Positions 1 through 64,000 of a DNA stretch of 64,000 bases are shown in pieces; position 1 is the stretch's first letter; every line of letters starts with the position of its first letter. Where the stretch lies: the NCBI GenBank assembly GCA_034520965.1, contig JAXHMY010000002.1, positions 352,001 through 416,000 of the forward strand, written 5' to 3'. This DNA comes from Spirochaetia bacterium. GTDB taxonomy: Bacteria > Spirochaetota > Spirochaetia > DSM-16054 > Sediminispirochaetaceae. The notes under the pieces are model-generated. The model did no database searches and was not told the DNA's origin. It saw nothing but the letters and a program-made list of their open reading frames with translations. Both the position numbers and the translations under genes were made by a program.

Positions 1-41
1 TTTATATACTGGCCTCGCCACTGCTGTGGTACGGGGTCGCT

Positions 42-1682
42 GTGCTGCTTAAAAAGCTCCCGCCAAGCTCACACATTATCGCTGTTGAACAAGAGCCCCA
101 ACTTGCCGCACTTAGCATCTCGCACCAGCCTCTTGAACTCAGCCGGAACGAGCAGCTGGACATAGGATTTTATCCGGAGGGAGGGCTTGAGGCTGAGGTT
201 CCCGCTGGTAACAATCCTGAATCCGGCAGCGCTGAAACAGAAGGCCATGCAACTAGCAGCGCTGAAACCAAGGCTCCTGAATCCGGCGCCGCCGGAGACA
301 TTTTTAAGTCGATACCGGCACTGGTTAAAAAACTCGGTATTGAACGCTTCCGCCGGGTGCGTTTGCTAACCCTGAACGGGGGGTATCGCCTGAACAGCCG
401 CCGCTACACAGAGCTGGTACAACTTTTAGAAGAGGAGGTTCAGCAGTTCTGGCATAACAAGTATACCCTCATGCATATGCTGCCTCTCTGGATAAAGAAT
501 ATTTTGCGCAACCTTGCCCTGTGTACCTTCCCGGCAGGAGCCTCGGACACGGTGCCCGAAACAAAACTATCTCACCTGGAAAGCTGTCCTCGGTTTGGTT
601 TGCCGAAGACCTCCCTTCCGGTACTGGTTGCCGGAGCAGGCCCCAGCCTCGACACGCACATCGACTTTATCCGCCGCTATCGTGATACTATATATCTATT
701 AGCCGTGGACACCGCCTACTCTGTGCTTCTGCAGCACGGTATTAAGCCCGACATGGTGGTGGTGCAGGAGTCTCAGTTCTACAATCTGTACGACTTCATT
801 TACCAGCCCCGGATCGAAGCCGACATTCTGGCGGATATCAGCAGCTACCCCCAGGTCATTCGTCTCGGCGCCGGCAACATCTATTTATACGCCACCGAGT
901 TTGTCCATACTCAGCTATTCACCCGTTTGCAAAAGGTCTCACTGCTGCCGCCCCGGATTCCCCCGCTGGGATCGGTTGGTACCACCGCTGTCCATGCCGC
1001 CCTCTCTATCACCGACTCAACGGTAATTCTGGCGGGCATCGATTTCGCCTTTCCCCCGGGCCAGACCCATGCCCGCGGCGCCCCCCGCCATCAGCTGAAC
1101 CTGCAGCACAGCCACCGCTTTCTGGGAATCGAGGATATGTGGCCTCGCACCACCAAGGGTGTCACACGCACTCCAGACGCCTCGGATGCCTTGGGAGTTC
1201 CACTGCGTACCACCCCAAGCCTAAGGCGCTATGCAGATAATTTTACGCGTGTATTTCATTCTTTGGATCGGATGCTCTTGTTAAAGCCCCGGGGCTTACC
1301 CTTAGGTATACCGGAGCTCACGCAAGCTGAACTTGCCCCTTATCTCTCGTCGGTAGAAAAACGGTTAATGCCCCATCCTTCTCCATCCCTGCCCGCCATG
1401 GGCGATAGTGAGGCTGTTGAGGGCTTTCTACAGCGCGAACAGAAGCTGCTGCATTCAATTTACACCCAAGGATTAGCCTTTCTTGAGGGACGGCTGTCGG
1501 AAGCGGAACTTTCGAAGCTGTCCTTGGATATACACCGCTGCGAGTATCTGTTTCTGCATTTCCCTGAAACAGGGCCAAGCCTGCGCAAGCTGGAGCCGGC
1601 CATGATAAAACGGATAATGGTTACTGCCGGCCACTACATTCGGGTGATCGACGAGGCGCTGGAGCTTATTCCTCGCTCTTAA
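42..1682 (+). CDS. Maf/DUF115 (MptE-like) motility-associated factor family protein; probably starts before the window
   Basis: [29 protein letters not shown] and LAGIDFAF motifs typical of DUF115. Confidence 0.75.
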
Positions 1683-3481
1683 GCACCGAGACAAAGGCCG
1701 ACTGGGGCAGCTCTACATTTCCAACCATCTTCATCCGCTTTTTACCCTCTTTCTGCTTTTCCAATAGCTTGCGCTTACGGCTGATATCTCCGCCGTAGCA
1801 CTTGGAGGTTACATCTTTGCGGAGGGCATTGATAGTCTCCCGGGCTATAACGGTATTCCCAATAGTTCCCTGCAGAGGAATTTTGAACTGCTGCCGGGGT
1901 ATCTCGTCCTTCAGTTTTCGGCAAATAGTACGGGCCCGGGAAACAGCATTATCCTTATGCACCAGCTGGCTCAAGGCATCCACCGGTTCGCCGTTTACCA
2001 GAATATCGAGTTTCACCAGCTCGGTTCGCTTATAAGGTCCGATTTCGTAATCGAAGGAGGCAAAGCCCCGGCTCACCGATTTAAGCTTGTCGTAAAAGTC
2101 GAAGAGTACCTCCGCCAGAGGCATCTCGTAGGTTACCTCAACCCGCTTTTCATCCAGATAGTTCATAGCCTTCTGAATGCCCCGTTTCTCCAGACAAATC
2201 TGAATTATGTTGCCCAGATATTCGGCGGGAGTGATAATGGCTGCGTCAATGTAGGGCTCTTCGGCATACTCAACCTTGGTGCTGTCCGGATACTCAAGGG
2301 GATTGTCCACGTCGATTACCTCGCCGCTGTTTCAGGTGAACCTTGTAGCGGACCGAAGGAGCGGTGAGAATAATTGAAAGGTCAAACTCCCGTTCAATCC
2401 GCTCCTGCACTACTTCCAGGTGCAGCAGCCCTAAAAAGCCGCAGCGAAAGCCGAAACCCAGGGCCGCGGAGGAATCCTTCTCGTAAATAAGGGAGGCGTC
2501 GTTCAGTTTCAGCTTATCGATGGCCGTTCGCAGCTCTTCGTAGTCGTTGGTGTCAATCGGATAAATGGAGGAGAAAACCACCGGTTTGACCTCTTTGAAG
2601 CCCTTCTGCGGTTCCGCACAGGGGTGCTTGTCGTTGGTCACGGTGTCACCAATACGAACATCTTCAATGTTTTTTATGCCGGCAATCAGATAGCCCACCT
2701 GTCCGGCATTAAGATTTTCACCCTTCTCCAGTCCCAGCCTGAAAATTCCGGTCTCTTCAATGGTATAGGTGGTGTTGTTCCACCACAGGCGAATCACGTC
2801 GCCGGCCTTCATAGTCCCTTCAAACACACGGACGTGAATAATTACCCCGCGGTAGGCATCATACTTGGAGTCGAATATCAGGGCTTTTAGGGGCTGGTCG
2901 TCGGTTCCGGAGGGGGCCGGTATATGATGAACAAGAGCCTCCAGCAGGTCATTGACCCCCTCCCCTGATTTTGCCGATACCAGCACCGCATCATCCGGGT
3001 CCAGCCCCAGGTCGTGCTCGATTTCTCGTTTTACCATCTCAATATCGGCACTGGGCAGGTCGATTTTATTAATCACCGGTATTATTTCCAGGTCTAGTTC
3101 AACGGCCATATACATATTGGCAAAGGTCTGCGCCTCAACCCCCTGGCTGGCGTCAATCAACAGCAGCGCCCCCTCGCAGGAGGAGATAGCCCGGGAAACT
3201 TCGTAGGCAAAATCAACATGTCCCGGAGTATCAACCAGGTTCAGTTCGTAGATATTCCCGTCATCCGCCTCATAGGGCATGGTAATTGCCTGGGATTTGA
3301 TGGTAATACCCCGCTCACGTTCAATATCCATATTATCGAGATATTGCTCCTTAAAATTACGGGCCTCAACTATCTTAGCCTTTTCGATAAACCTATCGGC
3401 TAGGGTAGATTTCCCATGGTCTATATGGGCTATTATGCAGAAGTTGCGGATAAATTCTTTAGGTGTATGTAGAGTAGACAT
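1666..3481 (-). CDS. lepA: Elongation factor 4 (LepA). The native start ATGA (5342-5339) is separated from the rest by a group II intron; an intron-supplied ATG lies at 3481. One frameshift near 2332
   Basis: [39 protein letters not shown] and C-terminal [23 protein letters not shown]. Confidence 0.97.
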
Positions 3482-5338
3482 ACTATCGCCTTCCTTCATT
3501 AAGGGGGTTACGATAGCATGCCCCTCCCAGAACCGTACGTGCGCAACTAACGCATACGGCTCCTAGCACTAAACATTCGACCATTGCCAGATGTCTTTGC
3601 AAATTCTGCGGTCTTGGTATTAATTTCCATATCTTTTCAAACGTCTCCCAATTTATCTTGTGCTTCTGACCTCTCCGCCTTAGAGCCTTATACAGCGTGT
3701 ATCTGATGTATTTATAGAACTTGTACAGCCCTATTCAGATTTCCGTTGACCCCATAGTAATTGTAGTGCCCAACCAGTTTCCGGCTTAGTGCTCTCACAA
3801 TCTCCATGACAGGTCGATGCATATTCCATCTAATCCACTGCTTTGCGCTCTCGCGTTTAGCCTTCAGCTTCTTCTTGCTAGTGAGGTGCAGAACTGTGTA
3901 CTTACCAGTCCTTGTACTGGCATTTCACGTGGGTGAATCCAGAGATCAAATGTCTCCTTGGTTCCTTTGTACCTTCCAAATGGAATAATCCTTGTCTTCT
4001 CTTCGGCCACCGTTAGCTTGAACTTTGCAAGCCTTTTAAGCATCACCTCGTAGAATCTTTTCGCATCATCCTCGTACTGGAACAATACCACATAGTCATC
4101 CGCATAACGGTATAAGTATGCCTCACCCCTCAAACACCTTTTCACTACCTTCTCAAACCACAAGTCGAGTACGTAATGAAGATAGACGTTAGCCAGCACC
4201 GGCGAAATAAGCCCTCCTTGCGGAGTCCCCTTGTCGCTGTCGCTGACGTTCCCATTCTCCATGATCCCCGCCTTGAGAAATCTTACTACATAACGGATGA
4301 AATTCTTGTCCTGTATATCGTTCTCAAGAAACTTCACCAGCCATTCGTGGTCGACATTGTCAAAGAACCCTTTGATGTCGGCATCAAGAATATAATTTAC
4401 CTTCTTAGTCATGATCGTTTGGTTTATCTCCCGTATTACATCATGACAATTCCGATTCGGCCTGAACCCGTAGGAACAGTCCAGAAACCTCGGCTCGTAT
4501 ATCTCAGTCAGCACCTTCGCCATTATTCCCTGTACGAGTTTGTCCTCATACGCCGGGATTCCCAGCGGTCGTACCGTGCCATCCGTCTTGGGTATGTATG
4601 TTCTTCTCACCGCCTGCGGTCTGTAGCTGAAGGATTTCATCCGTCCAAGCAATGCATCCACATGCTCTTCCAGTCCGGACTCATAGCTCTCCTTCGTCGC
4701 TCCGTCTATGCCTGCGGCTTTTCCTCTGACCTGCGCCCGATGCTCTGCCTTCAGATTCTCCCTGTTGACGTAGTGCATGAGCGTCTGCATCTTTGCGTGA
4801 CTCTCCGACAACCTCCTCAACTCCCCATAGCTATTTTCCACTCTTTCAGAACCTCCAGTGTTCCTGGTGTTGGCCACAAGAAATACGTTTAATGCCCAGA
4901 CCCCTTCGCTCCACCGACTTTCACCGGTTTCATCGCTACTATGAGTCTGTCCGATTGCTGATGCCCCATACAGGTTTCTTGACTCCTCGCCTTTACGTCC
5001 CCTCTTAGTCCAACGGACAGGACATCAGCCCTCCCAGGTACGCTTGATCTACCTTGTGTGCTCGCCATGCTCTCAGACCCCGTTGGGTTCTCTGCACTCT
5101 CGCCTTTTTCCGAGCGCTTCTTGCTGGTTGCTGTCATATGAAAAACATCACCACCCAATCTTTATACTAACGAGGCTCAATCACGTTCAACCTTTCGGCT
5201 TATGGCTCTCACACTCCTTTGCCTACGCTTAAACCTCACCTCACGGCTTCGGCTCCAAGGCTAAGTACCGGCTGTTGGCTAGACTTTACCGGACAGGGTG
5301 TCTCACCCTGCTATATATCAAACGCCGAACTGGCGCAC
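3469..5338 (-). mobile_element. Group II intron (1870 nt; endonuclease-minus IEP, resembles bacterial class E/F)
   Basis: 5' GTGCG at 5338; domain V GAGCCGTATGCGTTAGTTGCGCACGTACGGTTC; domain VI hairpin with bulged A and 3' end CTACTCTAC at 3469; removing it restores ATG AAT ACA CCT AAA GAA ([10 protein letters not shown]). Confidence 0.95.
3569..4877 (-). CDS. ltrA: Group II intron reverse transcriptase/maturase; frameshifts in the X domain (about 3945, 3730, 3600); no HNH domain
   Basis: KAAGIDG, RPLGIP, SYGFRP, DADIKGFFD, GTPQGGLISPVLANVYL and YADD; the shifted frame continues with KLVGHYNYYG. Confidence 0.93.
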
Positions 5339-5349
5339 TCATTGGGTTT

Positions 5350-5378
5350 ACTATAGCTTAATATTCGATCTTCATCAA
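5350..5378 (-). promoter_or_regulatory. sigma70-type promoter of lepA, probably leaderless
   Basis: TTGATG-17 nt-TATAGT, then 7 nt to the ATG at 5342; no Shine-Dalgarno sequence. Confidence 0.6.
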
Positions 5379-5395
5379 CAAAGCCGGCCCATTAA

Positions 5396-5533
5396 CAGCG
5401 ATTCTCAATTTGGAAGTCTTCTGACTTCCAAATTGAATTCACATGCAAATGCTTGAAATTTTTATATATCTTAACTTTGGAGGCATTCTCAATTTGGATA
5501 GCGTAATTACACTATCCAAATTGAGAATTGCTG
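5396..5533. mobile_element. MITE-like element, copy 1 (138 bp)
   Basis: TIR CAGC(G/A)ATTCTCAATTTGGA (18/19 match); 9-bp TSD GCCCATTAA at 5387-5395 and 5534-5542; two internal hairpins. Confidence 0.85.
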
Positions 5534-5552
5534 GCCCATTAAAGAAAGAGTG

Positions 5553-7484
5553 TCAGTCTGTATAGGTGTCATCAAGCACCTCGCGTACCACTTTGACAAA
5601 AACTTCGGGTGAGAAAGGTTTGGATATAAAGGGAAATTCAAAATCCGACCCCAAATCAGACTCGCTGCCCTCTGTCTGCGCGGAGTTGTGCTTATGAGGG
5701 TATCCCGACATGTAGATAACCTTGGTGCTGGGGCGTAGTTCGAGAAAATGTTTCGAAAGCTCTTCTCCGCCCATTCGCGGCATAACCAAATCAGTAACCA
5801 GCACATCAAACTTATGCTCCTCGCTCCTGGCCAACTCTAAAGCTGTTTCAGGGCCGTCCGCTAAATACACGGTATATCCGTACAACTTCAAAATACGCTC
5901 AACGAGGTTTCGAAGACTCTTTTCGTCTTCCACCACTAGTACCGTTTCCGTTCCGGAGTAAGAGGGTTCCATACCTCTCTTACGCGTAGGGGCTTTCTCG
6001 GTACTGCGATACAAGGGCAAAAGGATCCAAAAGGTCGAGCCCTCATTGGGCTCCGTTTCAACCTGCAGATACCCATTGCTCTGCTTTACGATTCCGTACA
6101 CGGTTGAGAGACCGAGTCCGGTGCCCTTCTCTTCCGACTTAGTAGTAAAAAAAGGTTCAAATATCATCTTAAGCATATGAGACTCAATTCCCACCCCAGT
6201 ATCTCGTACCGCGGCGCATACATAATTTCCCGGAGGTACTTTTCCCATCGGTGAGGGTTCCGGACTATCAACTTGATAATTCGTAGTTCGGATTGTGATG
6301 CGCCCCCCCTGGGCCATAGCATCCCGGGCATTTACAATCAAATTCATCAGCACCTGCTCAATTTGTCCGGGATCTACCCATACTGTATCCGGATCAGCGC
6401 TTAAGTTAAGGTACATTCCAAATTCTTCGGTAACCAAACGGCGCATCATTTTTTCAAGATTATGAATCAGTTCGTTCATATGAACTTGTTTTGGTTTTAG
6501 AATCTGCCTGCGACTGAAGGCCAGCAGCTGCCGAGTAAGGGTCGAAGCCCGTTTGGCAGCCTCTTGGATGCCCGACACCTCATTTTCAATAGCCGTATCC
6601 TGCTTCACAAGCTTTTCTTGAACAATAGTACTGTAGCCAAGAATGACCGTGAGGATATTGTTAAAGTCGTGGGCTACCCCGCCCGCAAGCCGGCCAACTG
6701 CCTCCAGTTTTTGCGCCTGCCGCAGCTGCTGTTCGAGGTTTTTACGGGTGCTAATATCTATAAGGTAGCCGTTTATCTCTGTAATAGCGTCGCTTTCATC
6801 GGTATCTGCAACAACATTAGCCAGCAAATTCAATTTACTGCCGTCGGCGCGCAGCAAATCCAGCTCATGCAGAACTAAACGCTTATGCTGCTTAAGCTGC
6901 TTCCAGAAATCAGCTGCCTGACTTTCATCGGGAAAGCGGGAATTTAAGTAAGTACCCTCGACTTCAGCCGCATTTTTAAACCCGAAATAATCTACAAAGG
7001 AGTGATTACAGGCTAAAAAAACGCCCTGAGCATCGGCTACAAAATCTGCGGATACATCTTCCTCAAACAGCCGGCGGTAACGCTCCTCGCTTTCCTGTAG
7101 TTGAGTTTCAAGTTTGTGACGAAACAGGGCCATTTCGATATTAGTACGCAGTTCCCTCTCTTCGAAGGGTTTTATAATATAACCGAAGGGTTCAATGAAC
7201 TTAGCCCGTTCGATCGTTTTTTCGTCGGCATAAGCGGTAAGTATGATAACCGGCACACGGAATTGTTCACGAATTATCTGAGCAGCTTCGATACCATCCA
7301 TCTTACCCTGAAGACGGATGTCCATCAGTACTAAATCGGGTGCTTCAGTTTTGAATTGAGAAATAGCTTCTTCACCCGACGCATGGGAGCCTACTACTTT
7401 GTATCCGAAGGACTCTAAATGCCGACGAATATCAAGAGCTACAACCCCTTCGTCTTCTACAATTTGTACTTTAAGCTGGGCCAT
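5553..7484 (-). CDS. Hybrid sensor kinase (REC-PAS-HisKA-HATPase-REC)
   Basis: N-terminal VEDE/LMDI REC; GGVAHDFNNIL H-box; NLIVNARDA, DTGVG, FEPFFTTK, GTGLGL; C-terminal REC. Confidence 0.92.
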   Translation of the reverse strand: MAQLKVQIVEDEGVVALDIRRHLESFGYKVVGSHASGEEAISQFKTEAPDLVLMDIRLQGKMDGIEAAQIIREQFRVPVIILTAYADEKTIERAKFIEPFGYIIKPFEERELRTNIEMALFRHKLETQLQESEERYRRLFEEDVSADFVADAQGVFLACNHSFVDYFGFKNAAEVEGTYLNSRFPDESQAADFWKQLKQHKRLVLHELDLLRADGSKLNLLANVVADTDESDAITEINGYLIDISTRKNLEQQLRQAQKLEAVGRLAGGVAHDFNNILTVILGYSTIVQEKLVKQDTAIENEVSGIQEAAKRASTLTRQLLAFSRRQILKPKQVHMNELIHNLEKMMRRLVTEEFGMYLNLSADPDTVWVDPGQIEQVLMNLIVNARDAMAQGGRITIRTTNYQVDSPEPSPMGKVPPGNYVCAAVRDTGVGIESHMLKMIFEPFFTTKSEEKGTGLGLSTVYGIVKQSNGYLQVETEPNEGSTFWILLPLYRSTEKAPTRKRGMEPSYSGTETVLVVEDEKSLRNLVERILKLYGYTVYLADGPETALELARSEEHKFDVLVTDLVMPRMGGEELSKHFLELRPSTKVIYMSGYPHKHNSAQTEGSESDLGSDFEFPFISKPFSPEVFVKVVREVLDDTYTD

Positions 7485-7889
7485 TTAGCCGTCCACCGCA
7501 ATGCCGATTTTTTTTAATTCCTGCATCATCTTTACGTTCTCTATGGGTTTTACCAGATACGTGTCGGCATGTCCCTCATGAAGGGCTTTCAATACGTAGT
7601 TGGGGTCGCTCAAGGCTGTAGTCATAACCACCTTCGCTGCCTCACTTTGTTTCACACTCCGCTCGTTTTCAATCATTCGCATTTTTTTCAAAGCATCCTG
7701 ACCATTCAGTTTCGGCAGCATTATATCCAAAAAGATCAAGTGGAAAGGCTCCCCAGAGTCTAATGCCGATTTAAACATCTCTACCGCAGTTTCTCCATCC
7801 TCAGCAATATGTATTTCACCTAACGGTTCGAGAAACTGCTGCAACAAAAACCGTCCTGCAACATCATCTTCAACTATCAGGATCCTCAT
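7485..7889 (-). CDS. Single-domain response regulator (CheY-like)
   Basis: ILIVEDD, FLDIMLP, MTTA, YLVKP. Confidence 0.9.
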   Translation of the reverse strand: MRILIVEDDVAGRFLLQQFLEPLGEIHIAEDGETAVEMFKSALDSGEPFHLIFLDIMLPKLNGQDALKKMRMIENERSVKQSEAAKVVMTTALSDPNYVLKALHEGHADTYLVKPIENVKMMQELKKIGIAVDG

Positions 7890-7964
7890 TAAATCACCTC
7901 TACACCTATTGTATACTGCTATTCAAGCTTTTTCAAACAGTGGAAGAATAAGCTCTTAGAAAAA

Positions 7965-9829
7965 CTAAGGTGCTCCTGCATTGGCTTCCCTTAACTCCTG
8001 TAGAATTTTCTGTACCTTCGCGCCATTTTTGCTTCGACAAGCCATCATAAGCTTGAACAGACGTCCGGAGGTATCCTGATCCTGGATCTGTTGAGCAATT
8101 TTTCGAATCCGCTGTGCCTCCTCCTCAAGCTGGTCATACTCGGTGCTCTGTAAATTCTCTGCATCCACTGTATATAAACCCGAGAGCAGATCCTGCAGCT
8201 CGCCAAGCATATATGCTTGCTTGTGCTCTTTCTGCTGCTCCTCTTGCGGATTCTTCTGTGGTGCCTCCTGTGGCACAATGAGTTGTCTCAAATAGAGAGT
8301 GTGTGCGGCGTCCGGCCACAGCTCGTCTGCAGCGCCCATCAATAGATGATTCAGCTGCTTCAGCAATTTACGTCTGAGGATAGGACTATACAAGTAAGTG
8401 GCGGCAGGGTCTTCCTGCACATTTTTCCGGCTGCTGCGGACAAGATATAACAGTCTCGTTGGAGAAACGCCCATCTCTCTGAGGCTTTTTCCGATTCTAT
8501 GGCATACGGTGAGGGTATCCTCAATCACAAATAGACTCCCGGAGGCTAGCTTGTATTCACCTGATCTGTCAGGGATAGTAAGGGGTACCCCCCAAGTCTG
8601 AAATTGGCGCCGTCGTATTTCGGTGGTGAAAGAATTTGAACTTAAATAAAACACCGGGGGAGCGCTGCGGAAATCCGGAGAATCTAAAACCTCTCTGTCA
8701 TCAAGGTCTCCAGGTTCAAGCTGCAGCCTAAAGGTAAACTCGCTCCCTTCACCTACGGTCGAGGAAAAGTCGATGGTACCGCCCATAAGGTGAATCGTAT
8801 CATTCACAATCGCCAAACCCAATCCGGCTCCATCATGGGCACGGGTAGAGGTACTGTCCACCTGATGAAATGATTTAAACACATTCTGCCGTTCCGATTC
8901 GGGAATTCCGCATCCGGTATCACGAATCCGACCGGCTAGAACTATTTTATCTTTGTGTACCTCATCAGGTTCGGTTTTTACCTTCAAATGCACCCAGCCA
9001 GTGTTCGGTCAAATTTAACAGCGTTACTCAGCAGGTTTACCAGTACTTGCTCTACTTTGTCCGAATCACCGTGAAGATGAAAACGGCTAGTTTCATCTAT
9101 CTCAATATATACACCCAAGTTCTTCTTCTGTATCTGAGTCCAGAGTTTGTTTATCGAATTCTCGAATAGCTCGTCCAGATAAAAATCATGTGTATTGATA
9201 ACAACCTTACCCGCTTCTACTCTAGAAAACTCTAGGAGTGAATCGATCATGGTCAAAAGGTTCCTCCCAGAGCTCTCTATAATCTGCAAATACTCCTTCT
9301 GCTCCTCGGGCTCATTGGTTTTTTGTGCCAACTGGGTCATCCCAAGGATACTGTTCAGGGGGGTTCGAAGTTCATGACTCACATTCGCTAAAAAGCCACT
9401 TTTCGCCCGGCTTCCCGCTTCGGCTTTTTCTTTTGCCGCTATCAACTCTTGCTCAATTTTGTATTTATACAAGGCCATTTCAATGGTGGAGTAAATCTCC
9501 CGTTCCTGAAAAGGTTTAAGAATATATCCGAAGGGTTCGGTTACCTTCGCCCGGGCTAGGGTGGTTTCATCGGAATAGGCGGTAATATAAATTACGGGAG
9601 TCCCTAGGGTACTTTTGATGCGTTCAGCAGCCTGGATACCATCCATATTCCCCTTAAGGTGAATATCCATCAGGATCAGATCCGGTTTCTCTTGTTCTGC
9701 CTTCGTTACGGCATCTTCTCCCGACAGAACATGCTCTATTACCGAATACCCAAGCGCATTGAGCCGTCGCTCCATATCCATAGCCACAATGCTTTCATCT
9801 TCTACGAGTAAAATTCGTACGGATGCCAT
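7965..9829 (-). CDS. Hybrid histidine kinase (REC-HisKA-HATPase), split by a frameshift near 9000
   Basis: REC; FLANVSHELRTPLN; NLLSNAVKF, then DTGCGI and GAGLGL in the next ORF. Confidence 0.88.
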
Positions 9830-9920
9830 AAAACTACCCCATAATTGTTAACGGCTATTTCCTTAACAGTTTCGTATGCCGCGTTGCGGCAACCGAAACA
9901 AGGAAAATAGCCGTATTCGG

Positions 9921-10565
9921 CTATTTTCTTAATAGATTCCACTCAACCGCCCGCTGTATTAATTCAGTAGAAGAATGCAGATCTAATTTTGTTTTTAAGT
10001 GAGACTTGTAGGTTTCGATTGTTTTTACACTTAAAGTTAAGCGTTTGGCAATTTCCCGCGTCTCCAGCCCATCACCAATCATACGGAATACTTCAAACTC
10101 CCGGTCGCTCAGAACATCAATTAGGGAAGTTTCTTTTTGTAAATTGCCTGCAAATAGTGATAACATTCGCTCTTGCATATCATCACTCAGGTACATAGAG
10201 CCCTTTAGTACGGTCCTAATTGCGGTCATTACATTTTCGGTAGCTTCACTTTTCATTATGTAGCCTTTCGCTCCGGCTCGAAGTGCGCGTTCGGCATATA
10301 CTCGCTCGTCATGCAGCGATATCACCATAGTTTTTACTCTTGGATACTGCACATTTATAATTTTAATTAATTCAAGGCCATCGCTCTCTTTTAAAGTAAG
10401 GTCCACTAAAGCTAGGTCCGGCTGCGTCTCGGAAATAACTGTCTGAGCAGACAGATGATCTTCAGCCTCCCCTACTACGGTAAGGTCCGACTCCCGATTG
10501 ATAAGCTGGGCAAAACCTTTACGCACAATCGGATGATCATCAATAATTACGATGCGTTTCTCCAT
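9921..10565 (-). CDS. NarL/LuxR-family response regulator
   Basis: IIDDHPIVR REC plus LSDREFEV...IAKRLTLSVKTIETY HTH. Confidence 0.93.
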   Translation of the reverse strand: MEKRIVIIDDHPIVRKGFAQLINRESDLTVVGEAEDHLSAQTVISETQPDLALVDLTLKESDGLELIKIINVQYPRVKTMVISLHDERVYAERALRAGAKGYIMKSEATENVMTAIRTVLKGSMYLSDDMQERMLSLFAGNLQKETSLIDVLSDREFEVFRMIGDGLETREIAKRLTLSVKTIETYKSHLKTKLDLHSSTELIQRAVEWNLLRK

Positions 10566-10576
10566 CAGTGTTCCTT

Positions 10577-11983
10577 CTATTGAAATTTTGGATGAAATTT
10601 TGGAACCCGACAGATTACAGTGGTTCCGCTGTGTTCATTATCAAAAATAGAAAGGTGTCCATTTATGATGTTCGAACGAAACTCCATTATTTTTAAACCT
10701 AATCCCTGGCTTTCATGCCGCTCAATACCTTTTCCATTATCACGAACCTGCAAAAAATACTCGGAATCCTCTTCCTTTAACAATATCTCAATCTTTTCTG
10801 CATCTCCATAGCGTTTTGCATTGGTAATAGCCTCCTGGGCAATATGATACAATTGGGTAGCCATAGTTCCGTCTGTAATATCGTTCTCCAGATCAGTCTT
10901 ACACTCTATCTTGCAGTTATACAGGCTCTCTATCTGCAGAGTGAGTTCTTTTAAGGCAACCGATAAACCCTGATTTTCCAGAGTCACCGTAAGTAGATTT
11001 TTGGCTAAATTGCGTGTCTGTTTAATTGACTGGTTTACCATATCCTGTATTCTCCGTGCAGACTCAACTTCCTCTGGGCATTCTGACTCCTGCAGCTTAT
11101 TCTCCAGCAGTTTTAACTGTAAAGATATCCCTGTAAGATTCTGCCCAAGATTATCATGCAAATCTTTTCCGATTCTTCGGCGTTCTTTTTCAGATATTTC
11201 AAGAATCTCTCGCTCCAGCTGTTTTTTGGCGGTGATATCCCGGGCAATGAGAGACACACCGGTGACCTCATTCATCAAACCGCGAATCGGATTAATTTTC
11301 AGAGATATATTAATCACCTCGCCGTTTTTTCTCTGCCTCACCGTCTCATAGTGCTCAACTTCGATATTATCACCTATTTTGTCTAAAATATCCGGCAGTT
11401 CATTGGGATAAAAGGGAGGCGTAAGAAGAAGTAGATTTTTACCGCGAACATCTTCCTCGGTATAACCAAATATTTTTTCAGCCCCCTTGTTCCAACTGAT
11501 GATGGTCCCGTCCAAGGTTGCACCAATTACGGCATCGTTGATGCTCTTAAGGGTGATAGATAGAATCTCCTCATTTTTTCGCGCCTCCAGCTCCATTTTA
11601 TGTCGGTAGAGCGCCATCTCGATCATGGAGTGCAGATCGTTTTGATGGGAACTTTTGGTTATGTACCCGTAGGGTTCAGTTTTTTTAGCCCGGGACAGGG
11701 TATCTTCGTCTGAAAAGGTAGAGAGAAAAATGAAGGGGATGCTGAAACGTCTACGCAGATATTGGGCTGTCTCAATTCCATCTAACTCGCCCTTCAGCTT
11801 TACATCTAACAAGACTAAATCCAAACTGTGAGCGCTGATTACTTCCAGTGCTTTCTCGCCGGTCTCGACGGGTGGAAGAACAGTATAACCCAATGATTCC
11901 AGGGTGCGTGTGAGGTCAAGGGCGACTATCTGTTCGTCCTCAACAACCAGAATAATCGGCTTATCGTCATGATTATTCGACAA
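10577..11983 (-). CDS. REC-PAS-HisKA_3 sensor histidine kinase
   Basis: REC; PAS (WNKGAEKIFGY); ERRRIGKDLHDNLGQ; QEAITNA; DNGKG; GLGL. Confidence 0.9.
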   Translation of the reverse strand: MSNNHDDKPIILVVEDEQIVALDLTRTLESLGYTVLPPVETGEKALEVISAHSLDLVLLDVKLKGELDGIETAQYLRRRFSIPFIFLSTFSDEDTLSRAKKTEPYGYITKSSHQNDLHSMIEMALYRHKMELEARKNEEILSITLKSINDAVIGATLDGTIISWNKGAEKIFGYTEEDVRGKNLLLLTPPFYPNELPDILDKIGDNIEVEHYETVRQRKNGEVINISLKINPIRGLMNEVTGVSLIARDITAKKQLEREILEISEKERRRIGKDLHDNLGQNLTGISLQLKLLENKLQESECPEEVESARRIQDMVNQSIKQTRNLAKNLLTVTLENQGLSVALKELTLQIESLYNCKIECKTDLENDITDGTMATQLYHIAQEAITNAKRYGDAEKIEILLKEEDSEYFLQVRDNGKGIERHESQGLGLKIMEFRSNIINGHLSIFDNEHSGTTVICRVPKFHPKFQ

Positions 11984-12042
11984 TCTGTCTCCTCCTGCCG
12001 TTGCAGCTAATCGGCGTATGAAATTTTAATAGAAAGACTTAT

Positions 12043-13833
12043 TTATAAGAAATCATTTGTTTCTATGTATGCGCCCAGCTGTACCCCGGTTTCTAAAAAA
12101 CCGGCTTTACGCTTTTTGATTCTAATCTGTGCAAGTAAAACCTTCTGCTCTTCGAGATATTTCCATTGTTGTAATGAGAATGGATCGTTTACGCTGATTC
12201 CTGTTTCATCGGCCACGCTTCCGTTATACACTTTTTTGACTAAATATCTGGTGCCCAGGAGGTTGTCACGGATTTTTTCAACCTGCATACCAAAGGCAGG
12301 AGCAAACAGCTGTTCAGGCTGTCCGTAATCGATGATTTTCTTTAGGGGAATTTCCGGCCGGGTAGACAAAACGGTAAGCCCCTTATGCTGCATTGATCCA
12401 CGGCTCCATTTTATTTCTACTAACGTTTCAGGCGTATAATGGAGAATGGTATCATGGGCCGCAACTATAGAGTCCACCGCTGTGCCTGCCAGCTTTTTCA
12501 GTACATCTCCGGCTTGAATGCCGATTCTATCGGCAGGACTGCCCGGAAGCACATACTTAACCTCCAAGCCCTCATCCATTTTATACAAGGATACCCCTAA
12601 AAAGGGGTGTGATATCCGGCCTTCCTTATACAGCTGGGGAAAAATATGCATTACCCACTGAACAGGAATCGCAAAGTTGATACCCTCAAACTGCTCTATT
12701 CCGGCAAATACTACTCCAATTAAATTACCGTTTCCGTCAAGCAGGGGGCCACCGCTGTTTCCCTGGTTAATAGGAACATCGACCTGAACTACATTTCCCA
12801 TTTGTAAAAAACGGCGATCAGTAGCAGATACAATTCCGGAGGTAACCGTATTCTCCAGCCCCCCGGGAGAACCGATAGCATAGATTCTATCGCCCGCAGA
12901 CTGCTGCTTCACAGGACTGAAGGAAAGCACGGTCTCCGGTGACATCTCTACCTTTAATAGGGCAATATCAAAGGCGCTATCATATCCAACCACCTTGGCC
13001 GGTATTTTATCTTCCGGGTTCTTCGACGGACGAATATAGAGGCGTGAGTAGCCTTCATATTTTGGATCGACCTGGCTTCTAATAACATGATAGTTGGTAA
13101 TGATGTATCCACGGCGGTCTACATAGAACCCGCTTCCGATCACTCTATCGGGTAAACCAACACCATCTTCAATCCGCATCCCGCGATTTACCCAGATAGT
13201 TACAGTTCCACGTATAAGCTGGGCCTGACTGTATTTATCGGCTGAATTTTCCGGCAACTGATGCACCGTCTCGACATCACGCCTCCCCAGTTCCTCCAAA
13301 ATCATACCGGCGGTAGTGTACTTTTCTTCCTCAATAGCCGCTTCCAGCATCTGCTGCAGATGTTCCTCTTCAAAGATGGAAAAATCATCCATCTGCCGAG
13401 CTAAGGACAAGGCTCGGACCGGGTTTCCCTTTTCAAGTTCATACATAACGTGATCACGCTTCAGAGACAAGTGCTCACTGTCGAGAAGCTCTTCCCAAGC
13501 TGCTTGCCGGGCCGACACGGAAAGGCGTAAAGCGGTTTCATATTCATGCTTATCAAGGGAAGCTTGAAATTTCTGTTTCAAATCCTCCTTGAGTTTTTCC
13601 TGTAATACCACAAGTTCTGAAGATTGTTCACCGGTCCCCTCGCGCTCTGCCCGAGACCGCAGCAGGAACAGGTCCTGCATGGCCGTTACAATCCGGCCGT
13701 CTTCCCGGGCTTGTTCGATTCTACTTACATTTATCTCATACAGAGGCTGGATTGCCCCTTTATCAGGTACACCGGTACATCCGGCGAGTAGTATTAATAC
13801 AGCCCCTAACAGGAGCCCATAACGCTGTATCAT
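12043..13833 (-). CDS. Trypsin-like serine protease with PDZ domain (HtrA-like lipoprotein)
   Basis: Lipobox LAGC; GSGF, TNYHV, DIALL and GNSGGP catalytic motifs; PDZ segment SPADRIGIQAGD. Confidence 0.88.
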   Translation of the reverse strand: MIQRYGLLLGAVLILLAGCTGVPDKGAIQPLYEINVSRIEQAREDGRIVTAMQDLFLLRSRAEREGTGEQSSELVVLQEKLKEDLKQKFQASLDKHEYETALRLSVSARQAAWEELLDSEHLSLKRDHVMYELEKGNPVRALSLARQMDDFSIFEEEHLQQMLEAAIEEEKYTTAGMILEELGRRDVETVHQLPENSADKYSQAQLIRGTVTIWVNRGMRIEDGVGLPDRVIGSGFYVDRRGYIITNYHVIRSQVDPKYEGYSRLYIRPSKNPEDKIPAKVVGYDSAFDIALLKVEMSPETVLSFSPVKQQSAGDRIYAIGSPGGLENTVTSGIVSATDRRFLQMGNVVQVDVPINQGNSGGPLLDGNGNLIGVVFAGIEQFEGINFAIPVQWVMHIFPQLYKEGRISHPFLGVSLYKMDEGLEVKYVLPGSPADRIGIQAGDVLKKLAGTAVDSIVAAHDTILHYTPETLVEIKWSRGSMQHKGLTVLSTRPEIPLKKIIDYGQPEQLFAPAFGMQVEKIRDNLLGTRYLVKKVYNGSVADETGISVNDPFSLQQWKYLEEQKVLLAQIRIKKRKAGFLETGVQLGAYIETNDFL

Positions 13834-13860
13834 AATATCTCCGCTTCCTATAACTCATTA

Positions 13861-13899
13861 TTCATTCTCAAAGTTCATTCTCAAAGTTCATTCTCAAAC
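13861..13899. repeat. 13-bp tandem repeat, 3 copies
   Basis: TTCATTCTCAAAG x2 plus TTCATTCTCAAAC. Confidence 0.85.
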
Positions 13900-15539
13900 T
13901 GCATCTGATATTCGACCTTACCGTCTTCATCAGTGTCCCACTTCCGCATTGGAATCCCTTCATACTCTTCAATATACTCGGGAATGCCGTTCTTGTTTCC
14001 ATCATAGGTAATTCTTATAAGTTTTGCATCCCGATAATACTCAATAATTTCAAAAAAACCATCGCCATCCATATCCCGTCGCCGCTCGGTAATAGTACCG
14101 GAAAGAAGGTCTGATTCTACTTGCGATTTTCCCCCTATCACCGCCTCTAACAAGCCCTTGTTACGCGAGAAAAAGTAGGATTGTGGATCTGTTCTGTTCG
14201 TTTTAGCTCGTATGTCGGCGGAATTCGCCAAAAGTGTACTGAGTACAGGTACCGTTTCAACAGTAGGCAGCGGTACCGGGTTCGGGGCGCTATAATTTTC
14301 CCAGTTCGGCAGATGATACCGCACACTGTAGGGCACTAGATCTATTTCGATTACCGAGCGGCCTACAACGCTTTTTGCCTCAGACAATTGAGGGTAATTA
14401 GAATAAGATAAGCTTAGCGAATTATTATCCCCAGTCTGCACACTGATCCATGAGGGGCGTCCCTTCTGTAGTTCCAAAACCCGTTCAAACCTGTAAAAAC
14501 CGGTGGAGACCTCTTCTACACGCTGAATAATTCCACGCAGATATGTCTCGCGGATCTCCACCTCGCCGTCCTCATCCGGATCACGCCTCACCTCGCCGCT
14601 AAATCTTAGAAAAGCTTGATTGACATCAGTTTCACCAGTAAAAACTTTAGAGATATCCAACAACATGGTGAGCTGTGTATCAGTTACAGTGGTAAGGCTT
14701 GAAAAGAGCTGCTCCAACTCCGTCACAGGGAGCTCCTGGCGCACACGGTACCCCTGCACACGGGAGAAAAAATCGCTCCCCCACCTTTCAGAATACAGTG
14801 CAAGCAGTCTTGCAAGATCCGCAGGGCGGTGGGTAGCAGCTATCAGTGCCTGGTAAGCCGGTTTTGAATAATAATTACTTTCATCGTTTTGCAGTATATT
14901 TTGTCGCAGCTGCCGGCGGTATTCAGAGTTCTGCTGAGCATACTGCTGTTGAAAAAAAGCATCCTCAGGATACAGATTTATCCCTCGGCTCACCTGCTTC
15001 TTTAGCTGCTCGATATATCCCTCCGTACGCAAGGCACGTACGGCAATTTTTAGGTACTCCCGCTGTTGTTGCACCTCATAGGGGAGGTTCTGAATCAGGA
15101 CCAGCGCCTGCTGGGCATGGTCAAAACGGGTTAACAAGTCCAGGTACTCAAGAAAAACATTTTCTTTACCAAATAAGTCAAACGCTCCTCCGCTCAATGC
15201 GGAGGTCATATGTTCTATAGCTCTCTCGTAATTTTCATTCTGCATATGTGTTTTAGCCTGTAAATACAGTGCATCAGGATTGTTCTTCCAAAACACAAGT
15301 GCGGTTTCTGTAAATTTTGCGCTTAATTCAGAGTTACCGGCCTCAGCGCTTTGGCGAGCCAGGCGGGTATAGTGGGTCGAGAGTTCTTGGTTAGGTAGTG
15401 AACCGTACTGCTGCCCATGCAAATGTATCCCGGGAAGACTGATCAGCAGTGTGAAGCAGAGCGCATAAAAAATGCTGTTACTCTTTATCTTCCGCCTCTT
15501 CCCCCGTTTCGGGTGACTCTGTGCGTTGATTCGTCTCAC
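13881..15539 (-). CDS. Exported hypothetical protein with TPR-like N-terminal region and C-terminal DxDGDG repeats
   Basis: In-frame GTG at 15539 after GGAGGGGGAG; hydrophobic signal-like segment; NPDALYLQA TPR-like segment; DMDGDG, DGNKNG, DTDEDG. Confidence 0.65.
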   Translation of the reverse strand: MRRINAQSHPKRGKRRKIKSNSIFYALCFTLLISLPGIHLHGQQYGSLPNQELSTHYTRLARQSAEAGNSELSAKFTETALVFWKNNPDALYLQAKTHMQNENYERAIEHMTSALSGGAFDLFGKENVFLEYLDLLTRFDHAQQALVLIQNLPYEVQQQREYLKIAVRALRTEGYIEQLKKQVSRGINLYPEDAFFQQQYAQQNSEYRRQLRQNILQNDESNYYSKPAYQALIAATHRPADLARLLALYSERWGSDFFSRVQGYRVRQELPVTELEQLFSSLTTVTDTQLTMLLDISKVFTGETDVNQAFLRFSGEVRRDPDEDGEVEIRETYLRGIIQRVEEVSTGFYRFERVLELQKGRPSWISVQTGDNNSLSLSYSNYPQLSEAKSVVGRSVIEIDLVPYSVRYHLPNWENYSAPNPVPLPTVETVPVLSTLLANSADIRAKTNRTDPQSYFFSRNKGLLEAVIGGKSQVESDLLSGTITERRRDMDGDGFFEIIEYYRDAKLIRITYDGNKNGIPEYIEEYEGIPMRKWDTDEDGKVEYQMQFENEL

Positions 15540-17483
15540 GTGTCTCTCCCCCTCCGCTATCTGCAGGCTTTTCAACCGGACCATGGGTCTCACTGTGCAG
15601 CCGGCTCTCTGAAGCCGCTTCAGGCAAGCCCAGTAAGACTCGGATTTCGGTATCCGCCAGGGTTTCCTTCTGAACGAGTTCTTCGGCCAGTAGTGTAAGT
15701 TGGTCCATATGCTCTGTAAGTATAGCACGAGTATCCCCTAGACACTCATCAAGAATTTTCTTTACCTCTGAATCTACAGTCTGGGCCGTGTGCTCGGAGT
15801 AATCCTTATGCTGGGCAATCTCTTTACCTATAAAGATTGGTTCGTCTTCCTGGCCCAGTGAAAAGAAACCTAACTCACTACTCATACCCCACTCAGTGAC
15901 CATCCGGCGGGCAATACTGGTGGCCTGTTCAATGTCATTCTTTGTGCCGGTGGTGGTTTCATGATACACAAGCTCTTCGGCCACATAGCCGCCCATTGCA
16001 ATCTTAATCCGGTCGGTGAGCCAGCTCTTGTTTTTGGAATAAGAATCCTTTTCAGGCAGACTCATAGCCAAACCCAGGGCTTGACCATGGGGAATCACGG
16101 TTACCTTGTGCAGCGGGTCGGCGTGTTTTAAGGTAGTAATGCAGCAATGCATGGCCGGCCTCATGAAACGCGGTTGCCCGTTTATCTTCATCTGTAATGA
16201 CCCTTGATTTGCGGGCGATTCCATAGCAGTATCTTATCGCGGGCCTCCTCAAAATGCTGCATGCTGACCCGCGTTTTATTTACCCGGGCAGCAAACAAGG
16301 CCGCTTCATTTACCAGATTAGCTAAATCGGCTCCGGAGGTTCCGGGGGTTGCACGAGCAATTCTACTGGTATCAACATCATCCTCCAAATGGATTTTGCC
16401 ACAGTGGATTTTAATTATCGCCTCACGCTCTTTTACATCGGGCATATCAACCACTACCTGACGGTCAAAGCGGCCTGGACGCAGCAGTGCCGGGTCCAGC
16501 ACATCCGGCCGGTTAGTAGCGGCTAAAATAATTACACCCTCTTGCGTATCAAAGCCGTCCATCTCTACCAGCATCTGGTTCAGGGTTTGTTCCCGTTCAT
16601 CGTGGCCGCCACCGTAACCGGCACCGCGGGTGCGGCCTACCGCATCAAGCTCATCGATAAACAAAATACAGGGCGCACTTTTGCGCCCCTGTTCAAACAA
16701 ATCGCGCACTCGGCTCGCCCCAACTCCCACAAACATTTCTACAAAATCAGAGCCCGACATATGAAAGAAGGATACTTCCGCCTCGCCGGCGACGGCCTTT
16801 GCAAGCAGAGTTTTTCCGGTTCCAGGCATTCCCACCAGTAAGACCCCTTTGGGTATTTTTGCTCCGATACTAGTGAACTTACTGGGGTTCTTCAGAAAAT
16901 CCACTACTTCCTGCAGCTCGTATTTGGCCTCATGCTGACCAGCTACGTCGTGAAAGCGAATTTTTTCCGACTGCTCCAGATACTCTTTCGCACGGCTCTT
17001 TCCAAAAGAGAAGGCCTTACCTCCACCACCCTGTACTTGCCTGAACATAAACCAGAAAAACACCAGGAAAAGAATCCATGGTATAAGCTCCAGAAAAACC
17101 CTTGCCGGAGAAATACCCTTTGAACCGCCGGAGATTTTTACATTATTTTCTCGCAGCATAACTAACAGTTCATCATGATAATAAGGAATGGTGGTAGTAA
17201 AAGCAGTAGCCCCCACACCCTGACTCATCAGTGTCCCCTGAATTTCTGTATTGTCCAGAATCTTTACAGAATCTATCTGCCCATTCTCGACATACCCCAG
17301 AAACACTGAATAGGGAATCTCATTACTTGGACTAGTTCCGCTGAACATAAACATCAAGACAAACATAAAGGTCAGGGTAACTAAAAAAATAAGAGCGAAC
17401 TTATTCCGGCCGAAATCGAATTTCGGTGAGTTCTGATTATTATTGTCATTATTGCTGTTGTTATTCTGATTATCTCCGCTCAC
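15478..17483 (-). CDS. ftsH: ATP-dependent zinc metalloprotease FtsH; frameshifts near 16220 and 16130
   Basis: Two TM segments; [38 protein letters not shown] in the intermediate frame. Confidence 0.96.
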
Positions 17484-18873
17484 TCTTCAACTCCATTATT
17501 TCAAATCGCGTATCAACTTCCTCTAAACTCTTTGCAAAGGGGCTCCACAAAATTTTGCGGGGTAACTGTAAGGGTATCACTGCCAAAATACCACGTTGAT
17601 CTTCAATCAGCGCTATCTCAGAACGATTTTCCTTCGGAACACCACTCTCTCGCAGTGCTTCGCTAATCCGCTTCCTGCCGCCGCGCAATTTTATCGCATC
17701 TCCCTCACGCTTAGACCGAATTACACAGACCCCTTTCGCGCTAAATTCTACATCATTCAATCTAAACTGAGGAGATTTATCAAGGGCTTTAGATACAAAC
17801 CTAATTTTAAAGCCTGTTCCCAGATAAATGCTACCCGTTTGTATTACAATAAGATAACTGTTTTTTGTGTTTGGGACAACAGCCCTCTCCCAAAAAAGTA
17901 AGGCCCCCCGCTTCTCCATCCGAATTCCGTAGCCTTCACCGCAGCGATAATGGGCAACAGTAGTTCTGCAGTCACACAGCTGCCGCACAAAGCGATACGG
18001 AAGCCGTTGTTGAGAGCTTGGAAACCACCGATTGTAAAGCCTGTATAACAGTCTTACCCGTATGTACAGGGGAAGATCAATAAAATCATCATAGGGGTAA
18101 TCTGCCCGGGTGTCAGTGCAGCGAATCTCGGGCACCGAATGCTCACGTTCCGACAAAACCGCGTCAACCGCCGCCATCTTGTCGGCCAGGGTCTGCAGCG
18201 CCGTATCAACTCCCGGAAAAGCTTCACGTATGCCCGGTAACAGGGTATGTCGGATGTAATTTCGGGTATAGGCCGTATTGGTATTGCTTGAATCAAGGCT
18301 GTAATGCAGCGAGCTATGGGAAAGGTAGTCCTGAAGATCCGCCTTAGAAATATTCAGCAGCGGACGCCAAAGCCGGCCTGTCTGTGATGAAATGCCCTTC
18401 AAACCTTCCGGACCGGAACCCTGGAAACAGCGCATCAAAACTGTCTCCACCTGATCATCGAAGGTGTGTCCGAGTGCAGTAAAACGGGATTCCACAATTT
18501 CAGCCATTTTATGCAGAAAGGCATATCGATATATACGAGCGGAGGCTTCCGTACCCAGCTGTTCATTGTCATGGCGACTGATATAGCCGGGAGGTAAAAA
18601 CTTTATGTAAAGTGGTATATCTAAAAAACTGCACAAGCTGCGCACTATTCGAAGCTCCTGCTCGCGCTCAATCAAGGTACGAAGCCCATGATCGATGTAT
18701 ACTGCATAAAGATCTAATGACAGCTTGGATTGAATGCTCTTTAGCAGCGACAGCAGGGCTGTTGAATCCGGACCACCTGAATAGGCAATACACAGGGTAT
18801 CCCCCGGTTTCAGGCCGACCTTTTCGGCACTAGTCAGCAGCGCCGTCTGGAGTGTTTCTGCGATTGAACTCAT
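17470..18873 (-). CDS. tilS: tRNA(Ile)-lysidine synthetase
   Basis: [29 protein letters not shown]; adjacent to ftsH. Confidence 0.94.
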
Positions 18874-19418
18874 TCATCACCTTCTCCGGTGCAGTAGTCA
18901 CTAGCTCGACCAGTGCATCAGAGGCACGGTCGATTCCCGCCTCCAGATCCGCTCGCTCGTCAGCTGCTGGGTACACCTAATACATACTTTACTACATCAC
19001 CACGATATTGAGGCCTGCCAATACCAACATATACTCGCAGAAAGTCTTTTGTACCAAGGTGTTGTACCAATGAAGCTAAACCGTTGTGACCGGCGGTTCC
19101 TCCGCCCTGTTTTACCCTGACTACTCCTGTTGAAAGATCTAAATTATCACAGACAACCACAAGCTTATCAGAGGATAATTGGAATTTGCGTTTTAATACA
19201 GGCAGAATATTGCCAGAATTGTTCATGTAGGTTAGGGGTTCAATGAAAACAACTTTCTTCCCTGCAAATCGCCCTTCAGCAGAGCGATACTTTTTACCTA
19301 AATTTTTTTTAAGCGCAATGCCGGCTTTTTGAGCAGCCTGTTCCACTGCTAGAAAACCGACATTGTGACGGGTTTGTTCGTATTTTGTCCCGGGATTCCC
19401 CAAGCCGATAAAAATCAA
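18830..19418 (-). CDS. pth: Peptidyl-tRNA hydrolase; frameshift near 18960
   Basis: GLGNPG, TRHNVGF, PLTYMNNSG, GGTAGHNG, GIGRP. Confidence 0.94.
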
Positions 19419-19447
19419 TCCGAATATCGAGCTTTGAGTAACCTAGG

Positions 19448-20105
19448 TTACTCTTCAGCTCCCTCTTCGCCTTCGCCTTCAGCTTCTTCACCTTCAGCTT
19501 CTTCACCCTCAAGGCCTTCTTCACCTTCGACTTCTTCTTCCTCTTCAGGCAGTTCTTCTTTCTGAGTGGTTACGGTTACTAGTACCTGTTCAGGAAGACT
19601 AAGAACTTTAACTCCTTCCGGGATATCAAGGTCCTCGACGTGAATGGTATCGCCGATGTTCAAACTCTCGACATTGACTAGTGAAGTATTCTGGAATATC
19701 GGCGGGCACACATTCAACCTCTACCTCATGCAGACGCTCTTCTAACAGACCGCCCTCTTTCACACCGGCCGGAGTACCTTCGACATGTACCGGAATATTG
19801 GTACGCAGGGTTTTCCCTTTCTCAATTTCAAAAAAATCAATATGAGTAGTAAAACCGCGAATAGTGTCTTCCTGATAATCTTTTACCAGCACATCATGCT
19901 TCTCTTTTCCCAACTCAAGTGTAATGATCGTATTTTCAGAAACTGAGTGGAATTTTTTTTCAAACTCATTTTGTGGTACAGAAATTGATTTTGATTCATG
20001 GGCACCGTAGATTACAGCTGGTATCCAGCCGCCACGACGCAGTCGTCCTGAGGCTCCCTTTTTCAATTCAGTTCTGTTATAAGCTGCCAGCGTTTGACGC
20101 TTCAT
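19448..20105 (-). CDS. rplY: 50S ribosomal protein L25/Ctc; frameshifted
   Basis: RLRRGGWIPAVIYG, HIDF, GVKEGG, LNIGDTIHVEDL and an acidic tail. Confidence 0.93.
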
Positions 20106-20141
20106 GCTTTCACTCCTTATGACTCTTTCAGTTAAAATAAT

Positions 20142-20214
20142 CTGGGGCGGTAGGATTTGAACCTACGAATACCGGCACCAAAAACCGGTGGCTTAACCGC
20201 TTGCCAACGCCCCA
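20142..20214 (-). tRNA. tRNA-Gln(TTG)
   Basis: Cloverleaf TGGGGCG...CGCCCCAG; anticodon loop TT-TTG-GT; GGTTCAAATCC. Confidence 0.95.
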
Positions 20215-20358
20215 AAGCGTACATAAAAATAGCCACCCAAATTTGAGTGTGCGGAGCACTATATCATAATGCTCTTTGTATTTCTACCACCTAAGAAAAC
20301 TTTTTTCAAGCACAGCTTAGGCCTTTTTATCGGTTGTGAAGCGGCATGCGAGACTAAT

Positions 20359-20397
20359 TAAAAGGCATCCCCTCCGTTTTTCTGAGGGAATGCCTTT
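20359..20397 (-). terminator. Intrinsic terminator after spoVG
   Basis: AAAGGCATTCCCTC...GAGGGGATGCCTTTT hairpin with T tail. Confidence 0.7.
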
Positions 20398-20451
20398 GAA
20401 AATTGTAATTCACCGAGTTAGTTTAACAGAGATACATCTCTACCGAAGCCT

Positions 20452-20754
20452 CTACTCCGAGTAGTCTTCATGACCCCCGACAGTTTCTACGCTCCCGTTC
20501 TCAACTTGTCGTTCATACTCTTCCAAAATTTTCTCCTGCAGCATACCACGGAAATCGGAGTTAATTGGATGGGCTACATCCTTATATTCACCTTTTTTAG
20601 TTTTCCTGCTTGGCATTGCAATAAAAGCCCCATTTTTCCCTTCAATGATTTTGACATTGTGTACTACAAAACAGTCATCAAAAGTCACCGTTACATAAGC
20701 TTTTAGCTTTCCTTCGGTTCCAACTTTTCTGATTCTGATGTCAGTAATGTCCAT
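20452..20754 (-). CDS. spoVG: SpoVG nucleic-acid-binding protein
   Basis: [10 protein letters not shown]...[20 protein letters not shown]...FIAMPSRK...DVAHPIN; GGAGG RBS. Confidence 0.96.
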
Positions 20755-20792
20755 ATTACCTCCATGCCAGTGACAACATTCCTTAAGTTGGT

Positions 20793-21668
20793 TTAATTGT
20801 AAACTGCCTCCGGCAGGGACGCAAGCATTTTTACCTTCCACACCTTTTTTATGCTTTTTTTTACCTCCGCATAACAGGACTCCGCTTTTTCTGTATCTCG
20901 AAAGACTCCAAAAAGCGCAGAACCACTTCCTGAGACATTTACATAATCGGCTCCTTGACCATTGAGCAATTGCAGCCAGGCTTTTAGCTGCGGATGATGA
21001 TGTATCAGTACCGGTGTAAAACTGTTAAAAAAAGTCCATTTTCGGGGCGATAAAGCATACAGATGCAAAATTTCTTGTCCCGACAAGGAATTAACTGTAT
21101 TCCCGGTAAATTCATCCAGCTGAGCGTAAGCCTCTCCGGTGGCTACATCAATATCGGGCTTCACCACAACGCAATTACAGGCCGCAGGGGTTTCAATTGC
21201 TTTAATAATCTCTCCGCGCCCCTCCACCAAAGCTGAAGGGCTGTACAAGAAAAAGGGAACATCACTGCCCAGTTCAGCCGCAATACGCAATAGACGTCTT
21301 CGCTCCAGTTCTACCGGATGCACCAGCTGCAAAAGCCGCAGCATTGCCGCTGCATCGCTCGAACCACCTCCCAGTCCTGCCATTGCTGGAATATTCTTAC
21401 GACAGTCTACCTGCACACCGGTATACTCACCCGCCTCTTCACAGTAGCTCCGATACGCCTTCCAGATGAGGTTCTGCTCCAAGGGGAGGTTACCACAGCC
21501 CTGAAGGCTAAAATTTTTGTCGTTGGTCCTATGGACCCGCAGCTCGTCAGCCAGAGAAATCATTACGAAAAGCGATCGAATTTCATGGAAACCATCCGGG
21601 CGGCGGGCCCGAATGTCCAAATGGAGGTTCAACTTTGCCGGTGCCGTCATACTGATAACCTTATGCAT
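20793..21668 (-). CDS. ispE: 4-diphosphocytidyl-2-C-methyl-D-erythritol kinase
   Basis: [37 protein letters not shown]. Confidence 0.95.
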
Positions 21669-21824
21669 GTGTGGATAGTATAACTCACGGGATACTTTAT
21701 CAAGAACGAGAACACTGTCTCGCATTCAGAATTTCAGGTAGTTCGAAAACTTAAAATTGACATAATGGCCAATCCAACTATACTACTCTTATGCATTACA
21801 CAGATGCGCAGGAGGAACACACGC

Positions 21825-22055
21825 ATGATGCAGGAATATGATGACAGCTTTTTTGACGATGATTTTGATGACTACCAGGACGAGGTTGACGATCGATTTG
21901 AAGATATTGACGAGGACGTCGGCACTCATCCGCTGATACACACAGATGAGGACGAACAGAAATACGATTTAGACGAAGACTACTACGATGATGAAGAAAA
22001 CCTAGACTACGAAGACGACCTGGACTACGAGGACTTTGATGAGTCAGGCGATTGA
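21825..22055 (+). CDS. Small, highly acidic hypothetical protein
   Basis: TTGACA-16-TATACT promoter (21757-21784); GGAGGA RBS; about half of residues are D/E. Confidence 0.65.
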
Positions 22056-22406
22056 TACAGCACATCACCACTAAACCAGAGTTTTTCCAAATCGTAGAAT
22101 TCCCGCATTTCTTTACTCATCAGATGTATGACCATAAAGCCGCAATCAATCAGTTCCCATCCATCTTCGGCTATGCGTTTGTGTCGATGCAGTACATTTA
22201 CATCTTGCTCGCTGAGCAAACTTCTTTAACTGTCGGGTGAGCCCTTTTAAATGCCCCACACTGTTTATGGTTGAGATGACGAAATAACTGGTCCAGCTGC
22301 TCTGCTCATGCACGTCAATTACAACGGTATCGCTGCCTTTGTGCTCATCAATCATGCGGCCTACTTCTATTGCGGCATCCCTACTCTTTACAGTATCTAC
22401 CATCAA
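22025..22406 (-). CDS. rsfS: Ribosome silencing factor; frameshifted
   Basis: [42 protein letters not shown]. Confidence 0.92.
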
Positions 22407-23583
22407 AATCCTTCCCTAATATAATTGTGACGTCGATTACATCGACTCCTGGTGCAGTTGTCGGCGCTTCAATTGCATCCTTCACTCTGCTTTCAACATT
22501 TTTACACTGAATAATACCGGCTATCTGCTGCGCCGCAGAAATATCACCACTCCAATCAATTACTATAGTTTTCTCATAATCCTGTTCTTCCGCATTGCCT
22601 ACCCGGGCAACATCATAGCCATAACTACTCAACACCTGAGAAGTACGGCCGGCTAAACCGTTGCGACTGGTACCATTTAGCAGTTCCAGAGTTACATTTA
22701 GTTCGTCTGTACTGACAACTTCCTTATTGCGCAGCGAACCCAGGGTTTGCTGAACCGTCTCCTTAATAAGCTTCCCTTCATAATAGGGAAACAACAGGGT
22801 CTCTCCATCAACCTGACGTTCATTCCCGAGTACCCTCTGAAAGACGACCTGGTCATAATCAAGCTGATTAAAGGACTGTATCAGGGTAGCTGCCGCCCGT
22901 TTCGAAAGATCAGTCTGAATATTTTTTAGAAGCGTGTCCTGTACTTTATCTTTCAACAAGTAATCGCTATTTTCTCCCATCTTCTTCAAAACAGACTGCA
23001 CAAACTTCTGCCGGCGTCCAATTTGCTCTGTCCCCCTCTCATTTGGTTCCTGATACATGGCGTAGAGCATCGCTTTTTCGCCATCTAAAGTCACACTTCC
23101 GGAGGGAAGCAAAACGATTCCGTGTTCCCCACGATATTCAACCGGGTTAGGAATAAACAGGTCTAATCCTTCGAGCAGATCAATTACATGGACCATTTGC
23201 TGTCGATCAATATACAAATAATAATCTATTTCCGTACCAAGCAGCTCTTCGACATGGGAAATATACATCTCAGGATTATCGGCCTGAAACACGTGTTGTA
23301 CCGCCCCGATTTTGTTACGATCCTCAAGCAGCATCCCAACCTGCAGGGGTACATCAATTAAAGCGCTTTTTCCGGTGTCGTGCTGGTAAAATACTACTTC
23401 AGAAAATTCTATCTCGCCCTCATCTCCCAGTACTAAGAGAAATTTGAGAGGCCGGTTTTCATCGATAGTAGCCGCTACTTGGTCGGTACGCACTTGCAGA
23501 TAGATAAAAACTCCGGCGGCAGCTAACACAGCTACTATCAGAAACACAAATACTGCGACTTTGCTAATTCTAAATTTTGGCAT
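22381..23583 (-). CDS. LCP (LytR/CpsA/Psr) family protein with LytR_C domain
   Basis: N-terminal TM; LDGEKA; RRQKFV; C-terminal LLNGTSRNGLA...VTIILGKDF. Confidence 0.85.
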   Translation of the reverse strand: MPKFRISKVAVFVFLIVAVLAAAGVFIYLQVRTDQVAATIDENRPLKFLLVLGDEGEIEFSEVVFYQHDTGKSALIDVPLQVGMLLEDRNKIGAVQHVFQADNPEMYISHVEELLGTEIDYYLYIDRQQMVHVIDLLEGLDLFIPNPVEYRGEHGIVLLPSGSVTLDGEKAMLYAMYQEPNERGTEQIGRRQKFVQSVLKKMGENSDYLLKDKVQDTLLKNIQTDLSKRAAATLIQSFNQLDYDQVVFQRVLGNERQVDGETLLFPYYEGKLIKETVQQTLGSLRNKEVVSTDELNVTLELLNGTSRNGLAGRTSQVLSSYGYDVARVGNAEEQDYEKTIVIDWSGDISAAQQIAGIIQCKNVESRVKDAIEAPTTAPGVDVIDVTIILGKDFDGRYCKE

Positions 23584-24166
23584 ACAGTCTCTCTTCTAAA
23601 GTACTCTCTTCTATAGTGTTGTATAATTGAAGCGCATAGGTAGAAATCTCAACCTGTTTTTCCCGCAAATGCAAAAACTGCGCTTTTAGTATTTTCTTCA
23701 GCATCCCGTCTAAAGAATCCACACAAAGGATATTGGCTCGAAACTCCTCAGATATGTGACTCCGACCGGGTTCAATAAAATCGGCAATATAGAGCACCTT
23801 CCCTAGATCGCCCATATCAGGATGTCCCTGAGTATGCCACCGCACGGCATTCAGTACGGTCTGTCGTTCTTCGCCCCATGAGGTCTGCAGAAGCACCGCC
23901 GCCGCCCTTCCATGCAATAATACTGGGCGACGCAATTCCTCTTCGAGCAGAGGCAGAGAGTCCTCCCCGGCAAGCTGCATCACCTGCACAGCACCAATTT
24001 CCCGGGCCATATCATGGGCGATACCGGATACGTACGCTTCCTCTAACGAAAGTCCGTACCTTCGACACAGTTCCACCGCTGTTTCAGCAGTTCGAAGGGA
24101 ATGGAGAAAACGCGGCAAACTCAAATGCGCTTTCACATACTCATATAAAGCGGTTTGGTTTAACAT
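23570..24166 (-). CDS. yqeK: YqeK HD-domain Ap4A hydrolase
   Basis: RFLHS, AHDMA, LLHGRA, WHT, YIADFIEPGR; follows nadD. Confidence 0.9.
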   Translation of the reverse strand: MLNQTALYEYVKAHLSLPRFLHSLRTAETAVELCRRYGLSLEEAYVSGIAHDMAREIGAVQVMQLAGEDSLPLLEEELRRPVLLHGRAAAVLLQTSWGEERQTVLNAVRWHTQGHPDMGDLGKVLYIADFIEPGRSHISEEFRANILCVDSLDGMLKKILKAQFLHLREKQVEISTYALQLYNTIEESTLEERLYAKI

Positions 24167-24732
24167 CCCGTGTATAACTCATTATCTAAAATATAGGTAA
24201 AAACTTCTTCCGGAACAAGGTATCTAAAGGCACTGCCGGATTCTACCCGCGAGCGTATGCTGCTGGAAGAAATTGGAAGGATTATATTGTCAATGTAGAT
24301 ATGGGGCCAGGAACACTCAACTCTCTTTTCATACAAACGATGCGCAATCAACAAATCGACCATCCCTTGCAGTTCTTCCCAGCGCTTCCATTTCGACAAG
24401 CCTTCCACTAGATCATCTCCAATTACCAGTCCGGGCTTACCGTCAATGGGATAACGCTGTTGTAGATCGAGGATTGTCTCATAGGTATAGGAGACTCCCC
24501 CCCGTTGTATTTCACACTCATCAATTAAAATATCGCTCTGTGCGACCGATAGTCTCAGCATCTCTAAGCGATCTTGAGGGGAAGTACAGTAATCCGGATT
24601 CTTGTGGGCCGGGATGTGGGATGGAACAAAAATAACCCTCTCATACCCTCCCTGCATACGTACTTCTTCGGCAAGGTATAAATGACCAATGTGAACCGGA
24701 TTGAAAGTACCGCCGATTACAACTGTTTTCAC
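24160..24732 (-). CDS. nadD: Nicotinate-nucleotide adenylyltransferase
   Basis: GGTFNPVHIGH, SYTYET, IGDD, ISSSSIR. Confidence 0.94.
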   Translation of the reverse strand: MKTVVIGGTFNPVHIGHLYLAEEVRMQGGYERVIFVPSHIPAHKNPDYCTSPQDRLEMLRLSVAQSDILIDECEIQRGGVSYTYETILDLQQRYPIDGKPGLVIGDDLVEGLSKWKRWEELQGMVDLLIAHRLYEKRVECSWPHIYIDNIILPISSSSIRSRVESGSAFRYLVPEEVFTYILDNELYTGC

Positions 24733-24736
24733 GTTA

Positions 24737-25790
24737 TCAATGCTCCAAGTGCTTTGGGTGCTCAAAGGCACGTGCTTTTTCGGAACCTCGCGTCTGTTCA
24801 GCATCCTGCGTTTCAACCACCCCTAGGAAGGCAGTTTTTACTTCTTCCAGCCCGATCCGTGTAAAAGACGAGAGCCCTATAAGCTGCTCTTCTTCAAGAA
24901 AAGCCTGTAACTTATCATAATTCTCTTGAGTGCCCTCAAGATCAATCTTGCTTCCGATAACTACACGAGGTTTTTTTAGCAGTTCCGGGGCATACTCTTC
25001 CAACTCATGCAATACTACTTGATAGGTATGCAGTACGTCTTCGTCACTCAAATCGATCAATACTGCAAGCCCCGAGGTTCTGGATATGTGTTTAAGAAAC
25101 TTATCCCCTAAACCGGCTCCCTGGGATGCTCCCTCAATGATACCGGGGATATCAGCCAGCACAATATCGCGATATTCTGCCTGCATAACTCCCAAGTGAG
25201 GGATTTTTGTGGTGAATGCGTAAGATGCAACTTTTGGATGCGCGTTGGTGAGGGTTCGCAGTAATGAAGATTTTCCGGCATTCGGAAGTCCCGACAAATC
25301 CGATATCGGCTATTAGGTGCAGCTCGACATGCAGCCGCATTTCCTCTCCCGGTAAGCCGGGCTGGGCATAACGGGGTGTCTGCTTTTTTGAAGTAGCAAA
25401 GTGCATATTTCCTCTGCCGCCATGGCCACCCACTAACAGAATCAACTCTTCATCCGGAAGGGTAAAGTCTTTAAGCACGCGCCCGGTTTCAGGGTCTTTA
25501 ATAATGGTTCCGGGAGGCACCGGAACGATAACATCGTTCCCGTTGCTTCCATGCCGTTTTTTCCCCATACCGGGCTCACCGTTTTCTGCTCGGTATACCC
25601 GTTTTGACTTTAAGTGTGCGAGGGTTTTAAGGTTTGACCGGACCTCAAAAATAACGCTGCCGCCATTGCCGCCGTCACCGCCGTCAGGACCGCCCTTAGG
25701 AACATACTTCTCACGCCTAAAAGCAACACAACCTGCACCGCCATTACCTGATGCGACATCAATGTAGACTTCGTCTGCAAATCCAACCAC
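24737..25790 (-). CDS. obgE: GTPase ObgE/CgtA; frameshift near 25292
   Basis: FRREKYVPKGGPDGGDGG, PNAGKS, YAFTT, DIPG, SKID. Confidence 0.96.
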
Positions 25791-25801
25791 TAGTAGAGCT
25801 G

Positions 25802-26062
25802 CTACTCCTGAGCTACGGTCATAATGCTGATATAGTTACGGCCTTTTCGGTTTTTAAATGAGACGGTTCCTTCAGATTTTGCAAACAGCGTATCGTCTTT
25901 TCCACGCCCTACATTTTCACCGGGGTGAAACTTGGTACCGCGCTGACGAACAATGATCTCGCCCGCCTTTACCAGCTGACCACCACCGCGCTTAATTCCA
26001 AGGCGCTTCGATTCAGAGTCTCTTCCGTTTTTGGTGCTTCCGCCACCTTTTTTATGTGCCAT
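25802..26062 (-). CDS. rpmA: 50S ribosomal protein L27
   Basis: [16 protein letters not shown]...[10 protein letters not shown]. Confidence 0.98.
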
Positions 26063-26067
26063 TGTGC

Positions 26068-26406
26068 TTATTCCTCCTGTGTTTTCAAAACTATGCTGCA
26101 GTCATCCGGGTAATCGGCTTCTATATCCTTGAGCCCGACCACGAGATAGTCTGTAACCCCCCGCAGCCAATTCCTGGACTCTGCATCAACCCGGTCAAGC
26201 CTGAGTTCCAGACTCCCCGGTTGTGGAGCAGTGCCGCTGCTGACTATGCCTGTGTGACCCTCAACTAAACGTGCAGCCGTCCTCACTAAGGAGGATACCG
26301 CAGCGCAGGGAATGCTATCCTTACCCGCACTGCGAACTGCGTGACCGTCGGTTGTGAGCCGCGATACACACATAAAAGTGTCTAGCAGCAGCTGAACCTC
26401 AATCAA
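26068..26406 (-). CDS. prp: Prp-family ribosomal-processing cysteine protease (DUF464/YsxB)
   Basis: GHA...CAAVS motif; lies between rplU and rpmA. Confidence 0.8.
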
Positions 26407-26409
26407 AGC

Positions 26410-26724
26410 TTATGCGCCGGTAATACCGGTGACCTTCAGAAGCGTGTGCTTTTGCCGATGCCCCTGAGTACGTCGATACCCTTTGCGCTTTTTGAACTTA
26501 CTGACAACAATCTTGTCAGCCTTGTTATGCTCTTCAAGAGTAGCAGTTACCTTGGCGCCCTTTACGTAGGGGGTGCCAACTTTTACCTTACCATCGTTAC
26601 TGGTAAGCAGTACCGTATTAAACTCCAGTGTGTCGCCGGCTTCATTATCGAGTTTATCCACTGTCAAAGTGGTACCCTCAGCGGCCTTGTACTGTTTTCC
26701 TTTAATTTCTATCAATGCGTACAT
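26410..26724 (-). CDS. rplU: 50S ribosomal protein L21
   Basis: MYALIEIKGKQYK...VGTPYV...GHRQ. Confidence 0.97.
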   Translation of the reverse strand: MYALIEIKGKQYKAAEGTTLTVDKLDNEAGDTLEFNTVLLTSNDGKVKVGTPYVKGAKVTATLEEHNKADKIVVSKFKKRKGYRRTQGHRQKHTLLKVTGITGA

Positions 26725-26791
26725 TCTTCAACCTCAGCTCGTAGTGTATGTAAAGTCTCTTATATCATACCCTTATGCATAGGGTCAATAA

Positions 26792-28562
26792 CTACATCCG
26801 CTCTAGAAAGGGGATACCTACCAGGAAGTATGCATTCTGCAAGACCTGTAAAATAGCGCGCACCAGGGTAACCCGGGTTACTACAACATTGGGGTCATCA
26901 TTATGCAGCACCGGGTGGTCATGGTAGAACTTACTAAAGCTGCGGGAAATATCGTATAAGTAGGTGGTAATAAGATTCGGATTATACTCCTCCCCTGCCC
27001 GGCGAACAACCTCCGGGTATTCTGACAGCAGTTTTATAAGGCTCCGCTCCTCGGAGGCCTCCAACAGTTCCGGCTGAAAACTGCCGTCGGCAAACTCCGC
27101 TTTGCGAGCATCGTACTTGCGAAGCATACTGTGCGATCCGTGCTCCCATATACTGCAGATAGGGTCCGGTATTCCCGTTAAACGAAATCGATTCTTCGGG
27201 GTTAAAAATCATGTCCCTAGCCGGAGCAACCTGCAGTAAATAGTAGTTCAGTGCCGCTTGAGCCACAGCTGCAGCGGCTTTCTCTACATCGCCGACATGT
27301 TCTTCCCGATCCTTACTGCGGATCTCCTCAGCGGCCATTGTCTGCAACTGTTCGAACAGATCGTCGGCGTCAACCACGGTTCCTTCACGGGATTTCATTT
27401 TACCCTCTGGAAGGTTCACCATTCCGTAGGAAAGATGGTAGAGGTTATCGGCCCACTCGAAGCCAAGCTTTTTTAGTACATGAAACAAAACCCTGAAGTG
27501 GTACCTCTGCTCCGAGGCCACCACATAAATCATCCGCTCAAAGGGCCAGTCCTGATGCCGTTCTATGGCTGTGCCGATATCCTGGGTGAGGTACAGGGAA
27601 GTACCATCGCTCCTGAGCAGGACCTTACGGTCCAGATCGATCTCAGAGAGGTCTACCCACACGGAACCGTCGGCCTCTTTATAAAAGGTTCCCCTCTCCA
27701 GCCCTTTCAGGACCTCTTCCCGGCCGCGCTTGAAGGTCCGGCTCTCATAATATACCTTGTCAAAGGAGACGCCGGTTTTGGCATAGGTAGTTTCTATTCC
27801 CTCAATCGTCCAGCGGTTCATTCGACGCCAGAGTTCAGTTACCTCCGGGTCATCCGCCTCCCAAGCTTTCAGCATTTCCCTGGCTTGGGGCTCCGCCTGG
27901 GGGTCCTGTTTGGACCATTGATCGAATTTAACATAATATTTGCCTACAAAGTGATCACTTTTTAAGCCCTCCGACTCCGGAGTAGCCCCATCACCAAACT
28001 TCTTGTATGCCAGCATCGACTTGCAGATGTGAATGCCCCGGTCATTGATCAAGTTTACCTTTTGAACCTCGGCACCATTGGCTCCGAGAATGCGGGCGAC
28101 ACTCTCCCCCAGGGCGTCATTCCGCAAATGACCAAGATGGAGGGGCTTATTGGTATTTGGACAGGAGAATTCGATCATTACCTTGTTACCCTGTAAGCTT
28201 TGGCCTCGTCCATAGGAAACGCGCTCATCGAGCACCGACGCACAGACTTCATCCGCCAGAGAAACCATTTTTAAAGCGACATTCAGATACGGGCCGGCAA
28301 CCTGCACGGTGCCGGCGGCCGCTGCTTCGCTGTGTAGAGTAAGCTTTTCCGCAACCTCAGCGGCTATCTTTGCCGGAGCAGATTTAAATATCCGTGCAAA
28401 CGGGAACAAGGGAAACGCAATATCACCCAACTCAGGAGTAGGTGGAGTTTCCACTGCAAGCGAATCAGCCTCGACTACTGCAGGATCAATCTGGTGATCC
28501 ACTGCCACCTCCCGCAGGGCTTGGGCTACACGCTGTTTCCATTGCTCTTTCACGGCTTCCAT
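26792..28562 (-). CDS. argS: Arginine--tRNA ligase; frameshift near 27130
   Basis: PNTNKPLHLGHLRN, GKMKSREG, GNTGPYLQY and anticodon-binding domain. Confidence 0.96.
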
Positions 28563-28632
28563 ATTATAAATCCTCTTGTAGTATTACGTTATAACTTACA
28601 CTGTGCAAGGCACAGTCCTCGCGAAGCATAGG

Positions 28633-29426
28633 TTACTTAATATAACCAATTATTGCAAGCATGTGGGTAAACCGCTCCGGCCCCTCCCGTCTGAAGGAAC
28701 CTAAATCGGCCGTACACGCGGTACATTCATCAATAAACCGGATATCATGAAGGCCTTGCTGCTGAAGGCTGCGTAAGTTTGCAGCTAAGAGATCCAGAAA
28801 GGGGCTCGCCGGCCGGTGCCGCTATTGTGCATATCCTGGTTCTCAGTGCTGTGGGCAGACAAAAGAGTATGGACCGGCGGTGCGGCACTCCATTTGACGG
28901 CCTCGCTCCCCCAGCTGGAGCTGAATTTCTGAGCCCGGGCTTCATCGACCTGGTAACAACAGCTGCGAATTGAGGGGCCGAGAACGGCGGTCACCTCTTC
29001 TGCCGCTATTCCATAGCGCTCCTGAAACAGCCTAAGGGCCTGTAATACTATACCGGTGCCCTTCCAGCCCGAATGCACCACCGCAAAGTTCCGGGACTCA
29101 GCGTGGAACAGAAAAATCGGCATACAATCGGCCACACTAACCCCAAGCACATGATCGCGGGCACCCGCCACTAAACCGTCGCCCTCTTGAGTGGAATTTA
29201 GTTGCGGCCCGGACACATATACCTGCTGCGAATGAACCTGCGAGAGACTGTAAAAAAGCTCCGGCCTCACCTGCAGATGCTCAAGAAGGGCAGCCCGAGA
29301 CAAACTACCTGATTTCATATCCCCGGCAGACTTCAGACTCACAATAATATCCGGTTCTTCCGGATTTTGTTTTGCAAGAGAACTTATGTAGCTGTGAATA
29401 TCACGCTCGAGCTTTACCTGCAGCAT
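28633..29426 (-). CDS. pgeF: PgeF/YfiH (laccase-domain) family protein; frameshift near 28885
   Basis: QVHS, ADCMPI, HSGWKG, GPSIRSCCYQV. Confidence 0.85.
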
Positions 29427-31147
29427 TACTCTTCTATCCGTTTTTCCGCATCATAGAGCTGGGACAGAATTTCTAGAAAAGCCTCTAATTTTTTGTTTAT
29501 ATGAGAGAGCTTCTGCTGAAGGTTCTTATTTTCATTGCGTCCGATGTAGCCAAAATTCGAAAGTGTATCGTAACGACCCCCCATATCACCGTATAAAATT
29601 CCGGCGATTACATTCTTCAACTGTGTTACAAATGTAATAGTCTTTCCAATCAACTCTTCCGCCTGTCCATCAACAGTCGATAACAGCTGCTGTACTTTTC
29701 CTGCGCGCTGCCGTTCAGTGGACGCCTCATTTTTAATAGCCCCTACTCTCCGTCCAAATTCCCCTTCCGAGGAGAGTGAGAGCTCCAGAGCGTCGAGACG
29801 GTCGTTTATCCATAAAAGACCATTGTATGCATCATTATACTCCTCACGGTTCTGCTCCTTGTAAAATTCTCCATCAATCAGCACTAATTTCAGGGGACTG
29901 TTCATTTCGCTGATAAAAAAGGTATCCATAAAGCCGCGAATAAGGCCCAGGGTTTTAAGGTAGCGGGGCTGCAGCTGGTACTCAATGCCGAAGTTGTTAT
30001 AATACTTTACCTCCGGCAAAGTGTCTTTTTTCAAAAAATCCTTGGCTGAATCGATCAAGCGATCACGCTTATACGCTTCGCTGTAGCTGCGCATCTTCTG
30101 ATCGAACCTCTGATACCAAAATTGTTTAAACAGCACAAACCAGTCTTCACCACCTCCGACTTGCTCAGGAACATATTCAATATTTCGTAACACCAAGCGC
30201 GAGAAAGTAAGCAGAGGTATATGTACATGAAAGTAACGCAGATAGCCGATTGCCTCCTCAGTTTGTTTCAGGAGGCTATTCAATCGCCGTTCAACCTCTT
30301 CACTTTCTTCATTTTCTAAAGAATTTTGCAGAAAAAATAGAAAAAGTATCTTCATTATGCCTTCAGAAGGGGGTTGTCTTACCGAAAAAAGAACCTGGGT
30401 CAATTCCAAAAGGTAAGACCTTACATCAAAAATGGGCGCACTCAAGGCTTGGCCGCTTCCTCGTTTTTCAAAAACCGTCAAAAGTTTCTCAAAGGGAAAG
30501 GTAACCAAAGTGCTAAATGCATACAGAGTGCGAAGCTGGTTATAAAGCACGTTCTTTCGAGTCTCATCAATGCTTTCAAAAATATCTTCTAGTTGAAACT
30601 CAATCTCTTTACGTATCTTATAAGGATCGGTGATCGATTGTTCGTAAGCCACATGTTCAGGTTCTACCTCCGACATAAGACGATCCTGAATATCCGGCAG
30701 TTCCCATCCAACTAAAAAGGCGAAAAAGTCTTTCTTTTGTGCTGCTAAAGCTTGGCGCAGGGGTTCTCGTAAAAAATTCATCTTATCTTGCAGTTTTTTC
30801 ACACTCCAGTAGAAGTTCGCCCCTAATTCTCCTGTAGCGTGAATATAGATATTGCTGTAGTTGCGCTCCAGCTGCTTACTCAACTTTGAAAGAATCATAC
30901 CTTCCAGCAGCTCTTCACGGGTATCAGAGCCAAACAGAACCCGGAGGAACAGAAAAAGTTTCTCGATCCAGGATAACTGCTGAAAGGCCTTATTGTAATT
31001 GAAAGCTTCAGCCTCTTCTTCAACTATTTTTAAGGGCTCCTGACTTATAGTAGGTTTAGAGAGGGTATGCAGTTTATCCAAAAGTTCGTGACGTTCACCC
31101 TTGGATAGATTTTTCACCAATCGATCAAATCGAGTTTGTTCATCCAT
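29426..31147 (-). CDS. Conserved spirochaete-type hypothetical protein (DUF5312-like)
   Basis: Intact 573-aa helical ORF; family assignment from recalled resemblance only. Confidence 0.6.
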   Translation of the reverse strand: MDEQTRFDRLVKNLSKGERHELLDKLHTLSKPTISQEPLKIVEEEAEAFNYNKAFQQLSWIEKLFLFLRVLFGSDTREELLEGMILSKLSKQLERNYSNIYIHATGELGANFYWSVKKLQDKMNFLREPLRQALAAQKKDFFAFLVGWELPDIQDRLMSEVEPEHVAYEQSITDPYKIRKEIEFQLEDIFESIDETRKNVLYNQLRTLYAFSTLVTFPFEKLLTVFEKRGSGQALSAPIFDVRSYLLELTQVLFSVRQPPSEGIMKILFLFFLQNSLENEESEEVERRLNSLLKQTEEAIGYLRYFHVHIPLLTFSRLVLRNIEYVPEQVGGGEDWFVLFKQFWYQRFDQKMRSYSEAYKRDRLIDSAKDFLKKDTLPEVKYYNNFGIEYQLQPRYLKTLGLIRGFMDTFFISEMNSPLKLVLIDGEFYKEQNREEYNDAYNGLLWINDRLDALELSLSSEGEFGRRVGAIKNEASTERQRAGKVQQLLSTVDGQAEELIGKTITFVTQLKNVIAGILYGDMGGRYDTLSNFGYIGRNENKNLQQKLSHINKKLEAFLEILSQLYDAEKRIEE

Positions 31148-31184
31148 ATTAAATAGTATAAATCAAAGCTGAAAATTATTAAAT

Positions 31185-31327
31185 CAGGAATTCTACATTT
31201 TGGAAGTCTTTTGACTTCCAAAATTAGAATAACCTCAAACCCTTTAAGCTAAGTTAATTATCTTAAACAAAATGTGAGCATTCTAAATTTGAAAATTTTT
31301 TAAAATTTTCAAAATTTAGAATTGCTG
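31185..31327. mobile_element. MITE-like element, copy 2 (143 bp)
   Basis: Ends CAGGAATTCTA / TAGAATTGCTG; 9-bp TSD TTATTAAAT at 31176-31184 and 31328-31336; same TTTGGAAGTC-N4-GACTTCCAAA hairpin as copy 1. Confidence 0.85.
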
Positions 31328-31367
31328 TTATTAAATATTTTTGCACCCCTGCAGACATAAAAGCACA

Positions 31368-31399
31368 GAAAAAAAGCTGCCTATTCAATAGGCAGCTTT
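31368..31399 (-). terminator. Intrinsic terminator after the tRNA pair
   Basis: AAAGCTGCCTATT-G-AATAGGCAGCTTT followed by a T run on the minus strand. Confidence 0.8.
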
Positions 31400-31404
31400 A
31401 GGCT

Positions 31405-31476
31405 TAGTCCCTAGGGGAATCGAACCCCTCTCTGAAGACTGAGAATCTTCCGTCCTAGCCGATAGACGAAGGGACC
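31405..31476 (-). tRNA. tRNA-Glu(CTC)
   Basis: GGTCCCT...AGGGACTA; anticodon arm GAAGA-TTCTCAG-TCTTC. Confidence 0.95.
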
Positions 31477-31482
31477 ATATAG

Positions 31483-31553
31483 CTGGCCGAGAAGGATTTG
31501 AACCTCCACAAACAGAACCAGAATCTGTCGTGCTACCATTACACTATCGGCCA
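31483..31553 (-). tRNA. tRNA-Gln(CTG)
   Basis: TGGCCGA...TCGGCCAG; anticodon arm ACAGA-TTCTGGT-TCTGT. Confidence 0.95.
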
Positions 31554-31604
31554 TCAAATTACGGATGAAAATGTACTAAAAGCTTAATCTTTTGTCAATA
31601 CATG

Positions 31605-32138
31605 CTATTCGGCATCATAGTTAATAAGAGTGGTGATTCGGTAATCTGATAACTGCTCGGCATAATTGAGAAAGGGCAGACCAATTACACAGAAGATGTC
31701 CTCAACCTTGCCGCCAATCTCGCCGATCAATTCTGCGGCCGCTTTTAATGTTCCACCAGTCGCAATAAGATCATCTATTAAAAGAACATTTGTATTCGGC
31801 TTTACATCACTGGTATGGATTTGAATAACATCTTCACCATATTCAAGGGCAAAACGTTTTTCCTTTATTTCCCCAGGCAGTTTACCTGCTTTACGAACCA
31901 GCACTTGCGGAATTTGCATACGAGCGGCAAAGGGTGCGGAAAAAAGGAATCCCCTGGCCTCTACAGCGGCAACGGCATCGATTTTCTTATCTTTATACTG
32001 CTCTACCATCGCATCGATACAGTAATTAAAAGCAGTCGGATTTTGGAGTATTCCGGTGATGTCATAAAAAAGAATTCCCGGTTTTGGAAAATCCGGTACT
32101 TTGCGAATTGCCTGATCAAGGTTATAAGGTGTAACCAT
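31605..32138 (-). CDS. apt: Adenine phosphoribosyltransferase
   Basis: PDFPKPGILFYDIT, EARGF, RKAGKLPG, LEYG, IDDLIATGGT. Confidence 0.96.
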   Translation of the reverse strand: MVTPYNLDQAIRKVPDFPKPGILFYDITGILQNPTAFNYCIDAMVEQYKDKKIDAVAAVEARGFLFSAPFAARMQIPQVLVRKAGKLPGEIKEKRFALEYGEDVIQIHTSDVKPNTNVLLIDDLIATGGTLKAAAELIGEIGGKVEDIFCVIGLPFLNYAEQLSDYRITTLINYDAE

Positions 32139-32256
32139 ACCTAACTCCATTTTATCGTAGTGTCACTGTAAGCTTACACAATTCATCTTAGTTACGAAAG
32201 TGTTAGTTAATAAAAAGAATTGAATTTTTACAATAATTCTTCTATTCTAACAACAC

Positions 32257-33227
32257 ATGAAAACTATTCTTCCTATTGCCAGTGGAAAAGGCGGTGTGGG
32301 TAAGACCATGTGCATCGCAAATTTAGGAATTGCCCTGGCACAAGCAGGAAAAACCTGCATTTTGGTCGATCTAGATCTCGGCAGCTCAAACTTGCACACC
32401 TGCCTTGGCATAAAGAACCGCCACCGGGAATCGGGAATTACATTTACAAGCAGGAAACATCCCTGGAGGCACTAGTTTTGCCGACAGAGGTTCCTCAGCT
32501 TTACTTTATCCCCGGCGATTCGCTCCTTCCGGGTACCGCCAACCTGCCCTATTTTACAAAAAAAGAAATTAATTCGCGAACTTGACCAGCTGGTAGCCGA
32601 CTTTATTCTTATAGACCTGGGGGCCGGCAGCTCCTATAACGTAATCGACTTTTTTCTAATTTCCAACACCGGTCTAATTGTCACCACTCCCGAGACCACC
32701 GCCATACTAAGCTCCTATTCTTTTTTGAAAAGTGCCGTATACCGCCTGCTCTACCGCAGCTTTCCTTCTAAAAGCCGGGAACGAGAAATAATTCAAGACT
32801 TTGCAGCACCCCGATTGAAGGCAGTTCACTCTCCTTTCAACAGTTAGTTGCAAGGCTCTCAGAACATTCCGCCGATTCCGGTCTTAAGGCCGAGGAACAG
32901 CTGCGGAACTTTTTTCCCCGTATAATACTCAATATGGGAAACTCATCTCAAGATTTTTCGGTTGCCGCAAAACTGCGTGACATCAGCCGTAAAAACCTCG
33001 CCATTCCAATGGAGTTTATCGGTTTTTTGCCCCACGACCCCGCAGTAAGCAGGTCTATTTTTACCCGGGTACCTTACATTCTTGATAAGCCAAACTCTCC
33101 ATTTGCCAAGGGGATGCGCCTGCTGACCCAGAAACTGACCGCAGGGACCTTTCCGAGCACTCCCCAGTTGTTCGAAGACGATGAGGACATTCAGGAACTG
33201 CAGCAGGAGCTGCAGCAGGATTTGTAA
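32257..33227 (+). CDS. MinD/FlhG-family P-loop ATPase; several frameshifts
   Basis: ASGKGGVGKT, VDLDLGSSNLH, DLGAGSS, TTPETTA. Confidence 0.85.
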
Positions 33228-33272
33228 AGTAAGCAAAATGAGGAACCATGAGTGAGACTTTAAAAGAGTATA

Positions 33273-34292
33273 TTAAGGGTATGTTTTTCGAAAACGCTTA
33301 ACCCTGGGATATGCATTTAGATTGAAATCCGAATGTTCTCCGCGTTTCAAATAGTGATACCCGATTCCGGCAATCATAGCACCATTATCCGTACACAAGC
33401 CCATTGAGGGAAAAATAGCTTCAACCCCCTCCATCGCCTCCAAGCGGCTGCGCAGAAGCGAGTTGGCCGCAACTCCGCCACCGGCTACAATGCGGGTCAG
33501 GCCGGTATCTTTTACCGCCCGTTTTACCCTGCGCACCAGCATATCGATTGCAGCCCGTTGAAAAGAAGCGGCGATATTTTCAGGAGATTTCTCAGCTGCC
33601 CCGTCCCAAAACTGATCAAGCTGGTTGATAACGGCGGTCTTTAAGCCGGAATAAGAAACATCATACCGGTGGGTGCCCTTGTGCAGTGAGGGGTCGGGGA
33701 ATGCAAAGGCCTGCGGATTGGCCACCTTGCTTTGTGCAAGCTTGTCGATGGCCACCCCTCCGGGATATCCGAGCTGATAGTGCTTGGCAACCTTGTCAAA
33801 AGCCTCTCCACAGGCATCGTCGATGGTTGCTCCCATTACTTTAATGGTATCAAAATCTTCAACCTTTGAGATGACTGTATGACCTCCGGAGACCAAAAGC
33901 CCCATATAGGGATACTCAATATCGTACTCCAGATGTGGTGCGTACAGATGCGCCCGGATATGATCGATCCCAACGAAGGGAATATTCCGTGCCAGAGCCA
34001 GACCTTTTGCAAAGTTGAGGCCAATCAGAAGTGAGCCGACTAAACCGGGACGGTTAGTCACTGCAATACCATCGATCTTATCCAAACCTACACTGGCGTT
34101 TTTTAAGGACTGGCCGGCAACCGACAGTATCCATTCGGTGTGCATTCTGGAAGCGATCTCCGGAACCACCCCGTCGAAGGGGCGGTGAATATCTATTTGA
34201 GATGCTATTTCATTGCTTAAAATTCGGCGTCCGTCTTCAACTACAGCGATTGCGCACTCATCACAGGAGCTTTCAATTCCCATTACCAGCAT
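33273..34292 (-). CDS. tsaD: tRNA N6-adenosine threonylcarbamoyltransferase
   Basis: GIESSCDE, GVVPEIASR, HIRAH, VSGGH, DDACGEAFDK, GGVAAN, TDNGAMI. Confidence 0.97.
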   Translation of the reverse strand: MLVMGIESSCDECAIAVVEDGRRILSNEIASQIDIHRPFDGVVPEIASRMHTEWILSVAGQSLKNASVGLDKIDGIAVTNRPGLVGSLLIGLNFAKGLALARNIPFVGIDHIRAHLYAPHLEYDIEYPYMGLLVSGGHTVISKVEDFDTIKVMGATIDDACGEAFDKVAKHYQLGYPGGVAIDKLAQSKVANPQAFAFPDPSLHKGTHRYDVSYSGLKTAVINQLDQFWDGAAEKSPENIAASFQRAAIDMLVRRVKRAVKDTGLTRIVAGGGVAANSLLRSRLEAMEGVEAIFPSMGLCTDNGAMIAGIGYHYLKRGEHSDFNLNAYPRVKRFRKTYP

Positions 34293-35415
34293 GTACATGC
34301 TCCTCTGCAAAAAATGATGAAAGGTGGACAAACTCGTACCCACGATCCTCTATCTTTCCATACCACAAAGAGAGGGTAGAGGCAAGCTCCCGGCTCCATA
34401 CATGTCCGATCATAACCGCATAGCCCTGGCTGCGAGCAACTTCCAGGGCACTGCTAAGGGCCAGTTCAATCTCTAACGGATCTTCAATATTATCCAGAAA
34501 CACATTCCGCTCTGAAAAGGGCAAGCCCAGTTTCTCCGCTACCCTATTCCCTACCGTGTCAGCGGTAGTGCGGCTGTCGAGAAAATAGAGCTGCCGCCCC
34601 TTCAATACCGAAAAGAGGGCTTCCATCAGTTCAGGATTGGCGGTTCCTTTAGAACCCATATGGTTATTCACTCCAATCACCCGGGGCAGCTGGTCAAGGT
34701 TCTTATTCACAATTTTCCGCATTTCCTCCGGCTGCATTCCCACGTACAGTGCACCAGGGCCCGGGTCTTCATCGCCTATAGGTTCAATCGGCTGGTGGAG
34801 AATCATCTCCTCTCCGGAACGTGCAATTTGTTCCTGAGCCGCCCGGCTAAACTCAAGTCCCGGCAGAAGTGCAAAGGTCATAGGTATCGGCAAATCGAGA
34901 TAGTTGTCTAGCTGCTCCAAACTGTAACCCACATCATCAATTACCAGATACAGTTTGCCCCCTTTGGCGGGGGGTGCAGGAATGTGTTCAAGTGGATGCA
35001 GGAGCAACCTCTCTTCCTCGGAGATAGATTCCTCACCGGTCTCTTCGGGGTAATCGGTATCAGTATCAGTAGACTCGGGCTCATCCAGGATTGGAGGAAC
35101 CGTTAGGGGATCAGATTCTACTTGCTGACTTTCCTCCCCTTCTATAGCCCCTTCTGTAGTTTCTTCTGTAGCCCTCTCGGTGTCCTTATCCAACGCAAGG
35201 TTCTGGGAATCCGGTCTCGGGAGCATCACCAGCAGAATAAACAGGGAAACTGTAATCAAAGTGAGCAGGGCATAGGCAAGCTGCACCCGTCGCCGCTGGG
35301 AGGGTGCCTTTTTCTTTTTTTTGGAGGTTCTATTTGCAGATGCTGCTGAATTTTCAGTTGAATCCGACTCAGAGGCTGTGTTTTTATTTTGTTGGTTATT
35401 CGAAGCGTTTTTCAT
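34273..35415 (-). CDS. Divergent polysaccharide deacetylase family protein (YibQ-like)
   Basis: TM anchor; VIDDVG, HQPIEP, NNHMGS, FLDSRT, RNVFLD, IGH. Confidence 0.9.
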   Translation of the reverse strand: MKNASNNQQNKNTASESDSTENSAASANRTSKKKKKAPSQRRRVQLAYALLTLITVSLFILLVMLPRPDSQNLALDKDTERATEETTEGAIEGEESQQVESDPLTVPPILDEPESTDTDTDYPEETGEESISEEERLLLHPLEHIPAPPAKGGKLYLVIDDVGYSLEQLDNYLDLPIPMTFALLPGLEFSRAAQEQIARSGEEMILHQPIEPIGDEDPGPGALYVGMQPEEMRKIVNKNLDQLPRVIGVNNHMGSKGTANPELMEALFSVLKGRQLYFLDSRTTADTVGNRVAEKLGLPFSERNVFLDNIEDPLEIELALSSALEVARSQGYAVMIGHVWSRELASTLSLWYGKIEDRGYEFVHLSSFFAEEHVHAGNGN

Positions 35416-35484
35416 ATTGCCTGTCTATCGGTATCGGGCCATCCACCGGAAGGGGGGACATTGCCCGATTACCTGCAGACGGCC

Positions 35485-36324
35485 TTATTCGTAAATATAT
35501 TCTCTCATTTCATCGGCATGTAGACGCAATTTCTTGATTGCCTTCATTTCAATCTGCCGAACTGTTTCCGGAGAGATGCCCATCTCCTCGCCAATGCGCT
35601 TTAAGGTAACCTTCTTGCCCCCATAGAAAGAAAAACGGTACAGCAGTACTTGTCGCTCTTTCTCACGCAGATGATCAAGAAACTTCACCGTATCCTCTTG
35701 TGCACACTTTTTCAACAGCTCATCATCGGGTTGGTAGGTAGTATCTTCAAACATGTCTCCAAGTCGGGAGTCAGTCTGTTCATCCTCCCAATCCAGTGAC
35801 ACAACCGGGTTTGATGAATAAAGTACTGCAGAGACTTCAGACTCTTTGACGTGCAGGGCTGCAGCAATTTCGTGCATTTCCGGCTTCCGCCCAAAGTCTT
35901 GACTATAAGAGTAATAAAAACGCTGAACTTTACGCAGCAGCTCCTCTTTTCGGTGGGGCAGTTTTATGTGGCGCTGATTTTTTGCAAGAGCCCGGACGAT
36001 CGATTGCCTTATCCACCACGCGGCGTAAGTTGAGAAGCGGACATTTTTTCGATAATCGAATTTTTCGGCAGCTTTCATCAGTCCGATATTCCCTTCTTGA
36101 ATTAAATCGAGAAAGCTGAGCCCGGGAGACATATAGGAACGGGCGATCTTAACCACTAATCGAAGATTCGACTCTGTAAGAAGGCGCAAAGCGTATTCAT
36201 CGCCCTTTTGGATTTTTTTTGACAATTCAATTTCTTCGGCAAAAGTGAGGAGCGGCTGTTTCTTGATACCGGAAAAGTAATTCTGTAAAGCGTCCTTTTG
36301 GACATCTACTGTTTTATTGCTCAT
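35485..36324 (-). CDS. rpoS: Group 2 sigma70 factor, RpoS-like
   Basis: Regions 1.2-4 without 1.1 (NLRLVVKIA, DLIQEGNIGLMKA, RFSTYAAWWIRQ, TLKRIG..ETVRQIE); gene position recalled as matching Borrelia rpoS. Confidence 0.75.
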   Translation of the reverse strand: MSNKTVDVQKDALQNYFSGIKKQPLLTFAEEIELSKKIQKGDEYALRLLTESNLRLVVKIARSYMSPGLSFLDLIQEGNIGLMKAAEKFDYRKNVRFSTYAAWWIRQSIVRALAKNQRHIKLPHRKEELLRKVQRFYYSYSQDFGRKPEMHEIAAALHVKESEVSAVLYSSNPVVSLDWEDEQTDSRLGDMFEDTTYQPDDELLKKCAQEDTVKFLDHLREKERQVLLYRFSFYGGKKVTLKRIGEEMGISPETVRQIEMKAIKKLRLHADEMREYIYE

Positions 36325-36346
36325 TTCATACCCTCCGTCATAATAA

Positions 36347-36362
36347 TGCAACAACCATGCCA
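36347..36362 (-). promoter_or_regulatory. sigma54 (-24/-12) promoter
   Basis: TGGCATGGTTGTTGCA versus consensus TGGCAC-N5-TTGCA; 22 nt upstream of the ATG, with a GGAGGG RBS between. Confidence 0.75.
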
Positions 36363-36514
36363 AATTATTAAAAGTTGGGTAAAATTTAGTATTTCTTTTG
36401 TTTGTATATAGTTAGCGCCTATGTACTGATAAACAGAAACAAGGATAGCCATAATAGTATACTTTTTTATACATTAATAGCTATTTGTATAGTCCAGTTA
36501 TCCATGCATAATAA

Positions 36515-36889
36515 TTAATTAAGCCTTGACAGCTGCTTATAGAGCATATCATCAAGTCCAATATCCCCATTCTTGGATATTGACTGAGCGTACTCATCAT
36601 AGAGCATATCCTCAAAAATCTCTTCTGCCTGACCACCCTCCAGAAGACCGCTCTTATTTACTGTCTTCCGCATGGAATCAAGCATTTGCTTTATGAAAAT
36701 AGCTTGAAAATCGGAACAGGTTTCTTTTAATCTGTCGTTTTTGGCAGTATTTTCAGTATTTGCATCGGAGCTCCCGGCTGCTCTGCCGCTGCGCGCTTTC
36801 GCCTGGAGGGAGTTGCTCTGCCGACGTATCCCGGCCTGTTGCTGCTGCAGCCGGCCCAGCTGCATCATATTACTTGAATCAATTTCCAT
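36515..36889 (-). CDS. flgJ: FlgJ rod-binding protein, single domain
   Basis: FQAIFIKQMLDSMRKT...MLYDEYA...GLDDMLYKQL; follows flgI. Confidence 0.88.
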   Translation of the reverse strand: MEIDSSNMMQLGRLQQQQAGIRRQSNSLQAKARSGRAAGSSDANTENTAKNDRLKETCSDFQAIFIKQMLDSMRKTVNKSGLLEGGQAEEIFEDMLYDEYAQSISKNGDIGLDDMLYKQLSRLN

Positions 36890-36928
36890 GTGTCTCTCCC
36901 CCCGGCTTAAACATTACAGAATTGCTTT

Positions 36929-38002
36929 CTACATAACCTCTAAAGTGCCGTACAGCGCTCCGGCACGCTGAATGGTTTTTAACACTTCAATTATATCATC
37001 GACCTTCATCCCCGCCTCCTTGAGAACTGATACCAATTCTTCAACCTTCACCGTTTCATCAAACTGCACACTGGACTGGGCGGCGGACTCGCCGGTTCTA
37101 TTCCACCCCACAGATATTTCGGATGAATTGAAAGAGACTACCACTGGGGCTATTCGTACCGATTTTCCCATTACAACCACCCCTGAATGACGATTTATTA
37201 CCACGCGGGCAGGGTAATCAGGGTTTACAGTAAGCTGTTCTATCGCAGCGCTTAATTCAGTAGAACTTATTTCATTGTCTGCAGAGGGAATTACCTCAAT
37301 TTTCTCGGCATCAACCGCTCGCACAGCAAAATCCTCATACTGGCTCCGGATAGCGTCCCGAACCGCAATTGCCAAGGAAAAATCTGGGGAATTGAGCAGC
37401 ACCGCGACTCCATTTTCAGTTTCAAAGTCGGAGACCACCGGCTGTTCAATAATCGCACCGGCGACAATACCGCCGGTGGTACGCTTATCGGATCTCTGCT
37501 GATCCTGGGTTGCATAACTGCTATTAACCACACCCTGAGCTACCGCATACACTTCGCCGTCTGCAGCCGAGAGGTTTGTCTGCAGCAGTACACCCCCGGC
37601 TATATTTCGGGCGTCCATTAAACTAGAGACAGTCACATCTACAGTTTGACCGGTTCGAATAAAAGGAGGAACCGTCGCCGTCACTACCACCGCTGCGCTG
37701 TTTTTACTATCGATATCCTCAGCGGCGATATTCACATCGAAGGCGGACAAGAAATTCGAGACCAGCTTTTTATTCACTTGGGAGCGACTGCTGTCCCCCT
37801 CTCCCCGTAAACCGGTTACTAGGCCGAAACCAACCAACTGGTTTGAACGAACCCCTTCTATTGCGGCAATATCGCGAATTTTAACTGAGGCCGGTTGGGC
37901 TACAAGAAGATTTCCATGGGGGAGCAATAAGAAAAGCAGAGAAAAAAGCATTCCCAACCCAACTGCTCTGTGTCTAATCAGTGAAATTATCATTTTACTC
38001 AA
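36929..38002 (-). CDS. flgI: Flagellar P-ring protein
   Basis: IRDIAAIEGVRSNQLVGFGLVTGL, GGVLLQT, YAVAQG, AGALYG. Confidence 0.93.
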   Translation of the reverse strand: MSKMIISLIRHRAVGLGMLFSLLFLLLPHGNLLVAQPASVKIRDIAAIEGVRSNQLVGFGLVTGLRGEGDSSRSQVNKKLVSNFLSAFDVNIAAEDIDSKNSAAVVVTATVPPFIRTGQTVDVTVSSLMDARNIAGGVLLQTNLSAADGEVYAVAQGVVNSSYATQDQQRSDKRTTGGIVAGAIIEQPVVSDFETENGVAVLLNSPDFSLAIAVRDAIRSQYEDFAVRAVDAEKIEVIPSADNEISSTELSAAIEQLTVNPDYPARVVINRHSGVVVMGKSVRIAPVVVSFNSSEISVGWNRTGESAAQSSVQFDETVKVEELVSVLKEAGMKVDDIIEVLKTIQRAGALYGTLEVM

Positions 38003-38984
38003 AAACCACCTCTCCTGCCTGCACTACCCGGCACTCTTTAATCACACCTGTGTCAAATTTAACCGCCACCGACTCATTGCGGCCGGCCTCGCCCCTCGCA
38101 TTCCCTGCTATTCGAAGCTGCACGGCCCCCCTCTGCATCATCACGCTTACCCTATCTCCCGGAACCACCAAGGGTTTAATCCGGGCATTGCGTATATGCA
38201 GAGGTTCTCCGGCAAAAATCTCAGTACGAGCCTCAAAATCACCCCCATGGGTGGAAGTAAGCGCCTCAGGGTACGCGCCCAGCCTCATAGGGCGTTTCTG
38301 TACATCATCAACTGTAATAACTTCACCTTCTATTATCCGTCGCTGAGCTGTCAGATAGGGGGTAAAGCGTTCGATTGTAACCGTGACCACCCCCTGCATA
38401 GAGCCTTTTTTGACCAGAAAACGAGCCGAGGATTTTCCCTGCCCCATGTCGCGAATAGTTAGCAGCTCACTGGTAAGTTCAAGGGATTTACTATCGCCTA
38501 TACTTCCACCTGTGACGCCCGTTGTAAGAGCCTGGAGGGATGCCGGCACATAAGGAATATCTATTTCGATACGCTCTTCTGGGGATTCATATTTCTTTGC
38601 AACCTGCTGCAGTACCTGGGTAAACATTTCTATCATAGCGGGCGATTCGATTCGAGAGGGAATATACACAGCCCGACGGCCAACTAAGGACACGGCACTT
38701 TCATCAAGCCCCTGGGGATGTTCAGTTTGCAGCACCCCGCTTATTTGCCAAAGAGGCAGCACTACAGGGCTTTCACCGAATACAGTACTACTATTGGAGC
38801 TAAGGGAGAACTGCGTATTATCACTTACAACCTCAATAAAGACATCGCTCATTGAAACATTTTCGCCCGCAGGTATGATATGGGGCCTGACATACAGTTC
38901 ACTCAGGTCGGCGGCGGCCGTTCCGGTAAAGTATAAGAGCACAACAGTTATGCACACTATAATACGCCCGCCACCTTTATCCAC
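37995..38984 (-). CDS. flgA: Flagellar P-ring formation chaperone FlgA-like
   Basis: C-terminal SAF-like segment and LVVPGDRVSV...GNARGEAG; lies between flgG and flgI. Confidence 0.75.
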   Translation of the reverse strand: MDKGGGRIIVCITVVLLYFTGTAAADLSELYVRPHIIPAGENVSMSDVFIEVVSDNTQFSLSSNSSTVFGESPVVLPLWQISGVLQTEHPQGLDESAVSLVGRRAVYIPSRIESPAMIEMFTQVLQQVAKKYESPEERIEIDIPYVPASLQALTTGVTGGSIGDSKSLELTSELLTIRDMGQGKSSARFLVKKGSMQGVVTVTIERFTPYLTAQRRIIEGEVITVDDVQKRPMRLGAYPEALTSTHGGDFEARTEIFAGEPLHIRNARIKPLVVPGDRVSVMMQRGAVQLRIAGNARGEAGRNESVAVKFDTGVIKECRVVQAGEVVFE

Positions 38985-38987
38985 TTA

Positions 38988-39782
38988 TTACCTCTTTAAG
39001 TTATTGGCAATTCCAAGCATTGTATCGGAAGTCTGGATCGCTTTTGAGTTGAGCTCGTAAGCTCTCTGAGCGGTGATCATACTGACCATCTCCTGCACCA
39101 CCGAGACATTTGACTTTTCCAAGAACTTGTGGACCGTCTTGCCCATTCCGTCCAGACTGGGACGTCCGCCAATAGCGTCCCCGGAGGCGTTGGTTACCTT
39201 AAACAAATTTTCACCGATTGCCTTCATACCGGCGGGGTTGGTAAACCGGAACAATTCCATCTGGCCTACTTCGATAGGATCATCACTGCCGGGCACTTTT
39301 ACCGTCACACGTCCGTCCTGGGTAACTGTCAGACTGTTGCGTACAAAGTTCTCCGGCAGAACTATTTCCGGCATCATACGATAACCGTTGGAAGTGACAA
39401 ACTGTCCGTTCTGATCAATTTTAAAAGAGCCGTCCCGGGTATAACCGTAACTGCCGTCAAGCAGCATAACCCGAAAAAAACCTTCCCCCTGAATGGCCAT
39501 GTCCGACACGTTGTCGGTACTTTGTAAGGCTCCCTGGGTGAACATCTTCTGGGTTGCCGCAACCTTCACACCATGACCTACCTGAATACCGGTAGGAACG
39601 GTGGTCCGCTCTGTGGCGGGAGTGCCGGCAATTCGAGTATTCTGATACAGAAGGTCCTCAAAGTCGGCCCGGTTCTTTTTGAACCCGTTGGTATTCACAT
39701 TGGACAGGTTGTTAGAAATTGTGTCGATGTTGAACTGCTGACCGGTCATGCCGCTGGCTGCGGTCCATAATGAACGCATCAT
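38988..39782 (-). CDS. flgG: Flagellar distal rod protein
   Basis: SLWTAASGM, ISNNLSNVNT, YTRDGSF, LEKSNVSVV, QRAYE. Confidence 0.96.
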   Translation of the reverse strand: MMRSLWTAASGMTGQQFNIDTISNNLSNVNTNGFKKNRADFEDLLYQNTRIAGTPATERTTVPTGIQVGHGVKVAATQKMFTQGALQSTDNVSDMAIQGEGFFRVMLLDGSYGYTRDGSFKIDQNGQFVTSNGYRMMPEIVLPENFVRNSLTVTQDGRVTVKVPGSDDPIEVGQMELFRFTNPAGMKAIGENLFKVTNASGDAIGGRPSLDGMGKTVHKFLEKSNVSVVQEMVSMITAQRAYELNSKAIQTSDTMLGIANNLKR

Positions 39783-39793
39783 ATATTACTCTC

Positions 39794-40642
39794 CTATACC
39801 TTTAACACGTCGTTTACGAGTCTGCCGCTCAATTCATCCTGAGTCTTTATGGTTCGCTGATTGGCCTCGTAAGCGCGATTTACTTCTATCATCTTTACCA
39901 TTTCGGTAACCGGATTTACATTGGAATTCTCTAAAAAGCCCTGCTCGACCTTTGTTTCCGAACCAAGAGCAGCCGCCATCTGATCTCCAGTCTGATCGGT
40001 GGTTTTCCACATTGAACTGCCCTGTTTTTTAAGAAAACGGGGCCTGTCGAAAGTCACCACTTTCAGGCGGTCGATTAGTTCCATGTTCTCCCACTCGTTC
40101 TCTTCCATCGACACTAAACGTTGAGGATCTCCGGCAAAAGTCGCATTCTGGTAGACATTTCCCTGTTTATCCACTACAAAATTGTTCTTCTTTATCTCAA
40201 TTATCCCGTTTTCACCTTTTACCGGGAGGCCTTCTTTGGTGACCAATATCCCCTCTTTACTTAAGTGAAACGAGCCGTTACGGGTGTATCTTTCCCCGGT
40301 AGGAGTTTCAATGCTAAAAAAACCCTCCCCGTCCAAGGCTAAATCAAAGGGGTTGTTAGATTGCTGCAGCTCACCCTGTTCAAAAACGGTGTACGATTCG
40401 TTGTACTCAACTCCTGAACCGACAGTCCCAACCACTGGAGACATATCGGCGCTTCCGAAGGGAAACTTGTACACGCCGTTATCGTTGGTGCGCCGTAACA
40501 GCATCTCTGGGAAAGCTTTACTCACAGACACATCACGTTTATAACCTGTTACATCTACGTTCGACAGGTTATTTGATAAGGCATCCATCCTGTCTAACTG
40601 TGCCTTCATTCCACTGGCGCCGGTATATAGTCCTGATATCAT
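39794..40642 (-). CDS. flgF: Flagellar hook-basal body rod protein FlgF/FlhO
   Basis: GLYTGASGM, SNNLSNV, YTRNGSF, LENSNVNPV. Confidence 0.8.
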   Translation of the reverse strand: MISGLYTGASGMKAQLDRMDALSNNLSNVDVTGYKRDVSVSKAFPEMLLRRTNDNGVYKFPFGSADMSPVVGTVGSGVEYNESYTVFEQGELQQSNNPFDLALDGEGFFSIETPTGERYTRNGSFHLSKEGILVTKEGLPVKGENGIIEIKKNNFVVDKQGNVYQNATFAGDPQRLVSMEENEWENMELIDRLKVVTFDRPRFLKKQGSSMWKTTDQTGDQMAAALGSETKVEQGFLENSNVNPVTEMVKMIEVNRAYEANQRTIKTQDELSGRLVNDVLKV

Positions 40643-40667
40643 GCGACTTCGATCCTCCTACTTATGT

Positions 40668-40694
40668 ATATCGGACATTGCCGGAGGAACTTGA
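40668..40694 (-). promoter_or_regulatory. sigma28-type promoter for the flg operon
   Basis: TCAA-N15-TCCGATAT versus consensus TAAA-N15-GCCGATAA; AGGAGG RBS downstream. Confidence 0.6.
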
Positions 40695-40815
40695 CGGTAG
40701 GTTGATACTCTATTTCATCTACTTTCACCCCTGAAAAGCCCTCAGCCCTCGCAGGGTACAGGAGTCCAGAAACTAACTTGATTTTTTTTTCAATTCCGGC
40801 TAAATTCGCAGGCAA

Positions 40816-40887
40816 GCCAAAATAGCTCAGTGGTAGAGCAACGCTCTCGTAAAGCGTAGGTCGACGGTTCGAATCCGTCTTTTGGCT
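40816..40887 (+). tRNA. tRNA-Thr(CGT); probable integration site
   Basis: GCCAAAA...TTTTGGCT; anticodon arm ACGCT-CTCGTAA-AGCGT; upstream TTGATT-17-TAAATT promoter. Confidence 0.95.
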
Positions 40888-41005
40888 CTTACAACTCCCT
40901 ACGGTGTAGGGAATTATGAGACCTACCGGAAAACCGGCGGTTTCTCCAAACCACTATGGAAGATAGGCGGAAGATAAAACTTCCCCTATTTTGAAGGATG
41001 GAGAT

Positions 41006-42349
41006 ATGCGCCGGTATTCGATTTACAAAAGAAAAAACCGCCCCAACTACTATGCACAGATACTCAACTCTAACACAGGGCAATATTTACCACCAAAGAG
41101 CACCGGAAAGACAGAGAAGAGCGAGGCGCTCCTCGTCGTGGCCGACTGGCTAAAAAACGGACTCCCGGACGGGCCGACCCGCCGCCGAATAGGCGAAGCA
41201 GTCGATGTGGACACAATCCTCTACCACGTCCGTAAGGCTGAGCTGACTACCGGGGACGCCCAGCGCATCGTTGACGCCCTACAGAGCCGTGGATTGATCG
41301 AATCGGCAACTATGGCCGGATACGGGGCCGACTCGGAGTCCTTATTCGATTTTCTCACACGATTATGGGATTACGACAGCTCGCCGTATGTGAAGGAAAA
41401 AATCGCTTACGGGCAATCGATCGGGCGGCGGCATTGCTACGAGCAAAACAATCGCATTACCTATTGGCGTCATTTTTTTGGCGAATCAACCCGGCTGCGC
41501 GACCTGACCCGTGAAGGGCTTGAGTCTTTCCAGCTTTACTTAAAAACAGAAAAAGGCCTGGCATCCAATACCGTGAATATGATCCTAAAAGTAGGAACTG
41601 TGGCCTTTAATTGGGCAGAGAATAAAGAGATCATCGCCTCGAATCCAGCGACGGGACTCCGTAAGTTTTCCGAAAACAATAAAAAGCGAGGGATACCAAC
41701 ACCTTTCGAGGCTAAAAAACTGTTCTTCCTCGAATGGCGAGACGAACGGGCCCGTGTTGCCAACCTACTCGCGATGACCACAGGAATGCGCATGGGCGAG
41801 ATATTGGCCCTTCGTCGCAATGATGTAGAGCAGGACCGCCTCCGCATTAAACATGCGTGGAGCTTCCAAGATCGGCTCAAAGCGCCTAAAAATGGCGAGA
41901 CGCGAGCCGTCCCCCTTCTCCCTGCGGTGCGCACTGAGATGCTAAAACTAGCCGACACGAACCCTCACGGCGATGGCTTTATTTTCTACAGCGATAAACC
42001 AGGGCAGCCGGTAGATGGCAAGGTATTCAATAGGGCACTAAAGCAGGCGCTTGTCGATATGGCCCTGGACCCCGATGATCGCGGAGATCAAGAGAAGCGA
42101 AAGAATGCGGCCAAAGAGGTGCGGGAGCGAAACATCACCTTTCACTCTTGGCGTCATTACTTTGCCGCTAACCTGGCCGACAAGATCGATCTGCGCACGG
42201 TGCAGCTAGCCACAGGACACAAATCCGGCGTCATGGCAGAGCACTACGCATCGCATGCCCATGAGGGGCACTTCCGGGAAATATCGCAAACCGTGGGGGA
42301 TGTATTCGCTAACGTCATACCCTTCGCAGGCAGTGAGAGCACAGGGTGA
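41006..42349 (+). CDS. Tyrosine recombinase/integrase
   Basis: Catalytic set R (TGMRMGE), K (APKNG), HxxR (FHSWRH), H (ATGH), Y (EHYA). Confidence 0.93.
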   Translation: MRRYSIYKRKNRPNYYAQILNSNTGQYLPPKSTGKTEKSEALLVVADWLKNGLPDGPTRRRIGEAVDVDTILYHVRKAELTTGDAQRIVDALQSRGLIESATMAGYGADSESLFDFLTRLWDYDSSPYVKEKIAYGQSIGRRHCYEQNNRITYWRHFFGESTRLRDLTREGLESFQLYLKTEKGLASNTVNMILKVGTVAFNWAENKEIIASNPATGLRKFSENNKKRGIPTPFEAKKLFFLEWRDERARVANLLAMTTGMRMGEILALRRNDVEQDRLRIKHAWSFQDRLKAPKNGETRAVPLLPAVRTEMLKLADTNPHGDGFIFYSDKPGQPVDGKVFNRALKQALVDMALDPDDRGDQEKRKNAAKEVRERNITFHSWRHYFAANLADKIDLRTVQLATGHKSGVMAEHYASHAHEGHFREISQTVGDVFANVIPFAGSESTG

Positions 42350-42836
42350 CGGAGTATGCCAGGAGTAAAAGTTGAACCCTAGGGGCTTGTAATATCTACC
42401 CAGCGGAGTGAGAATGAACAATCAATCCCCTTCAAGCGGGAGGAGCTCTCCGTTATCCGGGTAATGGCACTCCTTCCAAGACTTCTCCAAGCTGTTTGTC
42501 TACGCTGACGATGCACCCGTGAGTGTAAAAGCTATAGATTCATTTCCAAATAATAATACCCAGTGCAAAGACTACCCCCCGATACCTGAGCCTCTCAATT
42601 GATATCCGAAAAGTTAATTCTCACTTTCCAGAAAAGTAAAGCCCGCTGAAAACGGAGGTACCCATACAGCATAAAACTGTATCCGCACCTATGCTCTATA
42701 GTCGTTTTCAATAGGCTGAATTCGGGTGTGGCGTGATGGGGGTAGAATCTCTATATTCTTGATGGAAGGGAAAAGAGAGGCTTGAATACTTTTGACACCA
42801 AAAAGCTTTCACGAGGTTATAGGAGGAATTAAAACG

Positions 42837-43022
42837 ATGACTAAGTCTGAAGACAATGAAGCATTACTAACGTATAAGGAAATTGCCAGTTACCTTCGCA
42901 TCAGTCCTGTCACTCTACGTCGATATGTTTCAGAGGGGAGAATCCCCTATTTAAAAATCGGGCGATCAGTTCGATTTCGAAAAGAACATGTTGATACTTG
43001 GTTAGAAAAAAACAATCACTGA
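42837..43022 (+). CDS. Excisionase-family HTH DNA-binding protein
   Basis: LLTYKEIASYLRISPVTLRRYVSEGRIPYLKIGRSVRF; GGAGGA RBS. Confidence 0.88.
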   Translation: MTKSEDNEALLTYKEIASYLRISPVTLRRYVSEGRIPYLKIGRSVRFRKEHVDTWLEKNNH

Positions 43023-43039
43023 AATAGAGAGGTAGTTTT

Positions 43040-43225
43040 ATGGATAAACATAACGAGAAGGTATTAAACCAGGAAATTGAGCGTTTGAAAAATGAAATCC
43101 CACGTATTCTGTTTGGGTCAGTGGCAATTACACTGACCCTGCATGAGGGGCGTGTCTCGCGGGTAGAACATCACCGTTCGATAAAGGAAACCGTTCCACA
43201 AGCAAATGACAGAAGTGATTCATAG
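43040..43225 (+). CDS. Small protein, DUF2292/YezD-like
   Basis: FGSVAITLTLHEGRVSRVE pattern; GAGG RBS. Confidence 0.55.
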   Translation: MDKHNEKVLNQEIERLKNEIPRILFGSVAITLTLHEGRVSRVEHHRSIKETVPQANDRSDS

Positions 43226-43320
43226 GGGTGGGAAGCCGAAATTGGAATGTTTGCCAAGCTCGGTAAAACATAGCAATACGCAAAGCCAGTATAATCTGAG
43301 CTTCAGTTCATACAAGGGGG

Positions 43321-44624
43321 ATGATAGTGAGTCGAAATCTATATGAGACAGGAAAAGCAGTAATTCTTATGAAACAGCTCAAACCGTATTACAGCAAATA
43401 CCGTATACAGGTAAATGGTCAGTGGCGGACAAAGGAAATACCAAAACCAGTTTTGAGGTGCGAGACTCTCCGCAACTTCGAAAACAGCATACTTGATAAC
43501 TCGGTGACAGCTTTCTACCCTTCGACTACCACTAAGGTTATTGCTCTTGATATTGATGATCATGAGGGGCAAGCGTGGGTTTGGTGGAAATCCTTCCAAG
43601 AAACTCAGTCAGTGCTTTACTCAAATTTATAAGGAAATTGGTGGAGAACCTTCAATTTTGGTTCGTTCTCCCCACGGAATGCACGCATTCTATCTTCTCA
43701 ACGAGCTGCTGCCCGGCCAACTACTTCAGGAGCTTACCGAACGGCTTCTAAAAGGGGTTGAGAACGTCGAGGTCAGATGTGGTGCTAAGAGGACAACACG
43801 GGTACCGGTTGAAAAATACTTACTCAATCCGTTTACGTGTGCTCCATGGGTGGATGGAATGTATACGGCGATGCGCAATGCCCGCCGTTACCACCCCTCC
43901 GAGTTGTTTGGGTTTGATTATTTACCGGTTTCGGACTCGAGAGGGAGTTCGAAGAAACGGGATATTCCGGCTAAAAAACACAGTTGTATCCAAGAAGCTG
44001 AAAACCGTCTTCTCCCGTTCGTCAATTACGCAACGAACGACACTTTTCTTGAGTTATGTAATATATACCGGCGCTCCGGACTTACTGAACAGGAGGCCAC
44101 CGAAAGGATGGTCGCCGCAGTGGAACGCAGTCCTCGATATACGAGAGACCTTCGAAACCCGAACATAGTGCGCAGGAGGGTCCGTTGGGAATACGAAAAC
44201 AACAAGAGTTTCGAACCTGAAAAGTCAAATTAATCCTCGAACAAGTGAGTCGCACGAAGAGAATCGTAGGCTTGCTGAGGCCATTGCCCAGCACCATCCT
44301 TGGGCTCCGCAAGCGACGAAGGCGGTGGTACGATTGATTACCGGCATGCTAAACATGGCCGACGAGACCGAAGCGGAGTTGGAGTTCGAGCCAGAAGATG
44401 CAGCTATGAAAAATTACTTATACAGTTACCATTTTTATAATATTAGACGCGGTTACTATCCGTTCCCAAGCACCGCCTTGAAGAAACTGCATGGGGGCTA
44501 TTCAAAGGTGATCAAATGGCTCATTAGAATCGGATTCTTGGAACCAGCACCCTTCAAGTACTCCACTATCAGCCACACGTGCATGCACTATCGCATCAAC
44601 CGCGATTGCTTTCCACTTGAATAG
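43321..44624 (+). CDS. AEP/primase-polymerase-like replication protein in three frameshifted pieces
   Basis: hhhDhD (IALDIDD), SxxGxH (RSPHGMH), VEVR, RVP, then a helical PriCT-like region and a wHTH-like C-terminus. Confidence 0.6.
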
Positions 44625-44641
44625 ATCTCTACTAAACAATA

Positions 44642-45122
44642 AACATATTCGCAAAGGTGCGGGGCAAATACAAAGAGGCTGTTGCAGTGAAGATCAAGCA
44701 TATTTGGAATCAGCCGGATGAACAGTCAGCCAGGGAGTATGCAAAACTGATAATGGATGAGTTGGAAAAACGACACCCAGATGCAATGAAAACTCTCGAA
44801 GAAGGACTTTAAGACTCGCTTCAATTTTATGCTTTTCCTAAAATCGATCAACGCAAAATATCATCAACGAATATGCTTGAACGAGTGAATCTGGAAATAC
44901 GTCGTCGTTCAAGAGTTGTCGGAATCTTCCCTTCCATCGATTCTTACATCAGATTAGTCTCATGCTATCTGATAGAATACACAGAAGACTGGACAACCGG
45001 GAGATGCTATATTAAAAAGGAAGTACTGGATGAGCAACGTGAGCTTATCCTGAAAAAAGCTGCTTAATCCGTATAGGAGGAAAGTGGCTCCAAATGAAAT
45101 TGCGAACTAAGTTGGACACCAA
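44642..45122 (+). pseudogene. IS256-family transposase 3' remnant with probable right IR
   Basis: STNMLERVNLEIRRRSRVVGIFP; in-frame TAA at 44810; 5' part missing; AAATTGCGAACTAAGTTGGACACC end. Confidence 0.88.
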
Positions 45123-45636
45123 CGGAATTTGTGGGAATAGTTGGAGAGTCAATTTTATAAAGTCGATCATATGCTCTAATGTTATTTACAATTTTTTCCC
45201 TAATTTTAGCAAAAATCTATTTAATTCTTTTACAGAGAAAAATAACTTTGAATGTGTAGTTTATTATGACTATACTTCAAGCCATTGAACGGTTAGTTCA
45301 AAGTGGGTTTATGTCAAAAATGTTAATTCTTATCGAAGTTGAAGCTATCATTACCATGACGGAGGCTCATATGTTCGAAAAACTTGAGCCGCCTATAGTA
45401 TATAGCTTCCTCCGGTTTCTCAAGCAACGGCGATTCACATTTAAAAGGTTATCAGTGTTGCAAGAAAAGTCTAACTAACTTTTCTACTGCCGTCTTATCC
45501 AGCATGTATGAGCCTATTGAGGCAATTATCTATTCAATGGTTACTAATATCAAATTGTGAGTATCAGCAACATAGCTATCGAATTCGAACTCTGTCACCT
45601 TTAGGGCACCTATAAATAGCTTCATTGGGGAAAATA

Positions 45637-46599
45637 TCATGGATACACCGAAATACTATCAATCAAGAGGTTTATAAACTCTTCTACATTAATTGTGATT
45701 CCAACCTGTGCATTTGGCTTCTGAGGTGGAACTATTGCATCAGTTTCTCCAAAGGTCAAAGTGTCAGGCAGGTTTCGCTGATCACATACGGTCATCCCTC
45801 GTGTGAGTTTCCCTTGGAGCTCAACTGCTACATGCATCTGCTTGAACTCTATCAATGAAGGGTCGATCAACCAAGCAACTGCACATGGATCATGTAGAGA
45901 AGCACCTCTTAGACCAAATAGTTTTCTTACTCGTTCAGTGTAAAACGTTAAAAGTTCGGCTATCGCCTTACCCGTGTTACTCCCAAGGCCTCTAAATTTT
46001 TCAATCACCGATTCATCTGCATAGGTTTGTCGAGTCAAGTTTAGCCCTACCATTTTTATTGGAATCCCACTTGTGAATACTATATGTGCAGCCTCAGGAT
46101 CACACCACACATTGAGTTCTGCTACCGGTGTTGAATTACCAACCATCGTAGTCCCGCCCATTAAACTTATCTCTTCAATCTCTTCAACTATGCTTGGGTC
46201 TTTTCTTAATGCTAAAGCAATATTTGTGAGAGGACCTATTGGCACGAGTGTAATCTTTTTATGAGCATGTGCCATTTCAATTATAAAATCCGAGGCATGA
46301 CCATCTCTAGGGGATCTCCTGGGTTCAGGTAAGACAGGACCATCCAAACCACTCTTACCATGAGCATAAGAACCGTACCTGGTTTCCTGCACCAGAGGTT
46401 TTCCATTACCTTTGATCACAGGAACATCAACAAGTTCAGCCAATTCTAATAACTGTAAAGCATTTCTGGTTGTTTTCTCAACCGCCTGATTACCAAAAAC
46501 AGTTGTCACTCCCAAAAGATCAAAGTGTTGTGCCGCAAGCAGAATGGCTAAGGCATCATCATGCCCCGGATCGGTATCGACAATTATCTTCCTCTTCAT
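45637..46599 (-). CDS. Nucleoside hydrolase (IU-NH/Rih family)
   Basis: DTDPGHDD, IGPLTNIA, MGG, AELNVWCDPEAA, LHDP. Confidence 0.94.
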   Translation of the reverse strand: MKRKIIVDTDPGHDDALAILLAAQHFDLLGVTTVFGNQAVEKTTRNALQLLELAELVDVPVIKGNGKPLVQETRYGSYAHGKSGLDGPVLPEPRRSPRDGHASDFIIEMAHAHKKITLVPIGPLTNIALALRKDPSIVEEIEEISLMGGTTMVGNSTPVAELNVWCDPEAAHIVFTSGIPIKMVGLNLTRQTYADESVIEKFRGLGSNTGKAIAELLTFYTERVRKLFGLRGASLHDPCAVAWLIDPSLIEFKQMHVAVELQGKLTRGMTVCDQRNLPDTLTFGETDAIVPPQKPNAQVGITINVEEFINLLIDSISVYP

Positions 46600-46630
46600 A
46601 ATTTCCTCCTAAGTTAAAATAATTCTATTT

Positions 46631-47482
46631 TTATTTGAAACCAGTAGATACCGCGCTTCTTGTGTAGTACTTTTGCATAAAAATGTATAAGAGCATTGGA
46701 ACTGCAGTAGCCAGTGTGGTTGTGCCAAATAATCGTCCCCATTCGATCTCCTGAAATGTTATGTTTCTTGCAATAGCAACCTGCACAACTACATAATCAG
46801 GAGAACTAGTGGCGACCAGTGGCCAAAAGAAAGCCTCCCATTGAAAAATAAAAAGAATAAGCGCTCCACTCAGCACTGCCGGATAGGCCAATGGCAACGC
46901 AATCCTTCTGTAAATACCGAACCAAGAAAGTCCATCGATTCTTGCCGCATCAAAAAGGTCTTTAGGAATCGATGCAAGAAATTGTCTGAACATAAATATC
47001 ACCAAGCCGTTTGCTACTGAAGGCACTATAAGAGCGGCATAGGTATCGAGCCACCCGATGGCCTTTACCAGCACATATAAAGGTATGACAATTGATTCGA
47101 TAGGCATCATAAATGTAAGAAGAACTAAAATAAATAATATATTTTTTCCTTTAAAATTAAAAACTGCAAATGCGAAACCTGCTGCAGAATTGACCAGTAC
47201 TCCAAATACGGCAGTGGTTAGAGAGATATATAGTGAATTAAATAGAGCCCGAGGGAACTTGCTTTGAGTGAATATATATCTGTAGTTGTCAAAGGTTACA
47301 GTCTTAGGAATGAATGTCTGTATGCTCAACTCTCTTGTGTATTGGAAGACCGAGCCAGATGGACGAATCGAAGAAACAAAAAGCCATACCAAGGGGAGCA
47401 GCATGATTAATGCAATTACCACCATTATTATATAACGAATTACTTGGGTGCTCGAAAATCTCGCTCTTTTCGTTCTTAACAT
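46631..47482 (-). CDS. Carbohydrate ABC transporter permease
   Basis: EAA loop DAARIDG; multiple TM segments. Confidence 0.92.
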   Translation of the reverse strand: MLRTKRARFSSTQVIRYIIMVVIALIMLLPLVWLFVSSIRPSGSVFQYTRELSIQTFIPKTVTFDNYRYIFTQSKFPRALFNSLYISLTTAVFGVLVNSAAGFAFAVFNFKGKNILFILVLLTFMMPIESIVIPLYVLVKAIGWLDTYAALIVPSVANGLVIFMFRQFLASIPKDLFDAARIDGLSWFGIYRRIALPLAYPAVLSGALILFIFQWEAFFWPLVATSSPDYVVVQVAIARNITFQEIEWGRLFGTTTLATAVPMLLYIFMQKYYTRSAVSTGFK

Positions 47483-47487
47483 TCGAC

Positions 47488-48348
47488 TTACTCCTCTTGC
47501 CTCAATACTCTCAATTCAAAGAATGCAAACACACCTATTATCATTAAAATGACAGTTGAGATGGATAGTGAGCGTCCTAAGTCCAGCAAAACGAAGGCAG
47601 AACGATATGCCTCGTACATGAGTAAACTTGTAGAGCCGAGAGGACCTCCTTTGGTAATGATATATATTGGTGCAAAAAACAGAAAATTGACAACTGTATC
47701 CGCTATAAGAACAAATGCCAAAGAACGTTTCATGAGCGGTAGGGTTATTCTTTTTAGAATCGTTCCACCGCTTGCCCCATCGATCCGAGCTGCCTCATAC
47801 AATTCATTCGGTATATCATTCAGGCCAACCAGGAGGAACATCATCCAGTATCCCACACCCTTCCAACTCGCCAGCCAGATAAGTGAACCGAGGGCTTGGT
47901 TTGGACCCGTGAAGAAAGGCTGCATAGACAATCCTATAGAGTTGAGAGCTCCGTTAACTAAACCGATGTTAGGATCAAGCATCAGCTTCCATAGTATTGA
48001 AGCCACCGCCAAAGATGTGGTCATAGGCAGAAAGTAAGCGGTGCGGAAAAACCCTACTCCGAAGGTTGAACGGCGCACTAACAGAGCAAGGAAAAATGCG
48101 ATGAGAACCTGAAGTGGATTGATGAAGAGGTTGAATCTTATGGTAAGATTAGTTGAGTGCCAAAACTTTGATTCACCAAACAATTCTATATAATTAGACA
48201 GTCCGGTGAACACCGTTTCTCCCTGCAGGGTTTGCATGGTAAAGCTGCCAAAGACCGAAACAAATATCGGTCCAAGCCTGAAGATCGCTAAACCTAAGAG
48301 CGCGGGAAAGATAAAATAATATGGTGTCCACCGACTGCTATTCAACAT
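47488..48348 (-). CDS. Sugar ABC transporter permease
   Basis: ELYEAARIDGA, ITLP, TKGGP. Confidence 0.92.
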   Translation of the reverse strand: MLNSSRWTPYYFIFPALLGLAIFRLGPIFVSVFGSFTMQTLQGETVFTGLSNYIELFGESKFWHSTNLTIRFNLFINPLQVLIAFFLALLVRRSTFGVGFFRTAYFLPMTTSLAVASILWKLMLDPNIGLVNGALNSIGLSMQPFFTGPNQALGSLIWLASWKGVGYWMMFLLVGLNDIPNELYEAARIDGASGGTILKRITLPLMKRSLAFVLIADTVVNFLFFAPIYIITKGGPLGSTSLLMYEAYRSAFVLLDLGRSLSISTVILMIIGVFAFFELRVLRQEE

Positions 48349-48387
48349 ACCCTTACAACCTTCCGAGTGTTCCGTATTTCAGATACA

Positions 48388-49679
48388 CTACTCGTATTTT
48401 TTTAGTGCGTTATCAATTTCCTTTGCCGCATCATTGAGTATATTTTCCACACTTTCCCCCACCTGTATGTCCTTAAAAGCTTTCATAAGAATATCTTCAT
48501 ATTCCCTATACCCAGGAGTTGCAGGACGGGGCTCAGCGGTGTTGTTTACCTCATACAGCATGATCTGCCATGGATCGGTATTAAACACATCTGCCGGTCC
48601 TTTTTCAAAAGTCTCATCTCGTACAGGCACATACCCTCTGAAGTCAAACCATTTGAGGCGTAGTTCAGTGTCAGTGGTCATATACTTAACAAATTTTTTG
48701 CAGCTTCCATATTCTTCGTTCGAGGATTAACCCCAATATGCCAGGATCCAGTAGAAGTAACCGGTTTCCCTTCTTCGAAATACGGATGTGGTGCGACACC
48801 CCAATTGAGATCAGGATAATCGTTCTCAAAACGTTTTAAGTCCCATGGCCCTCCTATGAAGAATGCCGTTCGTCCTGTACCGAATAACTCTGGGGACGTG
48901 CTGATATCCGTACCAACCGGTGAGACTTTCCATTTCTGAAAGAGATTCTGATAAAATTGAAAAGCCTCAATGAAGGTTTTTGAGTTCACATATCCGCTTG
49001 CCTTCAAACCATCAGGACTCAAAACTTCTGCTCCAAGTGACTGTGGAAGAGGAAGAAGTTGGTAAGGCCGATCGGTTTGTTCGAACACGACTCCCCACAC
49101 ATCTTTTGATGGATCCGCCACTTTCTGTGCAGCTTCTACGATTTTCTCCCAAGTCCATCAATCCTTTGGATTAGCGCTTGGAAGAGTTATTCCATGCTCC
49201 TTCAGTAGATCAGCGTTGTAGTAAAGTAATTGAGAGCTACTGGCAAATGGTCCAGAGTACAAACTTCCATTGTAAGTTCCTTGATCTATTGCCGCCTTGG
49301 TGAAACCGTTCAACAGTTCTCCATAGACAGGGTCAAGCTCTACCAGGTGATTTCTTACTGCATAGCTGGCGGTCAATGGCCCATCAACTATGTACAAATC
49401 TGGAGTGGCAGTCCGAGCATTGAGTCTGACATCAAGTGTTTGAAAGATCTCCGAGAATGGAACTCTTTCGTATTCAAGCTTTATGTTCGGGAATTGCTCT
49501 TCAAACATTTGCATAACCGGATCAACTTGATCCTCAGGCCATCCCATCCATACAATATTGAGCGCTACCTCCTCCTTTACCTCACTGGGCTCCTTGGTTT
49601 CTTCAGTCTGCCCTCCTCCCATAACAGGCATGACAAATACAATAGCAAAGATTAAAAGTATGATTGACACCCTTTTCAT
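48388..49679 (-). CDS. Sugar ABC transporter substrate-binding protein; two frameshifts
   Basis: Signal MKRV...GGQTE; PDL, LLYYNADL, GPW and PRP motifs across three ORFs. Confidence 0.85.
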
Positions 49680-49761
49680 CTTTTCCCCTTGCTACGCACC
49701 ATTAATTCTAATAGTGCTAACGTGTACAATTATATCTTCGATGCTACACATCGAAATAAAC

Positions 49762-50775
49762 TTAGTTACTCCTCGGTTGACTACAACTGCCTCGTATTAT
49801 GAGACTCGCATCTAAAATAATCTCCTGAGCTCCATTCAATCTATCGGAAATATCATCTAGTAAAAGTGTCATGGCATTTCTTCCAATTTCTATTGCTGGC
49901 TGCCGTACTGTAGTAAGCGATGCATACTTTGCGAAGGGAATATCATCATAGCCAACCACCGACACATCATCAGGAACGCTTAAACCCTTATCGGAAATAG
50001 CTTTCATTGCTCCGAAAGCTATCATATCATCGGCACAAAAAATTGCGGTAAAATACCTTCCCGAATCAAGAGCAGACATCACAAGAGAATAAGCCTTGTC
50101 AGCTTCAAAGGAATCCTCTATGACCATATCGTAATCAAGCTCTATATGATTCTCTTTCAGCGCTCGACAATAACCTGAAAACCTCTGTCCCTCGGTACTC
50201 TGTTTCTTAGAGCCACCCACATAGAGAATCTTACGATGCCCCAGATCTAATAAATAACGCGCAGAATGATAAGCCCCTAGCTCGTTGTTTGCCAAGACTC
50301 TTGGTGCATCAATGCCCTCCAGAAATCTGTCAGCAAACACTATGCTCCGATCTTCCGCTAGAAGTTCCTTTACACGCCTGATGTCGTTACCCTGAGGAAT
50401 AAGAATGATCCCAGGGAAATTATAGTCCAACAACACATTAAAGAGATCATTTTCACGGTCTATATCATTATCATAAGTAAAATAAACTATATCGTAATCA
50501 TGTTTGCGGGCTACTTCCTCAACTCCAAGAGTAAGGTGGTTAAAGAACGGATTTCTCCCATCGGGAATAACAATTGCTACTCTATTTCGCATATTTTTCT
50601 TTGCTTTTCTTGGCAGCTCTGCTTCGATGCCAAATTGCTTTGCTGCATCCATGACCCGTTTGTAGGTAGTACTGCTCACAGTGGTTTGTCGATTGAGCAC
50701 TCTGGAGACCGTGGACTCTGATACTCCAGCAAGGAAAGCTACATCGGACAGTCTTGCTTTTTCCTTTCTACTCAT
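49762..50775 (-). CDS. LacI-family transcriptional regulator
   Basis: LSDVAFLAGVSESTVSRVLN HTH; VPDDVSVVGYDD, LTTVRQP. Confidence 0.94.
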   Translation of the reverse strand: MSRKEKARLSDVAFLAGVSESTVSRVLNRQTTVSSTTYKRVMDAAKQFGIEAELPRKAKKNMRNRVAIVIPDGRNPFFNHLTLGVEEVARKHDYDIVYFTYDNDIDRENDLFNVLLDYNFPGIILIPQGNDIRRVKELLAEDRSIVFADRFLEGIDAPRVLANNELGAYHSARYLLDLGHRKILYVGGSKKQSTEGQRFSGYCRALKENHIELDYDMVIEDSFEADKAYSLVMSALDSGRYFTAIFCADDMIAFGAMKAISDKGLSVPDDVSVVGYDDIPFAKYASLTTVRQPAIEIGRNAMTLLLDDISDRLNGAQEIILDASLIIRGSCSQPRSN

Positions 50776-50834
50776 GTATCAACATTATTTTCTTTTCTGC
50801 AATCTGTCAAGCTTTTTTTCATTTTTGCTTTTTT

Positions 50835-50856
50835 ATTGCAGCATTCTTGCTGCAAT
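50835..50856. promoter_or_regulatory. Candidate operator palindrome between lacI and the ribokinase gene
   Basis: ATTGCAGCA-TTCT-TGCTGCAAT in the divergent intergenic region. Confidence 0.5.
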
Positions 50857-50972
50857 GTTACAATACTGATTGTTATAATCGAATAATTTCTATATACTGT
50901 GTCTATACTAAATAAGGTACTCGCGATGTGTTAGGATTATACTGAATGTTCGTTAGTAAAATGGAGGTGTAG

Positions 50973-51891
50973 ATGAGCTCATTCTGCGTTATCGGAAGTA
51001 TGAATATAGATCTCATAGCCCGAATAGACCAATTCCCGACAACAGGAGAGACACGCTTTGGTTCAAATTTTTTGATGCGTCCAGGCGGGAAAGGAGCGAA
51101 CCAGGCAACTGGACTTGCTCGCTTGGGCGCAGATGTAAAGATGGTAGGAAAGGTGGGTTCAGATGTCTTTGGCGAGCATTATACCCGCGCTATGGAAACA
51201 GAATCGCTTGATGCTCGATATGTGGAGAAAGAAAACAACATTTCCACAGGAGTAGCCTTGATCCAAGTCGATGATAATGGTAACAACCGTATTATCATCG
51301 TCGACGGTGCAAACAAATTGGTAGACATCCCCTTTATAGACCCAATCATTTCTAAGTTGAAAACGTGTGAGGTGTTTTTATTTCAACTTGAGATACCATT
51401 GGAAACTACTGTATACGGACTTAAAAGGGCAAAGGATATAGCGGCAACTACAATTCTAAATCCTGCACCCGCGTTAGAAATCCCGGATGAAGTGTACCCC
51501 GTATATCGACTTTCTTACTCCGAACAGAGGAGAGTTGTGCGACCTCTTAAACATGAGCATATCATCAAGTAGTGATGTTGAAACGGCATGTAAAAAACTG
51601 ATCTCACGTGGTATACAAACAGTGGTACTCAAGGATGGAAAAAATGGATGTTACATAGCCGATGGACAAAGTGCTCGCCATATCCCCGCCTTCGAAGTAT
51701 CAATAGTGGACACTACCGGTGCAGGTGATGCTTTTAATGCTGGATTCGCTTTCTCCATAGCAGAGGGTAACACCCTGGAAGAATCCGCCCATTTTGCAAA
51801 TGCAGTAGCAGCGTTGTCTTGCACAGCATGGGCGCACAATCGGCTCTACCCACTTATGAGGAAGTACTTACATTTCTTGAAAAATGAATAG
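50973..51891 (+). CDS. rbsK: Ribokinase (PfkB family); frameshifted
   Basis: GSMNID, PGGKGANQA, QLEIP, NPAP, DTTGAGDAF. Confidence 0.9.
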
Positions 51892-52190
51892 TTCCCTGCA
51901 GCCATCAACAACTTCGTTGAAAATTCCAATTAGATATCTTCTAAAACATATGCCTCGACTTGGCCGCACTATTACATTGTCAAAGAGTAGGTTTACGGAA
52001 ATCTATTCCTGAAATTAGTTAAACATATAAGAACATATGGATATGAGGGAAGGTTTTACCACTTAAAAATGACCTACTACTACGAAGATGAGGGAATGGT
52101 GTATTGGACAATGGTACCACCCCGGCCCCCCCCAAATGGTATCCCCCAGAAGAAGATATAGTAAACCGCTGTCCTAAAGAGAGCTACATA
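51892..52190 (+). pseudogene. Decayed small hypothetical gene
   Basis: Frame reads FVENSN*ISSKTYASTWPHYYIVKE*V...HIRTYGYEGRFY...VYWTM, with TAG at 51931 and 51988. Confidence 0.5.
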
Positions 52191-52324
52191 AAACCCCGGT
52201 CGTTCATTGTCTATGGGCTACCCTGTTCCCCGCTCCTCATATCCCTTTATCCCTTTATCCCCCTCCCCCATTGTTGTTAAATATGTAGCGTACTTCTGAA
52301 TAAGTTGGAGATAGAAGAGTTAAC

Positions 52325-52420
52325 TTGATGGACCAAGTGGTCGAGAGCAGAAACACGTGGGAGGTCTACAAGAGCATAGTGGCGAATAAGGGAAGCGCCG
52401 GAATCGATGAGATGACTTTA
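52325..52420 (+). pseudogene. Group II intron RT N-terminal (RT0) remnant
   Basis: MDQVVESRNTWEVYKSIVANKGSAGIDEMT. Confidence 0.6.
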
Positions 52421-52665
52421 GCCAAACTGTTAGAGATTCGTTTGAGGACCCAAATATATCCGGAAAAATACTTGTACTTTCATTTAATAGAAGCTTGGAG
52501 AAGAAGGCTCAAAAGGAGTTATCTAAGATAGTACTAAACGACGTGGATAGAACCGGACGACAGAGTCTATCAGATATAAAAACTCAAAGACGCAGGGCCC
52601 GTCCAGCGGTGATAGTAAAAACAATCCATGCCCTTGCGTTTTTCCTACTCAAGAAAAGCAAGTAG
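52420..52665 (+). pseudogene. UvrD/SF1 helicase fragment
   Basis: Motif Ia KILVLSFNR and motif Ib VKTIHALAF in a frame missing from the ORF track. Confidence 0.55.
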
Positions 52666-53405
52666 TTGCCGCAGTGGACATACGAAATCAATGAAATTGA
52701 TATAGAAGCAGGACAGGACGCTAATCAGATACACACCATCGAGTACCCCTTACGACATCATCTGAAGACAAAACTCAGGATAACACCCGAGAGGACTACT
52801 ATGAATAGTTCTATACCCTCCACCAGACCTCTGACGAGACTTTCATCGTTCAGTAAGAGGGGAACACCACACTCCTCTCCTTCACGGTGAGTAAAAAGAT
52901 CATAAGACCAAGTAGGTAGTATCATATATACATTCTATAGAATCTCCACATTACCCACTTCATTAGCTACCTCTTATTACCAGTCAGCAAACGACATTTT
53001 TGCGATCGCAGTTCCATGCCCTATAGGAACCCCTGTACTGGCATATTGACCATCCTCTATCACCATCTCAGGATAAAATTCCCTTTACCATGCACCTCTT
53101 AAAACCGCCTTTTTCCCTCTTTTCTTACTTCCCATAATACTGAGAGAACGTATCAATGCCGCTCACTGTAGTCTTCCTCAGTCAGGATTCCCACATACTA
53201 CTTCACCCATCTTCTAAGACTCACATGGCCGCCCGCGATGCCATCAGGGAGATTCTTAAATTTTCCGAGAAACAATAGTTAAACTAATTTTAATTATTAT
53301 GAAGAGGTAACTCTCCGGTTCCTGGTGGGTTGAATTCTGGCTAAATCTCCATATTTTGACTAAAACCTCCTACCATTCCATACTAAATTCACGGGGGTAA
53401 ACTTT

Positions 53406-53693
53406 ATGTGCAATACACTGCATTTTGAGAAATACAGACAAAATGAGAAGAACTATACTATATATCTTGAAACATTAGATGAACTTCTCACGGATACAAT
53501 AGAGGACCTTTCTGTTATCGCCATTAACCTTGCCACGAATGGAGTCTGGAAAAAGTGGAACAACTATATTGACGATTATACCTCATTCGAGTTTACGGAC
53601 GATATGCTTAACAATACCGGAGATAGCATCGTGAGCCGAGTGATGAAACTAAAGGGTGATATGGAGGATCTTCAAAAGTATATTAAAACATAA
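53406..53693 (+). CDS. Hypothetical protein
   Basis: 95-aa ORF with ATG and GGGGG upstream. Confidence 0.5.
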   Translation: MCNTLHFEKYRQNEKNYTIYLETLDELLTDTIEDLSVIAINLATNGVWKKWNNYIDDYTSFEFTDDMLNNTGDSIVSRVMKLKGDMEDLQKYIKT

Positions 53694-54254
53694 ATCGTTT
53701 GAAGTACTTTCAGAGATGAACATATAAAATGAGTTCCTGTACTGAAAGGAAGCCTCTTTCCTTAGCCATATCCTGGAAGTTTTCAGATTCTTCCGGCTAA
53801 GATTCATAAACTCTCTTGTTTTTAGTTCTGTTGTCCGTGTTGTGAAAGTTTTTCATCCACTGATATTTCTATCGGATTGTAGTGGACTCACACTGTACAG
53901 TTATCAACCCCGGATTATGGGACTCTTCCCCTATAGATATGTATCTGGAATTTTCCGCCTTTGATATGAAATCGGGCCAACGTGTTTTCATATAGCAGGC
54001 GCCATCAATACAAGAATATAGAAGTTTCATCCTCACCTTTACCGAACCCGATGTTGACGTCTTTTTATGATCTTCCATTTCTACCACTGCAGTATGGCGA
54101 GGTTTGAATAGTTCTTTTTCTGTGAAAAGCTGTTCCAATAACTCTTGTTTTTCTTCTTGATCGGGAAGTAAAACTCTATAATCTTTATACTGATCAGCCA
54201 TTTGCAGCGGACTCTCAGAGGCATTTTTCGCATCGCACACAATACAGGTTATTT

Positions 54255-55060
54255 TCCCATTTCGGTACCTTTCCCGCAGGGGCTTCGAATACATATACCC
54301 GTTTTTTCTTCCACTCGATTCTTTCGATAGCCCAAGCTTTTCCGGAAAGATAAAAGCTCGCCTCTTTTCAAGAAGTTTTTCAAGGAAATCCCACTGGACA
54401 GCCCCTATGACTTCACCGGAGAGCCGCATCACCTCGAACTCTAGAGGTGAACTGAAGACCGAATAAATTTCCATGAAGTTTCGTCGACCAAAGACTTTCT
54501 CTGCTTCAAGCCCCATCGAAAAAGCCTCTCTGCTGTCATCATGTAGAAACTCTTTTTCCAGAAGAAATTCGATGAATCTATTAAACTCTTCCCTATGTAT
54601 TGCAGAAAAACAGTACGATGTATGCAAAAGATTCCACACAAGTTGTCTGTTTACGGCCCCTCTTTCAAGGCATAATGCCATTATTTGATGAAGGAGGAGG
54701 TGCCAGGTCCACTGCGAAAGAGGTACATTCTCGACCCACCCCTCACGAGAAAGCTCTACAATGGCTATTGCCTGGAGAAGTTTTTGTTCTTTTTGCACAA
54801 AGAAGGTCGTATTTACAACCGTCCCTTCCCTCCTTCCGGTTCTCCAAAGACGCTGCATAAATGAGGAGACTGTGATAGGAGCATCTACCTGCAACACCTT
54901 ATCAAGATCTCCGATGTCTATTCCCAGTTCCATCGTTGATGTGCTCACGATGCATGCATGACGACTATTCTTGAACTCAGCCTCGGAAAGCTCACGTTCT
55001 TCGCAGCTCAAGGAGGAGTGATGGGCATGGATATTGTCTTCCTGATTGTTCAGCAGAGCG
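54255..55060 (-). pseudogene. Truncated Lhr-like SF2 helicase (C-terminal half)
   Basis: HHSSLS, STSTMELGIDIGD; motif VI altered to QRLWRTGRR; no Walker A/B; the rest of ORF 53869..55140 is unrelated sequence. Confidence 0.75.
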
Positions 55061-55418
55061 CAAGTGGGAAACACATATAATATGCCAAGTTCCTGCTCTT
55101 GATTCACAAGACAGCCAGACAAGGAGTCGCTTTTCCTCACTCTTCCTTGGGTTTTCTTAAGTTACTGCACTATAACATATTACTCGCAGGTTGTCACTTT
55201 GAGTTTCTCTGGTTTTCCTGGAGTTTCACGGATTTTAGCTTACAATTTTGCTTACAATTGATTAGGATGTAATTTGCCTGTATTCACATTGGTAAGGGAT
55301 AAAATGAATGATGAGTACCCCTCGTTACCATATAAACAAATCACTGTCATCACCGGTAGCAATTCAACAATAGTGTTTGTTTACTCAATCCTTTATTGGC
55401 TGCAATACCACTCGTTGC

Positions 55419-56360
55419 TTAATGCATCCGTCTATAAGTCTTGCCTTTGATGACCTTTTTTACTTGCACCTCATTAAGTGCCCCCACTTCTTTCACAATC
55501 TCTGAGGTTGGCCGCCCCATTTTACCCATTTCCCGAATCTTTCTGACTTGTTCTTGTGATAAGGTTTTTGGCCGTGCTTCAATCACTTTGAGATAGAAAT
55601 CGTCATCCTTCCACAGTTCAGCAATAAATGGATTAGGGATACCTTTTCGAGGGTTTTTTCTAATATAATCCAAGATCGCTTTTTCTCTTTCTTTTAAAGT
55701 GATGTTTACGCGATCAGTAATTCGATGCTCATGAAGGAATCTAAGCCCTTTTCTTCCGCCAGGTATCATATTTAGACGATTTGGCCCAATTTTATCGACA
55801 ATGCTTTCTTCCCAGTCTAATGCCTCATCCTCCGTCATGTTAATTTCAATTAGTTCTGAGATAAAATGTACATCTTCCACTCCCATTGTTTCTCGCCATG
55901 CTCGATAAAATCTCAACATACTACCTCGACCCATGTTTCCCATGTGTTCCTGGAAACGAATAAGCCAGTTTCGGCTGGTAATTCCAACGTATGAATACAC
56001 ATTTGAGCGGGAACGTTCCATTTGCTGTATGTCGTAGAAACTTCTCATTTGACTCATATTTTGTGCAATCGAATGACTATAGCCTTGGTACCCCCTATTT
56101 GCATCTCCCCAGCCTTTAAGCAAATATTGCAATGGTATAACGGTTTTCCAGGTAACTATTTTTCCGAGGAAAATAACTTGAAAGTTAGCATGTCCGAGAA
56201 ACGGTCTTTTTAGTGGTTGGATGTCGATGACGGAAGTTTCAGGATTATAGAATAAAGCAATTTCGATGGGTGATTCACACAATCGTTGAGAGGCACGCTT
56301 CCGGTTTATAGTTTGCATATTTTGCCGAATTACGTGCGTCGACTGAGCCGCATAATGCAC
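55419..56360 (-). CDS. Hypothetical protein with GIY-YIG-like nuclease motif and HTH-like C-terminus
   Basis: YQGYSH...YSYVGITSRNWLIRFQEH...EALDWEE...LNMIPGG. Confidence 0.6.
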   Translation of the reverse strand: MHYAAQSTHVIRQNMQTINRKRASQRLCESPIEIALFYNPETSVIDIQPLKRPFLGHANFQVIFLGKIVTWKTVIPLQYLLKGWGDANRGYQGYSHSIAQNMSQMRSFYDIQQMERSRSNVYSYVGITSRNWLIRFQEHMGNMGRGSMLRFYRAWRETMGVEDVHFISELIEINMTEDEALDWEESIVDKIGPNRLNMIPGGRKGLRFLHEHRITDRVNITLKEREKAILDYIRKNPRKGIPNPFIAELWKDDDFYLKVIEARPKTLSQEQVRKIREMGKMGRPTSEIVKEVGALNEVQVKKVIKGKTYRRMH

Positions 56361-56606
56361 CCGATGTATCGTTGAATCGGCGTTTCAAGGTCTCATCGAG
56401 TACGAGCCAATGAAACTTTTTGTACTGGAGGTAAAAGAGTGCGGCAATTATTTGAATCAACAAATCTTAATTTCACTTTCGTAACCAAACACAGTATTGT
56501 ACCATTTTTTATCGCTCTTATCAGTTTTATGTGCAATGTAGATGATTTACTATCCGGAATAGTGGCCTCACCACTGTCCCTCTTGTACGGATAATTTGCG
56601 ATCCTA

Positions 56607-57746
56607 TTATGCTTTTCCTATCGAAATGAACTCCTCTAAAGTCATTCTCTGATGCTTAATAGCGAACCCAAGCAGTTCTTCAAATCTCTTCTGAGAATTG
56701 GGATCCGGGCTTACTAAAACAATGTGTGGTGGTTGGCAACGGACTTCACTCGATAATGTTGAAGCGAATAATGCTCTCATTGCCCCATCTGCTTCTGGTA
56801 GAGAATAACCGACAATCACCACTTTGCGTGCTTGACGCAGTTTTCGAGCAGAGAGTCGCCATACTGCCGCTAAACTGGCATTATCAATAGTTTTTGCAAA
56901 CGAAGGAAGAAGCACATGAACATTGTCTATCACGCGTCCAAGTACTGATTCGTTCCCATCATGAAGAGGCCAAGTGGAACCAGGAGTGATAGGTAGGTAC
57001 TGCAATAGACCATCGCTTTGTAGCCATATCTTTCCTTGATCGTTCATGCGCCAGCCGTATGATCCGTGGAGTTTAAGTACAGGTATCGATCGTATGGTTT
57101 CGAGCCACTTAATTGCCGATGGAAGGGGTATTGGATCAGTCATTCCTTGATGTAACAACTTGACTGGAAAACCATACCCATCACAAGGTGACCATTTTTG
57201 GGATCGCATCAAGATATGTTCAATACAAGTGTCCCAGTTCGTGGTAACTATGCAATCTGAAGGTTGAGCATCCACTATTAAATCGCATAGAGATGACAAA
57301 CGCTCCGGTTCATTCCAAAACTGGAAATGCTTCCATCCGAAAAAGTGATCTACCAATTCAAGGAGGTCCCGACGTACCATCTTCGCTGTACTTATTACTT
57401 CATCGCGGTCCGGTAATTCTGGTATTTTGGCAGGGTTGCTATATGCACCCAAATCCCTAATAGTGTTTATGGTTTCCTGCCAGTGCTGTCGCTCTTCGGT
57501 AGCTTCAACCTGAATCAGTAGGTCAATCATTGTGAATACTACCTCGATGTTCTCGCTCGACAGCATCCTGCCTAATGAGCTCTTATCGGATGGTTCTATG
57601 AATGCAGCTACTCGCTCCCAGCTTTCCTTAGTTCCAAGATCAACTCCAGATCGAACTTCTTCGGCGATATGCTTAAACAGTTCTCCTGCAAGTGGTAAAC
57701 CTGCTGATCTCGAGGCTCCTGCTCCGAGGAAGTACACAGTACTCAC
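56607..57746 (-). CDS. SIR2-like domain protein (putative defence NADase)
   Basis: VYFLGAGAS..AGLP, TTNWD, LKLHGS, VGYSLPEAD; likely GTG start at 57746. Confidence 0.85.
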   Translation of the reverse strand: MSTVYFLGAGASRSAGLPLAGELFKHIAEEVRSGVDLGTKESWERVAAFIEPSDKSSLGRMLSSENIEVVFTMIDLLIQVEATEERQHWQETINTIRDLGAYSNPAKIPELPDRDEVISTAKMVRRDLLELVDHFFGWKHFQFWNEPERLSSLCDLIVDAQPSDCIVTTNWDTCIEHILMRSQKWSPCDGYGFPVKLLHQGMTDPIPLPSAIKWLETIRSIPVLKLHGSYGWRMNDQGKIWLQSDGLLQYLPITPGSTWPLHDGNESVLGRVIDNVHVLLPSFAKTIDNASLAAVWRLSARKLRQARKVVIVGYSLPEADGAMRALFASTLSSEVRCQPPHIVLVSPDPNSQKRFEELLGFAIKHQRMTLEEFISIGKA

Positions 57747-57841
57747 GGAGTCCTGCCTACCAGTCGTGTTGCATGAGCCATGACCCTTAGTAGAATGATT
57801 GCTTGATTCGTCTCTTTCAACAGAACTAAACCTACTATCGC

Positions 57842-59587
57842 TTACCAAATAATCCATTTACTGCTCGCCCATTTCGCCAGTACTTCAGTACGTTCTTCAA
57901 TATCCTGCTTACTGAAGGAGTTGACGTGTTTGGCGTATTTATGAGCAAAATCTCGTGTTATTCTATATATTGATGAAGGGTACAGATTCTGATCGGTAAT
58001 TTTTGTATGTACAGGAGAGTTGTTGCATTTTGAGTTCTCGCTTTTGGTAAGTGGTAGGAGATTTCCGAATTGGTTTTTATAAACTATGAACTCATCTTCA
58101 TCACTAAAACCGTGGGTTGCTAATGAGAAATTAGGATGCTGAGCAATTATATGCTCTCGTGTAATCTGCTTGCGTGTAAAATTCCCAAGTACATCTATAC
58201 CATATTCTTCTCCACTTGTGTATTCATCAAGTTCAATTAGCATTAAAAAGACTGCTTGATTCTGATACATGTTTTGTCTTAGATTCTGTATGAAATATCC
58301 ATCTGGCATGAATCTCTTAATGAAATTACTTAACCCATTTGCTATATGATTGGCACTTGCAGATCTACTTCCATGAGAAAGATCTCCAATATCTCTGGCT
58401 GGATCTGTACCTCGAGTCTTATATACACGAACATCTGAAGCCATTATTCCATACAAAAAGTCAAAAGAAGTATTTGGCATTTTCTGTTCCAAAATCCCTC
58501 TTTGAAAAAGGCGTACGGTTAATGGATAAAGACGAGCGGATAAGCCAAGTTGAACAAAAGCCTTATAGTAGCGTGGATTGTGTGTGCATTGACGGAATTA
58601 ATTCATCAAACGATTTTGAGAATGTAGATACATCGTTAATATAATCTGCAATAAAATCTTTGAGCTTTTGTTTCCCCACTTCTGCAAAACCTTTTAGAGT
58701 TTTCTTGAGAAATCCTTCATAAACAGTTCGAGATGATGCATCGTAATCCATTCCATTAACAATACTTGGGTACTCGTAGGACAAATAGTGGTATCTGAGA
58801 AGATCATCTTCTGAAAATGTATCACGACTGATATTATTTATTCGAAACCCTTCGTCTAATACAAATTCTCGTAAGCGATCATAAGTGACAAATGCTACTC
58901 CAAATGCATCATTTATTTGGTCATCCAAACTTCCATTAAGAAATCTATTTGAATAGTATACAAGAAGGGATTTAGCCTTATCCATCATTGTTAGGGCAGT
59001 CCTCGGTCATTAACTGTCTGGAACATTCGGATTGCTTTACCAGTATCAGAAGCTTCGAAACTTATCATTTCCATTGATGCCAAAGTAGTAATTAGTTCTT
59101 TTATCTTATCCTCCCCATTATTGCGCAAGACCATCTCTGCATGTTCTCGTGCATACTTATAGGCGTCACCTAATTTCCTTTGGCCAGCAGTTTCCGGGGT
59201 TATTGGACTGCCTTTCAATAAAGCTATTGTAAAATCCTTGTTTCTCCCAAAAGAGAGTTTATAGCCATCGTGGTCCTCTACCAAGTTACTCTCAAATGTA
59301 ATTCTGAATCTATCATTATTCGGTAGAACTCCAAGCATTGCATGCGCAACGAGAGTTATTGTAGAGATACGCTGCTGTCCGTCTACGAGATCAAAGGTGT
59401 TAGTGCCTGTTTCCGCTAATACAACTGTACCAAGATAATGGCCAGAATTAGTATCGATAGCCTCTTCAATATCACTCAGAAGATCTTGAATTTGCTTTTT
59501 AGTCCAGGCGTAGTCACGTTGGTAGTGGGGTATAGTAAAACGCTTTCCGACGAAAAATTGTTGGACAGAAATTACATTGTTAGACAT
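57842..59587 (-). CDS. DUF262 + DUF1524(HNH) GmrSD-like nuclease; frameshifted into three ORFs
   Basis: PHYQRDYAW, VDGQQRISTI, FQTVNDRG; C-terminal EHIIAQ...GNLLPL...NSKCNN. Confidence 0.85.
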
Positions 59588-62500
59588 TAAAATCTCCTTC
59601 TATTACCCGTCTAAAATTATCTTTCTGCGGAATTTCATCATTATCCACAAAGCCATTATGGTACGGAAAAAGCGGACTTCCCGGAGTCCACAGTTCTACG
59701 CTCTCCGCATTTTCATCGAAGAAACGGATATCGGTAGTAACCCGTATTGCAGGCATGCCGGGCAGTTGATAGGCGAAGTCTTTTCCACCAAGTGGCCGTA
59801 CTTCCGTTCCAGGGGCAAGAAGTTCCGTTCGTTTCAGAACTTTACTAAGATCGGAGCGAGTGTAGGGAGGAGCAGGGAGCTGTGAGATGTCGAACTCGTG
59901 GCTTGCCAATTCATCTAAATCGAATCCTGACTCTTCCACTTCGTCGGCCTCTTCTACGAGGGCATGTATTCTTTCCTCGGTGGTTGCCCCTCTCCTCAGG
60001 CCGAGTTAGTGCCAGTTGCTGGATGGTATCTCCTACTTTAGAGAGAATAGGCTGAAGACGGCCAACGAGTCTCTCGAAGTCGAGTATTCGCTCCTTGATT
60101 GCTTGGTATACGTCCGCTTCAACCGTATCTGCATAATGTAGATTGATAATTCTGATGGTTTCATGTTGCTGTCCTAAACGATCGATTCGGCCTATCCTTT
60201 GTTCAACTCGCATGGGATTCCAGGGCATATCATAGTTAATTAGCGAACCACAAAACTGGAAGTTCAGACCCTCGGCTGCAGCGTCGGTGCATAACATTAT
60301 TTCGGCTTTACCTTCTCTGAAGATTTTCTTTGCCTTGTCTCGATTTATCCAGAGTGCCAATACCCGTGGTTATCTCGAATCTCTCCACCACGGCCGGAGA
60401 AACAAAGGACCGAACGTCCGGGTTCCTCTTTGCAGCTACATCATGCAGCAGATCGAGTGAATCAGTGTGATCGGGTGAACACGATGGCCTGTTGATATCC
60501 GACTCTGAAAGAGATTGGCAGTGCGTCGAGCAGGTTTCGTTGAAACTCGTGTATCGGCTTCGATTTCCGAAGTGGCTGCAAGCAGGGTATGGATATCGGT
60601 ATGCTCCTCCTTCACTGCAGCAACGAGGTTCGCCTGTTCCTCAATATCGTCGGTGGTAATTGTCTCCCCTGATTCTTCAATAGAGAGACCTTCTTCCGGT
60701 ATACTCTCTCATTGAAAAATATTTGCAGTTGCTTCTCGGGTCGTTTCGAAGCTTTCTGAGGCGTTTGGAGAGTGTCTGACTGAGGGCGTAAAAACTAGAG
60801 GCGATCCTCTTTCGATATACGGTGAGAACAAAACCGGCGGCGGTCTTTTTATCTGGTTCAGCTGCATTGAAGGTGCTGGTAATATAATCTTCGAGTTGGT
60901 CATATACGCTTCGTTCTGATTCGGTCATATGAATAAACTCATCATGGACGCGACGCTGTGCAATGGGAGTCGATATCTTTCCCTGCTTGTAGTACATACG
61001 AAGTAACCTTCGTGTATGTCGGGAGATGAGAACGCTTACGGGAGAATACGCTTTGAGGACCTGAAGGGCTTTCTTGCGTTCTTCGGTGCTGAGATTCTGA
61101 ATCTTAAGACCGGTAGAATCTCTGAGGGCCTTCAACACCTTCCTTCGTTTTACTGAGGAAATTCCTTTAAAGATTCTGTCGATGTGTATCTCGTCAATGG
61201 GTTCGAAGTTTTCCTCGAGATTCCGAAACATCTTTGCAGCGAAGCTCAGTTCCTTGTTGGTGGGGTTTGTTGAAGTTACGATGTCGAAATAGCTAAGAAA
61301 ATTATCCTCACTCCATTCATCAGGGAGCCCTAATACTCGGAGGAGGTCATACACTTCGGTAGGATTGACCTGCATGGGGGTTGCGGTAAGAAAGACCATT
61401 GCTTCGGTCTTTTCTGGTAGCTTCGTGAGCAGGTGCAACATCTGATTGGGACGTCTGTCGGAACTGCCTACCATTCCCCTTCGCCGTGCATGATGAGCCT
61501 CATCAACGATAATCAGATCCCAGGGTTCTGCTTCTTGGATCTCTCCTATGCGGTCTCTTCGTCGCATGAGATGGCTCGATGTAATAACTATGTTCTCTTT
61601 ATGCCACTCATCCTTGGCGACTTTTTCGGTTGATTGACATTGAAGGGCGAGTGAAGGATACCATGTAAAAGCCTTTCCATCGTAAATCGGAACTAGCAGA
61701 TTGAGCTTCTCTCTCAGCTCAATCTGCCATTGAGATGTGACTGCCTTCGGTGCAAGAATGAGAACACGTGCTCCGGGTTTTGTGAGCCAGAGATGACGAA
61801 TAAGAATACCTGCCTGTATTGTCTTACCCAATCCGACCTCATCGGCGATAAGAAGTCGGGTAGGAGTGCGCCTGCGCATACGGTCGTAAGCACGTATCTG
61901 ATGAGGCCAGAGTGTAACCGCTGCCGTCTCCTCGGCAACTCTGTATCCATTCTCCTGAAACTGTGGAGATGCATGTATATAGTTCCACACAATCCGTTTT
62001 GGATTGGACGGAATATTCCAGCGGCTTGTTCTTTGCGGTTGTTCGGGAATCTTCTTGAAAGTCAACGTATTCCAAACGTCTAGGATACTTGCCCTCCTCT
62101 GGAAGATATCGAAGGAGTCTCTCTCTTAGTGCAGAGGGGATATCGATGGTGATAAGTTTATTAGCTTCTCCTCTCCATTTTTTTGCAAAGATACTCTCAT
62201 AATCATCGATGTACTCCTCATGTCCGGATCTCCAGCTGTAATGAACCGTAAAACTTTCGAAGTTGTAGGTCCACCCCTGAAAAGTCTCATTTACGCTCCC
62301 ATTAAAAGCGAGTCGATTTCCTTCCGAATCCTCTATTATGCCGGTCTTTTCATGGAAGATCGAATTGTCTCGCACGGGCATGCGGTCGCTCGTGCATGGT
62401 ATCGCAACACGAATTTCGAGATACCCACGTGCAACCATCCATGATAGTAATTCGAGAGCATCCAATTGAGTAGGATCGGTGACTTCTTCGAACTCGTTAC

Positions 62501-62810
62501 TTGTTTGAGTCGCGATTGCTTTAGAAAGTTCTTCGCCTCTCTGAACTGCATAAATCTCGTCCTGTTCCAGTGTGCAACCTACGATTAGGCGCATTCGTCC
62601 GTCGGAGATCACGAGGTGTTCTATTCCCTGAGAGGCGATGGTGAGGGCGCCGGCGGTAAAGTATCCGGTGGTTCGGTCATACCGGACGGCGCATTTGAGG
62701 GCAGGTGTGTAGAATCGGCTTCCAAGCGGACCATCGTCGGAATCATAAATCAGCTTCCAACTTTCTTCTGATAGACACGACATGTAATTACTCGTCGGCA
62801 AAAACGCCAA
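59580..62810 (-). CDS. PLD-like nuclease / SNF2 helicase fusion; multiple frameshifts
   Basis: YDRTTGYF, HEKTGI...GSVN; LIADEVGLGKT, DEAHH, TATP; TDAAAEGLNFQ, DMPWNPMRVEQRIGRIDRLGQ. Confidence 0.88.
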
Positions 62811-62827
62811 CTCCGCTCGCGGTCGGC

Positions 62828-64000
62828 CTATCGATTCTCTTCTGCAAGTACCAGACGTCTCAACTGTTCGAGGGCTTCGAAATCATCAGCGGCGGGCTTT
62901 TGTGCTTGCGCCGGTTCCAGGCCACTAAAACTCTTCGATCGCGGGAGCACTTCCAGCACGGTTTCGAAGGCAGTGAGGAAGGAGGCATTTTGCATGAGAT
63001 TTGACTTTTCAAGCATTTCTCTCGAGGCGTTGAGGCCGCGAGAGCGGGCTGCATATGCAAGGTGATGGATGGCGTCGATCATTGCCACCGACCCCGAGGC
63101 AGGGCCTATGGAACCGGAGCTCACTCTCGTGGCGCTGTCCCAGAGCTCAAGGTCACTCTGTTTCTTTTGGGCAAGTTTCTTTACCACATCGTGGTCAAGG
63201 TCTATTCCTACTACTCTTGCAAGTCGGAGAGCCTCGTCATAGGGAAACTTGGGGGCCTTGAAGGCATCCCATGCGAGGACGAACCATTCGGTAAGAGGAT
63301 CGAGGTGCTCCTGCCGTTCCATCGAAGTAAGCTGGCGGAGGCGCCATTCTTTCACCTCCCGACGTGCAACTTCCAGAACGTCCTCCGGAGTGGTTTTGTA
63401 GGGATCGTAGTCGTCCTTGATGAGAAGCTTCTGTGAGCCTTTCTTCGGCTCCGGTTTCGGTCGTGGCTTTCCCCGTTTGACCGGCCAGTGGCGCGAAAAC
63501 TCCTCGAGGGCGGGACCAAAACTCGAGAGGTAGAGGTCCACTCCGCTTATGCCGGAATCCTGATAGTATTGAATGCGATCACGTACTGCAGTTTTCACCT
63601 TTGGTTCGAGGTCTTCCCAGTACACAGGCTCGGCCTCTTCCTGTTTCGGACGTGGGCGACAGACAAGGAATATGGTGCTGTTCGCCGAAGCCTTGTCCTT
63701 TATATGAAGAGAGCCTTCGGCTTCGGTGTTGATCGGCCAGCTGGCGGTGACGATAAATCCGGCTTCCACCAGTCCGGTGGTGAGCGCATCCCATGCGCCA
63801 GTTGCCTTGTGGGTGAACATGAGGGTCATGATGCCGTCTTCTTTCAGCACTCGTCGGCACTCCTGAAAAATGGCGGCCATACGCTGCCGGTATTCTTCCC
63901 CAGCCAGGTTTTTGGCACCTTTCTGCCCTTTAAAATGGGATGGGTTTGCAACTGCTTCATTGTCTTTGTCGGTGAGCTGACGAGTAAAGAGTTCGGGCAA
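62828..64000 (-). CDS. DUF1156-type adenine-specific DNA methylase, C-terminal part (start outside the window)
   Basis: EAVANP, ECRRVLKEDGIMTLMFTHK...AWDAL, ASWPINTE, STIFLVCRPR, GVDLYLSSFGPALE. Confidence 0.8.
   Translation of the reverse strand: MPELFTRQLTDKDNEAVANPSHFKGQKGAKNLAGEEYRQRMAAIFQECRRVLKEDGIMTLMFTHKATGAWDALTTGLVEAGFIVTASWPINTEAEGSLHIKDKASANSTIFLVCRPRPKQEEAEPVYWEDLEPKVKTAVRDRIQYYQDSGISGVDLYLSSFGPALEEFSRHWPVKRGKPRPKPEPKKGSQKLLIKDDYDPYKTTPEDVLEVARREVKEWRLRQLTSMERQEHLDPLTEWFVLAWDAFKAPKFPYDEALRLARVVGIDLDHDVVKKLAQKKQSDLELWDSATRVSSGSIGPASGSVAMIDAIHHLAYAARSRGLNASREMLEKSNLMQNASFLTAFETVLEVLPRSKSFSGLEPAQAQKPAADDFEALEQLRRLVLAEENR

Follow-up and report, generated by a model that had tools for sequence, protein, structure and literature searches.

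The intron in lepA

How can an intron sit in a gene such as lepA, only four bases behind its first letter, without silencing it? The question is raised by a group II intron of 1870 nt in the genome assembly of a member of the Spirochaetia (GCA_034520965.1), studied here in a window of 64,000 nucleotides (the whole stretch of contig JAXHMY010000002.1 that was analysed, to which all coordinates refer). The intron lies on the minus strand (5338-3469) and splits lepA as ATGA/ATA. On this strand the 5' junction reads ...AAACCCAATGA/GTGCGCC at 5339/5338, with ATGA at 5342-5339 and GTGCG as the 5' end of the intron, and the 3' junction reads ...CTACTCTAC/ATACACC at 3469/3468, the intron ending in CTCTAC. 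Rfam matches were obtained at 5068-5303 (group-II-D1D4-6, 121 bits) and, for domains V-VI, at 3469-3564 (Intron_gpII), the latter terminating at exactly 3469. The hallmarks of group II introns are present (GUGYG at the 5' end, AY at the 3' end, domains I, V and VI with a bulged A), and EBS1 pairs with IBS1. Because three copies in the genome (99% and 96-98% identical) have the same ends in different flanks, the boundaries can be regarded as fixed; the junction coordinates proposed in a first-pass annotation of the window all hold in the sequence, the Rfam matches and the further copies with shared ends. The features of the locus are collected in Table 1.

Table 1. Features of the intron-bearing lepA locus (positions in the window).
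Feature	Position	Strand	Remark
-35-like hexamer TTGATG, predicted lepA promoter	5373..5378	-	shown by 6/7 same-genus lepA alleles; the seventh has TTGAAG
-10-like box TATAGT	5350..5355	-	7 nt before ATG, 11 nt before the 5' splice site
lepA exon 1, ATGA = IBS1	5339..5342	-	transcript probably leaderless, with this exon as its first 4-5 nt
Group II intron	3469..5338	-	Rfam, shared ends of the copies, contig joint skipping exactly 1870 nt
EBS1 loop UCAUAU	5136..5141	-	UCAU pairs with exon 1 AUGA
RT/maturase gene, no endonuclease domain	3569..4790	-	indels in the lepA copy; TIGR04416 match for the C1 copy
Domain V, AGC triad, 5-nt loop	3529..3562	-	Rfam and structure
Domain VI, bulged A at 3475	3469..3526	-	
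SD-like AAGGAAGG, apical part of domain VI	3489..3496	-	
ATG within the intron, in frame with exon 2 and 13 nt from the intron's 3' end	3479..3481	-	
Predicted alternative hairpin, GAGGGG with CCCCUU, able to form before the SD is transcribed	3501..3526	-	weak alone, z -1.15
lepA (EF4) exon 2	1666..3468	-	no other lepA found in the assembly; frameshift near 2332, probably an assembly error

The lepA start and the insertion target

In-silico splicing restores a LepA N-terminus beginning with MN.., and the ATG at 3481 would open the same frame with MSTLHTPK... Intron-free relatives had been predicted to start with MN.., and this is what was found in all seven same-genus alleles with a parsed start (six begin with MNTPK, one with MNRRK and none with MSTLH). 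The gene lacks an SD, the upstream anti-SD binding being +0.4 kcal/mol here and +0.4 to -3.9 in seven relatives, and TATAGT is placed exactly 7 nt before the lepA ATG in 7/7 same-genus alleles. Given this layout, native lepA is probably leaderless, and exon 1 would then be only 4-5 nt long. The promoter-like site, with its 17-nt spacer, is the only one in 3300-5700, which is not significant alone (3.2 in shuffled sequences). The intron had been described as carrying a replacement RBS; the RBS in domain VI is indeed there, whereas "replacement" is inexact for a gene that has no SD of its own and looks leaderless.

All three copies in the genome follow ATGA, with TATAGT 10-11 nt upstream. The C1 copy is placed as in lepA, within a gene for a LuxR-type response regulator; the C3 copy lies mid-gene in a TcmP-like ORF, with its ATG out of frame and the copy split by an IS66, and it too has TATAGT 11 nt upstream. 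All three are on the G-rich strand, a sample (n = 3) too small to use. Since the box and its distance recur at the mid-gene copy, the target seems, judging from the sequences, to be the promoter box plus AUGA and not the start codon as such. The EBS1 loop is UCAUAU in the lepA copy and UCAUGU in copies inserted at GCATGA, and this change with the insertion site indicates recognition of the start codon through base pairing.

The RT gene, the assembly and the intron-less allele

The intact C1 copy encodes an RT/maturase of 406 aa without endonuclease (Pfam showed RVT_1 only; TIGR04416 at 371 bits, cutoff 300). The RT gene of the lepA copy carries indels near 3608, 3736, 3923 and 3940-3942, which are absent from the C1 copy and from short-read contigs of three runs, one of them crossing the lepA junction. 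In lepA itself there is a +1 frameshift at about 2332, where an extra A lengthens an A run; this base is absent in 3/3 aligned relatives, and none of the listed contigs of run X1 bridges the position. When the assembly was compared with 143 kb of a relative (101 ORFs examined, of which 58 passed the orthology filter), 8/58 orthologs were frameshifted. The lepA frameshift and the RT indels of the lepA copy are thus probably assembly errors.

In the DNA run X1, one contig passes directly between 3468 and 5339 with the 1870 nt missing (the joint has a depth of 3.3 and 30 letters on its shorter side), and a second X1 contig crosses the 3' junction into the intron, so intron-bearing and intron-less lepA alleles both exist as DNA; X1 may be the source sample. 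No copy was found in five same-genus genomes (82-97% complete) searched with the intron, and the domain V-VI pattern of the lepA intron type (type A, below) matched in 3/401 genomes of the class. Viral contigs gave 0 matches to two DNA patterns and four distant RT loci.

The putative start signal in domain VI

The SD-like AAGGAAGG (3496-3489) stands 7 nt before the ATG at 3481 and is predicted to pair with the 3' end of the genome's own 16S rRNA at -8.3 kcal/mol, so that sequence and predicted pairing agree with the SD and in-frame domain VI ATG reported in the first-pass annotation. A second in-frame ATG occurs at 3499. The ATG at 3481 was also correctly placed in the domain VI stem: its unpaired probability is 0.00 (stem z -4.4), it lies inside a predicted hairpin of -25.8 kcal/mol, and ribosome loading and folding of domain VI are predicted to be mutually exclusive, as had been suggested. 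Opening the spare start would cost 15.3-17.9 kcal/mol, native SD-led starts in a like-for-like frame (n = 217) having a median cost of 7.8 and a 95th percentile of 16.4. With a cost of 17.9 kcal/mol, above the native 95th percentile, the insertion is not silent by default, and translation of unspliced RNA would need unfolding or a kinetic window; some relatives moreover are without the spare ATG, and in this form the view that the insertion is nearly silent is not supported.

Such a window could, hypothetically, be given to ribosomes during transcription by an early alternative hairpin between GAGGGG and a pyrimidine tract, predicted at -8 to -12.6 kcal/mol in five variants. In six variants 52/54 cells pair in this hairpin, with one-sided changes only and no two-sided covariation (z -1.15). 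A promoter inside domain VI was considered and rejected (TATCGT is present in the lepA and C1 copies and missing from five other variants).

Promoter-like boxes across the lineage

The lineage was sampled with the best 80 of 161 genome loci and the best 80 of 539 metagenome loci, together with four viral loci, two copies in G370 and the genome's own copies. A FastTree tree was computed from 161 RTs of at least 330 aa, reduced at 95% identity to 126 representatives (the frameshifted RT of the lepA copy and six short RTs were left out), and a node of 90 representatives (support 0.96) contains the subclade of the lepA intron. After loci without 5' flank, duplicates and one tandem case had been dropped, 75 insertion sites remained. 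A match of at least 5/6 to TATAAT was present 9-14 nt before the splice site in 43/75 (at a gap of exactly 10 in 17), a count to be read with the knowledge that the clade node and the 9-14 gap were both picked after viewing the data and the annotated tree, and that the sites are kin and not independent. Shifted windows gave 4%, shuffles 3.3 of 75 and the outgroup 2/12; the background is 0.7% per position, and 32/75 sites are without a box. Among the 48 sites with a box of at least 4/6, 33 also have a -35 match or a TGn extension. Where the intron carries an ATG at -13, the box is at gap 10-11 in 7/8 listed sites (one of these a 4/6 match), and genome-wide a box at that gap precedes 152/16,769 ATGA[A/G] sites.

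EBS1 pairs over at least 5 bp with its own exon end in 53/72 (permuted mean 22.4, maximum 32). Neither a conserved EBS2/IBS2 column nor an RNA complement of the box was found in the lineage (best 9/72 and 9/45), and reading of the box by a protein or by the polymerase therefore appears likelier.

Three designs of domain VI

Three designs of domain VI match three insertion positions; the correspondence is well supported by sequence, and the designs may be put to use in the cell. In type A, to which the lepA intron belongs, the insertion follows ATG[A/G] and domain VI carries an ATG at -13. This ATG is the in-frame start of a long ORF at 4/6 sites with both flanks (C2, C1, L202 and L123), compared with 26/152 for motifs of this kind across the genome (binomial p about 0.01, the sites being kin and not independent). 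The prediction that homologous introns keep a domain VI RBS and ATG in frame with exon 2 is thus borne out at these four subclade sites and fails for C3, which is mid-gene, and for L219, which abuts a transposase-like element (no displaced exon was found in the sequence following the element). L190 has the type A design and is nested among type C introns (support 0.99), its frame being open over the 25 codons present; in L235 a stop closes the frame of the ATG at -13 after 8 codons. Because the ATG at -13 is also present in the sister introns L128 and L057, whose SD is weaker and which have no start-codon target (L128 and L129 insert after TTA), it may be part of the stem by descent and predate its function. 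The spare start is missing in L012 (82% identical RT), whose exon 2 has its own SD and ATG, and in L016, L132 and L134, which lie at in-frame ATG[A/G] sites and have a domain VI of 40 nt.

Type B introns insert after the start codon and themselves end in ATG, in frame at 6/6 sites with both flanks; a -10 box is present at 1/6 sites only. In type C, the largest group, the insertion follows an SD-like word in 27/35, and domain VI contains an SD and then GTCGAG, the complement of CTCGAC at the terminus. Exon 2 has an ATG 3-13 nt from its beginning in 39/49 type C cases, as against 4/25 and 3/31 in the comparisons, an ATG being counted if it opens at least 40 codons or runs to the end of the available sequence. 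The median spacing from SD to ATG is 29 nt in line and 9 nt when the predicted hairpin is left out, and the conformer with this hairpin is predicted to lie a median of 3.7 kcal/mol above the splicing fold; covariation cannot test it because its arms are invariant by definition. The box precedes 24/38 type C sites, compared with 81/1308 and 4/59 native SD-led starts (6-7%).

Anti-SD binding of -7 kcal/mol or stronger in the 3' part of domain VI was found in 5/6 introns of type A, 5/6 of type B and 50/52 of type C (60/64), and in 2/22 of the other ingroup and 3/32 of the outgroup; in a first control, which 26/32 of the outgroup passed, there was no separation, and the stretch scored was then narrowed so that the G-rich 5' strand fell outside it. 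The probably leaderless lepA behind a conserved box, the lineage-wide enrichment of the box and the three phase-matched designs go beyond the first-pass annotation.

Proposed mechanism and its alternatives

The account that we favour, and regard as probable, is that a recently mobile, endonuclease-less intron has landed 11 nt behind the -10-like box of lepA, where EBS1 pairs with AUGA, that splicing restores the mRNA, and that the start in domain VI serves as a fallback. For the choice of site, the EBS1 loop likely pairs with AUGA and either the RT protein or the open promoter likely recognises the box. The precursor would begin pppAUGA-intron, and the host promoter would thus transcribe the intron from almost its first base. 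Splicing would give back the native leaderless lepA mRNA (MNTPK..), and on unspliced RNA the domain VI SD and ATG would let ribosomes start (MSTLHTPK..). This fallback is probably limited and would act mainly before or instead of the folding of domain VI, e.g., while its 5' strand is held in the early alternative hairpin. The native AUG on the precursor opens an 18-codon frame into the intron, and ribosomes at the 5' end would therefore also compete with EBS1 for the same bases. A first exon of 4-5 nt is plausible because EBS2 is dispensable for the splicing of class E/F introns in vitro (PMC3753933, in the text covered). Promoter-proximal insertion with phase-matched start signals is well supported in the sequences compared, and would likely be a way for the intron to use host promoters without silencing the gene.

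The position behind promoters might instead be the work of a selection filter and not of targeting: only AUGA/R would be needed for insertion, copies that happen to lie behind promoters at gene starts would be expressed and survive, and the spare start would still rescue translation. EBS1 alone explains ATGA, transcription is required for intron spread, and the box is missing at 32/75 sites and at 5/6 type B sites, all of which would suit such a filter; we nevertheless consider it unlikely because the distance is sharply fixed (17/75 at gap 10, against the background of 0.7% per position) and because the mid-gene C3 copy has TATAGT at gap 11, where a filter acting at gene starts would not operate. 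It is more improbable still that the SD and ATG of domain VI arose as by-products of structure, or that they serve the intron itself (e.g., by binding ribosomes that protect its RNA), with LepA made from spliced RNA only. Three different designs that each fit their own insertion phase speak against this, as do an SD that changes in sequence and keeps its strength (L011 -11.7, L123 -9.3) and a 3' strand of domain VI that is more conserved than the 5' strand (1/13 vs 4/10 variable columns in six variants), even though the spare ATG is completely paired, takes much energy to open, recurs in a sister intron with another target and is lacking in some start-codon inserts, and ribosome association protecting the Ll.LtrB RNA has been described (PMC12584367, in the text covered).

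A dead insertion in a pseudogene, with lepA and the RT gene truly frameshifted and nothing expressed, would agree with the frameshift at about 2332, which no listed X1 contig bridges, and with the four indel sites in the RT gene. We judge it very improbable, since frameshifts affect 8/58 tested orthologs in this assembly, the extra lepA base extends an A run and is missing in 3/3 aligned relatives, and the RT indels are missing from short-read contigs, one of which crosses the lepA junction; the intact C1 RT could in any case act in trans. Targeted insertion behind the box with a fallback start thus remains the reading that we prefer, and, if true, it would account for the presence of an intron in a gene such as lepA.

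Comparison with known group II introns and leader hairpins

Bacterial group II introns are described as elements that hide in mobile DNA or downstream of terminators, and those of class C (IIC) have a short domain V with a CGC triad. The lepA intron was rejected as a class C intron, having a full-length domain V of 34 nt with AGC and no terminator-like site at its 5' junction. IIC introns land after terminators or attC sites and so avoid expression (PMC4424553, in the text covered). In both groups many unrelated sites qualify as targets through a short IBS1 together with an upstream landmark that is not paired, but the landmark of the lepA lineage is the -10 box and not a terminator or attC.

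Insertion at start or stop codons is on record for a IIB1/CL1 clade of proteobacteria (Avi.groEL, EcKTE56.groEL; Michel et al. 2007 as cited in PMC12584367), whose CL1 RT has an endonuclease and whose domain I contains an insertion of 300-700 nt (PMC12584367). Like the lepA intron, these introns are inserted within or beside the translation signals of housekeeping genes and leave the signal intact, there by replacing the stop codon. As the clade is described in the text covered of PMC12584367, the lepA intron does not belong to it: its 406-aa RT lacks the C-terminal endonuclease of the clade, only 548 nt in all precede its ORF, and the D1D4-6 match starts at intron position 36 and spans 236 nt.

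With class E/F the lepA intron shares the absence of an endonuclease, about 650 nt of RNA outside the ORF and the 5-nt loop of domain V (PMC3753933, PMC3552965, in the text covered), and for class E an alpha' at the tip of a stem-loop and an extra bulge in DId3 have been described (PMC3753933, likewise). Start-codon or promoter targeting does not figure in the text covered of these descriptions. The RT falls outside the D, g1, g2 and g3 references (30-36% identity, one reference each; PMC3552965 Tables S1 and S2, as covered), and a node holding the lineage of the lepA intron (support 0.985) excludes them; the nearest RT (42%) is that of S. meliloti pSymA, which has no class label in a comparison whose labelled set comprises D, g1, g2 and g3 only. 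Class E is likely, domain V being E/F-like and the labelled RT comparison covering D, g1, g2 and g3.

In the text covered, a 2015 review distinguished three types of target for bacterial group II introns (homing sites, terminators and attC), none of them promoter-based (PMC4424553), and a promoter-proximal lineage is not mentioned in the text covered of PMC7306698 and PMC8919778; neither such a lineage nor an SD/AUG in domain VI was found in a literature search outside whose coverage most subscription papers lay. Tentatively, and with more doubt than confidence, we suggest a fourth target specificity, in which the intron would home to the point where transcripts begin and the -10 box would be read either by the RT or by RNA polymerase in its open complex. 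Domain VI would also act as a switch for translation during transcription and would have been remodelled into at least three forms to fit the landing site, with an ATG at -13, with a terminal ATG, or with an SD and a collapsible hairpin; each RNA would either feed the host gene or fold to splice. Landing right behind promoters with a translation start of its own would, if true, be the opposite of hiding. The lineage offers compact ways to test whether an intron RT recognises promoters, whether ribosomes control folding of the branch helix, and how splicing works with a first exon of 4-5 nt that is itself the start codon. For annotation, it means that such genes look intact and receive a wrong N-terminus.

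A parallel to type C lies outside introns, in T4 genes 25 and 38, where a hairpin shortens the spacing of the SD. In both, the type C case being a prediction, a start codon and a remote SD are drawn together by the hairpin; that of T4 is part of a native phage leader, whereas that of type C is formed by the intron's own 3' end and would compete with the branch helix.

Variant intron copies and possible exchange of domain VI

At L123/L124, a relative of the window intron, the 5′ part of the copy has a domain I without about 225 nt, and EBS1, the loop that pairs with the exon end, is among the lost bases. Its RT and the spare start are both intact, and the ORF downstream has a hydrophobic N-terminus. 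This copy is likely splicing-dead, in which case translation of the gene behind it would have to begin at the start codon in domain VI. The third copy of the source genome is interrupted by a 3.6-kb IS66 at intron position ~400, and its RT is frameshifted.

Domain VI is long (112-121 nt) in seven related introns (L012, L065, L067, L068, L165, L166 and L170), with an internal motif in common. Because these introns are scattered at distant positions in the tree, an exchange of domain VI between introns is suggested.

Tandem introns occur at L121, where the second copy begins at the next ATGA, 7 nt past the first, and at L178, where the start of one intron directly adjoins the 3′ end of another. 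At L219, the adjoining transposase-like element has a frameshifted ORF.

Intron copies, and features upstream of lepA
Feature	Coordinates	Setting
Third intron copy	G000:C3:54398-59859	mid-gene in TcmP-like ORF
Intron L219	G370:C1:2180139	3′ end adjoins transposase-like element
Palindromic repeat, ~105 nt	window 5396-5500	immediately 5′ of lepA promoter
Response-regulator and histidine-kinase gene cluster	window 5553-11983	upstream of lepA

The region upstream of lepA

At the lepA loci L092-L120, from several families of class Spirochaetia, a TATAGT/TATAAT-like box precedes the start of the gene by 6-8 nt, which suggests that leaderless lepA may be widespread in the class. Some genes of the upstream cluster are apparently split by frameshifts. 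The palindromic repeat, which varies upstream of lepA from relative to relative and has about 49 additional matches across the source genome, looks like a MITE/REP-type element.
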